This document shows positions 1 through 64,000 of a stretch of DNA of 64,000 nt, piece after piece; positions within the stretch are counted from its first letter, which is position 1; each line of letters starts with the position of its first letter. The DNA comes from a virus, in the IMG/VR virus record IMGVR_UViG_3300045988_080038, positions 1 through 64,000 of that record; one strand, written 5' to 3'. The notes below the pieces were generated by a model. That model worked only from the letters and a program-made list of their open reading frames with translations. It ran no database searches and had not been told where the DNA came from. The translations under genes and the position numbers were made by a program.

Positions 1-112
1 TGGAAAGCAGGTATCCGTACTCTGCCGGGAAGTCTTTCAGCATCGTATTCAGTTTTTCAATGTCTTCTGCCGGAATACCGTAGTCTTTCAGCTTTTTATT
101 CCTTGTCAGCAT
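1..112 (-). CDS. hypothetical protein, N-terminal part only (runs off the left edge)
   Basis: ATG at 112 (MLTRNKKLKDYGIPAEDIEKL...) stays open to position 1. Same strand as neighbours. Confidence 0.35.
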   Translation of the reverse strand, partial: MLTRNKKLKDYGIPAEDIEKLNTMLKDFPAEYGYLLS

Positions 113-126
113 ACTGTTGCTCCTTT

Positions 127-228
127 CTAATCGTCCGGGTGGTGTTTGTCGTACATGATTGCCACGCACACAAGACCAGTTACTCCGACTATGATTCCAA
201 GGGTGAATCCTAATATGAATGTGATCAT
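127..228 (-). CDS. 33-aa hydrophobic peptide (MITFILGFTLGIIVGVTGLVCVAIMYDKHHPDD)
   Basis: ATGA start/stop overlap with the upstream small ORF. One predicted transmembrane (TM) helix. Below the ORF-track size cutoff. Confidence 0.3.
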   Translation of the reverse strand: MITFILGFTLGIIVGVTGLVCVAIMYDKHHPDD

Positions 229-398
229 GATTTTTCCTCCTCACGCATTATTTCCTTTACACATTCTCTACAGTAACAACCTTCAAGTCCTTCTATTCTG
301 TATAGGAAACACATCCATTCTCTGTTCCAGATTCCCTTGTCATTGCATCTCTTACAGGTTCCTTGCCCCTTACCTTGGCATTGTGTTATTTTTACCAT
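225..398 (-). CDS. 57-aa Cys-rich zinc-ribbon-like protein
   Basis: AAGGAGGG RBS 6 nt before ATG at 398. Translation MVKITQCQGKGQGTCKRCNDKG...CYCRECVKE has CxxC pairs. Confidence 0.45.
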   Translation of the reverse strand: MVKITQCQGKGQGTCKRCNDKGIWNREWMCFLYRIEGLEGCYCRECVKEIMREEEKS

Positions 399-400
399 GT

Positions 401-736
401 TCAGCCCTCCTTATACGGTGCTGGAAGTGGTTGCCATGCTGTGACTTTCCAATATGACCTAGCACCAGTTAGCTCCCAGCGTTTCAACTTGCTTTGAAAT
501 TTCGCATAGGTTGAACGATATATTCTTCCGTCCATGCAAGTCACTTGATACGTGCCGCTTGCTTCCGGCAATCTCTCGCCGGCCGAAATCCAACCATTTT
601 CTTTCTCGTCCTGTTCAAGATCATTCAGAAGCTGCTCAATCATATCTTGAATAACTTTGACATACAGCCCAGCGTATTTGTAGCAGTCCGAATATTTATC
701 CTTGTACTGCTTTAATCTATCTTTGATATGACTCAT
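401..736 (-). CDS. DUF551-like phage protein
   Basis: C-terminus WISAGERLPE...VTAWQPLPAPYKEG matches the DUF551 signature (W..ERLPE ... AWMPLP.PY). Paralog at 4349-4699. Confidence 0.7.
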   Translation of the reverse strand: MSHIKDRLKQYKDKYSDCYKYAGLYVKVIQDMIEQLLNDLEQDEKENGWISAGERLPEASGTYQVTCMDGRIYRSTYAKFQSKLKRWELTGARSYWKVTAWQPLPAPYKEG

Positions 737-738
737 TC

Positions 739-972
739 TTACACCTCACTATCCGCTGGTATCTGATAATCAATATGTCCATTTGTATAGGCTTCCTGAA
801 TCATATCCAGTACTTTCATGGCTTTTTCTTTGGTGGAATACTCTCCGAGTAAATAGCTGCACCCGGTGATGTATGATGTTATAACTGTTCTTACAGGCCC
901 TTCTTCAATTTCAATACCAGCTGATACATTAAAATTAACTAATATCTCTTTATCCTGACTTCTGATTAACAT
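739..972 (-). CDS. hypothetical protein
   Basis: 77-aa ORF packed tightly in the operon. Shares a YST(K/E)E.A...M...AY segment with the ORF at 6006-6395. Confidence 0.55.
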   Translation of the reverse strand: MLIRSQDKEILVNFNVSAGIEIEEGPVRTVITSYITGCSYLLGEYSTKEKAMKVLDMIQEAYTNGHIDYQIPADSEV

Positions 973-1163
973 TTTGTGTCCTCCTTGTCATTTACTCTTC
1001 GATTCCACTGCTCTACAGCTTCTTCCTCTGTTTCTCTCCAGCGTTCAACCATTCCATCACATTCTGTACAAGCTACAAGATATTCTTTTCTTGAATCATC
1101 GTATTCGTTAACCAGCATTTCTGCCTTTCCTCCGCAAAACGGACAAGGTTTTAATTTATCCAT
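966..1163 (-). CDS. Lar-family restriction-alleviation-like zinc finger protein
   Basis: LKPCPFCGGKAEM...ACTECDG...EEEAVEQWNRRV fits the Lar pattern (CPFCG ... C..C ... A..WNRR). Confidence 0.65.
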   Translation of the reverse strand: MDKLKPCPFCGGKAEMLVNEYDDSRKEYLVACTECDGMVERWRETEEEAVEQWNRRVNDKEDTKC

Positions 1164-1225
1164 TTTCCATCCTCACTTTCCACATGTAAGCAACTGTCAC
1201 GCTATTGTGCAGTCCTCCATGGTTT

Positions 1226-2059
1226 CTAAATAAAATCTTTGATATTCATTTGCGGATTTCTTTCTAAAACAATCATTTCATCTTTAGCTCTCTGATAAAA
1301 ATTTCTATCAATTTCAAATCCATATGCGCTTCTTCCAAGTTCCATGGCTGCTCTCAATGTGCTGCCACTTCCGCAGCATGGGTCAATCACTACATCGCCA
1401 GGATCGGTAAATATTTCGATTAATCTTTTCAGAACGGCTACTGGTTTTTGTGCGGGATGAATTTTAGGAATATCCTTTCCGTCTTTTTCCCACTGAAACC
1501 AGTTAAAAACCATCTTTCCAGTACCGCGAATAGTCTTTCCGTTTTCATCCGTCTGTGCTCCATTTCTGAACTTTGGAAGTTTATTTCGGTAAAACACAAG
1601 TGCGTATTCTGTAGCCCCTACCACACGCATGTTAGCTTTTAGTACCTGTGGGCTGTAATTTTTAATGAACACAAGCGGTATGTAGTGAACGAATCCATGT
1701 TTCGCGGCCGCATTGATCAGCGTTTGTATTTGCTCAAACGAACAAAATACGATCATGCATGGTGCATCTGAACTTCTTCCTCTTGCGCCTGCCTTTTTAG
1801 GCTCTTTTCTCAACATTTTTGAACAGAAGTGAAAATATTCATACAGATTGAAATTGAAATCTGAGTTGAAAGCTGCTTTTCCGGCTAATTTACTTTCACC
1901 ATTCTTATTATCTCCGCCCGTGTACCACATTGGATTACTGCCATAAAAGTTGTTTCCAACATTGTAAGGTACATCCGCAATTACAAGTTGTGCTCTTGGA
2001 ATTGCATATTTTTTATAATTCTGCATAGAATCACGATATATTTCACATTTTAAATTCAT
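1226..2059 (-). CDS. DNA N6-adenine/N4-cytosine methyltransferase (beta-class motif order), orphan
   Basis: Catalytic DPPY-like motif IADVPYN lies near the N-terminus and SAM motif VIDPCCGSGST near the C-terminus. No restriction endonuclease partner is visible. Confidence 0.85.
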   Translation of the reverse strand: MNLKCEIYRDSMQNYKKYAIPRAQLVIADVPYNVGNNFYGSNPMWYTGGDNKNGESKLAGKAAFNSDFNFNLYEYFHFCSKMLRKEPKKAGARGRSSDAPCMIVFCSFEQIQTLINAAAKHGFVHYIPLVFIKNYSPQVLKANMRVVGATEYALVFYRNKLPKFRNGAQTDENGKTIRGTGKMVFNWFQWEKDGKDIPKIHPAQKPVAVLKRLIEIFTDPGDVVIDPCCGSGSTLRAAMELGRSAYGFEIDRNFYQRAKDEMIVLERNPQMNIKDFI

Positions 2060-2202
2060 TTTTTTCTAAGAAGCCCGGTATACCCTTGCCCCGGCCGGAG
2101 GCTGGCTCCTTTCTTTTTTAATTAATTGTTTTTTTGCTTGATTAAATACAACCTCGTTTCACGAGGATAAGTGTTATTCCTTTCTTTTAACCATCTTCAT
2201 AT

Positions 2203-2454
2203 TTACTCGATTTCATTCAACATCATTCTTAATTTTCCGTAACATGGACAAATCCTTGTGTTATCGAAAATATCTCGCAGCAACACACAATGCGGATAAA
2301 TCGCATCGACCTCGTAAATGTGTTCCACTTTTTCCTCTCCGCGTTCTGTGTACTTAATGCGATTCCCTTTGCGGATCCCGTACCTTTCTGCCAGATACGC
2401 TCTCAATTCTTGAATCGTTATGGCATTATTCCTCATCTGAACATCTACTCTCAT
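2203..2454 (-). CDS. hypothetical protein
   Basis: 83-aa ORF in the minus-strand early operon. Confidence 0.55.
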   Translation of the reverse strand: MRVDVQMRNNAITIQELRAYLAERYGIRKGNRIKYTERGEEKVEHIYEVDAIYPHCVLLRDIFDNTRICPCYGKLRMMLNEIE

Positions 2455-2462
2455 TTTTTCTC

Positions 2463-2825
2463 CTAAAAACCGATTTTATCTTCACCATCGAGGATTTCTT
2501 CATCCTCATCGTCAAAATCGAAATCTGGCGTTTCTTCTACATCAGTTACTTTCCATTTCGACATGTTCTTTCCTCGCTCAACCAGTTCTGCCCTCTGCTC
2601 TTCTGTCAGCTTTCTCGGGGCACGTAAATTTGGCACGTATTTTCTCGGAACATGAGCGAAAATCGAGCCATCTTTGTTAATTGCGATAACCTTTACATCT
2701 TCCGGGTTTTCTTCTTTCAGTTTAAGTGTTCGATTCTTTAAAGTACTTCCGTTGTATGCCGATACCTCAGCATAGTCACTTCCACGTATCCATGCGATAC
2801 TACATTCATTGCAATTCTCCGCCAT
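2463..2825 (-). CDS. hypothetical protein with acidic C-terminus
   Basis: 120-aa ORF. ATGA-type overlap with the upstream gene at 2825. Confidence 0.6.
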   Translation of the reverse strand: MAENCNECSIAWIRGSDYAEVSAYNGSTLKNRTLKLKEENPEDVKVIAINKDGSIFAHVPRKYVPNLRAPRKLTEEQRAELVERGKNMSKWKVTDVEETPDFDFDDEDEEILDGEDKIGF

Positions 2826-3085
2826 TATCTTCCCTCCACCTTTAATATTTTTCTCAGCTTCGATGTGAGTAAGTCAAACTGTGCAAGCATGTCTTTGTCC
2901 TTGTGCTTTCTAACAGTGATATCGTCTTCCGAATCATCCAGGTAATATTCACCATTGATAGGCTCTCTGTAGTCTATTTTTGATTTGAAGTCCCACCCGG
3001 AAAGATTGAATCTTTCAACAGTTTCTTTCCGGGTAAGTGTATCTACGAACGTCCCATCTAAGGTGTACAGATCGTAAAGTTTCAT
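2825..3085 (-). CDS. hypothetical protein
   Basis: 86-aa ORF, translationally coupled to both neighbours. Confidence 0.6.
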   Translation of the reverse strand: MKLYDLYTLDGTFVDTLTRKETVERFNLSGWDFKSKIDYREPINGEYYLDDSEDDITVRKHKDKDMLAQFDLLTSKLRKILKVEGR

Positions 3086-3336
3086 CTTTCACTCTTTCTT
3101 ACCAGCCGGTATTTTCTGTTAGAATTGCTCCCTGAAAATTCAATCAGCCCATCATCCGCAAACTGACGTAAATGTCTCTGAACTGCACTGGGGCTTAAAT
3201 CCAATTCCTCAGCTATCGTTTTAATCTGTGGCATTTCGCCTTTGCGTTTTTCGTATTTTACGATGAAATAATAAATATCTTTACGATTCTGCTCGTATTC
3301 CTTATGTTTTCTGCTCTTTATTTCACGTATAGTCAT
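3082..3336 (-). CDS. winged-helix DNA-binding protein
   Basis: IKTIAEELDLSPSAVQRHLRQFADDGLIEF is a typical HTH plus wing. Confidence 0.6.
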   Translation of the reverse strand: MTIREIKSRKHKEYEQNRKDIYYFIVKYEKRKGEMPQIKTIAEELDLSPSAVQRHLRQFADDGLIEFSGSNSNRKYRLVRKSER

Positions 3337-3914
3337 TTCTCGTAGTTCCTTTCATCAAGCATTTCTTTGAATTTCTCAAAGGCTTTGATTGAAGTTTTGT
3401 TGTTCTGCTTTTCGGGTTTCAAAGATATCTGAAGGTGGGTGTCGATGATATGTGATAAATCACGGGCCAGAGTTTTCTTGCCTTGTCGGATACCATCACG
3501 ATATCCTTTTGCCGGGCGGTAATCAGCAATCTTCTCTTTTCCTTCATCCTGTCCACCACCAGTCTTGTTTTTCACAATCCATCCGGCATCAATGGCTTTC
3601 TGGATGTATTCTCGTTCTTTTTCATCAAGCTGTGATACCGGGCAATGGAAAAAATCAATCTTGTAGCCGTTCTTATTATCTTCTGAATACAGCCCATGTG
3701 CTTTCATGGAACGATCAATATGCTGCTCGTATCCTGACATGTGTTGCGCCAGTCTGGTAAGAAGTTTCACTGACTGCCCGATATATCCATGAGTTTCGGT
3801 ACGCCAGAGTATATATATTCCGGTTCCTTCATCCAGTTTCGGATTTACTTTCAGAAGTTTCTTCTTGTTGCTAGCTTCAATGGCTTTTGCCTGTCTGAAT
3901 TTCTTGTAATCCAA
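3333..3914 (-). CDS. GIY-YIG domain nuclease-like protein
   Basis: GIYILWR...HGYIGQSVKLLTRLAQH...EREYIQ matches the GIY-YIG core motifs. Confidence 0.7.
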   Translation of the reverse strand: MDYKKFRQAKAIEASNKKKLLKVNPKLDEGTGIYILWRTETHGYIGQSVKLLTRLAQHMSGYEQHIDRSMKAHGLYSEDNKNGYKIDFFHCPVSQLDEKEREYIQKAIDAGWIVKNKTGGGQDEGKEKIADYRPAKGYRDGIRQGKKTLARDLSHIIDTHLQISLKPEKQNNKTSIKAFEKFKEMLDERNYEK

Positions 3915-3930
3915 CTGAAATTCCTTTCAA

Positions 3931-4347
3931 TTACGAAAACGGTAAATCCGGATCGTAAGCCGGTTCAACAAATGTGTCGCTTGCCGGTGCTGACGGTGGA
4001 ACTGCGCCGGTGCTTTCAGGCTGGTTGCTTCTACCCTTACTTTCCACAAATTCATGGGTTTCTATCAGACAGTCATTTGTGTAAATTTTCTTTCCATCAG
4101 TGTCCGTATAGTTTCCAGTCTGCCAGCTTCCGATGACTGCAATTTTCATTCCCTTATGCAGGCATTTTTCAGCAAACTCCCCATTTTTACCAAGTGCAAC
4201 ACAATTTATAAAATCTGCTTTCCGCTCATTATCTTTACGATACTGTCTTTCTACTGCAAGAGTGTATCTGGCAATGGTTATGTTATTGGTTCCGGTACGT
4301 ATGTCCGGGTCTTTCACTAATCGACCGATCAAAATTACTTTGTTCAT
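3931..4347 (-). CDS. ssb: single-stranded DNA-binding protein
   Basis: MNKVILIGRLVKDPDIR OB-fold N-terminus and acidic C-terminal tail ending DPDLPFS. Confidence 0.9.
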   Translation of the reverse strand: MNKVILIGRLVKDPDIRTGTNNITIARYTLAVERQYRKDNERKADFINCVALGKNGEFAEKCLHKGMKIAVIGSWQTGNYTDTDGKKIYTNDCLIETHEFVESKGRSNQPESTGAVPPSAPASDTFVEPAYDPDLPFS

Positions 4348-4348
4348 G

Positions 4349-4699
4349 TTATTTCTCCTTATAAGCTTTAGGCATCGGCATCCACGCCGAAACCGTATAT
4401 TTTATCTCTCTTCCAACTCCAACATCTGCCCATTCACCGTTTCCAATATATCTCAGAGATGTTGGCCATTCAGCACCCTTGATTGTTACCGTGTACTGCG
4501 GCAGTTCCTCGATATCAGCATCTTCGTCCGGCTCTGGCGGTAACATTAATTCTGTCGGAATCCATTCAATCACCGGATTATATGATGTGAAACATTCCTT
4601 TGCCTTTTCCAGTGCATCATTCCATCCTCTGTCGTACAAACTGGATATTGAAGAGATTTCCTTTTTGTTTTTGTCCAGAACATTAATTAAAATTTGCAT
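4349..4699 (-). CDS. DUF551-like phage protein (second copy)
   Basis: EWIPTELMLPPEPDE...VSAWMPMPKAYKEK. Confidence 0.7.
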   Translation of the reverse strand: MQILINVLDKNKKEISSISSLYDRGWNDALEKAKECFTSYNPVIEWIPTELMLPPEPDEDADIEELPQYTVTIKGAEWPTSLRYIGNGEWADVGVGREIKYTVSAWMPMPKAYKEK

Positions 4700-4703
4700 C
4701 CTG

Positions 4704-5090
4704 TCACTCCTTTTTATCCTCGTAAAAACTCAAGTAATCAAACCACTGGTCTTTGATAAAATGCCCGATGATTTTTACTGAACTTCCCCATCCTTTTGTT
4801 GCGACCCGAACATGCTTTCCTTTTAAATCCACAAGATCTTCAACGCCAACTACATCCATAATTCGCATGATTGCTTCCATTCCGGAAGCAGAACCTTTAA
4901 ATTCTCTGGCTCCCAAATATCCATGTCCAAGAGCATAGCCGCCGTAAACGACTCCCCATCCGCCACCGTTCAGCGTAAGATCAAGTGAAAGTACTCCGTG
5001 ATCTCTGAAATTTAATGATACATTTGTAATCTCAGCGTTTTGAAGCTTATATCCATCCGCCAGTAAAAGTTCTTCTGTCCATTCTTTCAA
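4704..5090 (-). CDS. hypothetical protein
   Basis: 128-aa ORF with TTG start preceded by GAGGAGGAA. Confidence 0.6.
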   Translation of the reverse strand: MKEWTEELLLADGYKLQNAEITNVSLNFRDHGVLSLDLTLNGGGWGVVYGGYALGHGYLGAREFKGSASGMEAIMRIMDVVGVEDLVDLKGKHVRVATKGWGSSVKIIGHFIKDQWFDYLSFYEDKKE

Positions 5091-5092
5091 TT

Positions 5093-5191
5093 TTATTCCT
5101 CCTCATAATCGTTACAGTACAGCGATCCGTAATCCCAGGCTAATGTGCAGCAATTACGGAATCTGCATTTGCTACAATCTGTCATTTCCAT
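5093..5191 (-). CDS. 32-aa Cys-rich peptide (MEMTDCSKCRFRNCCTLAWDYGSLYCNDYEEE)
   Basis: AAAGGAGAAGGGG RBS. Fills the gap between flanking genes. Confidence 0.35.
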   Translation of the reverse strand: MEMTDCSKCRFRNCCTLAWDYGSLYCNDYEEE

Positions 5192-5205
5192 ATCCCCTTC
5201 TCCTT

Positions 5206-5955
5206 TCAAAACGGAAACAAATTCAAATCAACTTCCAGTCCAGCTCGTCCAATCTGAACCAGAACATTATCCCCAACAACTTCTTTGACTTCTTTAAGCA
5301 TTTTTTCAGCATCCGAGGCATCACCACTCAAATGTACCAGTGTTATCGTTTTGAGCGATTCTGTGAGATTTTCCTTAATGAATTGCTTGCAAGTTGACAA
5401 AGAACAATGCCCGGTGATCTGGTGTTTCCACTTCGGGTTGTTTCTGTCTATCAGTTCCTCGCAGTAATTACAACCAATAACCAAGTGATTAAGCTCCATT
5501 AATTTGAATTTGTACCGGCAATGCTCAAAATCTGTCAGGTAAAGAAGCTTTCCCATTTCCTCATGTTCCACTAGATACCCGAAGTTCGGGCACAGTTCTT
5601 TATTTGCAGATGTATGCGGCAGGCTAAACGGAACTGCGCTGAACGAGCCGATTTTGAAGTATTTCTTTTCAGCAACAGCTTTTATAGTTCCGTCCGTTAT
5701 GCCTAAGTTTTTGATTGTTTCTTGCCCGGTATAGACCGTGATTCCGGCGTTCATGATTTCATGAATAGCTTCGGTGTGATCACCTTAACCATGTTCATGT
5801 GAAAGAAGCACACCGGAAATATTGATTATCTGGTAGTCAATCCCTCTGAGGATTTTCTTATACTTGCATCCGCAGTCAAGAAGAACAATCTCGCCTGTGC
5901 TTGACTGCAAAGCGTAACAATTTCCTTTCGTACTTCCTGTTGAGATTACTCGCAT
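5206..5955 (-). pseudogene. MBL-fold metallo-hydrolase interrupted by an in-frame TAA
   Basis: The reading frame from ATG 5955 gives ...ISGVLLSHEHG-TAA-GDHTEAIHEIMNAG... and runs in frame into the tracked ORF 5206-5754. The stop (5785-5787) lies inside the HxHxDH metal-binding motif. Confidence 0.75.
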
Positions 5956-6005
5956 GAACAAATGGTATCACCTCTTTTCTTTCCATAAAATTAATACCTA
6001 TTATT

Positions 6006-6395
6006 TTATAATCCCGATACATTTAAAGCTGAGGTAATTTCTTTGATGCTATCTCTTATTTTTCGCGGAAGAACGTAGTCTCCATTTTCATTTTTTAAAT
6101 CCATTACATTCGGAAGATTTTCTCTAAGAAGTTTTAATTCGTATCTTCCCAAGAAAGTCGATTCCAATTTTGTTTTTCCTTCTTTTGGAAGAATGAATAT
6201 TGGTTTGTTTGAAATATATGCATACATAACCATACTCATTGCCTCTTTCGCCTGTTCTTCTGTTGAGTAAACAGCCATAATTGTTCCTTTTTCACCGACC
6301 TTTGGAATGTATGCTCTTATGATATTTTCAGCTCTGCTTAATGAAGTGTTTTCGTAAGGAATGTCAATATTTCCTGTCTGACTAATTAATCTCAT
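6006..6395 (-). CDS. hypothetical protein, translationally coupled to the RT
   Basis: 129-aa ORF with a 4-nt overlap on the RT stop. Confidence 0.6.
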   Translation of the reverse strand: MRLISQTGNIDIPYENTSLSRAENIIRAYIPKVGEKGTIMAVYSTEEQAKEAMSMVMYAYISNKPIFILPKEGKTKLESTFLGRYELKLLRENLPNVMDLKNENGDYVLPRKIRDSIKEITSALNVSGL

Positions 6396-7456
6396 TTCAT
6401 TCTCCTTTCAATTTCCAAATCCATACTGTGGCATAATTTAATACAGTTTCCATGAAGCATATGGTTCCTACATGCTTCATATTTTTCGTTGAATTTTTCC
6501 ATTGGCATCTTTTCTTCGTTTACTGCACGAACCCATCTACGAATCTTTTCCTGAGTATTTCTTTTTCTGTCACCACGTAATTTTCTGATATATTTTCCCT
6601 CATCAGTCACGTAATGGTGGAATCCAAGATAACACAGTCCCATTCGAAACGGTACAATTTGCGATTTTGGGTTCAATTCCAACCCGAGACTTTTAACCAT
6701 CATTCGAATTGCTTCAAGAATTTCTCTGGCGATGTCTTTTGTTTTGCACAACACATAAAAATCATCGTTATATCGTCCATAATATGGATTTCCAAACTCA
6801 ATCGTTATCATCTGATCTAGCGAATGAAGTAGTAGCAATGCATATTTCAGGTTGACCTGGTTCCCTAATGGCAGCCCTGGATTTTCTGTGCTATCAATAA
6901 ATAAATGATTCAGCCAGATTGTAAAATTATCATCAAAATAGTAGTCAAGCACGTCTTTCATTATTTCATGATCTATGCTGTAAAAGTATTTATGAATATC
7001 ACATTTTACAATCCAGCCATTAATTCCATTCTTTTCATAGAAATCCAACATTTGCTCCTTTAAACCGTCCATTGCCATATGTTGTCCTTTTCCCTGTTGT
7101 CCAGCGGTATTCCATTTAATCAGAATTTTTTCAAGCTTCGGTGTCAGAATGTAATCAGAAAAGCATCTCTGTACTACTTTATCCTTAAATGCACATGATT
7201 CTATCGTTCGCTCTTTTGGCTCATGGATTTGAAATTTATTATATGGATTTATGGTATACGTTTGGTTTTCCAACTGTTCCTTTAGAAGGTGAATACCTTC
7301 AAGAGATAAATTAGAAAACCTTGCAGTGCCTGAGTTAAATTTTTTACCGCTTTTAACCTTCTTGTAAGAACGATATAAATTCTCAAAATTTGCAACAATA
7401 TCTTTATCCATTGTTTTTGTCCCTTTATATTTATCCATTCCGGAAAGGTTATGCAT
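6392..7456 (-). CDS. DGR reverse transcriptase
   Basis: RT domain with HEPKERTI, DKVVQ, GLPLGN and the catalytic box YGRYNDDFYVL. Lies immediately downstream of a template repeat. Confidence 0.9.
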   Translation of the reverse strand: MHNLSGMDKYKGTKTMDKDIVANFENLYRSYKKVKSGKKFNSGTARFSNLSLEGIHLLKEQLENQTYTINPYNKFQIHEPKERTIESCAFKDKVVQRCFSDYILTPKLEKILIKWNTAGQQGKGQHMAMDGLKEQMLDFYEKNGINGWIVKCDIHKYFYSIDHEIMKDVLDYYFDDNFTIWLNHLFIDSTENPGLPLGNQVNLKYALLLLHSLDQMITIEFGNPYYGRYNDDFYVLCKTKDIAREILEAIRMMVKSLGLELNPKSQIVPFRMGLCYLGFHHYVTDEGKYIRKLRGDRKRNTQEKIRRWVRAVNEEKMPMEKFNEKYEACRNHMLHGNCIKLCHSMDLEIERRMK

Positions 7457-7515
7457 TTACTTGTATCTTTACTGATTTCAGCTTTGCGCTTACTCTGTCT
7501 GCCTGTGATCCAGGT

Positions 7516-7584
7516 TGGGCGAACACCGTTACTGTTGTTGTAGTTATTGCTGTTGATATTGCCGGAAGGCGAAACAACGGTATT
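7516..7584 (-). repeat. DGR template repeat (TR)
   Basis: 69 nt that align without gaps to 8024-8092 and 8627-8695. Asn-codon rich on the minus strand (translates TVVSPSGNINSNNYNNSNGVRP). Non-coding position between avd and the RT. Confidence 0.85.
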
Positions 7585-7604
7585 GCAACGCATAACCCAA
7601 GTTG

Positions 7605-7976
7605 TTACCTGTTTCTGTCTTTTGTTCTCCATGAAATAGTCATGTACTTTATATCTTTGACCATTTGTGACCATGACTCCATTCCACCGGAGTTGATAAT
7701 TCCTAATTCATATGAAAGTTCTATAAAGTACATCAACTCATCACAATGAGTAATGGCTTTCGTTTGAAGCTCTAATCGTTCTCTTTTATAATCTTTCAGA
7801 TCAGTTCGGTTGGCTTCAAAAAGCAACTCGTAGATTTCTAATGCTTTATTTTGCATTTTATCTACAAGTGAAAATCTGTATTTCTTCGGGTATCGTCTGG
7901 CATTACTCGTAACTATTAATGTATGCTTTGCAAGCTGCTTAGCCTTTGCTATTACCTTTAAATCTTCCTTTGCCAT
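7605..7976 (-). CDS. DGR accessory variability determinant (Avd-like four-helix-bundle protein)
   Basis: 123-aa basic helical protein, YPKKYRFSLVDKMQNKALEIYELLFEAN...W.TKD, positioned between the target genes and TR-RT. Confidence 0.8.
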   Translation of the reverse strand: MAKEDLKVIAKAKQLAKHTLIVTSNARRYPKKYRFSLVDKMQNKALEIYELLFEANRTDLKDYKRERLELQTKAITHCDELMYFIELSYELGIINSGGMESWSQMVKDIKYMTISWRTKDRNR

Positions 7977-8575
7977 TAATCATCACTTCCCAATTCAAAG
8001 ATTGAAGAAGAAAAGATACAAACTGGGCGAACACCGATACTGTCGACGTAGCCATGGCCGTAGATAACGCCGGAAGGCGAAACAACGGTAAGCGTTGAAT
8101 TGTAATCATTTACTGGTGTACTCCATGGCGTAATCAACCACCACCATTTCGGCATGTTCGGCAGTAATTTACGATATTTCCGGTACTCATCCACAGTCAA
8201 GAGTGAAATCTTATCTTCGCAATGTCCGTATTCTGTCTGCCCGTCCAGAGAAAGTAAATCACGATCAAATCCGATGACTGCATCCTCTCCTAATTCGTCC
8301 GCAATCTTTTTCAAGAATTTAGTGTTTAATTCTTCTCGAAGTTTACTTGAAATCCAGTTATTTGAATCCGAATCAAATGTTCTTTCTTTTCCATCGAATC
8401 CATTCAAAACGGCAAAATATCCTTTTTCTGTCTTGTCCAAAATCATCCATTCCATTCCGGCGATTTCTACCGTTTTACCAATTTTCGGTTTTTCCATATG
8501 CTGCTTTTTATATTCGGCAAATTCTTTGTTGATCCGGTTTAATTCATTTTCAAAATATTTCAGATTTTTCTTCAT
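7976..8575 (-). CDS. DGR target protein 1 (C-type-lectin/FGE-like variable C-terminus)
   Basis: C-terminus WWWLITPWS...TVVSPSGVIYGHGYVDSIGVRPVCIF carries VR1. Confidence 0.85.
   Translation of the reverse strand: MKKNLKYFENELNRINKEFAEYKKQHMEKPKIGKTVEIAGMEWMILDKTEKGYFAVLNGFDGKERTFDSDSNNWISSKLREELNTKFLKKIADELGEDAVIGFDRDLLSLDGQTEYGHCEDKISLLTVDEYRKYRKLLPNMPKWWWLITPWSTPVNDYNSTLTVVSPSGVIYGHGYVDSIGVRPVCIFSSSIFELGSDD
8024..8092 (-). repeat. DGR variable repeat VR1
   Basis: 13 mismatches to TR, all at positions where TR has A on the coding strand. Confidence 0.85.
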
Positions 8576-8578
8576 TTT

Positions 8579-9196
8579 TCATCCCTCCACTTTAGATACA
8601 AAGAGATTAGATTTTAAGATACAAACTGGGCGAACACCGTAACTGTAGTTGCAGCTAATGCAGTCGACGCAGCCAGAAGGCGAAACAACGGTAAGAGCAT
8701 ATCTCCATCCTCTTTCCTCTGTGCTCCATGCGGAGCAAGTCCAATAGCAATCATCCAATTCATCATTTGGCGTCAGTTCTGTGTATTTACGCGCTTCATC
8801 AAACGTCAGTGGTCTAACTTTGCATTCCGTTTCTCCGATTTTCTGTCCATCCACGGTAATCAGATCTGATATGTCAGTTTCGATATTCTCTTCTCCAAAC
8901 TCTTCTTCAAAATCTTTCAGAATTTCAGTATCACAGAGTTTCTTCAAGGATGATTTGCTATAGTCAGTTGTATCATCATCAAATTTCACATTCTCTTTCA
9001 CGAATCCGAGTGAAATGATCTTGGTATGCTCTGTGTACTGTTCCAAGACCTTGTATTTTCGCTTTCCGGTAGTCTGGAAGATATCTCCCGGATTAAGCTC
9101 GGATAATCTCACCCTGCATGATTTTTCCTGTTTTTCCAGAAGTTCAACCAGTTCCTTTGCTTTCTTTAAAATTTCACTATTGCTCATTTTTAGCAC
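8579..9196 (-). CDS. DGR target protein 2 (paralog of target 1)
   Basis: C-terminus YWTCSAWS...TVVSPSGCVDCISCNYSYGVRPVCIL carries VR2. Confidence 0.85.
   Translation of the reverse strand: MLKMSNSEILKKAKELVELLEKQEKSCRVRLSELNPGDIFQTTGKRKYKVLEQYTEHTKIISLGFVKENVKFDDDTTDYSKSSLKKLCDTEILKDFEEEFGEENIETDISDLITVDGQKIGETECKVRPLTFDEARKYTELTPNDELDDCYWTCSAWSTEERGWRYALTVVSPSGCVDCISCNYSYGVRPVCILKSNLFVSKVEG
8627..8695 (-). repeat. DGR variable repeat VR2
   Basis: 14 mismatches to TR: 12 at TR adenines and 2 elsewhere (plus-strand a->g at 8669 and g->a at 8675). Confidence 0.8.
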
Positions 9197-9200
9197 CTCC

Positions 9201-9362
9201 TTATTTTGCTGTAAGTGAAACCATTAAGTCGAAGAAGTTTGAAATTACCAGCGCAACCAGCATCGGTAAAGTGTTTTTCTTCTTAATGGCGTATACTGCA
9301 AGTGCAACGAAGACGATATAAGCAATCACGCATAATACTGTAAATACATCATGTAAACTCAT
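9201..9362 (-). CDS. 53-aa membrane peptide
   Basis: MSLHDVFTVLCVIAYIVFVALAVYAIKKKNTLPMLVALVISNFF... has two hydrophobic helices. Weak RBS. Confidence 0.35.
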   Translation of the reverse strand: MSLHDVFTVLCVIAYIVFVALAVYAIKKKNTLPMLVALVISNFFDLMVSLTAK

Positions 9363-9811
9363 ATCACATTTCCTGCTACTAAAAACATATACAAATGTAT
9401 ATGCTAGATGATTCGCTACAATCTCACAATTTGTAGTTACTGCTTCATCGTGTATGCTTTGGTGGTCGCAAGTGACACACTACTCACAAGTTCTTGTACA
9501 CTCCACAGTCGTAAATTCCCGACTAAGCCATCGGTACATACCTATAAATTCTTTTTTTATTGATTAGATATAGGTTCATCTAAATAGCTTTTCCTTTCTA
9601 AAATTTTGTTTTTTTGCCATTTGGTTTTCATGGACTTCTACCATTACTCAATCATTACCATCAAGGTTCTACCCTATAGTTAGCAAGACTGTTTCAACTT
9701 GCACTGGCTTTTCTTTCCTATGATTTCAGTGGTTTTAAGTTACCAACTAATACTATGGATTTTAAGTATCTTTGAGTATATTTACTCACGTTTGATAATA
9801 TATTTAATTGC

Positions 9812-10687
9812 TTAAATTTCCTCCTGCTTCATAAAATCTGGAATCTCTGGTTCTTTACCTGCTGCCGGGACCGGTTCTTTCTCTACCGCCTGGACAGTTT
9901 CTGCGACCGTTGGCTGCTTCGGCTGCTCTTCGATTGGCATTGGCTCTGGGATGAATTCTTCGGTGTTGGCGTGTGCTTCGATATCGGCTTTAACTTCGTC
10001 CTCCACATTGGTTTCAATTTCAACCCCGGAATAAAATGTTGTCTGTTGTGTTGGATTCTCAAAATCAAGTTCAATGTGCTTACAAAGTCTATGGAGAACT
10101 GTTTTTTTATACATCTCCCCTGTAAACTTTTTCCATGCTGGGCTGTTAGAGGCTTTACTTGCGCTTCTCGTGTTTTCAAGGTCCGAGAGGGTCATTGTTT
10201 CGTAAGACATTCCGCCATCTTTGTAGAGGACTACCGCAAACGCTCCAATGATTTTTCCATCATTAAATGCTTTTGGTTTGAAAGTGAATGTCTGTTCTCC
10301 ATCTTCAATAGTTTCCTCAAAAAAATCACCTTCACGTACCAATTTTGCATAGATATCTGTGATTGGGCGGATAGAGTATTTCTTCGCAAGCTTCTTTGCA
10401 CCTCGATAATCAGTCTGATAGTTAAGCTGATTTCCGTAAGGAACTAAATAGCATTCTTTGGAATAAAAATCCAATCCCAAATAAGCGCCCTTCATCAGCC
10501 CCGCCATAAGCTGTGACTGGCTGTACTTCTGCAACTGCGGATTATCATTGATAAGTGCAAGTGCGTTCTGTACAAACCTCGATCTATTAAAGTCTTTTGG
10601 AAGTGCTTCTGCTACTGAATCCAGTTTACCTGTCAGCGCTACGCTGAATGACTGTTTCTGTGCTGCTACCTGTGTGTTTTCTGCCAT
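9812..10687 (-). CDS. recT: RecT-family single-strand annealing recombinase
   Basis: GAYLGLDFYSKECYLVPYGNQLNYQTDYRGAKKLA core is typical of RecT. Acidic C-terminal tail. Confidence 0.8.
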   Translation of the reverse strand: MAENTQVAAQKQSFSVALTGKLDSVAEALPKDFNRSRFVQNALALINDNPQLQKYSQSQLMAGLMKGAYLGLDFYSKECYLVPYGNQLNYQTDYRGAKKLAKKYSIRPITDIYAKLVREGDFFEETIEDGEQTFTFKPKAFNDGKIIGAFAVVLYKDGGMSYETMTLSDLENTRSASKASNSPAWKKFTGEMYKKTVLHRLCKHIELDFENPTQQTTFYSGVEIETNVEDEVKADIEAHANTEEFIPEPMPIEEQPKQPTVAETVQAVEKEPVPAAGKEPEIPDFMKQEEI

Positions 10688-10713
10688 TTTAATTCTCCTT
10701 CTTTTCTTAGTTT

Positions 10714-12708
10714 TTAGATGCTTTTTACTTTCAATTCCCCATCCGAAACTTTCAGCAGAATCATCTGTGTATCCAATTCTGGAATCCTGTCCGAATTTAC
10801 ACTCTCGGTATCGTCAACCCAAACCGGAAGTCGTAAGTCGTTCATCTCCTGTAATCCCATCACAAGGTCAATGTCGCAAAGGATCCGGTCGCTATGGTTC
10901 AGGCCGTTTGCATAATCAATACCATTGCAAATCATCCGGCAAGTTTCCATCGGTTCTCCATCCTGCGTGTAGTCAAGGAACTGGAACTGGAAGTGTTTGA
11001 AGTGCGGATTAATCACTGCTGCCAATGCCTTATTCTTCTCAATGGAATACTTGGTCAGCTGATCTACTTTCTGCTGAATATTTGCCTGCTTCTGTGAAAG
11101 CTTTTTCTGCTCTTCCTGCATCGCTTCAAGGTTGTTAGCTTTTCCCTCAAGCCTTGCAGTCTGAGCCTTAATCTTTGCTTCAACATCTCTGAGTTTTGCT
11201 TCCAGAGAATGACGGTTGTTGCTTAATAAAGCCCTGTCATTTTCACCGTTTCCGATGCCATTGAGACTTTCTTCCAGTGCTGAGATTTTGTCGCAAACAG
11301 CCTTGTATTCTTCATCATCAGACATATCCGGTTCTGGAATCGGTTTCTCCGCTTCTTTCTCTGTTTCTGCGATTTCAAGTGCCAGAGATGTGATTTCTTT
11401 CTTGGTAGTTTCAATAGCTGCTTCGGCTTCTTTCTTAGTTTCATTCGCTGTTTTCAATCCCTCGGAAGCTTCGTTGCCGTCCTCAGTGATCTGCTCCAGT
11501 TTGGTGCGTTTATTTTTCTCAAACTGTTCTTTCTCTCCTAATTTTTTGGATATCCTGGACTGCTTATTAAACTCAAACTTGCGTTTCGCAGTTTCCACCT
11601 GTTCTTCCGGAAGTTCCTGTCCGCATGTCGGGCAAACAGCTGATACCGGGTCAAATTCTTCTCCACGGATTGCAGTAAGTTCGGTATCGCCGTCCCACTT
11701 CTCTTTTAATGCTTCCGTATATTTCTTTTTAGCCTGTGCCAGTGCTGCTTTGTGGCGTTCAATTCCTTTGTTAGCGTGTTCCAGATCCATTTCAGCAAGT
11801 CTTAATTTGTTCTCTGCGTTTTTCTTGTCGGATTTCAGCGTATATAATAAGGAAGTTATTCTGTCATGTTTTTCTCTGGCTGTTTTACTAGCTTTCTCAA
11901 CCAGTGCGTCACGTGAACGCTTCAGCCCTGCCAATTCAATAGAAATCCGGTCGTATTCTCTTGAAGCATCACTGAGTACTTTCTCCTGCTTCTCGTTTTC
12001 TTTCAGCAAGTCAAGAAGATCGTCTCTCTGCGCCGGAAGTGTTTCATCGCATTCAACCTGTCGGCCCTGCTCTTTTCTGATCTGCTTTGCAATATCATCA
12101 ACATCTGACTTGGCTTTTCTCAGGTCTCTTCTGCGGGCTTTTAAGATTTCTTCGATAGAATCTCCTTCCACACCTTCGCTTTTTATCCATTCATATTCCG
12201 GATGCTCTGCTCTGAACTGTGATTCACTGAATCCAGCTATTCCTCCCAGTGTTTCCCTTGCTTTTGCTGTTGCTTTCTGGATCTCATTCAAAAACACTCT
12301 GGCGTTGCTGCACATGGCAATCGTATCGGGGTCGGCAATCCTTTTAAGAATCTCCATATACTCGGTTTTGTTCCGCTTAATTCCGTTGACGTAATATTCA
12401 ACCGTATTGGATGACTTTCCTTTCTTGGTCTTTTTCTGGATAACATATTCCGTTCCGTCAACGTCAATAACCAGTTCTCTCACCACTGGATCATCAACTT
12501 CTTCACCGTCAACCTTTCGGCGGATATTGTTCGGAAGTGTTCCATCTGCCAGTTTTCCGGTCAGGACATCAAAATATGCGTCCATCAGAGAAGTTTTACC
12601 CTGTCTGTTTCTTCCGGAAACTTCTGTTCTTCCTGCGAAATCAAATTCTCTTGCTTCAAATTTCTTATAGTTTTCAACGCTCAGTTTTTTCAAAGTTACC
12701 TTTTTCAT
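10714..12708 (-). CDS. SMC/SbcC/Rad50-like AAA ATPase
   Basis: N-terminal Walker A GRNRQGKTSLMDA, long coiled coil with a CPTCGQ zinc-hook-like motif, C-terminal Walker B-like VWVDDTE. Confidence 0.8.
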   Translation of the reverse strand: MKKVTLKKLSVENYKKFEAREFDFAGRTEVSGRNRQGKTSLMDAYFDVLTGKLADGTLPNNIRRKVDGEEVDDPVVRELVIDVDGTEYVIQKKTKKGKSSNTVEYYVNGIKRNKTEYMEILKRIADPDTIAMCSNARVFLNEIQKATAKARETLGGIAGFSESQFRAEHPEYEWIKSEGVEGDSIEEILKARRRDLRKAKSDVDDIAKQIRKEQGRQVECDETLPAQRDDLLDLLKENEKQEKVLSDASREYDRISIELAGLKRSRDALVEKASKTAREKHDRITSLLYTLKSDKKNAENKLRLAEMDLEHANKGIERHKAALAQAKKKYTEALKEKWDGDTELTAIRGEEFDPVSAVCPTCGQELPEEQVETAKRKFEFNKQSRISKKLGEKEQFEKNKRTKLEQITEDGNEASEGLKTANETKKEAEAAIETTKKEITSLALEIAETEKEAEKPIPEPDMSDDEEYKAVCDKISALEESLNGIGNGENDRALLSNNRHSLEAKLRDVEAKIKAQTARLEGKANNLEAMQEEQKKLSQKQANIQQKVDQLTKYSIEKNKALAAVINPHFKHFQFQFLDYTQDGEPMETCRMICNGIDYANGLNHSDRILCDIDLVMGLQEMNDLRLPVWVDDTESVNSDRIPELDTQMILLKVSDGELKVKSI

Positions 12709-13297
12709 CTTTGATTTCCTCCATCTCCATTATTGAAACTTCGTATGCTGTTTTTCTAACATAAGAACCATCTGGCTGCTTTTTCCAATAATCACGGCTT
12801 TGCATACGTCCCTTTAATCTAACTTTTGTACCCACTTTCCATTCAGAAGCTTTCACCGCCAGATCTCTCCAACAAATACAGGAGATGTATTCTGACCGCT
12901 TGTATCCATTAATTGCCACGCAAACTTCGCAGATTGTCTTTCCTAATGGCGTTTTTCTCAGCACCGGCTTCTTGCAAATGTTTGCAGTCATTTCTACCGT
13001 ATTCACAAGAAGCGTCCCTTCCGTGCTGACATCATATGCTTCCAGATACATATACTTTTTCTCTTGGTGGTCCGCTCTGACCCATTTGGAACGGATTCTT
13101 CCCGAAACCTTTATCCAATTCCATTCCCGAAATGTACCTTTAAGTCTGTTCGGGATTTCCACGATGATATCGTCCGGTGTTCCACTGAAGCGGTCACTTC
13201 TGACGACCAGAAAGCTTTTGCCCTTCCTTGGCTTAAATTTGACTTCTGCCGGATCAGTTACAAATCCGGTCAGTGTTGCTTTGTTTAAATCTTGCAT
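12674..13297 (-). CDS. OB-fold (SSB-like) protein, possibly two OB domains
   Basis: MQDLNKATLTGFVTDPAEVKF... resembles an SSB N-terminus. An alternative upstream ATG lies at 13342. Confidence 0.45.
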   Translation of the reverse strand: MQDLNKATLTGFVTDPAEVKFKPRKGKSFLVVRSDRFSGTPDDIIVEIPNRLKGTFREWNWIKVSGRIRSKWVRADHQEKKYMYLEAYDVSTEGTLLVNTVEMTANICKKPVLRKTPLGKTICEVCVAINGYKRSEYISCICWRDLAVKASEWKVGTKVRLKGRMQSRDYWKKQPDGSYVRKTAYEVSIMEMEEIKDEKGNFEKTER

Positions 13298-13505
13298 TTT
13301 TGCTTTCTTTTTCCTTCCTTTTAATGTCGTGTACGAAGTCATTGATTTTAAGCATCACTGCCAGCCCGACTGTACTCATTAAGATATAATCCAACGCCAG
13401 AATTGTGAGTGCATCCAAATCAGTCACAGCCCAGCATACGGCAAAGAACACGATTGCCAGGCCAGAAACTCCGAACACTGCAAGCCCCTCTAAGTAAGTT
13501 CTCAT
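13254..13505 (-). CDS. small membrane protein
   Basis: 83 aa with two hydrophobic helices (GLAVFGVSGLAIVFFAVCWAV; STVGLAVMLKI). Confidence 0.45.
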   Translation of the reverse strand: MRTYLEGLAVFGVSGLAIVFFAVCWAVTDLDALTILALDYILMSTVGLAVMLKINDFVHDIKRKEKESKNARFKQSNTDRICN

Positions 13506-13651
13506 TATTTTCCTTTCCCCAGCAATCCCATTGCCAGCACTGTAGTCAGCAGAGCAATGATTGCCAGATCTTTGTTCCTTGCTTCCTTCTCAAGGTCTTT
13601 GATGATCTCAGAAGCAAGTGTTTTGCCAGTTTCCTTAGTGATTTTAGACAT
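13505..13651 (-). CDS. 48-aa membrane-anchored peptide
   Basis: MSKITKETGKTLASEIIKDLEKEARNKDLAIIALLTTVLAMGLLGKGK. TAATG overlap with the next gene. Confidence 0.4.
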   Translation of the reverse strand: MSKITKETGKTLASEIIKDLEKEARNKDLAIIALLTTVLAMGLLGKGK

Positions 13652-13675
13652 TAAAAATGCCCTCCTGTGTTTTTA

Positions 13676-13704
13676 TTTGTCAAATACAGGAAGGTGTGAT
13701 ATAA
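13676..13704 (+). promoter_or_regulatory. near-consensus sigma-A promoter on the plus strand (orphan, antisense to the early operon)
   Basis: TTGTCA, a 17-nt spacer, then TGaTATAAT. The -10 is bracketed by the 9-bp inverted repeat AAATACAGG/CCTGTATTT. Confidence 0.6.
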
Positions 13705-13785
13705 TCAACCTGTATTTAACTTACTCAAGCTAAGTTAGATACGTGCTCCGGTTGGTGTTCCTGCACCGCCGGGGCTGCTTACAAC

Positions 13786-13947
13786 CTAAATGCCTAACAT
13801 GGCAGCCAGAACGTTTTTGTCTACGTAATTGCTATCTGAAGCATCAAGATAAGCTTCAACAGCTTTCACTCTGCCTGCCAACAGGGCATATTCTTCTTCA
13901 ACGGTCTCCGGGATAAAATCCACGGAGCTTTCTTTTTCTACAGCCAT
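13786..13947 (-). CDS. 53-aa acidic protein
   Basis: MAVEKESSVDFIPETVEEEYALLAGRVKAVEAYLD.... ATGA overlap with the upstream gene. Confidence 0.4.
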   Translation of the reverse strand: MAVEKESSVDFIPETVEEEYALLAGRVKAVEAYLDASDSNYVDKNVLAAMLGI

Positions 13948-14249
13948 CAATTTTCTTTCTCCTTTTCACAGTATGGACACGGGGCATTAAGTAACAGGTT
14001 GTTCAGCACCGCTTTTACAGATACAAAGTTTTCTTCCATATCACGTAACACTTCACACACATTGTAATATTTTCTGCTTCCTTCAGCCGTTGTGATGCCG
14101 ACGCATATCGTGCGATATGTTCCTAACTTTTCACTGTTGAAAGTATTACATTCAAAGCACACACTCGCTTCTGGAACTGTGTCCTGTGCTTTCCGGCACA
14201 TTCCGTATAAGGTATCAGCATAAATGTTAAATTTCTCTGCTTTTGTCAT
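13947..14249 (-). CDS. hypothetical Cys-containing protein
   Basis: 100-aa ORF with CFEC...CPYC pairs. Confidence 0.55.
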   Translation of the reverse strand: MTKAEKFNIYADTLYGMCRKAQDTVPEASVCFECNTFNSEKLGTYRTICVGITTAEGSRKYYNVCEVLRDMEENFVSVKAVLNNLLLNAPCPYCEKEKEN

Positions 14250-14422
14250 TTGTCCGCTCCCATCCCGGCGTTTACCGCCTTAAAAATCATCTGTTTTGTT
14301 TTTTCCTCTCCGAACGCTTTGGAAAAGGAACTGTAGGTACGAGATACGATTTCCGATAGATCATGGATAACTTCATTTCCCGCACCGTTGATTGATACGT
14401 TTCCTTTTTCACATTTAATCAT
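14246..14422 (-). CDS. hypothetical protein (58 aa)
   Basis: AGGAGGT RBS before the internal ATG at 14422. The longer tracked ORF extension has no RBS. Confidence 0.5.
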   Translation of the reverse strand: MIKCEKGNVSINGAGNEVIHDLSEIVSRTYSSFSKAFGEEKTKQMIFKAVNAGMGADK

Positions 14423-14476
14423 CTGATTTTTACCTCCTGATTGTTTCTTTTTTAGTTTGCCATTTTCTTTTTGCGA

Positions 14477-14487
14477 TGTGATATAAT
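14477..14487 (+). promoter_or_regulatory. extended -10 promoter element TGTGATATAAT
   Basis: Lies 24 nt upstream of the GGGAGGTG RBS and ATG of the plus-strand ORF at 14511. Confidence 0.5.
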
Positions 14488-14510
14488 ATTCTCCGAAGGG
14501 AGGTGTAAAA

Positions 14511-14699
14511 ATGACCGATAATGAAAAACGTGCACATGATTTAGCCGTTGCAGTTTGCATTGACGCGTGCCATTTAAAACGTCAAGCTCAAATTGATTCA
14601 GGCAAAGTTCATGTCACTGTCGATTATTTCGAAGAATACACAAACGCTTATGAATCTGCGTTAGAAGCATTCAACGAAAAATATCCATCTGGCAAATAG
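14511..14699 (+). CDS. hypothetical protein (62 aa), opposite strand to the operon
   Basis: Strong RBS and its own promoter. Confidence 0.55.
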   Translation: MTDNEKRAHDLAVAVCIDACHLKRQAQIDSGKVHVTVDYFEEYTNAYESALEAFNEKYPSGK

Positions 14700-14790
14700 G
14701 TTTCTTATTAATCAAACATGTTAAGGAAATAGGTTTCTTTGATGTTCGTACCATCTTGGAAACCTTTTTCTTTTTCTTTTTTTTACTCAT
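14671..14790 (-). CDS. 39-aa poly-lysine peptide (MSKKKKKKKVSKMVRTSKKP...)
   Basis: AAAGGAGCG RBS 7 nt before the ATG. Made mostly of A-run codons, so it could be spurious. Confidence 0.3.
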   Translation of the reverse strand: MSKKKKKKKVSKMVRTSKKPISLTCLINKKPICQMDIFR

Positions 14791-14809
14791 AAAATTCGCT
14801 CCTTTACAA

Positions 14810-15007
14810 TTAATCTTCTTCGTCAATATCACGAATGGAGTTCTGAACAGCAGAATTAATTCCACTTGCAACGCATTCGGTAATTGTCTTTCCGTTGACT
14901 TTTGCTGTGTGCGTTACTTTTTTCGTTCTTGTAGGTGCAATCTCTTTTCGAATGGCTTTAAGTTCTTCCAAAATCTGCTCGAGTAATGCGTTTGTTTCTT
15001 CCAACAT
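14810..15007 (-). CDS. hypothetical protein
   Basis: 65-aa ORF. Confidence 0.5.
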   Translation of the reverse strand: MLEETNALLEQILEELKAIRKEIAPTRTKKVTHTAKVNGKTITECVASGINSAVQNSIRDIDEED

Positions 15008-15022
15008 ATCATTTCCTTTCTG

Positions 15023-15031
15023 TGGTATAAT
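15023..15031 (+). promoter_or_regulatory. extended -10 promoter element TGgTATAAT
   Basis: Lies upstream of the AAAGGAGGTG RBS of the plus-strand ORF at 15060. Confidence 0.45.
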
Positions 15032-15059
15032 CTCCTTATGGAAAGGAGGTGTTTGTTAA

Positions 15060-15251
15060 ATGGTGTATTCTGGCTTTTGTGTAAAACAGAACAAGGATTA
15101 TTTTGTCGAATTTACTCAAATTTCCGTTTCTTCTTTAGAAGATAAGAGCCCAAAATCTATTAACGGAAGATTAAAATGTAAATATGCCGGTTTTACAGGT
15201 TGTTGTAATCGTGCCAGTGATTGTTCAATTCTGCAAAATCTCAGTAAGTAA
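15060..15251 (+). CDS. hypothetical Cys-rich protein
   Basis: 63-aa ORF with a strong RBS. Confidence 0.45.
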   Translation: MVYSGFCVKQNKDYFVEFTQISVSSLEDKSPKSINGRLKCKYAGFTGCCNRASDCSILQNLSK

Positions 15252-15279
15252 TCCTCACGGCTCTCTGAAATATGGGGGC

Positions 15280-15555
15280 CTATTCTTTTGTGCCAAACTC
15301 AACTGGCATTTCCTGTCCTTTGAATCTAATGCTTTCGATTTCTCCGATGCCTTTCTGGTTCACCTGCAATGTCTGCAAGTCTGTGGATAAATTTAAGGCA
15401 TTCAGATCAATTGAAAGAATAGGAACGGAATCACCAACTCCCTGTTTTAATTCGAAGCTTCTTACTCCCTCAAGTTTGTGGCCGTCTACAAGAATTTCTG
15501 TGAAGATTCCTTTTTCACCGTCTACCTGACGGATTTCAATTTTCGATGCTTTCAT
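15280..15555 (-). CDS. hypothetical protein
   Basis: 91-aa ORF. Confidence 0.55.
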   Translation of the reverse strand: MKASKIEIRQVDGEKGIFTEILVDGHKLEGVRSFELKQGVGDSVPILSIDLNALNLSTDLQTLQVNQKGIGEIESIRFKGQEMPVEFGTKE

Positions 15556-15616
15556 ACGGTTCCTTTCTATTGTTTTTCTTTTCTTATCTACCTATAATGT
15601 ATTTACAGGCACCGCC

Positions 15617-15988
15617 ATGCCGAGTAAAATGAAAGGAGATAAACACTTGCTAATTCAAAATGAAAATGACCTGCCTGGTCTTTTGATTCAAAATGCTACC
15701 AATGATTTCATGAATCAATACGACCTATTACAGTTATCTGGTCTCGATCACCAGACGTACAACTACTACGTGAAATCTCTTAAATCTCGAAGTCTTGTAA
15801 ATACTGACTTAGCCAATATATACTTGACTGATTTAGGGAAAAACTCCTATGTTTCCAAACAAGACAAAGCAAAGAAATCACTTTTTAATTTTTCCAAACT
15901 TTCTCTCAAATTCATTATCAAAACATCCCTTGGTATTGGAGTCGCGCTTCTGACTGCTTTCCTTATCTGGTATTTCGGTTGGAATTAA
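15617..15988 (+). CDS. membrane-anchored putative DNA-binding protein
   Basis: Helical N-terminal region and a C-terminal TM helix, SLGIGVALLTAFLIWYFGW. A TTG at 15647 with RBS AAAGGAGA is an alternative start. Confidence 0.45.
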   Translation: MPSKMKGDKHLLIQNENDLPGLLIQNATNDFMNQYDLLQLSGLDHQTYNYYVKSLKSRSLVNTDLANIYLTDLGKNSYVSKQDKAKKSLFNFSKLSLKFIIKTSLGIGVALLTAFLIWYFGWN

Positions 15989-16147
15989 TCCAAGCGTTTT
16001 GAGTATCAGTAGGATGTTGTAAACCGGAATATCTGGCATCCCTTTCATAAACAGGTTAATCTCACAGAGGTCTGAATACTGTTCGTCCGTAATGTGGATG
16101 CCGATATTCTCTAAATCCTCTTTGAATGTAGAAAACTGTTCTGCCAC
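15878..16147 (-). CDS. hypothetical protein
   Basis: 89-aa ORF. Its 3' end overlaps the convergent plus-strand ORF by 111 nt. Confidence 0.45.
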   Translation of the reverse strand: MAEQFSTFKEDLENIGIHITDEQYSDLCEINLFMKGMPDIPVYNILLILKTLGLIPTEIPDKESSQKRDSNTKGCFDNEFERKFGKIKK

Positions 16148-16160
16148 TGCCTCGTCCTCC

Positions 16161-16856
16161 CTACATCGTCACCTGCGCATTACAGTCACGAATCATTATT
16201 TTCGTGTTCATACATGGTTCCCACTCTTTGATATAATCAACCGCTTCCATATATTTCAGCTTCGGAATATTGTTTCTGGCATTTACATCGAAGTATGTTT
16301 TGATATCACGGTTACATTCTGCAAAAACTTTCTTCCCAATCTCTACATAGGCATTTGACTTCTTGCCGCCAAGGATTTCAATGACAACCTGTGACACCAG
16401 ATCGCCAAGATGCTTCTGCTGACCATAGTCAATGGTCATGGTATTCTCAAGCTTCTCGATTCTCTCTTCATGATTTTCGTTGCCACGTGCAAGTAACTGA
16501 ATTTGTTCGGCAAGTGTCATTGGCTTCTGATAAGAGCCTGTCTTTCGAATTGTTGGAAGAACTTCACTTGTTACCCAATGTTTGAATCTCTTAGCTGAAT
16601 CGAGCTTGCTTCCGAATATTAATGCGTATAATCCAGATTCGTTGATTACAACCTGATTTGGGTTGCCTCTTTTTCCGTCGGAAATCACGACGGTATTCTT
16701 ATCCTCTTCAGAAATATGTGTTGCAAGAGCATCTCTTGTATTGGAATATCCCAGTGCTTCTGCCACATCCTTTCCGACAAACCAAGGTTCATTGCCAATA
16801 GTCACTGTTCGGATTTCTCCAAACTCTTCCGAATTAAAAATCTGTAATTCGTTCAT
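16161..16856 (-). CDS. Bro-N domain antirepressor-like protein
   Basis: LQIFNSEEFGEIRTVTIGNEPWFVGKDVAEALGY...INESGLYALIFGSKLDSAKRFKHWVTSEVLPTIRKTG is the Bro-N signature. Confidence 0.8.
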   Translation of the reverse strand: MNELQIFNSEEFGEIRTVTIGNEPWFVGKDVAEALGYSNTRDALATHISEEDKNTVVISDGKRGNPNQVVINESGLYALIFGSKLDSAKRFKHWVTSEVLPTIRKTGSYQKPMTLAEQIQLLARGNENHEERIEKLENTMTIDYGQQKHLGDLVSQVVIEILGGKKSNAYVEIGKKVFAECNRDIKTYFDVNARNNIPKLKYMEAVDYIKEWEPCMNTKIMIRDCNAQVTM

Positions 16857-16869
16857 ACTGCTCCTTTCT

Positions 16870-16888
16870 AATTCAATTTAATTGAATT
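16870..16888. promoter_or_regulatory. operator-like palindrome AATTCAAT-TTA-ATTGAATT
   Basis: Perfect 8+3+8 palindrome. Same consensus as the two sites in the cI-cro intergenic region. Overlaps the cro stop, just upstream of the antirepressor gene. Confidence 0.6.
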
Positions 16889-17081
16889 TATTAGGCACAA
16901 AAATAAAATCCATAGGGATTCCAGAAAGTTCACTCATTTTTCTGAGCTGAGATAATGTAGGTTCAGTTTTTCCTTTCTCCCAGTTAACCACTGTGACATT
17001 GGAAATACCGAATATTTCAGCCCATTCTTTCTGATTGTATCCAGCATTAACACGAACTGCTTCTAACGAAATTTTTGGCAT
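16878..17081 (-). CDS. Cro-like XRE-family HTH regulator
   Basis: GYNQKEWAEIFGISNVTVVNWEKGKTEP HTH. Divergent from the CI-like gene. Confidence 0.8.
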   Translation of the reverse strand: MPKISLEAVRVNAGYNQKEWAEIFGISNVTVVNWEKGKTEPTLSQLRKMSELSGIPMDFIFVPNKFN

Positions 17082-17112
17082 TTGCTCATCTCCTTTCTTA
17101 ACTCATGGACTT

Positions 17113-17141
17113 ATTATAATTCAATCAGATTGAATTGTCAA
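17113..17141 (-). promoter_or_regulatory. early promoter for cro and the leftward operon
   Basis: Minus strand reads TTGACA, a 17-nt spacer, then TATAAT (both hexamers consensus). An operator fills the spacer. Confidence 0.8.
17118..17136. promoter_or_regulatory. operator palindrome AATTCAAT-CAG-ATTGAATT
   Basis: Perfect 19-bp palindrome that exactly occupies the spacer of the cro promoter. Confidence 0.7.
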
Positions 17142-17147
17142 CACCAA

Positions 17148-17166
17148 AATTCAAATTAATTGAATT
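17148..17166. promoter_or_regulatory. operator palindrome AATTCAAA-TTA-ATTGAATT
   Basis: One mismatch from a perfect palindrome. A further half-site, ATTGAATT, lies at 17171-17178. Confidence 0.6.
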
Positions 17167-17171
17167 TGCTA

Positions 17172-17200
17172 TTGAATTTAATTTAATTATGGTGTAAAAT
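17172..17200 (+). promoter_or_regulatory. promoter for the CI-like repressor gene
   Basis: TTGAAT, a 17-nt spacer, then TAAAAT. The -35 overlaps an operator half-site. Confidence 0.55.
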
Positions 17201-17227
17201 ACTAGGTATGAGGAGGATAATAGAATT

Positions 17228-17596
17228 ATGACAGACGAAGAACAAAAGAGGATATTTTCAAACAACCTTAATAGGTATATTTTGAAAAGTGGAAAACAGC
17301 AAAAAGAAGTTGCTGAAGCTATTGGTGCAAACACGTCTACATTTAATATGTGGTGCAAAGGTAATTCTATGCCAGGTACTGGAAAGATTAGGGCTTTAGC
17401 AGATTATTTCCGTATAGGAATGTCAGATTTAACAGATATGAAAGAGAATCACGATCCTGATATTGAATTCGGAGATGTGATTACAAAAATCGAGCAGTCA
17501 GACCCTCGTTTCAAAAGAATTATTCTTGAATACGATAATCTGCCACCCGATAAAAAAGATTTGCTGTGTGATTTTTTTGAAAAATTTGTTTTTTAA
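17228..17596 (+). CDS. CI-like XRE-family repressor
   Basis: GKQQKEVAEAIGANTSTFNMWCKGNSMP HTH plus a C-terminal extension. RBS GAGGAGGA. Confidence 0.8.
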   Translation: MTDEEQKRIFSNNLNRYILKSGKQQKEVAEAIGANTSTFNMWCKGNSMPGTGKIRALADYFRIGMSDLTDMKENHDPDIEFGDVITKIEQSDPRFKRIILEYDNLPPDKKDLLCDFFEKFVF

Positions 17597-17601
17597 GATG
17601 C

Positions 17602-17635
17602 AAGGGCGGGAATTATCTTCCTGCCCTTTCTTCGT
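17602..17635 (+). terminator. intrinsic terminator after the repressor gene
   Basis: 11-bp stem AAGGGCGGGAA/TTCCTGCCCTT (one G-U pair), loop TTATC, then a T-rich tail. Confidence 0.5.
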
Positions 17636-17729
17636 CATATGCTCTTTTTACGCATCCATAAATAAACTTTATTATTGATTCATTATGTATTTTTTGTATC
17701 ATTTCAATAATCTCTTTCTTATAGTCCAT
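17613..17729 (-). CDS. 38-aa peptide
   Basis: GGGAGGG RBS. MDYKKEIIEMIQKIHNESIIKFIYGCVKRAYDEERAGR. Convergent with cI. Confidence 0.3.
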   Translation of the reverse strand: MDYKKEIIEMIQKIHNESIIKFIYGCVKRAYDEERAGR

Positions 17730-17782
17730 AAAATAACCCTCCCTGTTTGCAAACTACTGCCTACATTAAAGTATATGCTCGA

Positions 17783-18163
17783 TTAGCAGATGGAATGCCA
17801 CGAACTTATGTTTGCATTATATCCTATAATATGTCTAATAAAGCGGAATAAGTGGGATGAAACAATATTTCCACGAGGTAATTGCCAATGGTATACCGGA
17901 ATATTTACAATCGCATAGAAATTATTCGTGATAACAAAGGTAAAATCATTCCTCTTTGGAGCAAAATAAAATACAAGCATAGGAATATGCTGCATCTGTT
18001 TCGTGACATTTCTTTTGACTGTTGGTTGTCTGTGCATATGTTGTTCGGAACAAATGCTAGTACCTCTGTTTGTATATTCTTCTACGCATACCGGTGAACT
18101 GATGATGTAGTTGACGTATAATATAATTCCGATAATGGCCAGAATTTGTTTGAATGTTTTCAT
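17783..18163 (-). CDS. membrane-anchored hypothetical protein
   Basis: GAGGTG RBS before MKTFKQILAIIGIILYVNYII (signal anchor). Confidence 0.5.
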   Translation of the reverse strand: MKTFKQILAIIGIILYVNYIISSPVCVEEYTNRGTSICSEQHMHRQPTVKRNVTKQMQHIPMLVFYFAPKRNDFTFVITNNFYAIVNIPVYHWQLPRGNIVSSHLFRFIRHIIGYNANISSWHSIC

Positions 18164-18253
18164 TGATAACACCTCGAATTTTATTATATTTCACTATACT
18201 ACTTGTGCTTTAAATGATATAATATATACAAATTTTACTAAGGAGGATTTACT

Positions 18254-19084
18254 ATGAAAAAGCATTTAAAATTATTAGCGGTGCTTGGTGTCACAAGCAT
18301 TTTGGTTTCATCCACTTCTATCCCGACGTTTGCAGAAGACTTTGTTTTATATGATGAAAACGGAGTACACGTCGAAACAAAAGGCTTAACAGAGTCGCCA
18401 TCAAAAGGAACCATTGGTTTGTATATCGAAAACAATTCTGATCTGAATTTAGGTATTGCACCTTACGCTTATGCCATAAACGGCATCATGGCTGGTGGTG
18501 ACCAATATGGTCTTAATTCTGCCGATGTTGCACCAGGTAAAAAAGCAAATTCTACTATAGAACTTACCAGTGCTTGGGAAAAAACCAATTTTTATAAAGA
18601 TTATCAAATGGATGAATTGAGCAGCTTCGATATTTTGCTGTGGGCTTATGATAATTCAAAAAGCTTTAAAGCTTTCGATAGTGGTCAGGTGCATGTTGAT
18701 GTAACTGGAGCCACGGAAACATCTTCACCTGTGTTAAGTAACGTCCAAAACATATATGATAAAGATGGTATTAGCGTTGATTTTGTATCATCAAAAGAGA
18801 ACAGTTTCACGTTTTGCATCACGAATACAACTGGTCAGTATTTTGTTTACGATGTAGTTTCTGAAACTTATAATGACTTTACAACTTCCGATGTGAATTA
18901 TGAACTGTGCAACAAATATTTGCTGAATAATTGTAAAACAATTATAACCTTAACTCCAACTGACGATTTCCTTTCAATGAACGAGATTTCTGAAATATCA
19001 AAAGTAGATTTCGCATTAACAATCAGACCGTTGGCTGAATATGAAGGTGAATATACTACAGATTTAATATCATATCAGAAGTAA
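18254..19084 (+). CDS. secreted hypothetical protein (moron)
   Basis: Signal peptide MKKHLKLLAVLGVTSILVSSTSIPTFA. RBS AAGGAGGA. An upstream TGaTATAAT element. Confidence 0.65.
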   Translation: MKKHLKLLAVLGVTSILVSSTSIPTFAEDFVLYDENGVHVETKGLTESPSKGTIGLYIENNSDLNLGIAPYAYAINGIMAGGDQYGLNSADVAPGKKANSTIELTSAWEKTNFYKDYQMDELSSFDILLWAYDNSKSFKAFDSGQVHVDVTGATETSSPVLSNVQNIYDKDGISVDFVSSKENSFTFCITNTTGQYFVYDVVSETYNDFTTSDVNYELCNKYLLNNCKTIITLTPTDDFLSMNEISEISKVDFALTIRPLAEYEGEYTTDLISYQK

Positions 19085-19328
19085 AATATAATTTTCTCAT
19101 ATCTTTTATTTATGGACTGACTGCCGGATATTTAAGCACTTTTATTAACACAGGAGAGCAGCTTTGGTAAATTTCCGGCAATTCAGCCCATTTACAGTAT
19201 TAAACTGCTGTAGTATAATATCTGTATAAATACTATCTACATTGTAAATTCTACAACATTTCACCGTAAAAATTGGTAAATTGAATAAATAGCATGTTTT
19301 CGCATAACGAAAAAAGGGTGTGATATAA

Positions 19329-20030
19329 ATGCGAATAGCGATACTTGACGATAACCAGCTTGATATTGATTATTTCAAGGCAAGGGCTGAGTCATTTTTG
19401 AAGAAAAAGGGCGACAGAACGTACCAGATTTCAGAATACACTTCTGGTGTCCCTCTTGTGGATGATGTGAAAGACGGTGAATGGTTTGACTTGATCGTGT
19501 TGGACATCATTTTAAAAGACGGCGAAAATGGTATTGATGTAGCATATAAGTTACGTGGCTCTGGTTATTCCGGAAGTCTGATGTTCTGGACAGCTCATGC
19601 CGGCTACATGCGTGATGCTTTTGATGTTCAGGCAACACAGTATGTTATCAAAGGGCATGAAGATGGAAGGGTGTTTTCCGTAATTGATACTACACTTGGA
19701 AGATTGGAAGAACGGATGCTCACTGTAAAATTCAAAGGTGATTTCCACAGGGTTTTCTTTCGTAACATCGAATATATAGAAAGCCGTGGTCAAATGTGCA
19801 TCATCCATTGCACGTGCAGGCATCAGTATGGTTTTTACCGGCGTCTGCATGAGATAGAAAAAGTTCTGGATCGGCGTTTTGTCCGGTGTCACCGCAGTTA
19901 TATCGTAAACATGGATTATATCGCAAACATTGCATCTGACATCAAGATGATTTCCGGTGATATCGTTTCAATATCGCAGAACCGAAAAAGAGAAATAGAA
20001 CAGATATATCAGGAATATCTCGAAGAATAA
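19329..20030 (+). CDS. LytTR-family response regulator (orphan)
   Basis: Receiver domain (ILDDN, LIVLDI, FWTAH, VIKG) plus a LytTR DNA-binding domain (FRNIEYIESRGQ...FVRCHRSYIVNMDYI). No histidine kinase in the window. Confidence 0.85.
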   Translation: MRIAILDDNQLDIDYFKARAESFLKKKGDRTYQISEYTSGVPLVDDVKDGEWFDLIVLDIILKDGENGIDVAYKLRGSGYSGSLMFWTAHAGYMRDAFDVQATQYVIKGHEDGRVFSVIDTTLGRLEERMLTVKFKGDFHRVFFRNIEYIESRGQMCIIHCTCRHQYGFYRRLHEIEKVLDRRFVRCHRSYIVNMDYIANIASDIKMISGDIVSISQNRKREIEQIYQEYLEE

Positions 20031-20264
20031 GAAAAGAGTCGGGTTTTTATGCTCAACTCTTTTCCTGACTGTCCACTCGTGCCGCTGCTAACAGCCTCGA
20101 ATTGGGACATACAGCTCTTCCGTTCATGCACGGTGGAATCAGTCTGCACTATCAACTTGTGCTAGCCACACAGGGTGCTATACATCATAAGTTCAATCCC
20201 TGTGCGACTATTGAAAGTATACCTTATTTAAAAAGAAAAATCAATTAAAATGTTAAACTTTCTA

Positions 20265-20293
20265 TTGACATACCACCAAATTGGTGGTATTAT
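20265..20293 (+). promoter_or_regulatory. promoter with an embedded palindromic operator
   Basis: TTGACA, a 17-nt spacer, then TATTAT. The 19-bp perfect palindrome TACCACCAA-A-TTGGTGGTA (20271-20289) covers the spacer and runs 2 nt into the -10. Confidence 0.6.
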
Positions 20294-20323
20294 ATAATCA
20301 TCAAAGGAACGGAGGAAAGCAAA

Positions 20324-20671
20324 ATGAAAAAATACAACTTATCAAACATTATGAAAAGAGCATGGGAACTGGTTAAAAAATCCGGAATGACAATTTCCTC
20401 CGGCCTGAGAAAAGCATGGGAGGAGGCCAAGAAAATAGAGAAGAAAATCTTCAAAGGGCGCATGGAAATGGCGGTCCCGGAAGCAGATAACAATGTTGTA
20501 AGTATTAGCTTGTGGCAAAAAGGATCATACAAAAGAATCTACTTCAACGACTACAAAAGAAGAACTGTTGGCTACATTGACTGTGTAAGCCGTGCGGCAC
20601 ATTACATGGAAGGGTATGCTAGAATGTATATCCCAGCTATTGACAGATTTATGGAAGAATATGAGTTTTAA
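20324..20671 (+). CDS. hypothetical protein
   Basis: 115-aa ORF with RBS GGAGGAAAG. Confidence 0.6.
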   Translation: MKKYNLSNIMKRAWELVKKSGMTISSGLRKAWEEAKKIEKKIFKGRMEMAVPEADNNVVSISLWQKGSYKRIYFNDYKRRTVGYIDCVSRAAHYMEGYARMYIPAIDRFMEEYEF

Positions 20672-20689
20672 TTTAAGGAGGAAATAAAA

Positions 20690-21256
20690 ATGGGAAAATG
20701 GACTATTAGAGTTGATGATTCAAAGATGTCGAAACTGAGAAACTACGGAGAATGTTACACACACGGAGGCGGAGCTGGAGGATATTTTGATTTCTTCGGA
20801 GATTCTTTGCAGGAGGCTGCCGATAACCTTATTTATGTTTTCGCAGATGTTTTTTCTGACGACGATGTGACGGTCATAGAATACCCGGAACATGTCATAA
20901 TCGACGAAAAAATATATGAATACGCAAACTGTGCCGAAAAACATATCACACTTATTATACCTTGCAAATGTAAAAGGTATAAAACCGGTGTTGGCGATAT
21001 CAACTTCAACGCCGATATCCGTATCTATCTTCAAGAACAGAAGATGCAAGTAGCTGAGATGCGTGCACTGCTTGACGAATCCCGAATAGCGTTCTCTAAA
21101 CAGTACAACATACCGGTCCGTACGCTTGAAAACTGGGAATCTGGAAAAAGCCAGTGTCCCGAATATGTAAGACAGCTCCTCGAGAGAGCTGTTAAGGAGG
21201 ATGCGAGAGTTAAAAATGATGCAAACACCAACGCAAAAGATACTGAAAGCTTATGA
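20690..21256 (+). CDS. hypothetical protein with a C-terminal antitoxin-like HTH
   Basis: C-terminus FSKQYNIPVRTLENWESGKSQCPEYVRQLLERAV. RBS AAGGAGGAA. Confidence 0.55.
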   Translation: MGKWTIRVDDSKMSKLRNYGECYTHGGGAGGYFDFFGDSLQEAADNLIYVFADVFSDDDVTVIEYPEHVIIDEKIYEYANCAEKHITLIIPCKCKRYKTGVGDINFNADIRIYLQEQKMQVAEMRALLDESRIAFSKQYNIPVRTLENWESGKSQCPEYVRQLLERAVKEDARVKNDANTNAKDTESL

Positions 21257-21542
21257 AGAAAGTCAGACGCTGACCGGCATTCACAAGCTTACCGGATATA
21301 ACTGGCAAAGAATAGCGAAAACGCTTTCTACGGAGGGCATTATAGTCAATGAAACGCAAGCGACTATCATAGATCTGCATTATCGTGGAAAAAGCGCCAG
21401 TGAAATTTCAACCATTACAGGATTTGCAGTGAGTACGGTTATGGCGTACCTTCCAAGAACACGTCCGGCATACATGGAAAACAGGTCCGAAAACGCACTA
21501 AGAATTGAAAAATGTAGAAAAGGAAAAAGCCCCAAGGATTAA
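21201..21542 (+). CDS. hypothetical HTH protein
   Basis: GKSASEISTITGFAVSTVMAYL HTH-like segment. Confidence 0.5.
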   Translation: MRELKMMQTPTQKILKAYEESQTLTGIHKLTGYNWQRIAKTLSTEGIIVNETQATIIDLHYRGKSASEISTITGFAVSTVMAYLPRTRPAYMENRSENALRIEKCRKGKSPKD

Positions 21543-21555
21543 CTCCAAGGGGCTT
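21527..21555. terminator. bidirectional terminator between convergent units
   Basis: 7-bp GC stem AAGCCCC/GGGGCTT flanked by an A-run on one side and a T-run on the other. Confidence 0.55.
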
Positions 21556-21561
21556 AATTTT

Positions 21562-23010
21562 TCACTTAGTATTTGCTTTCATGTGCTCAATCACTCTCTT
21601 CCAGGTATCAATGCCGCAAGTTCCATTTGCCTTTACACCGACATTTTTCTGGAAAACTTTGAGGGAATCATATGTGTCATTCCCAAACTGTCCGTCAACT
21701 TCCACTCCCAGCATCGCCTGAAGCATTGCCACAGCTGTACCGGAACTGCCCTTTCTCAGAATCGGAAGTCTTGTCTGGAAGGTACCGGTAAGCGTAGTTG
21801 AAGATGTACTTACTTTTGCACCGGTGGTAACAGCAATAGCCACGTGGTGATTATCGTTCAGGAGGATATCTCCTGCCTTTAAATAGTCACCAGATGTCAG
21901 ATACTTACTATCCGTCAGTACTTTCGCACCAGCAGCCTTCATTGCGGCTCTCATGTTCCGTGTCGTCAGATAGATACTGACTGCCTTGAGTTTTGCGTTA
22001 TTTAAGCGATACCCAGCCCCCTTGACGATAGCTGCTGTGCTCGCACTGCAATCGGATTCACAAGCTACCGTGATCTGCGCCGGATCGTAGTTGCTCGCCT
22101 TCAGATGCTGCCAGAATGAATACCGGTCATTGCTGTTTCCGGCTGTGCCCTGATCGTACCCGATGAGATTGTTCTGGGCTGCTTTTGTCGCCATATCTGC
22201 GATCATGGCTGCGATTTTGGCGTCATTGAATCTCAGGACACAGAGCCACGGCCTACTGTACCAGTTCATGATCCGATATTCTGTCCCAGTCTGATCTCCT
22301 GCTCTCCCCCCTGCATACCTTCCGTTTTCATCATGCCCACAGTTGCTAATTTTTACCATTTTTGTTTCTCCTTTCTGCGTCGTTCCTCTATAGTCCTTGT
22401 AGAACACATCCATATCGACATTTCCGCTGATGCCGGATACTTTTCCTTTGCTGGAATACTGCCAGCCAATTCCTGCTTTTGGCTTTACCCTTGTTTGTAT
22501 TGTTCCATTATCGGGATCTGGGTAATGTGCAATCCAGCACTCATACTTTCTGAGTGCATCAGTCAAAACGTTATTATACCAGTCCGTGTTGCAGTAGATG
22601 CCGACCTTATAACCAGCTTTCTTCATTCTAGTCAGAAATGCGACTGCAATGTTTTCGACTGCCTGCTTACCGAGTTTTCGCTGATTAGACCACTCGAGAT
22701 CATAGAACACCGGGAAGTCCAGTCCTCGCCCGTTCAGTGCGGCAATCACATCCTCCGCTTCGTCAATAGCCTGTGCCGGTGTCAGAGCGTATGAATACTT
22801 ATACCCACCGATAAGGATTCCGTTGTTCTTGCACCCCTTGTAGTTGTACTCGAATGAGCTGTCAACGCCGGACCTCTGGTGTACTCTCAATATTGCGAAT
22901 TTGATGCCGGATTTAGCTACTTTCGACCAGTCCGGTTTTCCTTGATTGGATGATACGTCAATACCTTTAATTTCCAATTTATCAGCTCCTTTCATAATTT
23001 CATGAAACAT
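21562..23010 (-). CDS. endolysin: GH25 muramidase + NlpC/P60-like domain + PG_binding_1
   Basis: N-terminus IKGIDVSSNQGKPDWSKV...FAILRV is GH25-like. Middle region has DCSAST...GDILLNDNHHVAI. C-terminus has GSSGTAVAMLQAMLGVEVDGQFGNDTYDSLKVFQ. Confidence 0.85.
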   Translation of the reverse strand: MFHEIMKGADKLEIKGIDVSSNQGKPDWSKVAKSGIKFAILRVHQRSGVDSSFEYNYKGCKNNGILIGGYKYSYALTPAQAIDEAEDVIAALNGRGLDFPVFYDLEWSNQRKLGKQAVENIAVAFLTRMKKAGYKVGIYCNTDWYNNVLTDALRKYECWIAHYPDPDNGTIQTRVKPKAGIGWQYSSKGKVSGISGNVDMDVFYKDYRGTTQKGETKMVKISNCGHDENGRYAGGRAGDQTGTEYRIMNWYSRPWLCVLRFNDAKIAAMIADMATKAAQNNLIGYDQGTAGNSNDRYSFWQHLKASNYDPAQITVACESDCSASTAAIVKGAGYRLNNAKLKAVSIYLTTRNMRAAMKAAGAKVLTDSKYLTSGDYLKAGDILLNDNHHVAIAVTTGAKVSTSSTTLTGTFQTRLPILRKGSSGTAVAMLQAMLGVEVDGQFGNDTYDSLKVFQKNVGVKANGTCGIDTWKRVIEHMKANTK

Positions 23011-23989
23011 ATTTGTGGTGGCTGTAGCGTACAGATTCCTGCGCTACTTTTGCGTAAATCATAGTCGTGTCAAGTTTTTCATGTCCGAGCATCTTCTGCA
23101 AGTCAGTGACATTCATCCCCCGTTCGAGCGCCATGCTCGCTGTTGTGTGCCTTATCAGATGTGGGTATAAGTGTCTGCCGATGCCGGAACGTTCGCCAAT
23201 TTGTCGGACTATCTGCTCAATTTGCGTCTTCGTAATGCCCCGATATGGCTGACGGACGGTGGATATCACGCTGTCGGAATCACCTTTCCGACTGAGCCAG
23301 TATTTCTTCAGAGCAACTTCGGCTCTGGCGTTGATATACGATATCCGGTGCTTACTACCTTTTCCGAATAGGTGGACTTCCTTGGTCCGAAAGTCAATGT
23401 CAGCTTTCTTCAGAATCACCATTTCAGAGACACGGCATCCGGTGCTGTAGAACAGTTCCACAAGGGCTTTTTCCCGATAATCCTTGCAAGCATCCCGAAC
23501 TAATTCCAGTTCGATATCAGACAACGGCTCACGTGGTTTGGCTTCAAACTTAATCGGATTTATTCGGCTACAAACATTTTTGGTCAGATACTCTTCCTTG
23601 ACGCACCAGTCCAGAAACGTATGAATAATAAGACGTTTTCCGTCAATCGTCCGGTTGGTGTTGCCTTTTGCCGACAGCCCGAACAGGTACACACGGATAT
23701 CGTTGGTGGTTATCTGGTTCAGCGGCTTATTGACCGTCTGAAAGAAGTCGTCAAGGTTGCACTTGTACGTCCTCAGTGACTGTGGGGACATGCCCTCAAT
23801 CTTTTTCGATACCAGATACACTTTGTAGCACTCCGGCACGCAGTCTTGATATGGCACGATTTCCGTGATTTTCTTCTCAATGTCGAAGTTTGCCGAGAAC
23901 ATTTCCAGTTCCATCAGCACGGTTTTCATCTGCTCCGGCGTCAGCTTTCCGTCCAGTTTGGTCATAAATTCGGTTGCGAAATTTTCCAT
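23000..23989 (-). CDS. tyrosine recombinase / integrase
   Basis: C-terminal catalytic region HLIRHTTASMALERGMNVTDLQKMLGHEKLDTTMIYAKV. AAGGAGGG RBS before the ATG at 23989. The tracked ATG at 24028 lacks an RBS. Confidence 0.85.
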   Translation of the reverse strand: MENFATEFMTKLDGKLTPEQMKTVLMELEMFSANFDIEKKITEIVPYQDCVPECYKVYLVSKKIEGMSPQSLRTYKCNLDDFFQTVNKPLNQITTNDIRVYLFGLSAKGNTNRTIDGKRLIIHTFLDWCVKEEYLTKNVCSRINPIKFEAKPREPLSDIELELVRDACKDYREKALVELFYSTGCRVSEMVILKKADIDFRTKEVHLFGKGSKHRISYINARAEVALKKYWLSRKGDSDSVISTVRQPYRGITKTQIEQIVRQIGERSGIGRHLYPHLIRHTTASMALERGMNVTDLQKMLGHEKLDTTMIYAKVAQESVRYSHHKYVS

Positions 23990-24213
23990 GAAAAAAGCCC
24001 TCCTTTTGGGTACACAAAGGGAAGGCACTGTGATATAATATACCTGTACCCTTTGTGGTGCTGTTGGAGTCGAACTTTTTGATTGGTAGTCGGGAGTTCG
24101 GCTCCTTTTTTGCTATAATGTTTTGTCCGTATTATAACACTTAGCACATCACCGTGGTAGCTTTTTTATGAAATTTTCAAAGTTTCTTAATCAACTAAAT
24201 GGGAAGAGGAAAA

Positions 24214-24672
24214 TTATAAAAAAGCATAAAAGCATGTGATCACCTGAGTTTTTGTCGATTTTATTGTTACGGTCCTATCCGAATTGCTGACAGTGATACC
24301 GTCCGGAAGTGCTGATGTGGTCACGGTATAACCAATATCGATAGAACCTCCGAGGTAGAAAACAACCATCGCTTTCTCGATTATGATTAATCCATGAGTG
24401 GCAGCACGTACATTTTTGATAGTAAGCGATTCGCCAAATGCTTTTTCGTACCTCAGAAAGGGCTTACTATTTAATTCATTAAGCGCTCCAATCACCGTCT
24501 TGTCGTTCGTCTGCAAGTTGCTGATGACCGCATTGGTCAGTTTCCCAACAATCCAGTTCCAGATTCCGCTGAACGGCGAAAGCTTGTTTGCCTTCGATGT
24601 TGCGTCGTAAATCATCAGTGTGTCGTTGTCCGCCGGTGTTGCTTTCTGTGAATACTCGTTAAATTTACCCAT
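24214..24672 (-). CDS. tail-fibre-associated protein
   Basis: N-terminus ...NDTLMIYDATSKANKL...VIGALNELN resembles fibre and baseplate N-terminal modules. ATGA-type coupling to the fibre gene. Confidence 0.5.
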   Translation of the reverse strand: MGKFNEYSQKATPADNDTLMIYDATSKANKLSPFSGIWNWIVGKLTNAVISNLQTNDKTVIGALNELNSKPFLRYEKAFGESLTIKNVRAATHGLIIIEKAMVVFYLGGSIDIGYTVTTSALPDGITVSNSDRTVTIKSTKTQVITCFYAFL

Positions 24673-27600
24673 TACTGTAATCTCCTTTCTAATTCCTTGA
24701 TACGTTTCTCTTGCTCGTCAACCTTTGCGCTAAGTTCCTGTATGGCTTTAATGGCGTAGTTGAGAAGGTACGGACTGTTAATCTGTTTAATGTCCATCTC
24801 ACCGTTTTCGTCATAACCGCCGCCCAGAGCCAAGTTCGGGTCGATTTCCTCCAGTTCGTCCGCCACGAAACCGATGTTTTGATGCCATCCACCCATCCGC
24901 TCTTTCCAGTCAAATTGACGGACTTTCATTCGATTGACCGTTTCGAGAGCGTCTGTTTCGCTGGCTTCGATGTTTTCTTTTAGGCGGATGTCGGACGGGG
25001 CTGAACCGGAATAAAATTTACTCGTTACAAAATTTTTAGCACCAGTAAACTGTCCTCTAACTTCGATATAGTTTTTATAGCTAGTTCCAATGTCGGTGCC
25101 TCCAGTCTGTGTTTGACCGCATCCGATAAACGCCACTTTTTTTCCAACAGTTCCCAGTGTAGCTATAGGCCTTCTTCTGACAGGGCTTCTTTCATCGGTT
25201 TGCTCTGAATCCTCGAAAGAGAAACTTCCCTGCACATAAGCGCCGCCTTTCAATCCAGCGGCCCTCTCAACAGTGAGGCTTCCATTTGTCAAAATGTTTG
25301 CCCCAAGTTCGCATCCGTCCGTAAAAAGTGAGTTTGTATTTATTCGGACTTTATTGTTCAGATAGCGAACAATGTAGCCTTCCCACTTTTTGCTCGTATC
25401 ACCTTCCATCCAAAGTTCAAGCACTTTATTTTGAACTTTCTGTGCATACAGTCCGTATTTTCCAAGCATCAGTGCATTGTAGTTGTCTGCATCTGTGTAG
25501 TCCGTATACAATCGCAATCCGGCAGTATTAAGAGATACCATTGGATTTCCGGTGTTCTTATTAAGTACGACATATCCGGTATATCCTAATCTCGATATCT
25601 GATTTCCGTCAGCATCGTAAATCTTCAACTGACCGTTTCCGTTATTCGTGCCACCAAGACTGATAACGCCACCTTTCATGGCATTGAATGAAATAAACAG
25701 CGTCTGGTTTCCACTCTCATCCTTTTCGTAGTACAGCCCTTTGAACTTCCCATCGTCTGACAAGATATCGACTATCTGTTCCTGTGTCAGTGATGCCACA
25801 TCAACCGCAACGGAAAAAGTCTGGTAGTCCGCAAGCTTCGTTTTCGACTGGTCAAAGTACAGTGAAACCTTGAGCATGTCATGGGCCTTGAGTGACAGTC
25901 CGTTGACATTGATGTTCAATCGGTCAAGTGCCGCAGTCTGTGATACCGTGAGCGCTGACCATGTAGCGCCGTTGTCAGTGGATTTTTCCAGTTTCCACCA
26001 ACCTTTTTGTGACTGTGCAACTTCTCCGTTTCCGTCACGATAGAACGAATCTACGATGAGCGGTGCCGGTGTTATCTTCTTATCTGCTCCCATCAGTAAC
26101 ACATCCGCATTGCTCTGGAAGAAGTAAGTCCTTCCGGCAGTCCCCGGTTCACCCTTAATTTTCGTCCAGCTGTATTTCGCCGGGTCGGTGCTATCGTCCG
26201 GCGTGTAATCGGTATACTGACCGATATACAGCTTATTGACACTATCATCTACGGAGAAGCCTGTTCTACCATCCGCACTATTCGCATATGCGATATGGAA
26301 GTACGGCGTCTTTCCGTTCGCTCCCGGTGTTCCCGGCACGCCTTGCGCTCCTTGGTCGCCTTCAAACTTGGCCCATGTGTACTTTGTCGGGTCGGTACTG
26401 TCAACGCCGGAAAAGTCCGTATAAGTTCCGATGTACTTGTTTGGTGTCTTGCTCATCTGCGCCGCTGTCGGGTTCTGTACCGGTGCGTACTGGATATGCA
26501 GATACGTTGTCTTTCCATCTGTTCCAATGCCCGGAATTCCCTGCGGTCCGGCGTACTGTTTCGCAAGTGAGAACTGTTTCGATACGACAAGGTTATTCAA
26601 GTATGCCGCCTTGATGTTCACCCATCCGCTGTCTGCGGTCAGTCCGGTGACAGTGTATGTCTTAGTCTCCTTATTCCAGTTTCCCTGTATGTTCTGGGAC
26701 GTCGTAATCGTGTACGTACAGTTGTCTGTAATATCCTGTGTGCCGTACATGACGGTCGCTGTTGTGGTGCACTCCGGGAACTCTGTATAGTTACCGTCGC
26801 TGTCAACCGGGATTCCCTGATAGTCGTTATCAAGCTGCATGGTCATGTTTCTGGCTAGGGACGCCGCTTCAAGGGCCTCTTCTGCTTTTGTGTCATCCGT
26901 ATATTTATTCAGTTTCTGCCAATCCGACTGAACATAAGATGCTCCCTTTGCTCTTGAAACTGTACAGGTAAGGATATCTCCACCTTCACTCTCTCCTTGC
27001 GACCATAAATCACCGATATCGTAAGGCGGCTGCGGCTTTGTCACAAACACTCTGCGCTTATGGTCCGCGGTATCCTGTGCGTCCTCAGCTGCTTTCATTG
27101 CTTTCGTGATATCGGTATCTTGTACCAATGTCCAGCCCCACGTTGCTCCATCCTGCATAAAACGATATGCGTAACCGGTCGTTTTGTTGAAAAACAAATC
27201 ACCGATATGCTTCTTTCTTTCCGTTGCATTTGTCCAGTCTGATGCAGGCTTGTTCTGAAGTGTAGGTTCATAATCGTAATAGAACGTTTCAATCTGGCCA
27301 TCTATCTGGTCTTGCAACTCTCCCAGTGAACCAGTTACCGTTTCAGCATAGTCAGATAGTTTTCCGTCTGAATAATCCTTGCTCTCTTGGAGATAGTTTG
27401 CGAATGTTTGATTGAGAGATTTCCCTCCACCAATTTGAACACTTCCGTCGAGATATACGGATTTTGTGTCCATATCCACAGAGAAGATAATGCTTCCATC
27501 GGTATCTGTTACCGTGATTGCTCCGGCATTAATCCAGTCAGCATTAACACCAACAGCGTTCAAAATTCTCACAATCGTATCTCCGTCAACAGTCATTCCA

Positions 27601-29021
27601 CCATTCCATGTTTGCCCGCCATCGGTTGAAACACCCCATGCTTCTGCGGTCATCTTCCATACAGCCTTTGATTCCGCAAGTGTGGGTTTATCATGTAAGT
27701 AAAATATCTGGCTGCCATCCTGTTGAGTCTGGACTGTGGTATATACGCCGGTGGAATTGTCAAGCCGGTCTTTAAACTCTTGTAATGCCTGCTCTCGGGT
27801 GGTTCGCTCTCTCCAAACGGATTTTCTGGCATCCACAGCTGCTTGTGTTACAAGTGAATAAGTCTTTGAACTATTCCGGGCCGCACTTTCGGCATTGCAG
27901 GATATCTGCTCGAACGATCCCGGTTGCAGCACAACATTTGTCAAAAAGCTTTTATACTTATTTCCTTTCCGGTCAGTAATCAGAACAGCATCGCCGGCTT
28001 CAAGAACTATATCGGTCAAACATTCCGTTTCAAACGGTCGGAAAGACATTCCGACGCATTTTTCGCCGATCATATTCGCAACAACTTCGCCGGTTCCCTG
28101 CGGGATCAGCTTATTTTCACTAATCTTCAGAACGTATCCTTCTTCTCCGTACAGATACGAACTTGCTTCTTCGTCCGTAGATGTGGATTCCAGATACTCT
28201 GTTACCTGCACACCAGTTATCACTACATCGTCCAAGTTTGGGGTAAAACCATTAGTGGATTTTATAGTTACTCTGTTCGCATCGGTAATTTCCGTATCAT
28301 ACCATTTTATAGTCAATCTGCCGTATTTATCGCATCTGGCGTACTGGCATCCGATCTGGCATGTCCATGCAATGACTTGTCTGAAGGTCAGTGCTTCATC
28401 ATCAGGTCTTGCTGGTATCTGGTAAGAATCCTGATAGAAATTAAGTGTGTCCAGTGTTACTCCGCACACCTTGCAAGCATCCTGTATGATTTGTTTCCTT
28501 GTCGCCGGATATTTCAGCTTACTTGCAGAATAATCACGGTCGAACTTCCGCATGTTATCTTCGCATTCCAGTTCGATAATCGTAGTATTCTGGTACGGAG
28601 TATCTATGACTGTCATTGTACATATTCGGATTTTTTCTATCAGAGCATTTTTGTGCACTATGATTTCGTTACCGGTCGTATCCAGAATCTTATCACCCGT
28701 GGTATCAAGCAATGCGCTGGTATCTTCCGGTTCAAGTTCGATTCCTACGTAGCAGATCACCGTAGCATCCGTAAAATCATAATCTGTATATTTTCCATCA
28801 AAGTTATTGATTGATAGGTTCAAAGTATTGATATTTGCGGACCCGATGTTAAACGTGTTGTCGTCAGACACGGAATCCTCGAACTTCATACCATTCGACC
28901 AAAAATCAGCGTTGGTAAGATTGATAACTGTCCCATCCGTCAGCGTTATGTCAGCGTATTTTAAATAATTCCTGTTATCGTTATTTTGTTCATTCTTGAA
29001 TCTGTTTGAAATATCTCTCAA
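24672..29021 (-). CDS. tail tip / host-specificity fibre protein with C-terminal S74 intramolecular chaperone
   Basis: 1449 aa. Two collagen-like G-X-Y tracts, each followed by a Y.HI.YA...DSTDP.KY.W.K module. C-terminus SDIRLKENI...FDWK...GFVADELEEIDP... matches the Peptidase_S74 signature. Confidence 0.85.
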   Translation of the reverse strand: MRDISNRFKNEQNNDNRNYLKYADITLTDGTVINLTNADFWSNGMKFEDSVSDDNTFNIGSANINTLNLSINNFDGKYTDYDFTDATVICYVGIELEPEDTSALLDTTGDKILDTTGNEIIVHKNALIEKIRICTMTVIDTPYQNTTIIELECEDNMRKFDRDYSASKLKYPATRKQIIQDACKVCGVTLDTLNFYQDSYQIPARPDDEALTFRQVIAWTCQIGCQYARCDKYGRLTIKWYDTEITDANRVTIKSTNGFTPNLDDVVITGVQVTEYLESTSTDEEASSYLYGEEGYVLKISENKLIPQGTGEVVANMIGEKCVGMSFRPFETECLTDIVLEAGDAVLITDRKGNKYKSFLTNVVLQPGSFEQISCNAESAARNSSKTYSLVTQAAVDARKSVWRERTTREQALQEFKDRLDNSTGVYTTVQTQQDGSQIFYLHDKPTLAESKAVWKMTAEAWGVSTDGGQTWNGGMTVDGDTIVRILNAVGVNADWINAGAITVTDTDGSIIFSVDMDTKSVYLDGSVQIGGGKSLNQTFANYLQESKDYSDGKLSDYAETVTGSLGELQDQIDGQIETFYYDYEPTLQNKPASDWTNATERKKHIGDLFFNKTTGYAYRFMQDGATWGWTLVQDTDITKAMKAAEDAQDTADHKRRVFVTKPQPPYDIGDLWSQGESEGGDILTCTVSRAKGASYVQSDWQKLNKYTDDTKAEEALEAASLARNMTMQLDNDYQGIPVDSDGNYTEFPECTTTATVMYGTQDITDNCTYTITTSQNIQGNWNKETKTYTVTGLTADSGWVNIKAAYLNNLVVSKQFSLAKQYAGPQGIPGIGTDGKTTYLHIQYAPVQNPTAAQMSKTPNKYIGTYTDFSGVDSTDPTKYTWAKFEGDQGAQGVPGTPGANGKTPYFHIAYANSADGRTGFSVDDSVNKLYIGQYTDYTPDDSTDPAKYSWTKIKGEPGTAGRTYFFQSNADVLLMGADKKITPAPLIVDSFYRDGNGEVAQSQKGWWKLEKSTDNGATWSALTVSQTAALDRLNINVNGLSLKAHDMLKVSLYFDQSKTKLADYQTFSVAVDVASLTQEQIVDILSDDGKFKGLYYEKDESGNQTLFISFNAMKGGVISLGGTNNGNGQLKIYDADGNQISRLGYTGYVVLNKNTGNPMVSLNTAGLRLYTDYTDADNYNALMLGKYGLYAQKVQNKVLELWMEGDTSKKWEGYIVRYLNNKVRINTNSLFTDGCELGANILTNGSLTVERAAGLKGGAYVQGSFSFEDSEQTDERSPVRRRPIATLGTVGKKVAFIGCGQTQTGGTDIGTSYKNYIEVRGQFTGAKNFVTSKFYSGSAPSDIRLKENIEASETDALETVNRMKVRQFDWKERMGGWHQNIGFVADELEEIDPNLALGGGYDENGEMDIKQINSPYLLNYAIKAIQELSAKVDEQEKRIKELERRLQ

Positions 29022-29032
29022 TCTCTCACCTC

Positions 29033-29398
29033 CTATTGCTCGATCAAGTCAAATTGCAATCCTTCCATCCGTTGATTCCCGACCCACCAGCACTTAAAAG
29101 GAGCGGACCGGTCGCCAACATAAAAGGTTCGGACTTCGTGTTTGTTTCCAGACAAGAGATCGGGATATTCAACAGAAATGTACTCTGGGTTGACCGCCTG
29201 CACGATTTTGCAAGCTTTTTCCCATTCCGGTGCGTTCCAACCTATTTCCAATTTTCTCTTTTGACCAACACGATTCTTGTGCATGATCGTGTCATCAGTA
29301 CGCCCGGATTCTGACGCTGATATGTCCTGAAGCCCCCATGTAAAAGAGGACGGACAAGGCATCGCTGCACCATTAATTTTTATAAAAACGTCTGCCAT
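29033..29398 (-). CDS. small tail component (distal-tail position)
   Basis: 121-aa ORF immediately upstream of the fibre gene. Function inferred from position only. Confidence 0.45.
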   Translation of the reverse strand: MADVFIKINGAAMPCPSSFTWGLQDISASESGRTDDTIMHKNRVGQKRKLEIGWNAPEWEKACKIVQAVNPEYISVEYPDLLSGNKHEVRTFYVGDRSAPFKCWWVGNQRMEGLQFDLIEQ

Positions 29399-29424
29399 TG
29401 AATAATCACCTCATTTTTGCGCAT

Positions 29425-29453
29425 GAAAAAAGCGCCTATCAAAGATAGACGCT
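29425..29453 (-). terminator. intrinsic terminator
   Basis: Minus strand reads AGCGTCTATC-TTT-GATAGGCGCT followed by TTTTT. Confidence 0.6.
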
Positions 29454-29514
29454 TTATGATTATTCATTATACTTTTTTGGCGTAATATGATTCCATATTT
29501 TTACATATGATATT

Positions 29515-29550
29515 CAGATAAAAAGAAAGAACCGGAGATTTCTCTCCGGT
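29515..29550 (-). terminator. intrinsic terminator after the Big_2 gene
   Basis: Minus strand reads ACCGGAGA-GAAA-TCTCCGGT followed by TCTTTCTTTTT. Confidence 0.65.
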
Positions 29551-29558
29551 CCATAGCT

Positions 29559-30446
29559 TTATTTATAAACTACTTTGTACATTGCTCTACGATACGATTT
29601 CACTTTTCCATAACGATTATTATTTGTAAACTGCACCATTTCGACAACGTGTGTTCCAGATTTTATATAAATGTCGTCCAATGATCCCCCTCCGCTAACA
29701 GAAGTGCCGTGATTTTGATCCCAAAGCGTTCCGTCAATATAGACATACGTCATTAATTCCCGGTCAACATTATTTGCTGAAAAATTGATATATCCCATTG
29801 GAAATTGTTTATATAACTGCATAAGTACGGTTTTACCATTCGTACTTCTTTGAGAATTATATTCAATAAAGAAATCTGCATCTCCACACTCTTTTTGATT
29901 TGGTAAAAGCATCTTAAGTTTGCTAGGTGTGTTCTTGACCGTGACTTTGCACTTAAATATTTTACCAGACGCACTTCTGGCGGAAGCATAAGCAGTTCCG
30001 ACATTTTTTCCACTAATCTTACCGGTTGACGAAACTGTTACAACTTTGGTGTTTGAAGATTTCCATCTGTATTTCTGTTTCGTATTCAGCATTTTAAGCT
30101 GCGCCGTTTTTCCTTTGTACAGTGAAATATTTGAGCTGCTGATCCTCGGTGCTTCTACTGTCACCAAACACCGATAACTCTTCTTCCCGGTTTTGGCAGT
30201 GATCGTAGCTGCTCCTCGGGTCTTTGCTGTTACTTTTCCGGTGCTATTCACAATCGCATTTCTTGAGCTGCTGAACCATTTTGGTTTCGCTTTTGTTCCG
30301 ACCATCTTCAGCTGCATCGTTTGTCCCGTGCAAATCGTCACCTTCGTTTTGTTGATTTTAACCGTTGCCGCTGATACTGGAACTGCCATGGCAAGCGCCA
30401 TAATCATTGCCAGCAAGATCACTGAAAACTTTTTCCACCTTTTCAT
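29559..30446 (-). CDS. secreted protein with bacterial Ig-like (Big_2) repeats
   Basis: Signal peptide ...MALAMAVPVSA. Two repeats of the form TVKINKTKVTICTGQTMQLK...VTAKTRGAATITAKTGKKSYRCLVTV. Confidence 0.7.
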   Translation of the reverse strand: MKRWKKFSVILLAMIMALAMAVPVSAATVKINKTKVTICTGQTMQLKMVGTKAKPKWFSSSRNAIVNSTGKVTAKTRGAATITAKTGKKSYRCLVTVEAPRISSSNISLYKGKTAQLKMLNTKQKYRWKSSNTKVVTVSSTGKISGKNVGTAYASARSASGKIFKCKVTVKNTPSKLKMLLPNQKECGDADFFIEYNSQRSTNGKTVLMQLYKQFPMGYINFSANNVDRELMTYVYIDGTLWDQNHGTSVSGGGSLDDIYIKSGTHVVEMVQFTNNNRYGKVKSYRRAMYKVVYK

Positions 30447-30611
30447 TTTCTTCTTCCTCCCTTGGATTGATAGCTCAATTATACATCTGATAAAGAGAAA
30501 CTACAATGAGAATCACAGTAATTGATTAGGCAAAATCACGCAGAATCCATTTTTTTGTGTTTCCGTGGAGTTTTATCGTTCAAAAAAAATCGTGCCCGTA
30601 TTTAAGCCGTT

Positions 30612-31247
30612 TTATTTGAGTAAGGCTGTGTCAATGATCTGAAAGTTTGCCCGGTGGATGTAAAGGGCTTTCCCGTCAATCATGAGCTTTGTCATTTTCG
30701 GCAACTTCTTCGGAATTTTCCAGTATACTTCGTTACCAGAATATGCTGTAATAGGTTGCCCAAGCTGAGATTTAATCACAACAACTCTAGATTTTCCGAA
30801 ATAATTCTTGTATTGATTTACAATCCCGGTAACGTAAGTATTGTCAGAAAGTTTTCCTGTAGATTGACTGTAAATATCAGTCTGCTCAAAATCCACATCC
30901 GGCTCCAGGCCGTCCTGCTCAAATATGCAGGTATCACCACAACTCTGAATTTCTTTGCCATCAATATTGATTGTAATCACGGATGACAGCTCGTATCCGC
31001 TGACCACAGTTCCATCACTGTTGTAAGAAGTTGTCTCAACCGGATTCCCTTGAACATTGATCTTGTCGCCAACCGTGGTCATAACCTTTTCACCGTAGTT
31101 GTCGTAAGTACGGATTGTATATCCATTTCCAACCAGATCGCCTTTGATGTCATTAATAGCATCGTCCATCAGAGCGCATCCGGCAGCCCCTCCGGCAAAG
31201 CACAGACACAGGATTGCCAGTAACATGATTTTTAATTTTTTCTTCAT
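30612..31247 (-). CDS. lipoprotein
   Basis: MKKKLKIMLLAILCLCFAGGAAGC contains a lipobox (AAGC). Confidence 0.7.
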   Translation of the reverse strand: MKKKLKIMLLAILCLCFAGGAAGCALMDDAINDIKGDLVGNGYTIRTYDNYGEKVMTTVGDKINVQGNPVETTSYNSDGTVVSGYELSSVITINIDGKEIQSCGDTCIFEQDGLEPDVDFEQTDIYSQSTGKLSDNTYVTGIVNQYKNYFGKSRVVVIKSQLGQPITAYSGNEVYWKIPKKLPKMTKLMIDGKALYIHRANFQIIDTALLK

Positions 31248-31518
31248 CTTTTTTCCTCCTTGTCGTCAAAATGATGGTATCCCCATTTAGGGATTAAAAT
31301 AAATGCCAGCAATGGCCACGCTGAACCTGTCACTTTACAGGCCGTGGCAATAGCTGCTGAACAAGCGATCACTGATACTGCGTTCAGAATCATAACATAT
31401 TCCATTTTCTTTCCCTACTTTCTTGATAATTGATTGAATAAAATCGGCTAGAATCCATTTTTATGTGTTACGTGAGGAAATTATCACCTGCGGTATTTCA
31501 AACGGATTTTGGATTGAT

Positions 31519-32601
31519 TTAGTCAATGTATTCTTGGTTATCCCATTTCTGCTTTACCCGTTCACACAAGATTCTCTGATTCTCCTCAGCGAAGAACAGC
31601 CAGATATGACGGTCAAAGCTTTTTCCGTTTCGTTGGCCAAGGTCTGACTTGAAGAACTCATCTATCATGTCCTGATAGAACCGGAGCTCATCCTTTTCTT
31701 CCACGTCCGCTTTCAGAAGCGGTGAATCATCGCCAATGATAACACCCATGAACTGATCTGCGTATTCGGCAGAAATCATTATATGCTGTTCACCCATGTG
31801 TTCCCGGTACTGCTTGAAGTAATAAGCGATAACTGCCATGGTCAGACAAATGTCATGATCTTCCAGAATGTTCTCCTGTTCACCATACAGCGAATTAAAC
31901 TTATTGTACAAAATCTGTGGTACATCTTCGTACCGGTATTTCTCAGAACGATTTTTCTGTTTTTGCTTGCGGTACACTTCCTTCTGCTCAGTTGTCCGTG
32001 AGGGTATATTATTTATATCTAGTATGTTAATATTATTAGGAGCAGAAGTCTTTGAACCTTTACCATTCTTTGGTAAAGTCTTTTTCTCTTTATTTGATAA
32101 AATAAAGTCTTTATCTGTATTCTTTTCTTCTGTTATACTTATTCCCTTGTTATACTTATACATGCAGATTTCCTCACCACGGGAGGTGCATTTTTTCTCA
32201 CCGTCCCCCATGTGTTTTTTCTCACCATGTTCAGAAGATTGTTTTATCTCATGTTCATTGATAAATTCTTCGTAAAATTTTTCTGTCAAAACAAGATGCC
32301 TACAATGAATAACTTTTGGGTTTTCTTTTTCGTATTCGTACCATGCTTCTACATATCCCTCTGTTTTTAATCCATTTAGCATTGACTGAACGGTACGTTC
32401 TGATACACCAATGAAATCCGCAAAATGCCGATTGCTTGCAAAACAATCTCCGCTTTTATCTTTCTTGCGAAGACTATATATTTCCACTAATAAAAATTTT
32501 TCTCTAGGGCTGAATTTGTTTGTAAGATATAATCGTGACGGTATAAAAACGCCAGTAAAATCTCGTTCTCTTTTTTCGGAAATAGACTGTTCTTTTCTCA
32601 T
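31519..32601 (-). CDS. wHTH protein, replication-organizer-like
   Basis: N-terminus FIPSRLYLTNKFSPREKFLLVEIYSL...NRHFADFIGVSERTVQSMLNGLKTEGYV, followed by a Lys-rich linker. Confidence 0.5.
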   Translation of the reverse strand: MRKEQSISEKRERDFTGVFIPSRLYLTNKFSPREKFLLVEIYSLRKKDKSGDCFASNRHFADFIGVSERTVQSMLNGLKTEGYVEAWYEYEKENPKVIHCRHLVLTEKFYEEFINEHEIKQSSEHGEKKHMGDGEKKCTSRGEEICMYKYNKGISITEEKNTDKDFILSNKEKKTLPKNGKGSKTSAPNNINILDINNIPSRTTEQKEVYRKQKQKNRSEKYRYEDVPQILYNKFNSLYGEQENILEDHDICLTMAVIAYYFKQYREHMGEQHIMISAEYADQFMGVIIGDDSPLLKADVEEKDELRFYQDMIDEFFKSDLGQRNGKSFDRHIWLFFAEENQRILCERVKQKWDNQEYID

Positions 32602-32735
32602 AATAGATAACCTCCTTGTTGGTCGTCGGCATCTCCATAATATGCCAGAATCCTTGATTTATAAAAACAGTAGGCAGGTGCATCAAGGTTTACACTTTTC
32701 GGCGGCCAACCTAGCCTACTGAATTTAACTAAATA

Positions 32736-33101
32736 TTAAATACCGTACTTTTCTTTATTGTATTTTTCTCTATCCATGTCGGATTTTATTCTTACCCATT
32801 TATCAATTTCTACCATTGTTTCACACAAATTTTTCATCATGTTTATTCCAAACATAGGGATGCTCCCGCATTCTGAGACGATTTTAAAATCAAGACTTGC
32901 AATTCCTTTATTGTTTTTATCAGGATTAAATCCAGTTAACAAAAAGTGATATCGGCTATGTAACTTCGAAGGTAATAAAATTAAATTATTAATATCATTG
33001 TTGCTTCTGTCAAAGTCAATATGGTGGATTACATAGCTACTGTCGAAATCAATCCCATAATAGTCTTTGTAATATTTACGGTAATTAAAAGATTTTGCCA
33101 T
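32736..33101 (-). CDS. HNH endonuclease
   Basis: VIHHIDFDRSNNDINNLILLPSKLHSRYH. Confidence 0.7.
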   Translation of the reverse strand: MAKSFNYRKYYKDYYGIDFDSSYVIHHIDFDRSNNDINNLILLPSKLHSRYHFLLTGFNPDKNNKGIASLDFKIVSECGSIPMFGINMMKNLCETMVEIDKWVRIKSDMDREKYNKEKYGI

Positions 33102-33215
33102 AGAAAAATACCTGCCTTTCGTATAAAAGATGCCTTGAATGTATGTAAATCAACAGGCAGGCGGCAAGGCATTTCCGCTTGTCCCCCGTCGGGTAAGCCT
33201 GTTGGTTTTACCGTA

Positions 33216-33434
33216 TTATTTTTCGAATGAAATAAATCCATGATTTACCAATTCGTTTAAAGCTTTTTCGACAACTGCTTTGCTCTCTGAAACATATTCG
33301 CAGATTTCATCCAGTTCAAAGTCTGTTCCATCAAGGCTCATCAATATGCCGTATATTCCTTTTGCTTCCAACGATAGACTATTGTTGAGCATAATATTTC
33401 TGTCAACTAATCCATATGGCTTCATTTGCTTCAT
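33216..33434 (-). CDS. small wHTH protein
   Basis: LSLEAKGIYGILMSL...ESKAVVEKALNELVNHGFISFEK. Confidence 0.5.
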   Translation of the reverse strand: MKQMKPYGLVDRNIMLNNSLSLEAKGIYGILMSLDGTDFELDEICEYVSESKAVVEKALNELVNHGFISFEK

Positions 33435-33444
33435 TCCCTTCTAT

Positions 33445-33532
33445 AAAACAAAAAAGAGCAGACTCCAAGACGGTATCACGGGAAACGGGTCACTGTTTCA
33501 ACCCAAGTAAATATCATCTTAAAAGTCTGCTC
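33445..33532 (-). terminator. leader terminator / attenuator upstream of the island genes
   Basis: 9-bp closing stem GAGCAGACT/AGTCTGCTC around a partly paired 59-nt insert, followed by TTTTTTGTTTT. Lies between a promoter and the first ATG. Confidence 0.55.
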
Positions 33533-33590
33533 AATATTTTGTTTTTTTCGCACAATATAACAAGATATAGGTGTTACTTGTTACTCATTC

Positions 33591-33619
33591 ATTATACCGC
33601 AATCAGAAAGAAATGGCAA
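33591..33619 (-). promoter_or_regulatory. sigma-A type promoter just downstream of the tape-measure stop
   Basis: Minus strand reads TTGCCA, a 17-nt spacer, then TATAAT. Confidence 0.65.
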
Positions 33620-33625
33620 TGGTTT

Positions 33626-36600
33626 TTACCATGCTGGACTAGGGTTTTTCCGCCGGTTGTTGTCGTTCTGGGCTTTTGTGACAGCTTTCGCAATAGCACG
33701 TCCGTCCAGATTGATCGTGTTGGAAATGTACTGCGGAGATGAGCTTCCACCGGCATTCATGTTCATCATCGCCATGGCAACGCCCTGTGTTACCGCTTGT
33801 GTCATTTCTTCCTTACCTAGCCCAATGCTTCCGTTCGGAATGTTTCCGGTAATGCTGTCAGCGATACTCTTCATGGCCTGTTTATTGGTCAGCGGAAGGA
33901 CTGCTTCCTTTCCGGCTTCACCGACACCAATCACAGATGCTGCATTGAAAAGACCGCCTTTGGCGTACCAGTCAACTCTCGAATTGTACCGCCACTTGTG
34001 GGTCTGCCCCTCTTGCCAATCAGTGTAATCCATGGATATGTGTGGAGTTCTGATGTTGATTGACTCCATGCCGTTTCGGAGATTCTGCATAGCCGTTTGC
34101 CCGATACTGTACATATCTCCGAAATTTCGACTGATTGTATTAACTATACCGTTGATCGCACCGCCTATGCTCGTGTCCATTGTTCCTCGGATGTAAGAAG
34201 ATATATCCCTTCCCAGATTTTCCCATTTCTTGAGAGCGATTCTGTACTGGCTTCCAAAGTGGCTGCGGACGGTTTCGTCCATTCTGCCAAGCTCTGTACT
34301 TGCATCAACCTTCATCTGGCGGACATTTTTGGTTACTTCACGGGAAGAATTTCCCCAGTTCTTTGTCGCAGATATGCTTACACGGCTGAAGGATTTTTCA
34401 GCGCTTGTAGCTGCGGACGCAGAATTGATTTCAGTCTGTCCAGTAATGGTGTCCCAAGCCCCTTTAATTTTTGAACCGATTGAATCCCATGCTGTTTTGG
34501 TATTTGAACTAATAGTGTCCCACACGCCGGTTACAGTGTTCTTAATGTTTGTGAACGTATCAATCACGCTTCCGATTCTGTCAGAAATTCCCTGTTTCAG
34601 TCCTGACATCAAAAATCCGCCGATCTCAGCAAAAACCGTAGACGGAGAATGAATACCAAAAAGGTTTTTAACACCGTTGATAATAGGGTCCGAGATGTTT
34701 GTTTTAAGCCATGTTCCAACAGTGGAAATCACGTTTTTAGCGCCGTTGTAAAGTCCATTGATAAGGTTTGAGCCATGTGTGTAAAGCCAAGTTCCGGCAG
34801 TGCTGAATGCATTTTCTATTGCTTCCTTAGCTTTACCGGCAAATTCCGTAACAGTATCCCAATTTTGCCACAGAAGAAATCCACCGACAACAGCTCCGAT
34901 AACAGCTAAGCCTATCGGACTGAACAGTACGCTGCCCAATGTAGAAAACGCTGTTGCCATAGCTGGTGCAAAAGTTCCTGTAATCCAAGTTCCGATTGAA
35001 CCAGCGAAGGCAGTTGCAGCTGGCCAAAGTTTGGTAGTTATAACTTCAAGGATTTTCGGAGCAATCTGTGTTGTTATGGTGGTCGGGATTGCTTTCAACT
35101 TGTCAACAGCTTCCAGAGCGTAAACTCCAACAGTTGTGCCTAATGTACTGGTTGAAAATGCAGTCGCTATTTTGCTGAGTGCTGTTCCCAGTAATGTTGC
35201 CGTAGCACTGGTCCCGGTCGGCAGTTTTCCCATAGCAACTAAGATAGATGATACCAGGGTATCTGCCTTTGACACCAATCCTACACCGGCAAATGCAACT
35301 ACAAACTTACCGGCTGTAGTTTCTCCTAATCCAGAAAAAATCCCGCCAAGAACATCCAGTAATACTGTTGCTAAATCCTTTAAATGGCTTCCCCAGTCTA
35401 TCTGACTAAGGAATAGTCCGATGCCCCTTCCGAAGGATTCCCAGTCTGTTTCTCCTGCGATATCAACCAGAGCATTCAGTAAGTTGGTGATGAAAGTGTT
35501 TAAGGATGTTCCGTTCTCTTTCCACTTGAACTTTCCGATAAAAGTATTGATTCCGTTGGAAATATTAGTTACCAATCCGCCCCAGTTGAATTTTTGTGTC
35601 CATGCAGCCAATGTCTGAAATGCACCGTTTAATCCGGTCGCAATCGTAGTTGCTATTTTGGAGAATGAAATTCTGCCAAAAGCTCCATTCATGGCATCAG
35701 CAACCGCAGTTCCCAACTGTTCCCAGCCAGTCAGACCGGCATTATTCTCTTTTGACATCTTCTGAACAAAACCGTCCAGAATATTCCAGCTTATCATAAA
35801 ACCACTGCCAAGGAATTGGCCAAGGTTCGGCCAGTTAACTTCATCAATCATTCCACGAAGCCCCGTTGCCAGTTTGTTACCAATGTTTGTGAAGTCAATA
35901 CCACCCGGGCCAATCAGAAGCTCAAAGGTGTTGACTAAAGTGTTGATACCGGCACCAACAGTACGCCCTAATCTATCCCAGTGAATGTTTTCGACAAGGC
36001 TGTTAAAAGATCGAGTAAAAGCATCACAAAATGCAGAGATCTTCGGTCCTACATTGCTCCAACTAATAACATCATAAATCTTCCGGATTCCGATATTAAG
36101 CATATCTGCAATGGTCTTTCCAAGTCCTTCCCAGTCATGGTTAAGAAAAGCTTTGCGGATTTTTTCAGCCCATTTATTGATAGGGGTTTCTTCTTTGTTC
36201 AGAGCATCGTCTATCTGGTCCGTGATTCCGCCAAGACCCAATGACGGTGTTGTGCCGGTTCCAGTTTTACCCTTTCCGGTACTAGGTGTTGAACCGGATG
36301 AACTAGAATTATCTGTCAGCTGATTCAGTTCGTCAAATGGAAGAACAGAAAGAGCTTTCTTCAGAGTTTTTGCTGATGAAGTAGCATCGTCCAGCCCAGA
36401 AGCCGCTGCATCTCCGGCGTCCTGTAATCCGCTAAGGTCTGCTGCGGAATCTTCCAGTCCAGCAAGATCATTTACGACCCCGCTTGTGGAACCTTTGATT
36501 TTTTTACCCATCAGAACATACATGAAGTTACGGAATGTTTCCGCAGCCTGCATAAGTTTTGACATTAAGGCATTAAGAGCCTGGATTCCCGGAAGAACTG

Positions 36601-38413
36601 CTGCGATTAAGCCCTGCCCGATAACAGATGCAAGGGACTGGATGTTCAGAGTAAGGAGACGTACTTGATTGGCCCAGGATCCGGCGGTCCTGGCAAAGTC
36701 CCCCTGCTGCGCACTTGTAACTGACATGATGTAGTTATAGCGCAGCATCGTTTTCTGAGCCTGCGTCATGGAATTATAGGCTGTTGTAATTCCTTGCGAT
36801 AACGCATACTCCTGTAAATTGGCGACCGAAAGATTTATTCCGAGCTGTTTTAAAGGCTCGATTTCACCTGAAATGCCCGCCCTGATTTTGTAGAAGGCGG
36901 TATCAGTATCAATGTTGTAAAAAGATGCCAAATCTCCGGCTAATCCTGCAAGAGTTGTTGACATTTTCGCAGCGGATTCCTGCGCTACTCCAGAAGCATT
37001 CAGCATTGCCATCATGGTTCCGGAGTAATTCTTTGCTGCCAGTTCCGATAATCCAAACTGCTTTGTTGCTGTAGATGCAAACTTATACGCCTGATCTGCC
37101 ATGCTTCCAAAAGCAACATCTACAACGTTCTCGACCTCAGCGATATCAGAGCCAATCTCAAGGATTCCTTTTCCACCCATGGCTTCGCTGAATTTGTTCA
37201 TTACAGCTGAAGCCGCTTTGAAGCCAAGGACGGTCTTAATGAAAGAACCTACATTGAAAGATGCTGTTTTTAGTCCGTTACTCCTATTGACTAGACTAGA
37301 GATTCCGGCTGCCAGAAATCCCAATCCACTCTTTGCTTTTGTCGCCACCCCACCGAGTAACGAAGAAAGTCCCGAACCGATAGAGGAAAGCTTGTTAAAG
37401 GAATTGACCACAGTGTTCGTAGCGGTTCCTACTTTTCCACCGGCCGTCGCCAACTGCCCGAGGGCTTCAGTCATTCTCAGCGTATTCTCGCTGATCTGCG
37501 GAGCATCCTGCATGGCGGTAAAGAATTTCTTTATTTCTGTGGCCAGATTAGCCAGCTGCGATGCTGTCTGTCCGGTTTTGTTGCCAGCACTTGCCAATCG
37601 TCCTATGGACTGTACAAACATGTTCGTAGATTCCGAAACAAGCCTTGTACTTGCCATGGAATTGACGACTTTTCTTAATTCTTTTCCAAGGGTTTTTAAG
37701 CCCGATGCAGATTGGCTAGTCTTTTCTCCAGCATTAGCAAGTCTCGCCAGTGAACCTACAAACCGGTTGACACTGGAAGATACATCCTCAATATCATTTA
37801 AGCTATCGATGCTTTTGATGATTTCTCCCATCTTTGAAGTGTCAAATCCGCTCATATCCGCTGCTGCAAGTCTACTTAAGGAATTGATAACATTCGTGAT
37901 TTTAGAATCCTTGAAGTTCATTCCGTTAAGAGCGTTCATGGTGCTGGAAATTTTTTCAACGCCGGTTATTGCGGGCTGCATCTTCACAGCATCAATTTCT
38001 TGAAATTTTTGAATAGCGTTTACCGCTGATTTGACGTTTTTGGTATCAATCTTTGGGATTGAAATGTTCGAAGCACCTTTTAAAGAGCTTAATCCGGCAG
38101 CCAGATTCTGCAAGGATTTCGTACTCGCTCCAAGTGTCGTAAAGTCAACTTTTGATAAGCTTCGAAGCTGACCGGTTAATCCAGATAAGTCCGGAACACT
38201 AACTTTTGTTTTGTTTAAGGTCTGTAAAGCCGATGATACTCTTCCGATTTCACGAGCATAGTTTCTAAGTCCGCCGGTATTGACGTTTCCCAGTGCTGTG
38301 TCAACATCTTTTAACTTTTTAGCCAGATTTCCCAATGCTTTTGTAGCGTTCCTGGTACTACTGTTTATTTGTATATCAAGGGTATCAATGGTATTATCAG
38401 CCACAAAAAACAC
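33626..38413 (-). CDS. tail tape measure protein
   Basis: 1595 aa, helical and repetitive, rich in Gly, Ala, Ser and Thr. Lies directly after the chaperone pair. Confidence 0.9.
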   Translation of the reverse strand: MFFVADNTIDTLDIQINSSTRNATKALGNLAKKLKDVDTALGNVNTGGLRNYAREIGRVSSALQTLNKTKVSVPDLSGLTGQLRSLSKVDFTTLGASTKSLQNLAAGLSSLKGASNISIPKIDTKNVKSAVNAIQKFQEIDAVKMQPAITGVEKISSTMNALNGMNFKDSKITNVINSLSRLAAADMSGFDTSKMGEIIKSIDSLNDIEDVSSSVNRFVGSLARLANAGEKTSQSASGLKTLGKELRKVVNSMASTRLVSESTNMFVQSIGRLASAGNKTGQTASQLANLATEIKKFFTAMQDAPQISENTLRMTEALGQLATAGGKVGTATNTVVNSFNKLSSIGSGLSSLLGGVATKAKSGLGFLAAGISSLVNRSNGLKTASFNVGSFIKTVLGFKAASAVMNKFSEAMGGKGILEIGSDIAEVENVVDVAFGSMADQAYKFASTATKQFGLSELAAKNYSGTMMAMLNASGVAQESAAKMSTTLAGLAGDLASFYNIDTDTAFYKIRAGISGEIEPLKQLGINLSVANLQEYALSQGITTAYNSMTQAQKTMLRYNYIMSVTSAQQGDFARTAGSWANQVRLLTLNIQSLASVIGQGLIAAVLPGIQALNALMSKLMQAAETFRNFMYVLMGKKIKGSTSGVVNDLAGLEDSAADLSGLQDAGDAAASGLDDATSSAKTLKKALSVLPFDELNQLTDNSSSSGSTPSTGKGKTGTGTTPSLGLGGITDQIDDALNKEETPINKWAEKIRKAFLNHDWEGLGKTIADMLNIGIRKIYDVISWSNVGPKISAFCDAFTRSFNSLVENIHWDRLGRTVGAGINTLVNTFELLIGPGGIDFTNIGNKLATGLRGMIDEVNWPNLGQFLGSGFMISWNILDGFVQKMSKENNAGLTGWEQLGTAVADAMNGAFGRISFSKIATTIATGLNGAFQTLAAWTQKFNWGGLVTNISNGINTFIGKFKWKENGTSLNTFITNLLNALVDIAGETDWESFGRGIGLFLSQIDWGSHLKDLATVLLDVLGGIFSGLGETTAGKFVVAFAGVGLVSKADTLVSSILVAMGKLPTGTSATATLLGTALSKIATAFSTSTLGTTVGVYALEAVDKLKAIPTTITTQIAPKILEVITTKLWPAATAFAGSIGTWITGTFAPAMATAFSTLGSVLFSPIGLAVIGAVVGGFLLWQNWDTVTEFAGKAKEAIENAFSTAGTWLYTHGSNLINGLYNGAKNVISTVGTWLKTNISDPIINGVKNLFGIHSPSTVFAEIGGFLMSGLKQGISDRIGSVIDTFTNIKNTVTGVWDTISSNTKTAWDSIGSKIKGAWDTITGQTEINSASAATSAEKSFSRVSISATKNWGNSSREVTKNVRQMKVDASTELGRMDETVRSHFGSQYRIALKKWENLGRDISSYIRGTMDTSIGGAINGIVNTISRNFGDMYSIGQTAMQNLRNGMESINIRTPHISMDYTDWQEGQTHKWRYNSRVDWYAKGGLFNAASVIGVGEAGKEAVLPLTNKQAMKSIADSITGNIPNGSIGLGKEEMTQAVTQGVAMAMMNMNAGGSSSPQYISNTINLDGRAIAKAVTKAQNDNNRRKNPSPAW

Positions 38414-38452
38414 CTCCTTTTAATCAAAAAAAATAAGGGCAGACAAGACTTT

Positions 38453-39327
38453 TTATTTATCTTGCCTGCCCTTTTCATTTCCTATTTCAGCTATATTCGC
38501 ATTTGCCTTTTTTATCAGAAGTTCGTAGTAACGTTCCTCCTGCTTCAATTCAGCTTCAGATCGTTTCGGAACATCTGTTTTTTCTTCAATCTGTGGTTTC
38601 TTTGTTTTTTCTGTGATTGGTTTATCTGGATATTTTGCTTTGTCAGAAAGCGCACTTGCTACCGCAGATTTCACATATAAGCCGGAAAGCCATGACTGAT
38701 ATTCAATCAGTTTTACCTGAGTTTCTATCTCATCACGTTTACTTTTCTCGTACTCACGTATCCTTATTTGAAGGTCACGTATGGTACTTCTGAGAAATTC
38801 TTTCCGGCTCATTCCGATGCGAACTGCCGCCGGATATAGCTCTGTCCAGATTATTTCGCTGTAGCTTTTTTCTGGTGATCTGTTGGCTTCTTCGGAGCTC
38901 TCTTCGGCTTGGTTGACATGTTCATGTCGTCCATGAGTGTCTCCAGACCGGCCAGTTTGAAAAAACCGTCTTCCTCCATTTGTTCAAGACACATGGCAAA
39001 AATACCGTAAAAGTTACCCTGCTCATCATCCTTATGTTCCTGAATGAATTGTGCTGCAAGTTTCTTCGCAGTTGCAAGATTCGGAACAGAACCGTCTGCA
39101 TCCGGGTTGTCACCATGATACTGAAGAAGCCCTGCATAAAACACGGTTAATGCTGTGTTCGGAATATTTGCCATGCCGGAGATCATTTCTTCCGGCGTTT
39201 TGTCCACACCACCGCTTGTTGCCAGAAGCGTGTTCATTACACTCTTGACACAATCATCATACAAAGATGCTTCAATGCCGTATTCGAGTTTGTACTCTTT
39301 ACTACCAATTTTTAAAAGCTTATACAT
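38453..39327 (-). CDS. tail assembly chaperone GT-like fusion made by -1 frameshift
   Basis: The -1 frame is open from the A6 run (38866-38871, CAG AAA AAA GCT) through ORF 38453-38812. Confidence 0.6.
38851..39327 (-). CDS. tail assembly chaperone (G-like)
   Basis: 158-aa acidic protein between the tube and tape-measure genes. Confidence 0.7.
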   Translation of the reverse strand: MYKLLKIGSKEYKLEYGIEASLYDDCVKSVMNTLLATSGGVDKTPEEMISGMANIPNTALTVFYAGLLQYHGDNPDADGSVPNLATAKKLAAQFIQEHKDDEQGNFYGIFAMCLEQMEEDGFFKLAGLETLMDDMNMSTKPKRAPKKPTDHQKKATAK

Positions 39328-39357
39328 AATATTTTTCCTCCCAGTTAGATATATTTG

Positions 39358-39843
39358 TTATTCGCCTTCAGTTGGCTTGATTGCTGTGTCTGGGCCGACA
39401 TACTCATTGATAGTCAGGGACATGTCAACAGTAAGAAGACCGTTCTGGTCTCTTGCCGGTTTTGGAATGATAGTCGGCGGCTCGATTTTGGTGAAGAATG
39501 CTTTCTGAAGTGCCGGGTAATATTCCTCATACCACATAGACAGACCGCTCGCGTGAGCTGTTTTGTAAGCGGAGATAAGGTCTTCCCACTCTTTGATTGT
39601 TTCGTCTGTAACGTTTACGGTTACATTAAACGTACCGCCGGTTGAACCACGACCTGCGATAGTTCTCTCGATTTCGTCTTCAAGAGCGGATGCGTCGATA
39701 GTCTCAACATCGATATTAATTTCATCAGAAGCGTTTATTCTGTGAAGCTGTTTAAATTTTGCTGGTTTTGTTCCCGCTACTGTCTCTACTGCATAACCGG
39801 TAAGAGCACCAACGGTACTGATTCCTGCGATATTTCCTGCCAT
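39358..39843 (-). CDS. major tail (tube) protein
   Basis: 161 aa. Position upstream of the chaperones. Strong RBS. Confidence 0.7.
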   Translation of the reverse strand: MAGNIAGISTVGALTGYAVETVAGTKPAKFKQLHRINASDEINIDVETIDASALEDEIERTIAGRGSTGGTFNVTVNVTDETIKEWEDLISAYKTAHASGLSMWYEEYYPALQKAFFTKIEPPTIIPKPARDQNGLLTVDMSLTINEYVGPDTAIKPTEGE

Positions 39844-39949
39844 ATTGGCTCCTTTCCGCCTTTCGGCTATAAATTACTGCATAAAAAAAGAGCCATTACG
39901 GCTCTGACACGTAACCCTGTGCCCGGGAGATAAAAGGATCACCGCCCTT

Positions 39950-40243
39950 CTACTCTTCTTTGCTTACTTGTTTAATGACCTGATTCACATAAGTGCTCAA
40001 TCCTGCGACAAGAATACCTTGTGTGATTGCGGTAAAGACTGCCATTGCAGCTTCCTGACCGCCTGTGACTGTAGATGTAGCAAAAACATAGATTCCGCAG
40101 ACAACTACGCCCAGAAGTCCAAGGATTCCAGGAATATACTTGTCAGCTACGGTTTCAGCCTGTTTGAGGAATACTCCCACAAAATACAGGACTACAGCTA
40201 CAACCAGGAGTTCCGGTTTCACATAGTTCATAATCTGATCCAT
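39950..40243 (-). CDS. holin-like membrane protein
   Basis: 97 aa with three hydrophobic helices and a charged C-terminus, KQVSKEE. Confidence 0.55.
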   Translation of the reverse strand: MDQIMNYVKPELLVVAVVLYFVGVFLKQAETVADKYIPGILGLLGVVVCGIYVFATSTVTGGQEAAMAVFTAITQGILVAGLSTYVNQVIKQVSKEE

Positions 40244-40258
40244 TCTATCTCACCCCTT

Positions 40259-40666
40259 TCATTCACCGAGCAACTGCCCAGTGTAAATTCTTGTGTATCG
40301 GCTAACAAGCCGTTTGATGCTATCGTCAGCGTTCCCCATGAGTTCAGGACCGTAAGTTCTACGAAATCCCATGCCAATCATGGACTGATGACTTTTTTCG
40401 TCAATTTGATATACTTTCGCAAGCGGAGCTGTACCTGCGGCGAAGCACTCAATCTGGATAGTTGGAACCGTGGCACATTCATCGCCTTCAAGGTCTCCTT
40501 CTGTCAGAACATTTCCCAACATGTAAAGTCTTGCATAGGTTTTCTTTCCAGATGCAAGAGTTTGGCTTCTGTCCATGGAAAAATTTCCTTTACCAACTAC
40601 AGGTTCGATCGCTTTATTCCAGCGTTTGTATATCTCGGATATCGGGTTTTTTAATATTTCCGGCAT
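40259..40666 (-). CDS. tail terminator / tail completion protein (by position)
   Basis: 135-aa ORF upstream of the tube gene. Confidence 0.45.
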   Translation of the reverse strand: MPEILKNPISEIYKRWNKAIEPVVGKGNFSMDRSQTLASGKKTYARLYMLGNVLTEGDLEGDECATVPTIQIECFAAGTAPLAKVYQIDEKSHQSMIGMGFRRTYGPELMGNADDSIKRLVSRYTRIYTGQLLGE

Positions 40667-41339
40667 TTACATCACCTTGTCTGATAATACGAATTATTTC
40701 ATTTATGTTTACATAATTATTAATAAGTAAAACTGATAACCGTTCAAGCCTTCTTATTTCAGATTCAATATCTTCCGGAAACAAAGAATATATATTTCCA
40801 GAAATGGTAACCCCAAGCATTTCTTGAATTTCCGTGATTGAATTTGTTTTAAATATTGACGTCAATATCGCTTCCGTGAAAACATTGGGAACATAATACC
40901 CTTTCAAAGAATAGGCAAATTTCTCTATCTCTGCGTTTTCGATTTGCATGTCTTTGATTTCTTTTTCAATTTGATTTGCATATTCTTCAATAGAAATATG
41001 TTTACCGTTAGAGGTAAGATAAATAATCGTAGGATTAACATTAGTATTTTTATCGATATTTTTATTTTTCGTGTTCCCTTTGGAAGAAACAATCTCATCC
41101 ACAATGTGAACAATTTCATTTTTGCCAATTCCAGTAAACCATTCATTGCTTATTTTGTGAGAACTGATTTTCTTGTGTATTAAAGCTTCGACAGCATATC
41201 TGTTACTCAGCTCTTGACTTTGATACACCAGCTTTAGATAAGGATTCCCTATCTTTAAATTCTTTAATCTAGTCTCTGGTTCGATTGACACGCCTATTTT
41301 GTAGGCATCTCCGGACTTCATTACATAAATTTTTTTCAT
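40614..41339 (-). CDS. T5orf172 / GIY-YIG-like domain protein (homing-endonuclease-like insert)
   Basis: MKKIYVMKSGDAYKIGVSIEPETRLKNLKIGNPYLKLVY...NEWF. AT-rich coding sequence. Its 3' end overlaps the next gene by 53 nt. Confidence 0.65.
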   Translation of the reverse strand: MKKIYVMKSGDAYKIGVSIEPETRLKNLKIGNPYLKLVYQSQELSNRYAVEALIHKKISSHKISNEWFTGIGKNEIVHIVDEIVSSKGNTKNKNIDKNTNVNPTIIYLTSNGKHISIEEYANQIEKEIKDMQIENAEIEKFAYSLKGYYVPNVFTEAILTSIFKTNSITEIQEMLGVTISGNIYSLFPEDIESEIRRLERLSVLLINNYVNINEIIRIIRQGDVNAGNIKKPDIRDIQTLE

Positions 41340-41441
41340 TGCATCCTACCATGAAAAAAGCACCTACCTTTCCGGTAGATGCTTCGCATCTTAATTGTAC
41401 AAAATATGTGCCATATGTTTCCATATTTTAGCATAGGATGT

Positions 41442-41963
41442 TTAACTTCCAAACACTTCCTTTGCAATATGCCGTATCTGAATAATGATAGCTTCTTCCG
41501 TATGGTACATCGGCATGTATGCCCTGTTACCATAAGAATGATGCTTTTGTCCACTTTCATCCACATACCACCATCCGTTTGGGTCGTAGGCGTGCTTTTG
41601 ATCTGGGTAAGTACCAACGCCATAATCAGCGCCAGACGGTAATGGATAGCTGTCCGTTCCGTAAGAAATACCGGCGCTAAACTCGATAAAAAGAACCTTG
41701 TCCCCAGAAAGGCGGACCGCTGCACCAATAATATCTCCATGTCCGTTATTAATAACTTCCGTGTAGTAAGAACCTTTTTCTTCGGCCGGAACAGATTCCA
41801 TTGTGGTTTGGATAACCTGTATTCCTTCTTGAGCCAGTTTGTCGATGAAAATCTGGTTCTTCCTTTGAATATCTTTCTGGTATGCTTCCAACTGCCGAAT
41901 CGCAGACTGCAAAGAATTATGGTTCAAACTGCACCGGATTGTTTTCCTACTCATTGTTGCCAC
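41442..41963 (-). CDS. HK97-gp10-like head-tail joining protein
   Basis: 173 aa. Called from position and general similarity only. Confidence 0.45.
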   Translation of the reverse strand: MATMSRKTIRCSLNHNSLQSAIRQLEAYQKDIQRKNQIFIDKLAQEGIQVIQTTMESVPAEEKGSYYTEVINNGHGDIIGAAVRLSGDKVLFIEFSAGISYGTDSYPLPSGADYGVGTYPDQKHAYDPNGWWYVDESGQKHHSYGNRAYMPMYHTEEAIIIQIRHIAKEVFGS

Positions 41964-42360
41964 CGATTTTCGCTATTCCATATCGGGCGACTTGTCCTTT
42001 TTGAGTATCAAGGATTCTCTTAAGCCTGTAGTCTGGAAGAACAGTCGGGCTGTTATCTCCATCAAGGATTAATGTTCCGTCTTTCCTAATTTCTGGCACG
42101 ACATCAATCCACAAGACGTTGCCTTCTTTTGGCTGAAATGTTCGGTCAAAAACCGTAATGTACCGGTCGTAGTCAGGAACAATTCCGGCAGACAGTTCTT
42201 CTGGCGTACCGGCTGTTGCTGATACTGAAATGTTCTTCTTTTGTGGGTTTGAATAGACAAGCGTTTTATCCATTCCATTGTTTTTTTCTGTTACTGTCGA
42301 AATCCATACGGATTGTTTCTGGCGAAGTCTACCTCTCATATATGCACCCTCCATTGACAA
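41947..42360 (-). CDS. head closure / head-tail adaptor (by position)
   Basis: 137-aa ORF. Confidence 0.45.
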   Translation of the reverse strand: MSMEGAYMRGRLRQKQSVWISTVTEKNNGMDKTLVYSNPQKKNISVSATAGTPEELSAGIVPDYDRYITVFDRTFQPKEGNVLWIDVVPEIRKDGTLILDGDNSPTVLPDYRLKRILDTQKGQVARYGIAKIGGNNE

Positions 42361-42495
42361 AATTACTTTTTTATGTTATTTTTATACAGAAATCAGGGAA
42401 CAGCATATCCCCAGATTTCATAATCTTCCAGCCCCCAGTTCCTCAGTTCTGGGGACTTTTTTATTTTAAGATAAATTAATTAAAGCCCTCTTTAG

Positions 42496-44502
42496 TTAAT
42501 TATACCAATATTTTAATGATGCTCCTTTTTGATACACAATTTTAGAAATGTAAGAATACCCTTTAGCGTTAAGATGTATATTGTCACTTCTTAGTGATGT
42601 AGGGACTCTGTTATCTGCAATATCTGTTTTATCTTGTTCAGTAGGTGTAATTCCCATACTTTGTAAACCATAATTAATTAATAGATATTTTGCATCAATA
42701 AAATGTGAGCCATATTTTTCTGATTGCAATTTATTTAATTTAACTGCATTTTCATTGGCTACTGGGTTTTCTTCTTCGGAAATATTACCGATAACAATAT
42801 ATCTATCAACATTTAAAGTATCTATCATATTATCAATTCTATTTAACACGCATTCAATATCTGATAATTGTGCTCCTGTTACGCCAGCGTACAAATCATT
42901 TTGCCCACACCAAAAAATTAACGTATCATCCTTATTAATTGACTCATAAGCATTTGTACTTACGAATTGGTCATAACTAATTGTTCTTGAACCACCTATT
43001 TTACTTCGTTCAAAATAATATTTATTATCTTCTAGAGTGATATTACCTTCAATTTCACCTAATTTACATGGATTGATACCATATGAACTACCAAATGTAA
43101 TTGTATTTTCTTCTTGCAAAAAAGGTTTAATATCATGATTATTGTAAGCTTTTAATAATATTTCAATTTTTTTAGGTTCACTTGGTATCTCTAAAGGTAC
43201 AGTTTGTGGATTTGTAGAAGTTGCAATAAAACCAGTAATTCTAGCGTTAATTGTTTCAGTTCCTTCACCACCAACACCTAAATTAATGACTTCAAAGCTT
43301 GAACCTAGTCTTTTTCCTAATTCAATAGGATAACTATATCCTTTTTCCCATGCGTGTTCACCAGCAGTAATTGCACCCATTGTCAATGAATCGCCAATAC
43401 AATAAACTTTAGATGATGATACTAATCCTAAGTCTGAAATAACACCTTTTTCAATTACATAATTTAATTTATTGATATTAGCCAACAAATATTTTAGTAA
43501 TTTAGTTTCGGTAACATCGTAAACAATAATATTACCATTATATGTTGAATCGCAGTTAAATCTCAACTCGCCATCATTATCAGCTTTGATAATCATGTAA
43601 CGATTAGTTGTAGTGATTATCGATTGTGACCATGATGTACCCTTATAAAGATTTCTAATTTCTTGACTAGTTGTATTAAGGTAGACATCTGAAATAAGTA
43701 AATATAAATGATTTTTAATGGATGTACCAAGTGATAATGCATATCCAGTATAATTAGAAACTTCTTTTTCTGATAATGGTTTTTGCAATTTGCAAATATC
43801 TACTAAATCTTCCCTTAATGAACTAATTGCATTTCCTGTGGCTTTTGCATCGGCAATACCGCCTTCAACGGTAAGAGTTTTATCTGGCTGTAAAACATTC
43901 TGAATGTCCGTAATGGCTTGTTCTTTTGCGGAATTTACATTTTTCACCGCCTCGTCAGATGCAGTTTTGGTAATAGCTAGAAGTTGATTAATTATATCTT
44001 TGTTGTTTTCATCAAGAGATGGCTGGTCAACTTCGATTCCTTCTAAAACAGGAATTTGCGCTACGGTAGTGTTCCATTCAATACTGATATTTGAATCAGA
44101 ATCTGTCTTAACAGCGCAGACAATGAATCTTATTGTTCCCATGTATCGCGCGGCGTTTTTTCCAATGACCCATGAAAATGTTATGTTATCTCCGTTTATA
44201 GAAGCATCTTCACAAATGTATTGGTCTTTTATGGAAATGTCTGGATCTACGCTACTTACATTTTCAAAGTTGATTCGAATTGAAAATTTTGATAAATCAA
44301 GATTATCTCCCACTATCTTCGGGCAAGAGAATTTAATTCGTTCTGCATTTTTGTCAGATTGCACCGCCCCAACTACGATTTCTGGAGGCACAAAAATAGT
44401 TCGTGTTCTGGAGTCAATTGTGCATATTCCGTTGCTTTCTAATAATGTAGTTGTTTCTGCTGTTGAATCTGAATCCATAAGTAAATCAAGTGCTGATGTC
44501 AT
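42496..44502 (-). CDS. BppU-N-like appendage protein with a C-terminal SGNH/GDSL hydrolase domain
   Basis: N-terminus TIDSRTRTIFVPPEIVVGAVQSDKNAERIKF. C-terminal blocks VYCIGDSLTMG, GVGG, WCGQND and DNIHLN fit SGNH blocks I, II, III and V. Confidence 0.75.
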   Translation of the reverse strand: MTSALDLLMDSDSTAETTTLLESNGICTIDSRTRTIFVPPEIVVGAVQSDKNAERIKFSCPKIVGDNLDLSKFSIRINFENVSSVDPDISIKDQYICEDASINGDNITFSWVIGKNAARYMGTIRFIVCAVKTDSDSNISIEWNTTVAQIPVLEGIEVDQPSLDENNKDIINQLLAITKTASDEAVKNVNSAKEQAITDIQNVLQPDKTLTVEGGIADAKATGNAISSLREDLVDICKLQKPLSEKEVSNYTGYALSLGTSIKNHLYLLISDVYLNTTSQEIRNLYKGTSWSQSIITTTNRYMIIKADNDGELRFNCDSTYNGNIIVYDVTETKLLKYLLANINKLNYVIEKGVISDLGLVSSSKVYCIGDSLTMGAITAGEHAWEKGYSYPIELGKRLGSSFEVINLGVGGEGTETINARITGFIATSTNPQTVPLEIPSEPKKIEILLKAYNNHDIKPFLQEENTITFGSSYGINPCKLGEIEGNITLEDNKYYFERSKIGGSRTISYDQFVSTNAYESINKDDTLIFWCGQNDLYAGVTGAQLSDIECVLNRIDNMIDTLNVDRYIVIGNISEEENPVANENAVKLNKLQSEKYGSHFIDAKYLLINYGLQSMGITPTEQDKTDIADNRVPTSLRSDNIHLNAKGYSYISKIVYQKGASLKYWYN

Positions 44503-44508
44503 TTTTTT

Positions 44509-44826
44509 CTACCCCCGTTGCGGAATCGTTATTTTATCTGATGTTATAATAAACTTACCGTTGTCTTTTATACCTGTGACTGAAACCCCAAAATAATCCC
44601 ACGCAAGAGCTTTAGATGGAATTTCACATTGTCCATTTTGTACCAATATCGGATACTCTTTGTCCATCCGCCAAAAAGAAGCTGCAATCTTGCATCCATT
44701 CCATTCAGGCGAAAAAGAAAAGAACGCTTTTAAATATCCAGAAGTTCCTTTTACAAGTCCAGTAAAATCGCAACTTGGGTCTTGGTATATTTTTTGGTTT
44801 TCAACTTTAAATTTTAAAATTCTCAT
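44509..44826 (-). CDS. hypothetical protein coupled to the SGNH appendage gene
   Basis: 105-aa ORF. Confidence 0.55.
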   Translation of the reverse strand: MRILKFKVENQKIYQDPSCDFTGLVKGTSGYLKAFFSFSPEWNGCKIAASFWRMDKEYPILVQNGQCEIPSKALAWDYFGVSVTGIKDNGKFIITSDKITIPQRG

Positions 44827-44877
44827 ACAAATATCCTTTCTGTTCTGACAGGGGGGCGCATATATAAACGGTCTATC

Positions 44878-45261
44878 CTACGCCACTTTTTCCAGTAAAT
44901 ACGGAACAAAATGTATCGCTTCATCCCCTACAATCTCATATGCAATTTCAAAAATCTGCCTTGCTTTGTCGGCAATCAGATTGGCAATCAATTCTTCTAC
45001 TTCCACCCAATTTTCACGGGGCACAAGTCTATGCAGTTCTTTAAGAAATCCGCTCGAAAACATCATTGCATGGCTCAACTCATGTAGAACTACCCTTGTG
45101 AGAAATTCGCCCGAAATAGCGTCAGAAATCCAAATAATTCTTGTGTTTCCGTCCGTCACAGCACAGGTCATAGTACCGGTACGGTCAATCAGCACCGGAT
45201 TCTCAGGATGAGTGAACCGAACTTTCCATTTTTGCCCATTCATGTAGAATTGCTTTAGCAT
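44878..45261 (-). CDS. HExxH zinc-metallopeptidase-like protein
   Basis: VVLHELSHAMMFS motif. Confidence 0.55.
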   Translation of the reverse strand: MLKQFYMNGQKWKVRFTHPENPVLIDRTGTMTCAVTDGNTRIIWISDAISGEFLTRVVLHELSHAMMFSSGFLKELHRLVPRENWVEVEELIANLIADKARQIFEIAYEIVGDEAIHFVPYLLEKVA

Positions 45262-45321
45262 AAAATCACCGCCTTTAAACCAAAAAGCCCCTGCTACATT
45301 CCTGTAACAAGGGCCTTGTTT

Positions 45322-45936
45322 TTAATTCATCTGTTGAAGAAGCTTAGTCAGATCAGTTTTCATCTGCTGTCTAAGGGTCGCATCTGCATCCGACCACATC
45401 TCAGACATGGTACGGATAACATCCTGCGTGTACTCTTTCATTGAACTGTCCATCTTCTGTTTTGAATCTGCATCTTTGGAATCATGGTAATGCCTGCGAT
45501 TCTCGCTGTATCTGTCATAGGTTTCGCCGTATCTGGACTGCTGACGGTTCGTTCCGTCCATCCTCATGTTACTACGGTCCGGATGATATCCCATGCGGTA
45601 TGCATCCGAATTATTCAGATACTCGTCCATCCAGTCATCATCTTCCATGTACAGGTACGGTTTATATCCCATACGACTTCCTCTACCCTTTGGGGCAAAT
45701 CTGCCATTGGAATAACGATATCTGTCATATCCCATGCGTCCAAGATACTTCTCTTCCTGTTCGCATTCGTCCATAGCTTCTACGATTCTGTAATCTTTAT
45801 CTGCACAAATTGCACACTTTACAGCTTCCATGCAGTCCTTCAGATCGTCCCAGTCTTGAGCACTGAGATTATCGAAGCCATGTGTCTTGGCTTTTTCCAT
45901 AGCCCATTTTCCCATTTCCATTGCAACTTTATGCAT
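45322..45936 (-). CDS. hypothetical protein rich in Asp, Tyr, Arg and Met
   Basis: 204-aa ORF with a repeated RMGY motif. Confidence 0.55.
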   Translation of the reverse strand: MHKVAMEMGKWAMEKAKTHGFDNLSAQDWDDLKDCMEAVKCAICADKDYRIVEAMDECEQEEKYLGRMGYDRYRYSNGRFAPKGRGSRMGYKPYLYMEDDDWMDEYLNNSDAYRMGYHPDRSNMRMDGTNRQQSRYGETYDRYSENRRHYHDSKDADSKQKMDSSMKEYTQDVIRTMSEMWSDADATLRQQMKTDLTKLLQQMN

Positions 45937-46361
45937 TACAGTGCCCCCTTTCTAACAGCCTGTGTAACAGGTGTATCTGCTGTTGGGGCTGTACCATTAA
46001 TTGCTGTCAAATTGTTACTCGGACTACAAGCCGGATTCCCTAACATCTTGAATACTCCACCAGTTGCACTCGTAGCTACTCTGGTTGCGTACTTCGTTCT
46101 GGTTCTTACGCCACAAGCCGTAACCTGTGCACAGCAACGATTCTGTAATGGATACAGGGTTGTTCCCGTTCCTATCTGAATCACCACCGGAGCGTTAATC
46201 GTAGTGGTTTCTGGTATGCTCTGTGCAATCACAATGCAATATTTTTCACCGTTGTTATAACTACCTGCTGGAAGTGTAATCACAAGATTACCACCAGTAA
46301 ACGCAACAGCCTGGCTTATCACGAGATGATCACAGAGCTTACAAACATTTTTACAACTCAT
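45936..46361 (-). CDS. hypothetical Cys-rich protein
   Basis: GAGAGGT RBS before MSCKNVCKLCDH.... Further Cys pairs (NRCCAQVTACG). Confidence 0.55.
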   Translation of the reverse strand: MSCKNVCKLCDHLVISQAVAFTGGNLVITLPAGSYNNGEKYCIVIAQSIPETTTINAPVVIQIGTGTTLYPLQNRCCAQVTACGVRTRTKYATRVATSATGGVFKMLGNPACSPSNNLTAINGTAPTADTPVTQAVRKGAL

Positions 46362-46372
46362 ACTTCTACCTC

Positions 46373-46408
46373 TCAATCAAATAAGAGGTGAGCCGTAACC
46401 CACCTCTT
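46373..46408 (-). terminator. intrinsic terminator-like hairpin
   Basis: Minus strand reads AAGAGGTG-ggttacggct-CACCTCTT followed by ATTTGATTG. Confidence 0.45.
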
Positions 46409-46438
46409 AGAATTAGTCAACCTCTAAGGGTGAGTTAC

Positions 46439-47251
46439 TTAGCAGCAACCGTTGTTGTATCCGTTGCATCCACCGTAGTAGGTATTCGGATTCGGAACAA
46501 CATATGCCGGAACAGCTGCCGGATTGATTGCATTGATTAACTGCTGTGTCTGAGATGCCATTGCAGTTGTAAGAAGTGCGCTCTGGCGATCCTGAGATGC
46601 AGCACGTTTCAGATCAGAGTTCTCTGCCTGTAATGTTGCAAGCTTATCATTCGTCAAGAAATCGAGAATTGCTCTGGTGTTGCTGTTCTGATTGTCCAGA
46701 AGGTCTCTGGTGTTGTTGTTCATTGTGTTCTGAAGAGCACAAGTGTTGGTTGCCAGGTTGTAGTTGATACCCTGGATAGCTTCCCTTGTTTCACAGCAAC
46801 AATTTGCCAACTGAGACTGTAATGCATTGGTATTCTGCATACCGGCTACAGTATCAGCGTTAATTGCCTGCTGAACGCCATTGAAGCCCTGAAGCATTCC
46901 AACGTTCATGCCGTTAAAACCGCTCTGCATGGTATTGTTGAGTGCATATGTGCTGTCACAGATACCCTGCTGAATACCTCTGATACCGTTTTGGATATCG
47001 TTAAGAGCGAAGCCCTCGTTGATATCGGCACGTGTAGCCCATCCTTGGAATCCGGCACCATTAGCACCGTTTCCACCATTACCGCCGAAGCCACCGCCCC
47101 AGCCGCCAAAACCTCCCCATCCGAAGATTGCGAAGATCAGTACGAGCCAAATAAGTGAAAAACCATCACCGCCCCACATGTCATTGGCACGGTTATTAGA
47201 GCCTGTAGCAGCTGCAATGTCGCTAAGACTGTAATTAGAACCATTCATCAT
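46439..47251 (-). CDS. low-complexity protein rich in Gly, Asn and Gln with one TM helix and a C-terminal Cys cluster
   Basis: FSLIWLVLIFAIFGWGGFGGWGGGFGGNGGNGANG, long N/Q-rich helical repeats, an internal CCC, and an ending GGCNGYNNGCC. RBS AAGGAGA. Confidence 0.6.
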   Translation of the reverse strand: MMNGSNYSLSDIAAATGSNNRANDMWGGDGFSLIWLVLIFAIFGWGGFGGWGGGFGGNGGNGANGAGFQGWATRADINEGFALNDIQNGIRGIQQGICDSTYALNNTMQSGFNGMNVGMLQGFNGVQQAINADTVAGMQNTNALQSQLANCCCETREAIQGINYNLATNTCALQNTMNNNTRDLLDNQNSNTRAILDFLTNDKLATLQAENSDLKRAASQDRQSALLTTAMASQTQQLINAINPAAVPAYVVPNPNTYYGGCNGYNNGCC

Positions 47252-47350
47252 GTTTTTAGTCTCCTTATAAATTTATTTACAATAGGAGACATCCGCGGCT
47301 GTCATCCCAAATTGTAGCGATTTTAAATCACCCAATCATGGGGAAGTGTT

Positions 47351-47596
47351 TTATAATCCAAGGAATTTTTGGATAATTCCGTCTGGTGATAAGTGCTTTT
47401 CATTAAAAACATTTTGCTGAATTTGATGCAACTGGTCTGTATCACCTTTTTTGTACAAATCCAAGGCGTTTTTTAATGTTGGATTATTCCCTGCAAATTT
47501 ACTCATATCGTTCATCATGTTATCAACACTTCCGAACCTCTGAGAAATCATTCTTTCAACTTGCTTTTTCATCATGGCATTTGGATTGAAATTCAT
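47351..47596 (-). CDS. hypothetical protein
   Basis: 81-aa ORF. Confidence 0.55.
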   Translation of the reverse strand: MNFNPNAMMKKQVERMISQRFGSVDNMMNDMSKFAGNNPTLKNALDLYKKGDTDQLHQIQQNVFNEKHLSPDGIIQKFLGL

Positions 47597-48093
47597 TTCT
47601 GTCTACCTCCATTCTGCTTAGGTTCTGATGTCCCCGACATTTGTGCCGGGAACATGTTCTTTATTTCAGAAATCTCAGAACAAACATCGTTCCGAAGTTG
47701 ATTAAACATAGCTTCTATATCAATCGGTTTTTCTTCTGCTTTTGGTTGCTGTTGTTCGTCTGGATTTAAAAGTCGGTAAACAAAAATCCTGCTTTTTCCG
47801 TCTGCCTGTAGTTGCTTCTTGTATATTTCTGTACCATCTGTTTTTGGATAATAGACAGGATTTCCAGTCATATCCACATCCTTTGCTTTTACAGTGTCAA
47901 TGCCATCAACCATTTGCCCTGAAAGCATAGCAACCTGTGGCATCTGCTGCATCGGCTGTTGTATTTGTGCCTGTCCATAAGGCATTGTCTGTTGGTAGTT
48001 GTTCTGCAACTGTGCCAATCTATCTTGATACGGTTGTACCGGTGTTTGTGGGTATGGATTCAATGGTTGCGGATAATATGGATAAAATGCCAT
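47593..48093 (-). CDS. hypothetical protein with a Pro/Gln/Tyr-rich N-terminus
   Basis: GGGAGGAA RBS before MAFYPYYPQPLNPYPQTPVQPYQ.... Confidence 0.55.
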   Translation of the reverse strand: MAFYPYYPQPLNPYPQTPVQPYQDRLAQLQNNYQQTMPYGQAQIQQPMQQMPQVAMLSGQMVDGIDTVKAKDVDMTGNPVYYPKTDGTEIYKKQLQADGKSRIFVYRLLNPDEQQQPKAEEKPIDIEAMFNQLRNDVCSEISEIKNMFPAQMSGTSEPKQNGGRQK

Positions 48094-48169
48094 AGTGTGT
48101 TCCTCCCATCTCTGTAAGCTTTTCTCTATGCTTACATTATATGAGAGAAACCTAAGTATTTGAACGACA

Positions 48170-48424
48170 CTATTTCGCCATATTTTCGCCATGATACAAA
48201 GAAAAGCCCCGATAATACATCGGGGCAACTTTAACAATCTTCTTTTTTACTTTTCGGTTTATGCGGTCAATGGTTCTTGGACTATACCCCATAATCTCTG
48301 CTGTTTCAAACAATGTTTTTTCCTCATAAACTCTCAACCGGAAAAATTCTTTTTCTCGGGAATCAAACCCGGATTCGCTTAGATAAAACTTTCTTTCATC
48401 TTCTGAAAAGTCTGTATAATTCAT
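48170..48424 (-). CDS. sigma-70 region-4-like HTH regulator
   Basis: EKEFFRLRVYEEKTLFETAEIMGYSPRTIDRINRKVKKKI. Confidence 0.55.
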   Translation of the reverse strand: MNYTDFSEDERKFYLSESGFDSREKEFFRLRVYEEKTLFETAEIMGYSPRTIDRINRKVKKKIVKVAPMYYRGFSLYHGENMAK

Positions 48425-48459
48425 AATCCCACCGCCTCCCTTACAAGTGGAATTGCTTA

Positions 48460-48771
48460 TTATGCCGGAAAGATACCGCTTAATGCAAACCCTACAATAG
48501 CCCCGATCACGGCCGTGATAACGCAAACAACAATCGTATCGTAGCGTTTTCCCGGGGCTTCCATGAGGGATTTTAAATTATCATTCATTTCATCCACCGT
48601 ATCTTTGATGTGCCCGAGATCATTGTTGTAAAGAACAATTTTGGTTTCAAGCGCATTGATACGTTCAAAAAAAATACCGTCACGTTTAGACTGCTTCTCT
48701 TTTATTTCGTGAACAACTTTTTCCAATTCTTCTAAGCGGTGTTCGTTAAAGCAATTCTGTTCACATTCCAT
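48460..48771 (-). CDS. XhlA-like coiled-coil protein with a C-terminal TM anchor
   Basis: HRLEELEKVVHEIKEK... coiled coil, then TIVVCVITAVIGAIVGFALSGIF. Confidence 0.5.
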   Translation of the reverse strand: MECEQNCFNEHRLEELEKVVHEIKEKQSKRDGIFFERINALETKIVLYNNDLGHIKDTVDEMNDNLKSLMEAPGKRYDTIVVCVITAVIGAIVGFALSGIFPA

Positions 48772-48883
48772 CGCTACTCTCCTTCACTCCCATTACATTT
48801 TTTGTACTTCTTCCCACCTCATAATGAAGTACCCCAGCAACGCCTGGGAGGAAATGCGTCACGTTCTCAACCTACTTTTTCTG

Positions 48884-49207
48884 TCAGATTCCTCTGGCAA
48901 AGGGAAAAACGCCGTGATTAACAAATATCTCTGTCTCAGAGTTCCATCCTGCATTTACAGAATTTTCCGAATGAGATGTTTCAAATTCAACTCCCTGTTT
49001 CACAAGAAAATAAAGAGCCAAATCGAAAATACAATCATAGCATTCGTCCATATCTTTATTGATGCTTTCTTTCGTATAACTCTCAGGATAATTGCGTTTT
49101 TTCTGGAATGACCGAATAGCTCTTTTGACTGCTAAGGGAATCATCCTTGCGGTCAGTTCATCACCTTCCAGATATGTTGTCAGATCGCTTGTAAGCTGTT
49201 CGTCCAT
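48884..49207 (-). CDS. gp6-like head-tail connector protein
   Basis: 107 aa. DLTTYLEGDELTARMIPLAVKRAIRSF... Lies downstream of the capsid gene. Confidence 0.6.
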   Translation of the reverse strand: MDEQLTSDLTTYLEGDELTARMIPLAVKRAIRSFQKKRNYPESYTKESINKDMDECYDCIFDLALYFLVKQGVEFETSHSENSVNAGWNSETEIFVNHGVFPFARGI

Positions 49208-49217
49208 GCCATTTCAC

Positions 49218-49322
49218 CTACCCTTGCTGCGCTATAATTTCTGATATGATACCAGCCTTGTTTGTGGAAGTCAGGGCATAACCATTGTCACTTGCAAGCT
49301 GTCTCAGTTGAGCCACAGTCAT
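49218..49322 (-). CDS. 34-aa HeH/Rho-N-like peptide
   Basis: MTVAQLRQLASDNGYALTSTNKAGIISEIIAQQG. The longer tracked ORF overlaps the capsid gene. Confidence 0.35.
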   Translation of the reverse strand: MTVAQLRQLASDNGYALTSTNKAGIISEIIAQQG

Positions 49323-49405
49323 ACTGGACAGCTCGCTTTCTGTATACTTGTGTGTAACACTTGCTACAGACGGTGACTGGCTGTTTTCATCAAGGCTATG
49401 CCCGT

Positions 49406-50440
49406 TTATTCCCCCTTTGTACCGATAACGATACCGCCATTGGCTTTCGGTGCTACCGGAATAAACATACCGGATGCTTTTGTCCAAACAGCAACTGGAT
49501 CCTGTGTAGCCCACATGGAAAGAGTAACAAAAGAGCGATTCTCTTCTTGGATGAACTGTCTGTATTCATTCTCTTCCGGTGTTGGTCCCCAAAGTCCAGT
49601 ACCGAAGGAACCGCCTGCATCAGCTTCGTAGAGAGTGAACACATCCTCTTTGAAGTATCTTCCGGTCATCAGAGTTCCGTCTGCTTTTCTGTAACGGAAT
49701 TTCTCGTCGCAACGACCAACGGTGATTCCGTACTCCTGCATGAGCAGATTTGCAAGCTCCTGTCTGGTAAGGAGGCGTTTATTCGCAGCTCCCAGAACAG
49801 CTGTCTGCATAGCTGTGTTGCTTCTCATGTAGTTGATCATCTTCAGAGATGTAACTGCATTTGTTACTACGTATCCGGAATCCTCGGCTACAGTTACCAT
49901 CTTCTGAATATCGCCCATGATATCTGCGTCTGCTGCGGACCAGTCGGTAAGAGTAACCTTCGCGGAACTCGGAACGCCGTAATCAATAGACATGTCAACA
50001 TTGTTCTCTTTGATTTTTACTACACCAGTAGCAAGGAACTGTCCTTTCATAACATTTGCTCTGGCAACAACGCCCTCGAACAGGTTTGTGGCATCATCAA
50101 AAACGAAGTTTGTAAGAGTTTCGTTGTCCGGAACGCCGTTTTCGATAGCTTCCTGGAGACGCTCAGACTGATTGATCTTCCTCTTGATAAAGAGTTTTTC
50201 AGTCAGAACTTTCTCGAATCCCGGTCTGGTGCCGATTTCTGCTTCGGTATCAAGAGCGTGAACAAATGCTACCTCCGGCAGTCGTTGTCCAGCCATAAGT
50301 CTGTAATACTCGGCTTTCCAAAACGGTGTCTTTACATCTGGAAAAATGGTATCGAGGATACCAGGTCTTGCCACAGAAAAATTCTGAGCGAAATTTAATC
50401 TTTCTTCTGCTGTGATAGCTTCTAATACATTGTATGGCAT
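49406..50440 (-). CDS. major capsid protein (lambda gpE-like family)
   Basis: 344 aa. N-terminus ...FPDVKTPFWKAEYYRLMAG.... Position after the scaffold and decoration genes. Confidence 0.8.
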   Translation of the reverse strand: MPYNVLEAITAEERLNFAQNFSVARPGILDTIFPDVKTPFWKAEYYRLMAGQRLPEVAFVHALDTEAEIGTRPGFEKVLTEKLFIKRKINQSERLQEAIENGVPDNETLTNFVFDDATNLFEGVVARANVMKGQFLATGVVKIKENNVDMSIDYGVPSSAKVTLTDWSAADADIMGDIQKMVTVAEDSGYVVTNAVTSLKMINYMRSNTAMQTAVLGAANKRLLTRQELANLLMQEYGITVGRCDEKFRYRKADGTLMTGRYFKEDVFTLYEADAGGSFGTGLWGPTPEENEYRQFIQEENRSFVTLSMWATQDPVAVWTKASGMFIPVAPKANGGIVIGTKGE

Positions 50441-50455
50441 ATTGGTTATACCTCC

Positions 50456-50800
50456 TTAAAATACTGGATCTGTTGTGGTTACAAAAACAATTCCCTGCGC
50501 GGTAAGCTCTGTTTTTGCAGTTTCGTCAACTGTAACTGGCAGTCTTTTCTCAAGGACACGTCCTGCTACGATCACGGAAATCGGTCTTTTAGCATCATCT
50601 GTCATATCAACATCTTCAAATACGATTCCTTTTGCACCAGTCGCATTTGTCGGATACACGGAACCTGCTTTGATGATTTTTTTATCATTTACTGCCGTTG
50701 CATTTGTTGCGTCTGCGGTGTAAGTTTTCAGTACCAGTCCAACCTCAGATTCGAGAATGTTGGGAGTTGACTCATACTGTTTTGTTTTCATAAAAGCCAT
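50456..50800 (-). CDS. head decoration-like protein
   Basis: 114 aa, between the scaffold and capsid genes. Confidence 0.5.
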   Translation of the reverse strand: MAFMKTKQYESTPNILESEVGLVLKTYTADATNATAVNDKKIIKAGSVYPTNATGAKGIVFEDVDMTDDAKRPISVIVAGRVLEKRLPVTVDETAKTELTAQGIVFVTTTDPVF

Positions 50801-50822
50801 AATCTAAATCTCCTTTACTTAC

Positions 50823-51482
50823 TTAAAAATTAACCGGTGCATTGTCACCTGCCGGTTCTGTTTTTGGGTTCATGCGTGCTGAGTAAGCTTTTGCGTACTT
50901 AGCTGCCGGACTATCGTTATCATCTTTTTTCTGTCCCTTGTCTGAATTTCCGCCACCTGGATTCGGAGTATTGTCAAGAACTGCTTTCTCCCATTCAGAT
51001 TTAGCATTATCCAGAGCTGCTTTATTTGCTTCGGAAATTCCATTAACAAAAGTTTTGACTTCCTTCATTACGTCTTCAGACTTGTCTGCTGGCATAGATG
51101 AAAATGCTTTGATAGCGCTTGCATATGTTTCTGTTGAAAGACCTGCATTAGCGAAAGCAGATGTAATCTCACTGGAAAGCGCTTTCCTGTTGGATTCAGC
51201 AAGTGCTTTTTCCAGGTCAGAAATCCTCTTTTCGTTTTCTGCTTTTTCCTTCTGTCGCTCTGCTTCTTGTCTTTCGGCATCCGTCATATTCTGGGCTTTC
51301 AAATCATCCAGCTCCTTTTGAAGGTCATCTGCTTTATCAGCTTTTTCTTTCAGAGAAGTGTTTTTTTCTTTCACTTTCTTTGTCTCTGATTCAACAGAAT
51401 CAAGATATTTAGTCACCTGCTCTTCAGACGGTTCCTCGATTCCAAAGCCGATAAGTACCTGTTTTGCCTGTTCTCTTGTCAT
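50823..51482 (-). CDS. scaffolding protein
   Basis: 219-aa acidic coiled-coil protein (KEKADKADDLQKELDDLKAQN...). Confidence 0.7.
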   Translation of the reverse strand: MTREQAKQVLIGFGIEEPSEEQVTKYLDSVESETKKVKEKNTSLKEKADKADDLQKELDDLKAQNMTDAERQEAERQKEKAENEKRISDLEKALAESNRKALSSEITSAFANAGLSTETYASAIKAFSSMPADKSEDVMKEVKTFVNGISEANKAALDNAKSEWEKAVLDNTPNPGGGNSDKGQKKDDNDSPAAKYAKAYSARMNPKTEPAGDNAPVNF

Positions 51483-51637
51483 AGAAATCTCCTTTCTTTC
51501 AGACCATCACACTTTTTTCACACGGTTCGCTCCGCACATGATCTGTACCCGATTTACGCTCACGGGCTGTTGCATTATTTTTGTGTATTAAAAAAGGAAC
51601 CTTGGATGTTATTCCTTGGTTCCTTTGATAATTGAAT

Positions 51638-53131
51638 TTACGAGTTTTGATTGATGGCTGAAGAATTTACCATTGAATCAATTTCAGCCGGATTCTGACT
51701 GTTTTTGCCAATCAATTGTTGTGCTTTTTGCATTTCTACGTCTGGGTCTGCCAGTTCGGGATATACAGTTCCCAGGTAAGGCAAACTCATTTCATATACC
51801 TTTTGTGGATCACTAAATAATCCGCAAGTAATCAGCGCAATCAGCGGATGAATTTTATTCTTGAACAGATAATCAAGGGCCTGTGCTTTGACAAGCATGT
51901 TATCTGTCGGGTTTCTGGTTATCTTTACATCAAAATCTCTTGTTGAGATTGAAATATCCTTTGTGGTCTGTCGGATGATATTCAGAATGATTCTGGCACT
52001 TGTTTTCTCAGCTTCCCGGATAAATGGTTCATCCAGTTTCGCTCTACGTTCTGCGAAATCCCATCCATTTCTGAGATATACAGCTTGACCAGTATCGCCA
52101 GACGATTGTTGCTGCCTATCCGGCATTCCCTCAACAATAAGCATGTTGCTGTAGATATCGTCTTTTGCAACTTGGCTTTCTGTTTGATTCAGTTCAGCGG
52201 TCATCAGGTCAACATCTGACTGGCAACCATTTCCAGTATCCTTTACAGAGATCGCACCAAGTTTAATCATTTTCAGAAATTCGCTTTCATCAATCTCACA
52301 GTTTTTAAACTTCATGAGAGCTTGCACGAACTGCTCTACGCCATCCATCCTGTTTGACTGCATGTTGTTCATAGTGTCAAACATGGTTATTGCAATCTCG
52401 ATATCGGAAAGGCGGTCGTGGTTATTCGGGTACTCAACTACCGGGATGCCACTAAAACCATTGATGCCGGTTTTTGTAATCTGTCCATTCTGAATCTCAA
52501 AATATTGTTTTGCCGAAAAGCATAAATAATACTGCTGTTCATTCTCATCTTTAAGAATCTGAACCGAGAGCATCGCTTTTCCGGTCTTTCGGGAATAAAC
52601 AATGTAACAATCCCCCGGATATGGTATAAAAATCCGGAACGGTGGTAACTCACTGTCCTTTGTCCAGTCATCTTCTTTCAAAATTGCTTTGTATGCGGTC
52701 CCTACAGCACTTTGATAAGTACCTAGTTCAATGTTTCTAGCTTCTGCATTTGCTTCGTCCAGATAATCGTTAAACAGATCTACCTGCTCATTTGCTTCTT
52801 CTGTAGCTTTTTTCTTCTTGCATACATACTGGATAGGTTCGCCATATGTCTGTGATGCTTTGAAGCGGACAACTTCCAGTGCATGGTTCTCGCATACACG
52901 GTTGTTAATTTCCGGTCGCACCACTTTTTCTCTATAAAGAATCGGCTGATCTCCTTTGTAGTACCGGTACAGATAGTCAATCAGTACCCTATTCCGGTTA
53001 TGAGTACCGATTGTATCAGAAATAACTTTTCTGACATTTGCTGTTGTGATCTGGCTTACACCGGTATAGGCAATTTTGCGACCAAACTCGCCCCGGCATA
53101 AGTCAATGAAATTCATTTTATTTCTGCCCAC
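51638..53131 (-). CDS. portal protein
   Basis: 497 aa, downstream of TerL. GTG start with RBS GGGAGGTG. Confidence 0.85.
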   Translation of the reverse strand: MGRNKMNFIDLCRGEFGRKIAYTGVSQITTANVRKVISDTIGTHNRNRVLIDYLYRYYKGDQPILYREKVVRPEINNRVCENHALEVVRFKASQTYGEPIQYVCKKKKATEEANEQVDLFNDYLDEANAEARNIELGTYQSAVGTAYKAILKEDDWTKDSELPPFRIFIPYPGDCYIVYSRKTGKAMLSVQILKDENEQQYYLCFSAKQYFEIQNGQITKTGINGFSGIPVVEYPNNHDRLSDIEIAITMFDTMNNMQSNRMDGVEQFVQALMKFKNCEIDESEFLKMIKLGAISVKDTGNGCQSDVDLMTAELNQTESQVAKDDIYSNMLIVEGMPDRQQQSSGDTGQAVYLRNGWDFAERRAKLDEPFIREAEKTSARIILNIIRQTTKDISISTRDFDVKITRNPTDNMLVKAQALDYLFKNKIHPLIALITCGLFSDPQKVYEMSLPYLGTVYPELADPDVEMQKAQQLIGKNSQNPAEIDSMVNSSAINQNS

Positions 53132-53244
53132 TGCCTACACCTCCCATTTTCGGGCATTAAAAAAGCACCGGATTATTCTCCGATGCTCGTTTTACAGGTT
53201 ACATTATATTATACATAGAACATATGATTCCATATTAAAACATA

Positions 53245-53664
53245 TTAACTTTCAAAATGCTTTTGTTTTCGTAGAGCTTCAATAGCTTTTCCATGGCAGG
53301 AACGGATATGCTGTACGGAATATCCCATCTCGTCTGCGACCGTGACCAAATTTTTAAATTCTATGTATCTCTTATGGAGTAAGGATGAGTACATGGAGTT
53401 TTCCATGTCATTAATATCTCCGGAAACTTTCATTTGCAATTCTGCCAGTTCCTTGACATCAGATGCTATTTCCTGCTGCAATTCAACAATTCTGGTTACA
53501 GCATCACCAACACGGTCTTTTCCACCGGAAGTCTGCACTTTATCTCCATTTGAAAAAGAAGATATACTGGTTGCCAAAAGCCTTAAGCGGTATTCTTCCT
53601 GTATTTTGTTCTGTATTTTTCTATCAGAATCTTGCACTTGCTCAAGATATTGTCGTGTGTTCAT
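53245..53664 (-). CDS. sigma-70 region-4-like HTH protein between terminase and portal
   Basis: C-terminus VTVADEMGYSVQHIRSCHGKAIEALRKQ. RBS GGAGGGAG before MNTRQ. Confidence 0.5.
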   Translation of the reverse strand: MNTRQYLEQVQDSDRKIQNKIQEEYRLRLLATSISSFSNGDKVQTSGGKDRVGDAVTRIVELQQEIASDVKELAELQMKVSGDINDMENSMYSSLLHKRYIEFKNLVTVADEMGYSVQHIRSCHGKAIEALRKQKHFES

Positions 53665-55358
53665 CTCATTCTCCCTCCCCATAATGGATTGCGCATAGCT
53701 GTCACTGTACCTACATTTCCTTTTTCTATAAACATCTGAAGCTGAGTAAGACCGTCCGGTGCATCATCATGCACATTCTTTCCGAGCTGGACAAAGAAAG
53801 TAAGTTCGTCCATAGCTGCTTGATACTCTTTGCTTCGATGTTCTTCATCCAGAAAAATAAAGTTTCTTTTTATATCATCTGAATATGCGATGATCTTAGA
53901 CATTTTCTCCATGTTCCCCGGTGCACGGCTGGATGTACAGCTACATTTATACTTCTGTTCTTTAAGTTTTTCATCCACGTACATCTTGTACATATCACCA
54001 CCGTTGTTTGCCTCGAAGTTAATCTGTCGTATCTCGTTTCCAATGATTTTTCCAACAACAAGTGGAAGGGTAACTTCTTTCGTTCCTTTGTTGAATACCC
54101 AGTCAAAAATATAGATATCTCCATTTTCGTATTCTCGCCCAATAGGCATTGAAAGACTATCCCCACCGCCCCATGCAACATCACAGGCAGTAACAACACG
54201 GCTGTCACCTTCCGGAAGTATTCCATTATAGTACCGAAGTCCATCTTCCGGAAAAAGGATTCCTTCACGGATAAATGGATTTTGCTGATATTTGGCTTGC
54301 CATTCATTAGCATCCAGCCTTGACTTCATATCCACATAGTATTTTGTAGAAAATCCTACTCCGTAGTCATAATCAAAGTTGGATTCACCGTTTTCATTTA
54401 ATGCTGGAATCTTCCTAAAGCGGTACCGTGGATTATTTTTCTTTTTAGTCTCCACTCTTCCAAGAGGATCCATGACATTCCATCGTGTTCCGACCATTAA
54501 TTCTCGTGCACCGTCATTTTTACGGTCAACCAGAACGTTCAGATAATCCTGATACCGGTTTTCCAGACGTGTTGGACTTAATGATTCAGTTCTGTCACGA
54601 ACAAGGTCATCCACATATAAGTAACCGTCTGAAGATATATCTACGGAACCTGTCCATGTTCCATCAATACCACGACAAGTCAGCGTCGAAAATCGGTCCG
54701 GTGCGCCAAGGTTGATTTCTTTCTTCTCTGCCGATTTCTTTTCAAGAGTTGCAGACGGAAAGATTTCGTTGAAAGTATATTCTGGTGTCGAAATAAGGTT
54801 CTGTATTTCTCCGTAAAATCCATCGGCAAGGATTCCGCTGTGACCGCTCATAGCGTTATGGCTGTTCGGGCGTTTACCCATTATCCAGGACAGGAAAAAT
54901 ATACAGGTGGTTGACTTTGCGGTTCGGGGCGGCATAGACACGCCAAGAAACTCAATCTTTCCGTCCTCTAAGTCCTGCAGATCCTGTACGAGAACATTTA
55001 ATGTCTTTTTTCTCGGCTCGTAGAATTTTCTGCGTGGCTGCCTGTTCTTTTCCATGTAGTACAGATAACTCTCGAATAACCATGGAGCTTCCAGCAGCAA
55101 ATACTGCCAGTAGATATCATCAAAATTACCGCTTCCGGTCAACGCAGCTTGCCTTGCAGCTACATTATGAGCATACTTGCTTACTTTTATTGCCATTTGT
55201 TGTGCTTCTAAATTCTCCGTAAACGGCAAATCAATGTTCATGTTTAACAGCAGATCAAGGCAGTCTTTCTGATTCTGGTAAACAGACATATCTCCGCTGA
55301 TGATTTGATTTAAGACTACCCGATACCATTCAAATGAGCCTTCTGTAAATTTTTGCAT
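53661..55358 (-). CDS. terminase large subunit
   Basis: 565 aa. ATPase P-loop-like MPPRTAKST and a C-terminal nuclease-like region. Immediately upstream of the portal module. Confidence 0.85.
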   Translation of the reverse strand: MQKFTEGSFEWYRVVLNQIISGDMSVYQNQKDCLDLLLNMNIDLPFTENLEAQQMAIKVSKYAHNVAARQAALTGSGNFDDIYWQYLLLEAPWLFESYLYYMEKNRQPRRKFYEPRKKTLNVLVQDLQDLEDGKIEFLGVSMPPRTAKSTTCIFFLSWIMGKRPNSHNAMSGHSGILADGFYGEIQNLISTPEYTFNEIFPSATLEKKSAEKKEINLGAPDRFSTLTCRGIDGTWTGSVDISSDGYLYVDDLVRDRTESLSPTRLENRYQDYLNVLVDRKNDGARELMVGTRWNVMDPLGRVETKKKNNPRYRFRKIPALNENGESNFDYDYGVGFSTKYYVDMKSRLDANEWQAKYQQNPFIREGILFPEDGLRYYNGILPEGDSRVVTACDVAWGGGDSLSMPIGREYENGDIYIFDWVFNKGTKEVTLPLVVGKIIGNEIRQINFEANNGGDMYKMYVDEKLKEQKYKCSCTSSRAPGNMEKMSKIIAYSDDIKRNFIFLDEEHRSKEYQAAMDELTFFVQLGKNVHDDAPDGLTQLQMFIEKGNVGTVTAMRNPLWGGRMR

Positions 55359-55405
55359 AAAAATAGAGCCAGACCTCCTTTCTTCTTAGGATTTAGTCTG
55401 GCTCT
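55359..55405 (-). promoter_or_regulatory. hairpin/attenuator abutting the TerL start codon
   Basis: Minus strand reads AGAGCCAGAC-21 nt loop ending AAAGGAG-GTCTGGCTCT-ATTTTT-ATG. Confidence 0.5.
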
Positions 55406-55425
55406 CATGTGGCTCTCTGACTGGT

Positions 55426-55704
55426 TTATTTATTTTTCTTTTTTAATTTCAAGTATTTTCTATATTTGCGGCTGTATTTCCGAAGAATCAAATCAAGCAT
55501 GATGCTATTTGTTTGTTCTGTGTTTTCTGACATAGTTGTGAGATACGGATAATCTTCTCTATCATCTACTAATGTCTTGAAAATTAAGTCTAAAGCAAAC
55601 TGAGCGCTGATAGGTGGGTCGCACAGTTCAAAGTCTTTATCCTTGTACCACTCATCAATCTTCTTTTGGAATCCATCAAACGATATTTCTTCATTCCATA
55701 TCAT
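55426..55704 (-). CDS. hypothetical protein
   Basis: 92-aa ORF. Confidence 0.55.
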   Translation of the reverse strand: MIWNEEISFDGFQKKIDEWYKDKDFELCDPPISAQFALDLIFKTLVDDREDYPYLTTMSENTEQTNSIMLDLILRKYSRKYRKYLKLKKKNK

Positions 55705-55708
55705 ACAT

Positions 55709-56020
55709 TCACCTCACGATGCTTCTAAGTGAATCCCACCACTCGTCTTTTTTATTTATATCTTCTACTCGTTCGAACATAAATTTCAACTTATAAATAT
55801 CTGATTCTGATGCAACAGATTCAGTATGCATGAGTTTGAATTTTCTTTTAAGATATCCAATTTCAAGAATGCATTCCTCCGGAAGATCAGTGTAATTCAT
55901 GACGCATTCTACCAAAACAATTCGTTTATCTTCTTCATGATGTATTTCAATGTCTGCCAGTGCATTAATGATTTCTTCATCAATAACCTTAACGGGATAA
56001 TTCACTACACTATATTTCAT
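55709..56020 (-). CDS. hypothetical protein
   Basis: 103-aa ORF. Confidence 0.55.
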   Translation of the reverse strand: MKYSVVNYPVKVIDEEIINALADIEIHHEEDKRIVLVECVMNYTDLPEECILEIGYLKRKFKLMHTESVASESDIYKLKFMFERVEDINKKDEWWDSLRSIVR

Positions 56021-56029
56021 ATATTCACC

Positions 56030-56203
56030 TCAGTCTGGAATTCCTAATTGTTTGTAAGTAAATACGGCTGTATACTTCTTCCCACACTTGCAGCAAGTTT
56101 CCGTAATGGTACAGGTCTTTTCTTTATCGTCGCACTCTGAAATAGCTGAATCCCGGAATCTACATCCGCCTGTCAGAATACATTTAATCCGTTTTATGTT
56201 CAT
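56030..56203 (-). CDS. 57-aa Cys-rich protein
   Basis: GGAGGAA RBS before MNIKRIKCILTGGCRF...CCKCGKKY. Confidence 0.45.
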   Translation of the reverse strand: MNIKRIKCILTGGCRFRDSAISECDDKEKTCTITETCCKCGKKYTAVFTYKQLGIPD

Positions 56204-56705
56204 CTGGTTCCTCCAAATAATTGATAATTTCATGTGCGATATGTGCCAATTCCATTCTGGTATGTCGCTCAAAAAATTCATCAAAGTCAATTTTGAATAC
56301 TGAATCAAATTTCTGTGATTCATTGATTCTTTTTATAGTTTTATCAAGTTTTGTTTCTGGATAAGGTGGGTTTATATAACAAGTCAAAGGATTATTTTCA
56401 TTATGTACCTCCGAATCGCATATAACCGGATACCATTCAACAGCAGTTCTTTCTCCTGCGTCTTTTTGAATTAGAATATTTGAAAGTCCTCCAATATAAC
56501 ATTTTATGACCATATCATCATTTTTTATTTTTACTGAATATTCCTTTTGGAATTCAAATGCAGTGTACTCAGTATAAAATTTTAAAACGGTCTTTGTAAT
56601 TGGCGGATAAGATGTAAGAAGAATTTCCTCGATATCAATCTGCGCATATGTTTCTATTCCAAGTTCGATGATCTCAATCGGAATCCTTTTAACCACAATT
56701 CTCAT
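56184..56705 (-). CDS. hypothetical protein
   Basis: 173-aa ORF. Confidence 0.55.
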   Translation of the reverse strand: MRIVVKRIPIEIIELGIETYAQIDIEEILLTSYPPITKTVLKFYTEYTAFEFQKEYSVKIKNDDMVIKCYIGGLSNILIQKDAGERTAVEWYPVICDSEVHNENNPLTCYINPPYPETKLDKTIKRINESQKFDSVFKIDFDEFFERHTRMELAHIAHEIINYLEEPDEHKTD

Positions 56706-56935
56706 ACATTTACCTCAAACTCTTTCTTGCAGTTGCTACCCTTGCATTTCAATTTAAGATGCCGAATTCTTGTCTCTGGGCTAATCAGAAGTGCTTTCTT
56801 CTGGCAAAGCGGGCAGCACGCCCATACGCTTCCTTTTATGTTTTTTATTAACGCCTGCCCGTCCCATGACTCTGGTGGATTCATGATCTGTGAGAAGTCT
56901 ATTCCTTCGAATTCGAACGCTGATTTAATGCTCAT
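56702..56935 (-). CDS. Cys-rich KTR-type zinc-ribbon protein
   Basis: WACCPLCQKKALLISPETRIRHLKLKCKGSNCKKEFEVNV. Confidence 0.55.
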   Translation of the reverse strand: MSIKSAFEFEGIDFSQIMNPPESWDGQALIKNIKGSVWACCPLCQKKALLISPETRIRHLKLKCKGSNCKKEFEVNV

Positions 56936-57203
56936 CTGATTTTCTCACTCCTTTTCGTCCTGCAATCTTGCGCTTTTTGGGGAATCCGTGCATTTTGCGG
57001 AAATTATTTTGTTTAATTCGATTTGTTAAAAGCAACGAGTAAAGTAATTCTTTTGACAAAACAAATTCCGTTCTAAACCCTAACTCTTTTCCGACAGATT
57101 GCAGCGAATAATTAATCAAATCTCCCGGAAACTCCGGTATTCCTGATGTATCTATCTCTTTTTCTCCTATAAAGATCCGCTTCAATTCATCTTTCTCGCC
57201 CAT
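56925..57203 (-). CDS. hypothetical protein
   Basis: 92-aa ORF. Confidence 0.5.
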   Translation of the reverse strand: MGEKDELKRIFIGEKEIDTSGIPEFPGDLINYSLQSVGKELGFRTEFVLSKELLYSLLLTNRIKQNNFRKMHGFPKKRKIAGRKGVRKSDEH

Positions 57204-57220
57204 ATCAGCTTATTTTCCTC

Positions 57221-57616
57221 CTAATTGCACGTCTTCCTAAGTTCAAAGGCGCTTCTTAAATCTGCTAGCATATCAACCAGCGTATTAACAGTTATCGTCA
57301 GTTCGTTAATCCGAACATTGCTCGCCTGGTACAATTTCCGATAATGTTCAAGTTCTTTCGGTGCATCGCAGAACGGAAGATCTATGGTTCCATCTTTCAC
57401 CCATGCAGCTGTTTCAATGACTTTATTAGCACGATCGAGATCTTCATGTGCCTTTCTGTTCTCTTCTACCGTTTTGGCAAAATCTCTCTCCAGCTCAATC
57501 CGGCGTTCTTGTAAATCCAAAATTTCATGCTGTCTTTTCTCACATTCTTCAGATAGTCGGGCAACTTCTTTCTTCAGCTGATCTACCGTCCAGTTCTTCA
57601 TATCTTCAATCCTCAT
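57221..57616 (-). CDS. hypothetical coiled-coil protein
   Basis: 131-aa ORF. Confidence 0.55.
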   Translation of the reverse strand: MRIEDMKNWTVDQLKKEVARLSEECEKRQHEILDLQERRIELERDFAKTVEENRKAHEDLDRANKVIETAAWVKDGTIDLPFCDAPKELEHYRKLYQASNVRINELTITVNTLVDMLADLRSAFELRKTCN

Positions 57617-57628
57617 GGTTTCCTCCCC

Positions 57629-57868
57629 TCAAATCTTGGTAAATGTTTCCATATCGTAATTGTTACGGATATGATCCACACATTCACTGAGTTTTTCTTT
57701 CAAGATTGGGTCTTTTGCAATGTCCGGATGTATCGTATACATTATGCAACTGCCTTCTCTTCCCTCTTTCTGGAATTTCCGCCAGTTAAAAGTCATTGTA
57801 AACAGTGGAATCCTTGTAAGATTCTTTGTCTTATGCCTTATGTATAGATTGAAAAGTTTCTTAATCAT
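57629..57868 (-). CDS. hypothetical protein
   Basis: AAAGGGAGAA RBS before MIKKLFNLY. Confidence 0.5.
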   Translation of the reverse strand: MIKKLFNLYIRHKTKNLTRIPLFTMTFNWRKFQKEGREGSCIMYTIHPDIAKDPILKEKLSECVDHIRNNYDMETFTKI

Positions 57869-57887
57869 GGCAATTCTCCCTTTTTCA

Positions 57888-58595
57888 TCATGCTGTTTTC
57901 TCAAACAGGCCAAGAATAAACTCCCGACCCATCTGCGTAATCCGTCTATGGTAGATTACTTTTCCAGAATCCAATACTTCCTGTTTGATTTCCTCATATC
58001 CGCAGTCGCTGTAATTGGAGTACATCAACCACGTACCGTTTACCTGATACTGGATCTTCTTTTCTGACAGAATCCGGTTTAGCTGCATTGCTGATTTCAG
58101 CCCCAATTCTTTGGCAATTTCAGTAATGGTATATGTTTTGTTGACGTGCATCAGGATAGCATTCTTTCTCTCGGCTTCTACTCTTGCAGCACGTTCCTCT
58201 TTCAGTTTAGTCAGAAGCTCGATGCCGAAGTCTGGATTGTTGAGGATATTATCAATAACATTGTCTGTAGCATATATGCCATGTTTGTGGATTGATGGTA
58301 ACACTTCCGATGTTACCCACTTTTTAAAATGTTTAGCAGACGGAAGCTTGCTCGAAAGAATAAGGCTGTAAAGACCAGATTCATTAACGATGTACATTTC
58401 ACGGCTTTGACCTGAGTCGGTGAAACGCCTTGTCAGCTTATCTTCATCATCCACATGTCTCTTTATTGCATCTGATGTATCTTTATATCCCAATATCTCT
58501 GCAACGTCTTTTCCAACGAAATATGGCACTTCCTCAACCATCACTACACGTACAGAACCTAATTCTGCATTTTTAAAAACTTCCGGTTTATTCAT
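57888..58595 (-). CDS. Bro-N + KilAC/ANT-type antirepressor
   Basis: FKNAELGSVRVVMVEEVPYFVGKDVAEILGY...NESGLYSLILSSKLPSAKHFKKWVTSEVLPSIHKHG, plus a C-terminal ANT-like domain. Confidence 0.8.
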   Translation of the reverse strand: MNKPEVFKNAELGSVRVVMVEEVPYFVGKDVAEILGYKDTSDAIKRHVDDEDKLTRRFTDSGQSREMYIVNESGLYSLILSSKLPSAKHFKKWVTSEVLPSIHKHGIYATDNVIDNILNNPDFGIELLTKLKEERAARVEAERKNAILMHVNKTYTITEIAKELGLKSAMQLNRILSEKKIQYQVNGTWLMYSNYSDCGYEEIKQEVLDSGKVIYHRRITQMGREFILGLFEKTA

Positions 58596-58753
58596 TTCTC
58601 TCTTTCCTCCCTGTGCTTCATCTGGCACTTGATCATCTTTGCTATATTCTCACGTTCCTGTTTTATCCCATGCCCTTGCCGAAACAATTCGCATTCAAGG
58701 ATATTTCCGCACTTGGAACATTCATCTTTGATTTCTTTGCCTGCTATTTGCAT
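58592..58753 (-). CDS. 53-aa zinc-ribbon-like protein
   Basis: MQIAGKEIKDECSKCGNILECELF.... TAATG and ATGA couplings on both sides. Confidence 0.4.
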   Translation of the reverse strand: MQIAGKEIKDECSKCGNILECELFRQGHGIKQERENIAKMIKCQMKHREEREK

Positions 58754-59058
58754 TATTCGTCCTCACAATAAATAAAAAGGTGTAGGGCAATTTGTTTAAG
58801 ATCATTCTTTCCGTATAATCGGATCCCATCTTTTGATTCTCTGCCAATCAGCCAATCTGCTAATTTAAAAGGTGGTTTAGGGGGTTCTCCCTCTTTTGGG
58901 GCTGCCGCTTCAGCATTTGACTGGATAGTAAGTCCGTACCACAAATGACGGTGCCAGTATTCCAATGCTTCTGGGCTGCATCTCTCTTCTAATTCCGAAA
59001 ATACCTTTTTGTAATCAGATAATTCTTTTTTCATTTTCTTTGCTTCTTGTTTTGTCAT
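58753..59058 (-). CDS. hypothetical protein
   Basis: GGGAGGG RBS before MTKQEAKKMKKEL.... The upstream part of the tracked ORF overlaps tRNA genes. Confidence 0.5.
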   Translation of the reverse strand: MTKQEAKKMKKELSDYKKVFSELEERCSPEALEYWHRHLWYGLTIQSNAEAAAPKEGEPPKPPFKLADWLIGRESKDGIRLYGKNDLKQIALHLFIYCEDE

Positions 59059-59191
59059 TTTCAATACCCTCCCAACATTCACAACTATCATCCAACAATC
59101 TGAAATCTGCCCGATACTCACTGTCATCATTACAGCATACGCCTTCTTCCAGTGCGTACCATTTGCATTTACAACAATAATCTTTTTCCAT
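59015..59191 (-). CDS. 58-aa Cys-rich protein
   Basis: MEKDYCCKCKWYALEEGVCCNDD.... Confidence 0.4.
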   Translation of the reverse strand: MEKDYCCKCKWYALEEGVCCNDDSEYRADFRLLDDSCECWEGIENDKTRSKENEKRII

Positions 59192-59215
59192 AATGTCACT
59201 CCCAAAATTAAAAAA

Positions 59216-59330
59216 GTCCGGCGGGTGGACTTGAACCACGCATCGTCGCCCAACGCGAACCACCGGAACCAATCAGAAGGTAAATTTGAGCATTTTGGAA
59301 ATGCTTTCCGGTAATGGCAATTTACCGGAA
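59216..59330 (-). ncRNA. structured tRNA-like RNA: two perfect hairpins plus an acceptor/D/T-arm mimic without an anticodon arm
   Basis: See findings. Ends with C followed by T6 on the minus strand. Confidence 0.4.
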
Positions 59331-59401
59331 TCGGAATGGCAGGAATCGAACCTGCGACACATGACTTGTAAGTCACTGCTCTACCGCTGAGCTACATTCC
59401 G
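59331..59401 (-). tRNA. tRNA-Val(UAC)-like with a 16-nt anticodon arm (possible pseudo or atypical tRNA)
   Basis: CGGAATG/CATTCCG acceptor, GCTC/GAGC D stem and GCAGG-TTCGATT-CCTGC T arm are all canonical. The anticodon arm GTGAC-TTACAA-GTCAT has only 6 loop nt. Confidence 0.6.
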
Positions 59402-59589
59402 TGCCGCTTACCACGGCTGATCACCTCGGTAAATGAATGAGATGATTTCCATTTTGCACAACATATAAATGATATGCTTTTCGTACTGCCCAGCAGTCCT
59501 CAGGATAAACATCAACCTTTTCCCATGGGTTTAATCCGCTTGAACCATAGGCCGCCCGTGCACTGACAGCATAGAACGAACGAATTAAT

Positions 59590-59661
59590 TTGCAGGAGAC
59601 GGATTCGAACCGCCGTTCTCAAGGATATGAGCCTTGTGAGATTCCACTTCTCCATCCTGCC
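59590..59661 (-). tRNA. tRNA with anticodon CAU (Met or Ile2)
   Basis: Anticodon arm CAAGG-CTCATAT-CCTTG, T arm GGCGG-TTCGAAT-CCGTC, D stem GAGA/TCTC. G1:A72 is unpaired. Confidence 0.75.
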
Positions 59662-59960
59662 TTAACCCGGATTGTACCGGGTTAGCAATAGGTTTATCGT
59701 GTTATGCTTTCCACTAGACTGTTTTCATCCGTGCCAGTCCCACGGAGTTGTTTCGGAGGATTATTCCTGAAATGCCTCTTGAAAACTCCCTGTCGTCAAC
59801 GTGCACTCATTGGCGACATATTCAACTCAGAGGCAGTACCGAACGGGAAGTTGCTTTTTCAATCCGGCTACGCCGTTACGTACCTTCTGGAAAACAACCC
59901 ACATACACACATTCGGCAGTTTTTTCTGCCCATTAAACGGATGGGCAGCTTTGGGAGAAA

Positions 59961-60034
59961 TGGAAGCTCTGGGGCTCGAACCCAGGACCGACCGGTTATG
60001 AGCCGGTTACTCTAACCAACTGAGCTAAGCTTCC
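59961..60034 (-). tRNA. tRNA with anticodon CAU (Ile2/lysidine-type or Met)
   Basis: Fully canonical cloverleaf: GGAAGCT acceptor, ACCGG-CTCATAA-CCGGT, CTGGG-TTCGAGC-CCCAG. Confidence 0.85.
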
Positions 60035-60249
60035 TGAGTAGCAAAAAGATACAGGGTCGCTGCGATATCTGTCTTTTTACTACTGTTGCAGTTCTTGACC
60101 GCCAGCTGCAACAAAGGTTGAAACCACCCGGAACATTTGACTGTTCCTTTAGTCATCGCCGTTGCGATAGGTGGTTAAAGGGTATTTCATGAAAAAAGGA
60201 AAAAGAAAATCCAATCTGCATCAAAGGGAAGATGAAGCCCGATGCAGAG

Positions 60250-60321
60250 CGGCGCATGTGGGATTCGAACCCACGCATGCCGGAGTCAAAGTCCGGTGCG
60301 TTACCGCTTCGCCAATGCGCT
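60250..60321 (-). tRNA. tRNA-Gln (UUG)
   Basis: CCGGA-CTTTGAC-TCCGG anticodon arm, AAGCGGTAA D loop, GTGGG-TTCGAAT-CCCAC T arm. A1:C72 is unpaired. Confidence 0.8.
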
Positions 60322-60337
60322 ATGTTGCGGCAGTCGC

Positions 60338-60538
60338 TCAACCCTGCCGCACGTGATATACTTCAAAAACACCATTGATATATTTATGTTTTCCCTGGAA
60401 CGCCTGTATCAGTCGTAACTCATTTGGAGGAAATTTGGTTTTGGATATCTGTTTCATTATTATAAATCCGTACTGATACAGGCTATCTAGGGATTTCATG
60501 CCTCGTCCTGTCCGTGATGAACCTTCCTCCAAGTCCAT
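60338..60538 (-). CDS. hypothetical protein
   Basis: 66-aa ORF. Confidence 0.4.
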   Translation of the reverse strand: MDLEEGSSRTGRGMKSLDSLYQYGFIIMKQISKTKFPPNELRLIQAFQGKHKYINGVFEVYHVRQG

Positions 60539-60639
60539 ACGGCGAGGGCTTTACCTTTGCTTTTATTATTTTAATCCGCTCTACCAATATCAGCGGAATT
60601 AAAACCATTGGAAATGCCAGTAACATTTATTTCACCTCA

Positions 60640-60807
60640 CAGGGATGTTAAAAATAAAATCACGCTTATTCCGGTTCCGACAAGGATCATCGAACAAGCG
60701 GCAGATTCCCATTTGTCTTTATTGTTATTTGTCACGATCTCGGAACTTGCCGAAACGAACATCAGAACATTGATTGCAAGTGCAATTATCGTAAATATCG
60801 TCCTCAT
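60640..60807 (-). CDS. 55-aa membrane peptide
   Basis: GGAGGAG RBS and ATGA coupling. MRTIFTIIALAINVLMFVSA...ILVGTGISVILFLTSL. Preferred over the plus-strand ORF 60608-60826. Confidence 0.45.
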
Positions 60808-61187
60808 CGTTCTCCTCCAATCATGAAATCAAGAATCTTTTCTGCTGTCTCTTCTTCAGGCTCAAATGGAAGCCCACATGTAGAATAGATTTCCAGAGCC
60901 GATTTCAGGCTTGATTTGAAGCCTTGGTATATTTCTCCATGTTGAAGCAGTTCGTGTCTTAAAACTGAAATTGCATCAGTAATTGATTTAGAGCTAACAC
61001 TAATCTGTGCCAGACATTCCATTTCGATATCCGGGCTCCCCATCATTTCAAAGTTAAACGTCGGTACTTCATCGACCGCAACATGAAAATCAACTGATTT
61101 TACCCTCGGTACTTTATGTTCGTCAATAAAGTACTGTGTCCCTCTCCAGTCATACGGATTCGGATTTACAATCTTCACAACAGACAT
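60804..61187 (-). CDS. hypothetical protein
   Basis: AGGAAAGGGGA RBS before MSVVKIVNPNPYDW.... Confidence 0.55.
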   Translation of the reverse strand: MSVVKIVNPNPYDWRGTQYFIDEHKVPRVKSVDFHVAVDEVPTFNFEMMGSPDIEMECLAQISVSSKSITDAISVLRHELLQHGEIYQGFKSSLKSALEIYSTCGLPFEPEEETAEKILDFMIGGER

Positions 61188-61413
61188 TTTCGTATCCCCT
61201 TTCCTGTGCGTTACAGTACACCAGAAGGTGCTCTGCGATTTCCTGAAGCTGAACCGGGTCGTATTTCGGAATTGCAACCAATTTACCTTCAAGCATCGGG
61301 GATAGTGGTGCGAATACCGGTGCGTCCGTAACAATCGTTGCTTTTATCAACATAGCTGCTACGTCAACTGGCTCTGACGGTAACAGCTCATAGATTTCTT
61401 TTGTTTCATTCAT
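61150..61413 (-). CDS. hypothetical protein
   Basis: 87-aa ORF. Confidence 0.5.
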   Translation of the reverse strand: MNETKEIYELLPSEPVDVAAMLIKATIVTDAPVFAPLSPMLEGKLVAIPKYDPVQLQEIAEHLLVYCNAQERGYENVCCEDCKSESV

Positions 61414-61838
61414 GCTTCTTCTACCTCCCCGAAATATTCTCTATACAATTCATATCCATTTTTTCCCATTATGGCCCTAACATTATCTTCCCGCTCTGTC
61501 CGAAGATCGTTATATGTAATAATTATTTTTACGATCTGCATACGAAATTCGCCAACATCTTCTATTGCTTCATCTTTTATCTCGGTCTCTTCATCGGCAG
61601 AAAACCATCTCCCATGCGGTGACAAAAAATAGGCTCTGCGCTTTGATACGTTAAACGTGACTTCCTGTAAAGATGTATAATCAACAAATGCTTTTTTTGA
61701 AGCGGATGTATCATATAACTTTCCATCTTCCAGAACAGTTCTTATATGGTGATATACATATGTTCTATAATGGTCCAAAGGCTTTTCTCCCGGTCCTTCA
61801 GAAGACCTTTTTTGTTTTTTTAAAAATTTTTCAAGCAT
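61410..61838 (-). CDS. hypothetical protein
   Basis: 142-aa ORF. Confidence 0.55.
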   Translation of the reverse strand: MLEKFLKKQKRSSEGPGEKPLDHYRTYVYHHIRTVLEDGKLYDTSASKKAFVDYTSLQEVTFNVSKRRAYFLSPHGRWFSADEETEIKDEAIEDVGEFRMQIVKIIITYNDLRTEREDNVRAIMGKNGYELYREYFGEVEEA

Positions 61839-61848
61839 CGTCTTTTAC

Positions 61849-61998
61849 CTACCTTTTCCAAAAATACTGTGTCAAGGCTTCACGGGTAATCTGTGACACA
61901 CTTTTGCCGGTTCGGTTCTTTTCGGCTATAAGTCTTTGCTCCAGTTGGTACGGCAACCGGATACGAATGGATTCGCCTTGTGGATTATTCTTTTTCAT
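61849..61998 (-). CDS. ribbon-helix-helix (CopG/Arc-like) protein
   Basis: MKKNNPQGESIRIRLPYQLEQRLIAEKNRTGKSVSQITREALTQYFWKR has a beta strand followed by two helices. Confidence 0.5.
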   Translation of the reverse strand: MKKNNPQGESIRIRLPYQLEQRLIAEKNRTGKSVSQITREALTQYFWKR

Positions 61999-62009
61999 AG
62001 GATGTATCC

Positions 62010-62477
62010 TCAACTTACTATTTCCACTGGATAACCTAGCTTTTCTTCAAGCTCAGCTACCGTTATTTTACGTGGCTTATTTAATTTGATTTTCACATCT
62101 TGAACCGCACCATCTTTGTTTTTAGCAATCCCGCGCCCAGTGTATATATCAGTTTCTTCATTAGCGTATACACCGAGATGATTGTATCCATATGTACGGC
62201 ACCACCTAGCAGCCAAATCAGAAATTTTCATCAATTCTTCCAACTCATTCCCGAATAAATGAGAATATAATATAGCTCGATCATACATTTCCTGTGTTAC
62301 TGCTGACAGCGCAATCACGCTTTTATACGGACTTCCGATAAAACGGAAAAATCTGCATGATTCCATTACTTTTTCGCCTTTCGGAAGTGCAAAGCCTTGA
62401 GAAATTGCCATCTTAAGAAGCTTCGCTGATTCAACATCGCTTTCTGTGATAACACACTTATTTGTAAAGTCTATCAT
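62010..62477 (-). CDS. hypothetical protein
   Basis: 155-aa ORF coupled to the recombinase gene. Confidence 0.55.
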   Translation of the reverse strand: MIDFTNKCVITESDVESAKLLKMAISQGFALPKGEKVMESCRFFRFIGSPYKSVIALSAVTQEMYDRAILYSHLFGNELEELMKISDLAARWCRTYGYNHLGVYANEETDIYTGRGIAKNKDGAVQDVKIKLNKPRKITVAELEEKLGYPVEIVS

Positions 62478-63061
62478 TACTGTTCCCCTCCCAACATTTT
62501 ATATAGTGTTCCTCTTGACACTCCCATGATTTCGGCAAACTGAACTTTGGTAATTTCCCCAGCCTGCCATCTTTGCTTTGTTTTCTCGAAGAGTTCTTTA
62601 TCTACCTCTTTTTTTGCTCGTCCTTTATATTTCCCTTGAGCTTTTGCAATCGCAATTCCTTCTTTCTGTCTCTGACGAATATTTTCACGCTCTCTCTGAG
62701 CTACGTATGAAAGAAGCTGCAATACAATATCAGCAATCAGAGTCCCGGTCAAATCTTTGTTTTGCGTGGTGTTAAGTAATGGCATGTCCTGAACAACGAT
62801 ATCTGCTTCAATCTCTTTTGTAATTTTTCTCCACTCAGCTATAATTTCTTCGTAATTCCTTCCAAGTCGATCAATGGAATGGATCACCAGTACGTCGCCT
62901 TTTTGAAGGGAAGCAATCATCTTCTGGTACTCAGGACGGTTGAAATCCTTGCCGGACTTCTTATCCATATAAATTTTATCGACGCCTTCTTCTCTCAATG
63001 CCTCCATCTGTCTCGCTTCGTTCTGCTCTACTGTCGATACTCTTGCATATCCTATCTTCAT
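62477..63061 (-). CDS. small serine recombinase (resolvase/invertase family)
   Basis: MKIGYARVSTVEQNEARQ...VLVIHSIDRLGRN, plus a C-terminal HTH, AEIMGVSRGTLYKML. Confidence 0.85.
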   Translation of the reverse strand: MKIGYARVSTVEQNEARQMEALREEGVDKIYMDKKSGKDFNRPEYQKMIASLQKGDVLVIHSIDRLGRNYEEIIAEWRKITKEIEADIVVQDMPLLNTTQNKDLTGTLIADIVLQLLSYVAQRERENIRQRQKEGIAIAKAQGKYKGRAKKEVDKELFEKTKQRWQAGEITKVQFAEIMGVSRGTLYKMLGGEQ

Positions 63062-63198
63062 ATATACACGCCCCCGTTTCTTTATGGCTTAATTATACAC
63101 CATAGGGTGTGTTATATCAATAGTAAAATACACGTTTGAGTGAATTTTATTTGATTTTTATAACATTTGCGTTTATTATGTAGTTAGGAGGTGTTACT

Positions 63199-63432
63199 AT
63201 GGTATCTCAAAAAGTTAAGCAAATCATGAAGCTGAAGAAAATAACAAACATTCAAGTGGCTGAGCATCTAGGTACTTCACCACAAGCACTTGCAAACAAG
63301 TTTTCCAGAGAAACGCTTTCTGCAAATGAGCTTATAGCAATTCTGGATTTTCTTGGATGCCAGATTGCCGTTGAAGCAATTCCAGATGTTATTGTGAAAT
63401 TTAATAGTGCCGATCTCAAAAGGGAACCGTAA
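63199..63432 (+). CDS. XRE-family HTH protein
   Basis: KKITNIQVAEHLGTSPQALANKFSRE. RBS TAGGAGGTG. Confidence 0.6.
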   Translation: MVSQKVKQIMKLKKITNIQVAEHLGTSPQALANKFSRETLSANELIAILDFLGCQIAVEAIPDVIVKFNSADLKREP

Positions 63433-63445
63433 TGGTTCTCTTTTT

Positions 63446-64000
63446 TTATGCCCTAACCAGTCCTTGTCCCTGTAGTAACAGTCGAAATGTTTCCTTGCCT
63501 TTTATAGTGATATATGTTTGAACATTTGAATACCCATAAGGCGTTGAAAAATCTTTCATCTGGAAAAGCCCTGACTTTCGATGCTGTTCGTATGGTTTTA
63601 TGATATTGTGCCGGTCTCGATAAATATACCCGTTATCTGACAGCCATTTCGTAAGCGTCTTGGGTGGCATGTGAAATTCTTTCGCAGCGTCCCGAAATGT
63701 TGTGAGCAGTCTATTGTCTACAAGAGAATCGAAGTACTCCGCTTTGGGCTTCTGCTCCTGCACTTTCTGTTCAAGTAACTGCTTTTCCTGCTGTTCTTCA
63801 ATCCATCTTTTAGCTCGCTCTATCGGATCAGCTATCTGGTAAGAATCTTGTTTCTGACCAACTTCATACTTTCCGGTTTTACGGATAGAAGGAAGGACTT
63901 CTGCTGTTACCCAATGTTTAAATCTTTTTGCAGAATCGAGTTTGCTTGATAGTATAAGTGAAAACAAACCGCTCTCATTTATCACGATTGTTTCCTGTAC
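63446..64000 (-). CDS. antirepressor (Bro-N C-terminal part + ANT/KilAC-like domain); N-terminus lies beyond the right edge
   Basis: INESGLFSLILSSKLDSAKRFKHWVTAEVLPSIRKTG.... The frame stays open to position 64000. Confidence 0.7.
   Translation of the reverse strand, partial: VQETIVINESGLFSLILSSKLDSAKRFKHWVTAEVLPSIRKTGKYEVGQKQDSYQIADPIERAKRWIEEQQEKQLLEQKVQEQKPKAEYFDSLVDNRLLTTFRDAAKEFHMPPKTLTKWLSDNGYIYRDRHNIIKPYEQHRKSGLFQMKDFSTPYGYSNVQTYITIKGKETFRLLLQGQGLVRA

What the first reader, a model, noticed from the sequence alone, without database searches (positions are those of the whole stretch)
7976..9196. DGR targets are two tandem small paralogs in the early region, not a virion receptor-binding protein
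In the classical phage examples I know of, the DGR diversifies a tail-fibre tip. Here the targets are two adjacent 199-aa and 205-aa paralogs. Neither has a signal peptide or TM helix that I can see. Both have a helical N-terminus followed by a W-rich lectin-like C-terminus. They lie inside the early/recombination operon, between RecT and the RT, and about 15 kb from the nearest tail gene. This suggests the diversified proteins may act inside the cell or be non-structural. VR2 also carries two non-adenine differences from TR (8669 and 8675), so target 2 may be drifting or refractory to homing while target 1 remains pristine.
Basis: inference. Interest (0 to 1): 0.7.

Follow-up and report, generated by a model that had tools for sequence, protein, structure and literature searches.

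The report
Phage hypermutation cassette among early genes
A gut phage carries a working diversity-generating retroelement that keeps rewriting the binding tip of two small, neighbouring lectin-like proteins encoded among its DNA-replication genes rather than its tail genes, so these proteins may not be the usual host-recognition parts of the virus particle, although that has not been shown.

Summary
On the minus strand lie target 2 (9187-8579), target 1 (8575-7976), Avd, a 67-nt template repeat (TR) and the reverse transcriptase. VR1 differs from TR at 11 positions, all TR adenines. VR2 differs at 10 adenines plus 8669 and 8675.

Both targets are paralogous stand-alone DUF6273 proteins: an N-terminal helix plus a lectin-like domain, with the variable region in a C-terminal hairpin. 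Neither has a hydrophobic segment. The cassette sits in the SSB/SbcC-like/RecT operon, 15.5 kb from the nearest tail gene.

One reading fails. Target 2 is not refractory, because VR2 is as hypervariable as VR1 across about 75 relatives. Its two non-adenine differences fall on the only two sites where TR alleles differ among relatives.

The "non-structural" reading gains support but is unproven. Small DUF6273 genes sit beside replication and recombination genes in 58 diverse prophage loci and several named phages. Large multidomain DUF6273 proteins sit by tail genes. Lack of a signal peptide does not argue against a virion protein.

Small DUF6273 DGR targets were already published (2023-2024) and presumed to be receptor-binding proteins. 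I rate this a new variant of a known kind, of moderate interest.

The parts
8579..9187 (-). Target 2: stand-alone DUF6273 protein, 202 aa from the ATG at 9187 (the ORF extends to a GTG at 9196, giving 205 aa)
   Evidence: Pfam DUF6273 25.2 bits against a cutoff of 23.5; phrog_9958 E 9e-23. AF2 pLDDT 96.7. RBS and start codon read.
8627..8693 (-). VR2, encoding residues 173-183 of target 2
   Evidence: 10 TR-A mismatches plus 2 non-A. Entropy about 3 bits per residue across 72 distinct relatives.
8616..8626 (-). 3' flank of VR2 (GTTTGTATCTT), identical in VR1 and different in TR. Candidate initiation-of-mutagenic-homing (IMH) element.
   Evidence: Sequence comparison. Function is inferred.
7976..8575 (-). 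Target 1: stand-alone DUF6273 protein, 199 aa. Its stop overlaps the Avd start (TAATG).
   Evidence: Pfam DUF6273 24.1 bits; phrog_9958 E 3e-48. AF2 pLDDT 94.9.
8024..8090 (-). VR1, encoding residues 170-180 of target 1 (a beta-hairpin in the model)
   Evidence: 11 mismatches, all at TR-A. Entropy up to 3.3 bits across 118 database variants and 78 loci.
8013..8023 (-). 3' flank of VR1 (GTTTGTATCTT), candidate IMH
7605..7976 (-). Avd accessory protein
   Evidence: phrog_3206 'Avd protein of DGR' E 1.4e-24. Pfam 23S_rRNA_IVP and bAvd hits are below their cutoffs.
7516..7582 (-). Template repeat (TR), 20 adenines, 19 of them in codon positions 1-2 (AAY-rich: N-I-N-S-N-N-Y-N-N-S-N)
7505..7515 (-). 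3' flank of TR (ACCTGGATCAC), the IMH*-like counterpart that differs from the VR flanks
6392..7456 (-). DGR reverse transcriptase, 354 aa
   Evidence: Pfam RVT_1 E 3e-12; phrog_1423 E 1.6e-83.
9201..9362 (-). 53-aa hydrophobic (two-TM-like) ORF packed directly upstream of target 2. An accessory gene found only in a subset of relatives, so probably not part of the system.

Best explanation
This is a classical diversity-generating retroelement. The RT, helped by Avd, copies the TR RNA into cDNA and misreads adenines. That cDNA then replaces the VR at the 3' end of each of two tandem target genes.

Both targets are ancient paralogs of the stand-alone DUF6273 family. Each has a roughly 22-residue amphipathic N-terminal helix with a heptad pattern, which may be an oligomerisation 'neck'. 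This is followed by a C-type-lectin-like domain, and 11 residues of its C-terminal beta-hairpin are re-randomised. Both targets are rewritten actively in the phage population.

This protein family characteristically sits in the replication/recombination (early) module of temperate Clostridia phages. It persists there even when the DGR is lost. My committed reading is therefore that these are early-module, cytoplasmically made, soluble ligand-binding accessory proteins rather than parts of the tail. Their specificity is kept variable to follow a variable partner, such as a host or rival-phage factor.

Shown: the DGR anatomy, adenine-specific diversification of both VRs, the fold family, and the conserved genomic placement.

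Inferred: early expression, oligomerisation, absence from the virion, and the nature of the ligand.
For: DGR parts and adenine bias.

Both VRs are hypervariable.
- Target 1: 118 database variants vary almost only at residues 170-180, up to 3.3 bits.
- IMG/VR relatives: entropy at TR-A sites is 1.49 bits (VR1) against 1.51 bits (VR2), and mean pairwise differences are 11.7 against 11.8.
- 78 and 72 distinct proteins show the same entropy profile.
- VRs follow their cognate TR allele at the two polymorphic non-A sites in relatives. Non-A mismatches are rare and occur in both VRs.

Fold.
- pLDDT is 94.9 and 96.7.
- The best solved match is the DUF6273 N-terminal domain of the T. ramosa IgA protease (E 8e-7 and 9e-5).
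- The models also match phage DUF6273 models.

Heptad a/d hydrophobic residues are conserved in the N-terminal helix.

Placement.
- The T2-T1 tandem lies between recombination genes and the hydrolase in all 80 close relatives. Of these, 22 lack the RT.
- Among 58 diverse loci, about 20 have DUF-DUF-Avd-RT and about 35 have a lone DUF6273 gene.
- Their neighbours are helicases, Holliday-junction resolvases, primases, replication initiators, methyltransferases, repressors and RecT. No capsid, portal or tape-measure family is among the top 25.
- Brigit, Toutatis, Lelie and nd4 show the same placement.
- By contrast, the 608-aa DUF6273 protein of Moorella phage MCACPph1 lies next to a tail-fibre gene.
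Against: - No expression, localisation or proteomic data exist.
- Every experimentally characterised phage DGR target is a virion receptor-binding protein (established knowledge: BPP-1 Mtd).
- DUF6273 domains occur in clearly extracellular proteins: the secreted IgA protease (PMC12402451), tentaclins, and tail-fibre fusions (PMC10743442, PMC11792537).
- In other phages one TR serves both a tentaclin and a small DUF6273 target, which suggests a shared kind of ligand.
- A short N-terminal helix plus a head domain is also how small siphophage receptor-binding proteins are built (own knowledge: TP901-1 BppL).
- The early and late operons are co-directional, so read-through expression late in infection is possible.
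- The neighbour annotation shows only the 25 commonest families per side, so rare structural neighbours could be hidden.
Confidence: 0.5

Rival explanations
1. The two proteins are virion-attached or lysis-released adhesins or receptor-binding proteins (Mtd-like in function). They dock by their N-terminal helix onto a tail or capsid protein, and their position among early genes is incidental.
For: - The published view of small DUF6273 targets is that they are receptor-binding proteins (PMC10743442; bioRxiv 10.1101/2024.10.15.618418).
- The domain family occurs in proteins annotated as RBP or tail-collar fibre, and in tentaclins.
- The variable region sits on a hairpin, as in tentaclins (PMC10743442).
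- The 'helix + head' architecture is compatible with small trimeric receptor-binding proteins and with collectin neck-plus-CRD units. Those were the next, weak, fold matches.
Against: - Family-wide placement is in replication/recombination modules, not tail modules.
- There is no beta-prism or beta-sandwich docking domain.
- The phage already has a 1449-aa host-range-type tail protein and a 668-aa fibre-like protein.
Confidence: 0.35
2. The cassette sits next to RecT/SSB because the DGR machinery needs the phage's single-strand annealing functions to install cDNA, by analogy with retron recombineering (own knowledge). On this reading the location says nothing about where the targets act.
For: In the window and in L124 the cassette directly adjoins RecT, the SbcC-like ATPase and SSB.
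Against: - Small DUF6273 genes occupy early modules even where no RT lies within 6 kb (about 35 of 58 loci; Brigit).
- In Toutatisvirus the RT lies 17.5 kb away, beside the other target (bioRxiv 10.1101/2024.10.15.618418).
- Relatives that lost the RT keep the targets in place.
Confidence: 0.08
3. Target 2 is decaying, or cannot be homed into, while target 1 stays active.
For: There are two non-adenine differences in VR2 and none in VR1.
Against: - VR2 diversity equals VR1 diversity.
- The 3' flank is identical to that of VR1.
- Both changes are synonymous.
- They fall on the only two sites where TR alleles differ among relatives, and they match the allele of contig 074511.
- Non-A mismatches to the cognate TR also occur in the VR1 of some relatives.
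- The gene is intact and conserved in all relatives.
Confidence: 0.03

Closest known systems
Bordetella phage BPP-1 DGR (mtd-avd-TR-brt)
   Same: The gene order is the same: target, Avd, TR, RT. VR lies at the 3' end of the target. Substitutions are adenine-specific and the TR is rich in AAY codons. The VR and TR 3' flanks differ (the comparison with BPP-1 is from established knowledge).
   Different: There are two tandem targets instead of one. The targets are about 200 aa with only an N-terminal helix, and lack the beta-prism and beta-sandwich that dock Mtd on the tail fibre. The cassette lies in the recombination operon, 15.5 kb from the tail genes. Mtd was not retrieved by fold search.
Small DUF6273-only DGR targets of gut phages nd4/nd12 ('tgt2'; Baykov et al. 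2023, PMC10743442)
   Same: A single DUF6273 C-lectin-like domain flanked by short helices, with VR at the C-terminus forming a beta-hairpin. nd4 tgt2 matches target 1 at about 33% identity and also lies beside replication genes.
   Different: There the second target of the same TR is a large Ig-domain 'tentaclin'. Here both targets are small paralogs and no tentaclin exists in the window. The authors propose an Mtd-like receptor-binding role and do not discuss genomic placement.
Toutatisvirus / phage Lelie two-target DGRs (PMC11792537; bioRxiv 10.1101/2024.10.15.618418)
   Same: A small DUF6273 target is a core gene in the early region. The targets are retained in phages that lack the DGR, as in 22 of 78 relatives here.
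   Different: In those phages the RT, Avd and TR lie next to the Hoc-like target, 17.5 kb from the small one. Here the whole cassette is contiguous with the small targets.
Tentaclins / Hoc-like DGR targets (e.g. the Moorella phage MCACPph1 608-aa protein)
   Same: They share the DUF6273 domain that carries the VR.
   Different: They have several Ig-like domains and sit next to tail genes. Neither is the case here.
N-terminal DUF6273 domain of the Thomasclavelia ramosa IgA protease (PDB 9qa6; PMC12402451)
   Same: It is the best and only significant solved-structure match (E 8e-7 and 9e-5, TM about 0.6).
   Different: It is part of a secreted, cell-wall-anchored 137-kDa enzyme. It is not diversified, and the paper assigns the domain no role.
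DGR-diversified C-lectin domains on cytoplasmic STAND-type proteins of multicellular cyanobacteria (own knowledge, not checked here)
   Same: They set a precedent for DGR targets that lack export signals and presumably bind ligands inside the cell.
   Different: They are cellular rather than phage-encoded, and are large multidomain proteins with NTPase or effector domains. The proteins here have no other domain.

Membership tests
Diversity-generating retroelement (DGR) | Reverse transcriptase gene next to the template repeat | tested here: met
   6392-7456(-): RVT_1 E 3e-12; phrog_1423 E 1.6e-83.
Diversity-generating retroelement (DGR) | TR/VR repeat pair whose differences are almost all at TR adenines | tested here: met
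   VR1 11 of 11 and VR2 10 of 12 at A; chance 1.7e-6 and 2e-4.
Diversity-generating retroelement (DGR) | VR at the 3' end of a protein-coding target, with adenines in codon positions 1-2 | tested here: met
   VR codons 170-180 of 199 and 173-183 of 202. 19 of 20 TR adenines are in positions 1-2.
Diversity-generating retroelement (DGR) | Accessory variability determinant (Avd) | tested here: met
   phrog_3206 E 1.4e-24. The Pfam bAvd and 23S_rRNA_IVP hits are below their cutoffs.
Diversity-generating retroelement (DGR) | Ongoing diversification at TR-adenine-encoded positions in natural populations | tested here: met
   for both VRs. This is across genomes, not within one sample.
Diversity-generating retroelement (DGR) | Functional IMH/IMH* elements that direct one-way homing | not testable with these tools
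   Only the sequence asymmetry of the 3' flanks is seen.
DUF6273 (PF19789) C-lectin-like DGR target family | Match to the Pfam model above its gathering score | tested here: met
   24.1 and 25.2 bits against a cutoff of 23.5. The margin is narrow, but it is backed by phrog_9958 (E 3e-48 and 9e-23) and by 1317 representative homologs.
DUF6273 (PF19789) C-lectin-like DGR target family | Fold like a solved or modelled DUF6273 domain | tested here: met
   9qa6 at E 8e-7 and 9e-5; BFVD DUF6273 models at E down to 1e-9.
DUF6273 (PF19789) C-lectin-like DGR target family | Canonical C-type-lectin fold (similarity to CTLDs, Mtd or TvpA) | tested here: inconclusive
Mtd-like virion receptor-binding protein | N-terminal beta-prism or beta-sandwich domains that dock the trimer on the tail fibre | tested here: not met
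   Only one helix precedes the lectin-like domain.
Mtd-like virion receptor-binding protein | Gene in or at the end of the tail module | tested here: not met
   15.5 kb from the nearest tail gene, inside the recombination operon.
Mtd-like virion receptor-binding protein | Presence in the virion and a role in adsorption | not testable with these tools
   Needs proteomics and genetics.
Tentaclin / Hoc-like decoration protein | Ig-like (Fn3/Big) domains attached to the DUF6273 domain | tested here: not met
   No such domain in Pfam or in the models. phrog_10993 matches only the VR-bearing segment.
Known anti-phage defence systems (PADLOC) | Match to a defence-system protein model | tested here: not met
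   No hit for either target or for the small neighbouring genes.

The most novel reading that the evidence does not exclude
A temperate phage uses a DGR to keep re-randomising the binding face of early-expressed, intracellular proteins. These could be a diversifiable inhibitor or decoy aimed at variable host defence proteins, or at rival phages (superinfection exclusion). That would be an adaptive counter-immunity device rather than a host-range device. The tandem, anciently retained paralogs might act as a hetero-oligomer.
Probability: 0.25. Interest if true: 0.85.

Novelty: new variant of a known kind. Interest (0 to 1): 0.45.

Why it matters
Phage DGRs are generally read as host-range devices that vary tail-fibre tips. 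A large share of viral DGR targets is simply labelled 'unknown' (PMC8144416).

This case and its relatives show something different. A widespread class of gut-phage DGR targets consists of small stand-alone lectin-like proteins, and these are consistently encoded among replication and recombination genes.

If they prove not to be virion parts, targeted hypermutation in phages would extend to a second kind of function, and the family would give a naturally diversified binder scaffold to study. If they are virion parts, they are an unusual example of structural genes kept in the early module. Both outcomes can be tested with an inducible Blautia or Lachnospiraceae lysogen.

Tried and rejected
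- Third VR: a scan allowing any base at TR adenines found none in the window.
- Promoter and terminator scan of 5700-10000: no more sites than in shuffled sequence, and nothing on the coding strand between RecT and target 2. It therefore gives no evidence for a separate transcription unit.
- The 53-aa membrane ORF upstream of target 2 as a partner: rejected, because it is present in only a subset of relatives.
- RAGATH-18 RNA upstream as a regulator of the cassette: rejected, because it is absent upstream of target 2 in most relatives and found elsewhere in one.
- PADLOC defence models: no hit for the targets.
- Plasmid collection: no homolog, so no evidence from non-phage elements.
- Domain fusions of longer homologs: mostly tandem DUF6273. 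There is one DUF4406 fusion and one sub-threshold TIM-barrel hit, too thin to use.
- Role of the DUF6273 domain in the solved IgA protease: the paper does not assign one.
- Whole-gene recombination as the source of VR2's alternative allele: not supported, because the non-VR part of target 2 is not closest to contig 074511.
- The search for related loci with the 65-sequence alignment failed for lack of a conserved stretch. An 11-sequence alignment was used instead.
- Literature searches for phage DGR targets with shown non-structural or anti-defence roles found none. The Roseburia phage Shimadzu paper is not in the library.
Full report
**1. What is in the sequence**

All the genes concerned lie on the minus strand. 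Reading 5' to 3', the order is:
- SSB (13342-12674)
- an SbcC-like ATPase (12708-10714)
- RecT (10687-9812)
- a 450-nt non-coding gap
- a 53-aa hydrophobic ORF (9362-9201)
- target 2 (9196/9187-8579)
- target 1 (8575-7976)
- Avd (7976-7605)
- the template repeat (7582-7516)
- the reverse transcriptase (7456-6392)
- a 129-aa ORF, a metal-dependent hydrolase, and further small early genes

Family assignments come from Pfam and PHROGs. Target 2 most likely starts at the ATG at 9187, behind an AGGAGG, giving 202 aa rather than 205. The stop codon of target 1 overlaps the Avd start.

The 67-nt TR has 20 adenines, 19 of them in codon positions 1-2. It encodes an Asn-rich stretch. VR1 differs from TR at 11 positions, all adenines. 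VR2 differs at 10 adenines plus 8675 (C>T) and 8669 (T>C), and both of those are synonymous. Chance would give such adenine bias with probability 1.7e-6 (VR1) and 2e-4 (VR2). No other VR exists in the window. Both VRs are followed by the same 11 nt (GTTTGTATCTT), whereas TR is followed by ACCTGGATCAC. That is the asymmetry expected of IMH/IMH* elements, although I have only sequence evidence for it.

**2. The proteins**

The two targets are paralogs: 39% identity over 137 aa, E 5e-24. Both pass the Pfam DUF6273 threshold narrowly and match phrog_9958 strongly. Neither has a hydrophobic segment or a signal-like N-terminus.

AlphaFold2 models built on 65 diverse homologs are confident (pLDDT 94.9 and 96.7). 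Each shows an N-terminal helix (residues 5-26 and 3-23), then an alpha/beta domain. The variable residues (170-180 and 173-183) form a C-terminal beta-hairpin.

Phage models annotated DUF6273 match well. Some are large proteins labelled receptor-binding or tail-collar fibre. The N-terminal helix keeps hydrophobic residues at heptad a/d positions across homologs. That fits either an oligomerisation neck or a docking helix.

**3. Is target 2 refractory? No.**

A pattern scan of IMG/VR found the same cassette in about 30 contigs.
- At TR-adenine sites VR1 and VR2 are equally diverse: 1.49 against 1.51 bits, and 11.7 against 11.8 mean pairwise differences.
- Across 80 further relatives, 78 distinct target-1 and 72 distinct target-2 proteins show the same entropy peak of about 3 bits per residue, confined to the VR.
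- 118 database variants of target 1 vary almost only at residues 170-180.

The TR itself has four alleles among relatives. They differ at exactly the two sites where the window's VR2 departs from its TR. In relatives whose TR is intact, both VRs carry the allele of their own TR at these two sites, apart from one exception at one site (VR2 in L005), so homing resets non-adenine positions too.

The window's VR2 carries the 'T,C' allele. Contig 074511 has this allele in its TR, and its VR2 is among the most similar to the window's (differences at four TR-adenine positions). The simplest reading is that VR2 was last written from a T,C-type template, either ancestral or supplied by a relative. It has not been rewritten since. 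Whole-gene recombination is not supported. Occasional non-adenine mismatches occur in the VR1 of relatives as well.

**4. Where the cassette sits**

The window is most of an ~80-kb temperate phage from a human gut metagenome. A close homolog of target 1 is annotated in Blautia.

The late genes are:
- terminase at 55.4-53.7 kb
- portal at 53.1-51.6 kb
- a fibre-like protein at 44.5-42.5 kb
- tape measure at 38.4-33.6 kb
- a 1449-aa host-range-type tail protein at 29.0-24.7 kb
- integrase and endolysin at 24.0-21.6 kb

An anti-repressor and HTH regulators lie at 16-17.6 kb, ahead of the early operon.

**5. Is the placement an accident? No.**

In all 80 close relatives the T2-T1 tandem lies between the recombination genes and the hydrolase, even though the RecT allele varies. 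Of 78 informative relatives, 22 have lost the RT (10 of them Avd as well) yet keep both targets.

A scan of one genome per species found 58 loci at 28-63% identity, in Lachnospiraceae, Oscillospiraceae, Ruminococcus and even Treponema.
- About 20 carry the same 'DUF6273-DUF6273-Avd-RT' cassette.
- In the Lachnospiraceae subset, the upstream copy is closer to target 2 and the downstream copy closer to target 1. The duplication is therefore old and both copies are retained.
- About 35 have a lone DUF6273 gene with no RT within 6 kb.

The 202 nearest neighbouring ORFs were scanned against PHROGs. They match DNA helicases, Holliday-junction resolvases, primase, replication initiators, methyltransferases, ParB, repressors and RecT. 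No capsid, portal, tape-measure or baseplate family appears among the 25 commonest on either side. Only the commonest families are listed, so this is not a complete census.

Named phages agree.
- In FP_Brigit the homolog follows the cro-side regulators and precedes the exonuclease and RecT.
- In FP_Toutatis and Lelie it lies among early genes.
- In nd4 it precedes replication genes.
- By contrast, the 608-aa multidomain DUF6273 protein of Moorella phage MCACPph1 lies next to a tail-fibre gene.

**6. What it most likely is**

The DGR mechanism itself is standard and well supported. What remains open is where the two binders act.

Two facts favour an early, non-virion accessory role: the consistent early-module placement, and persistence without the DGR. 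By analogy, the corresponding region of lambda holds ral, sieB, kil and gam (established knowledge).

Several points argue the other way.
- Every characterised phage DGR target is a virion protein.
- DUF6273 is found in extracellular proteins.
- Elsewhere the small target shares its TR with a surface tentaclin.
- A helix-plus-head design also suits small receptor-binding proteins.

The lack of a signal peptide does not discriminate, because virion proteins lack one too. I put the non-virion reading at about 0.5 and the adhesin reading at about 0.35.

A third idea is that the cassette sits by RecT because cDNA installation needs annealing proteins. It is weakened by the many DGR-less DUF6273 genes in the same position.

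**7. Relation to what is known**

Small DUF6273-only DGR targets have been described in three sources:
- nd4/nd12 (PMC10743442)
- Faecalibacterium phages Lelie and CP11 (PMC11792537)
- Toutatisviruses, where the gene was noted as a core gene 17.5 kb from the TR and as retained without the DGR (bioRxiv 10.1101/2024.10.15.618418)

All three presume a receptor-binding role, and none discusses the module in which the gene sits. Roux et al. class many viral DGR targets simply as 'unknown' (PMC8144416).

Three things differ here. Both targets are small tandem paralogs with no tentaclin. The whole cassette is embedded in the recombination operon. This architecture recurs in about 20 divergent lineages. 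I rate it a new variant of a known kind. It is of moderate interest because it turns a vague 'unknown target' class into a testable question.

Noticed in passing
window 9373-9805 (RAGATH-18 at 9437-9509, minus strand): The gap between RecT and the cassette is a conserved non-coding element of about 430 nt. It contains a RAGATH-18 RNA (73.4 bits) and is 81% identical to an intergenic stretch of the unrelated Butyrivibrio virus Ceridwen. In relatives it travels with one RecT allele or sits elsewhere, so it behaves like a mobile RNA element.
   Followed up: partly
window 31519-33204: Two int-alpA RNA matches (32652-32721 and 33133-33204, minus strand) flank a 121-aa ORF. They lie beside a replication-initiator-like gene (31519-32601) in the middle of the tail module, between the tape measure and the large tail protein. 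This could be an inserted element.
   Followed up: no
L027 (TR at about 7450 on the minus strand), L021 1131-1194, L037 267-330: In three relatives the sequence at the TR position (with TR-type flanks) is itself adenine-depleted. In L027 it is identical to that phage's VR1. Either a mutagenised copy has overwritten the template, which would disable further diversification, or these are assembly chimeras.
   Followed up: partly
L043, L048, L049, L052, L060, L061, L064, L066, L072, L079, L080, L085, L088, L092, L093, L095, L103, L104, L105, L111, L114, L116: 22 of 78 informative close relatives lack the RT, and 10 of them also lack Avd. All keep both target genes intact in the same place.
   Followed up: partly
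window 9201-9362 (minus strand): A 53-aa strongly hydrophobic two-helix ORF is packed against the start of target 2. It is present in only some relatives.
   Followed up: partly
window 8627-8693; L035 5379-5442; L030 (minus strand, 997): Three VR2 variants share a Cys-x-x-Cys-x-x-Cys-Asn pattern and the same TR allele. This suggests common descent with later changes at adenine sites, or selection for a cysteine-rich tip.
   Followed up: no
window 59331-60321 (minus strand): A cluster of four tRNA genes (two Met, one Gln, and one with an irregular anticodon loop) lies several kb upstream (in the direction of transcription) of the packaging genes.
   Followed up: no
window 21562-24028 (minus strand): A tyrosine-type integrase (24028-23000) lies between the tail genes and the endolysin (23010-21562), and its end overlaps the endolysin start by 11 nt. 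This is an unusual position for an integrase.
   Followed up: no
protein P0245 (289 aa; representative homolog): One homolog is a fusion of DUF4406 with DUF6273, the only non-DUF6273 fusion partner that passed a Pfam threshold. DUF4406 is, from memory and unchecked, a nucleoside deoxyribosyltransferase-like domain. The fusion may be a gene-calling artefact.
   Followed up: no
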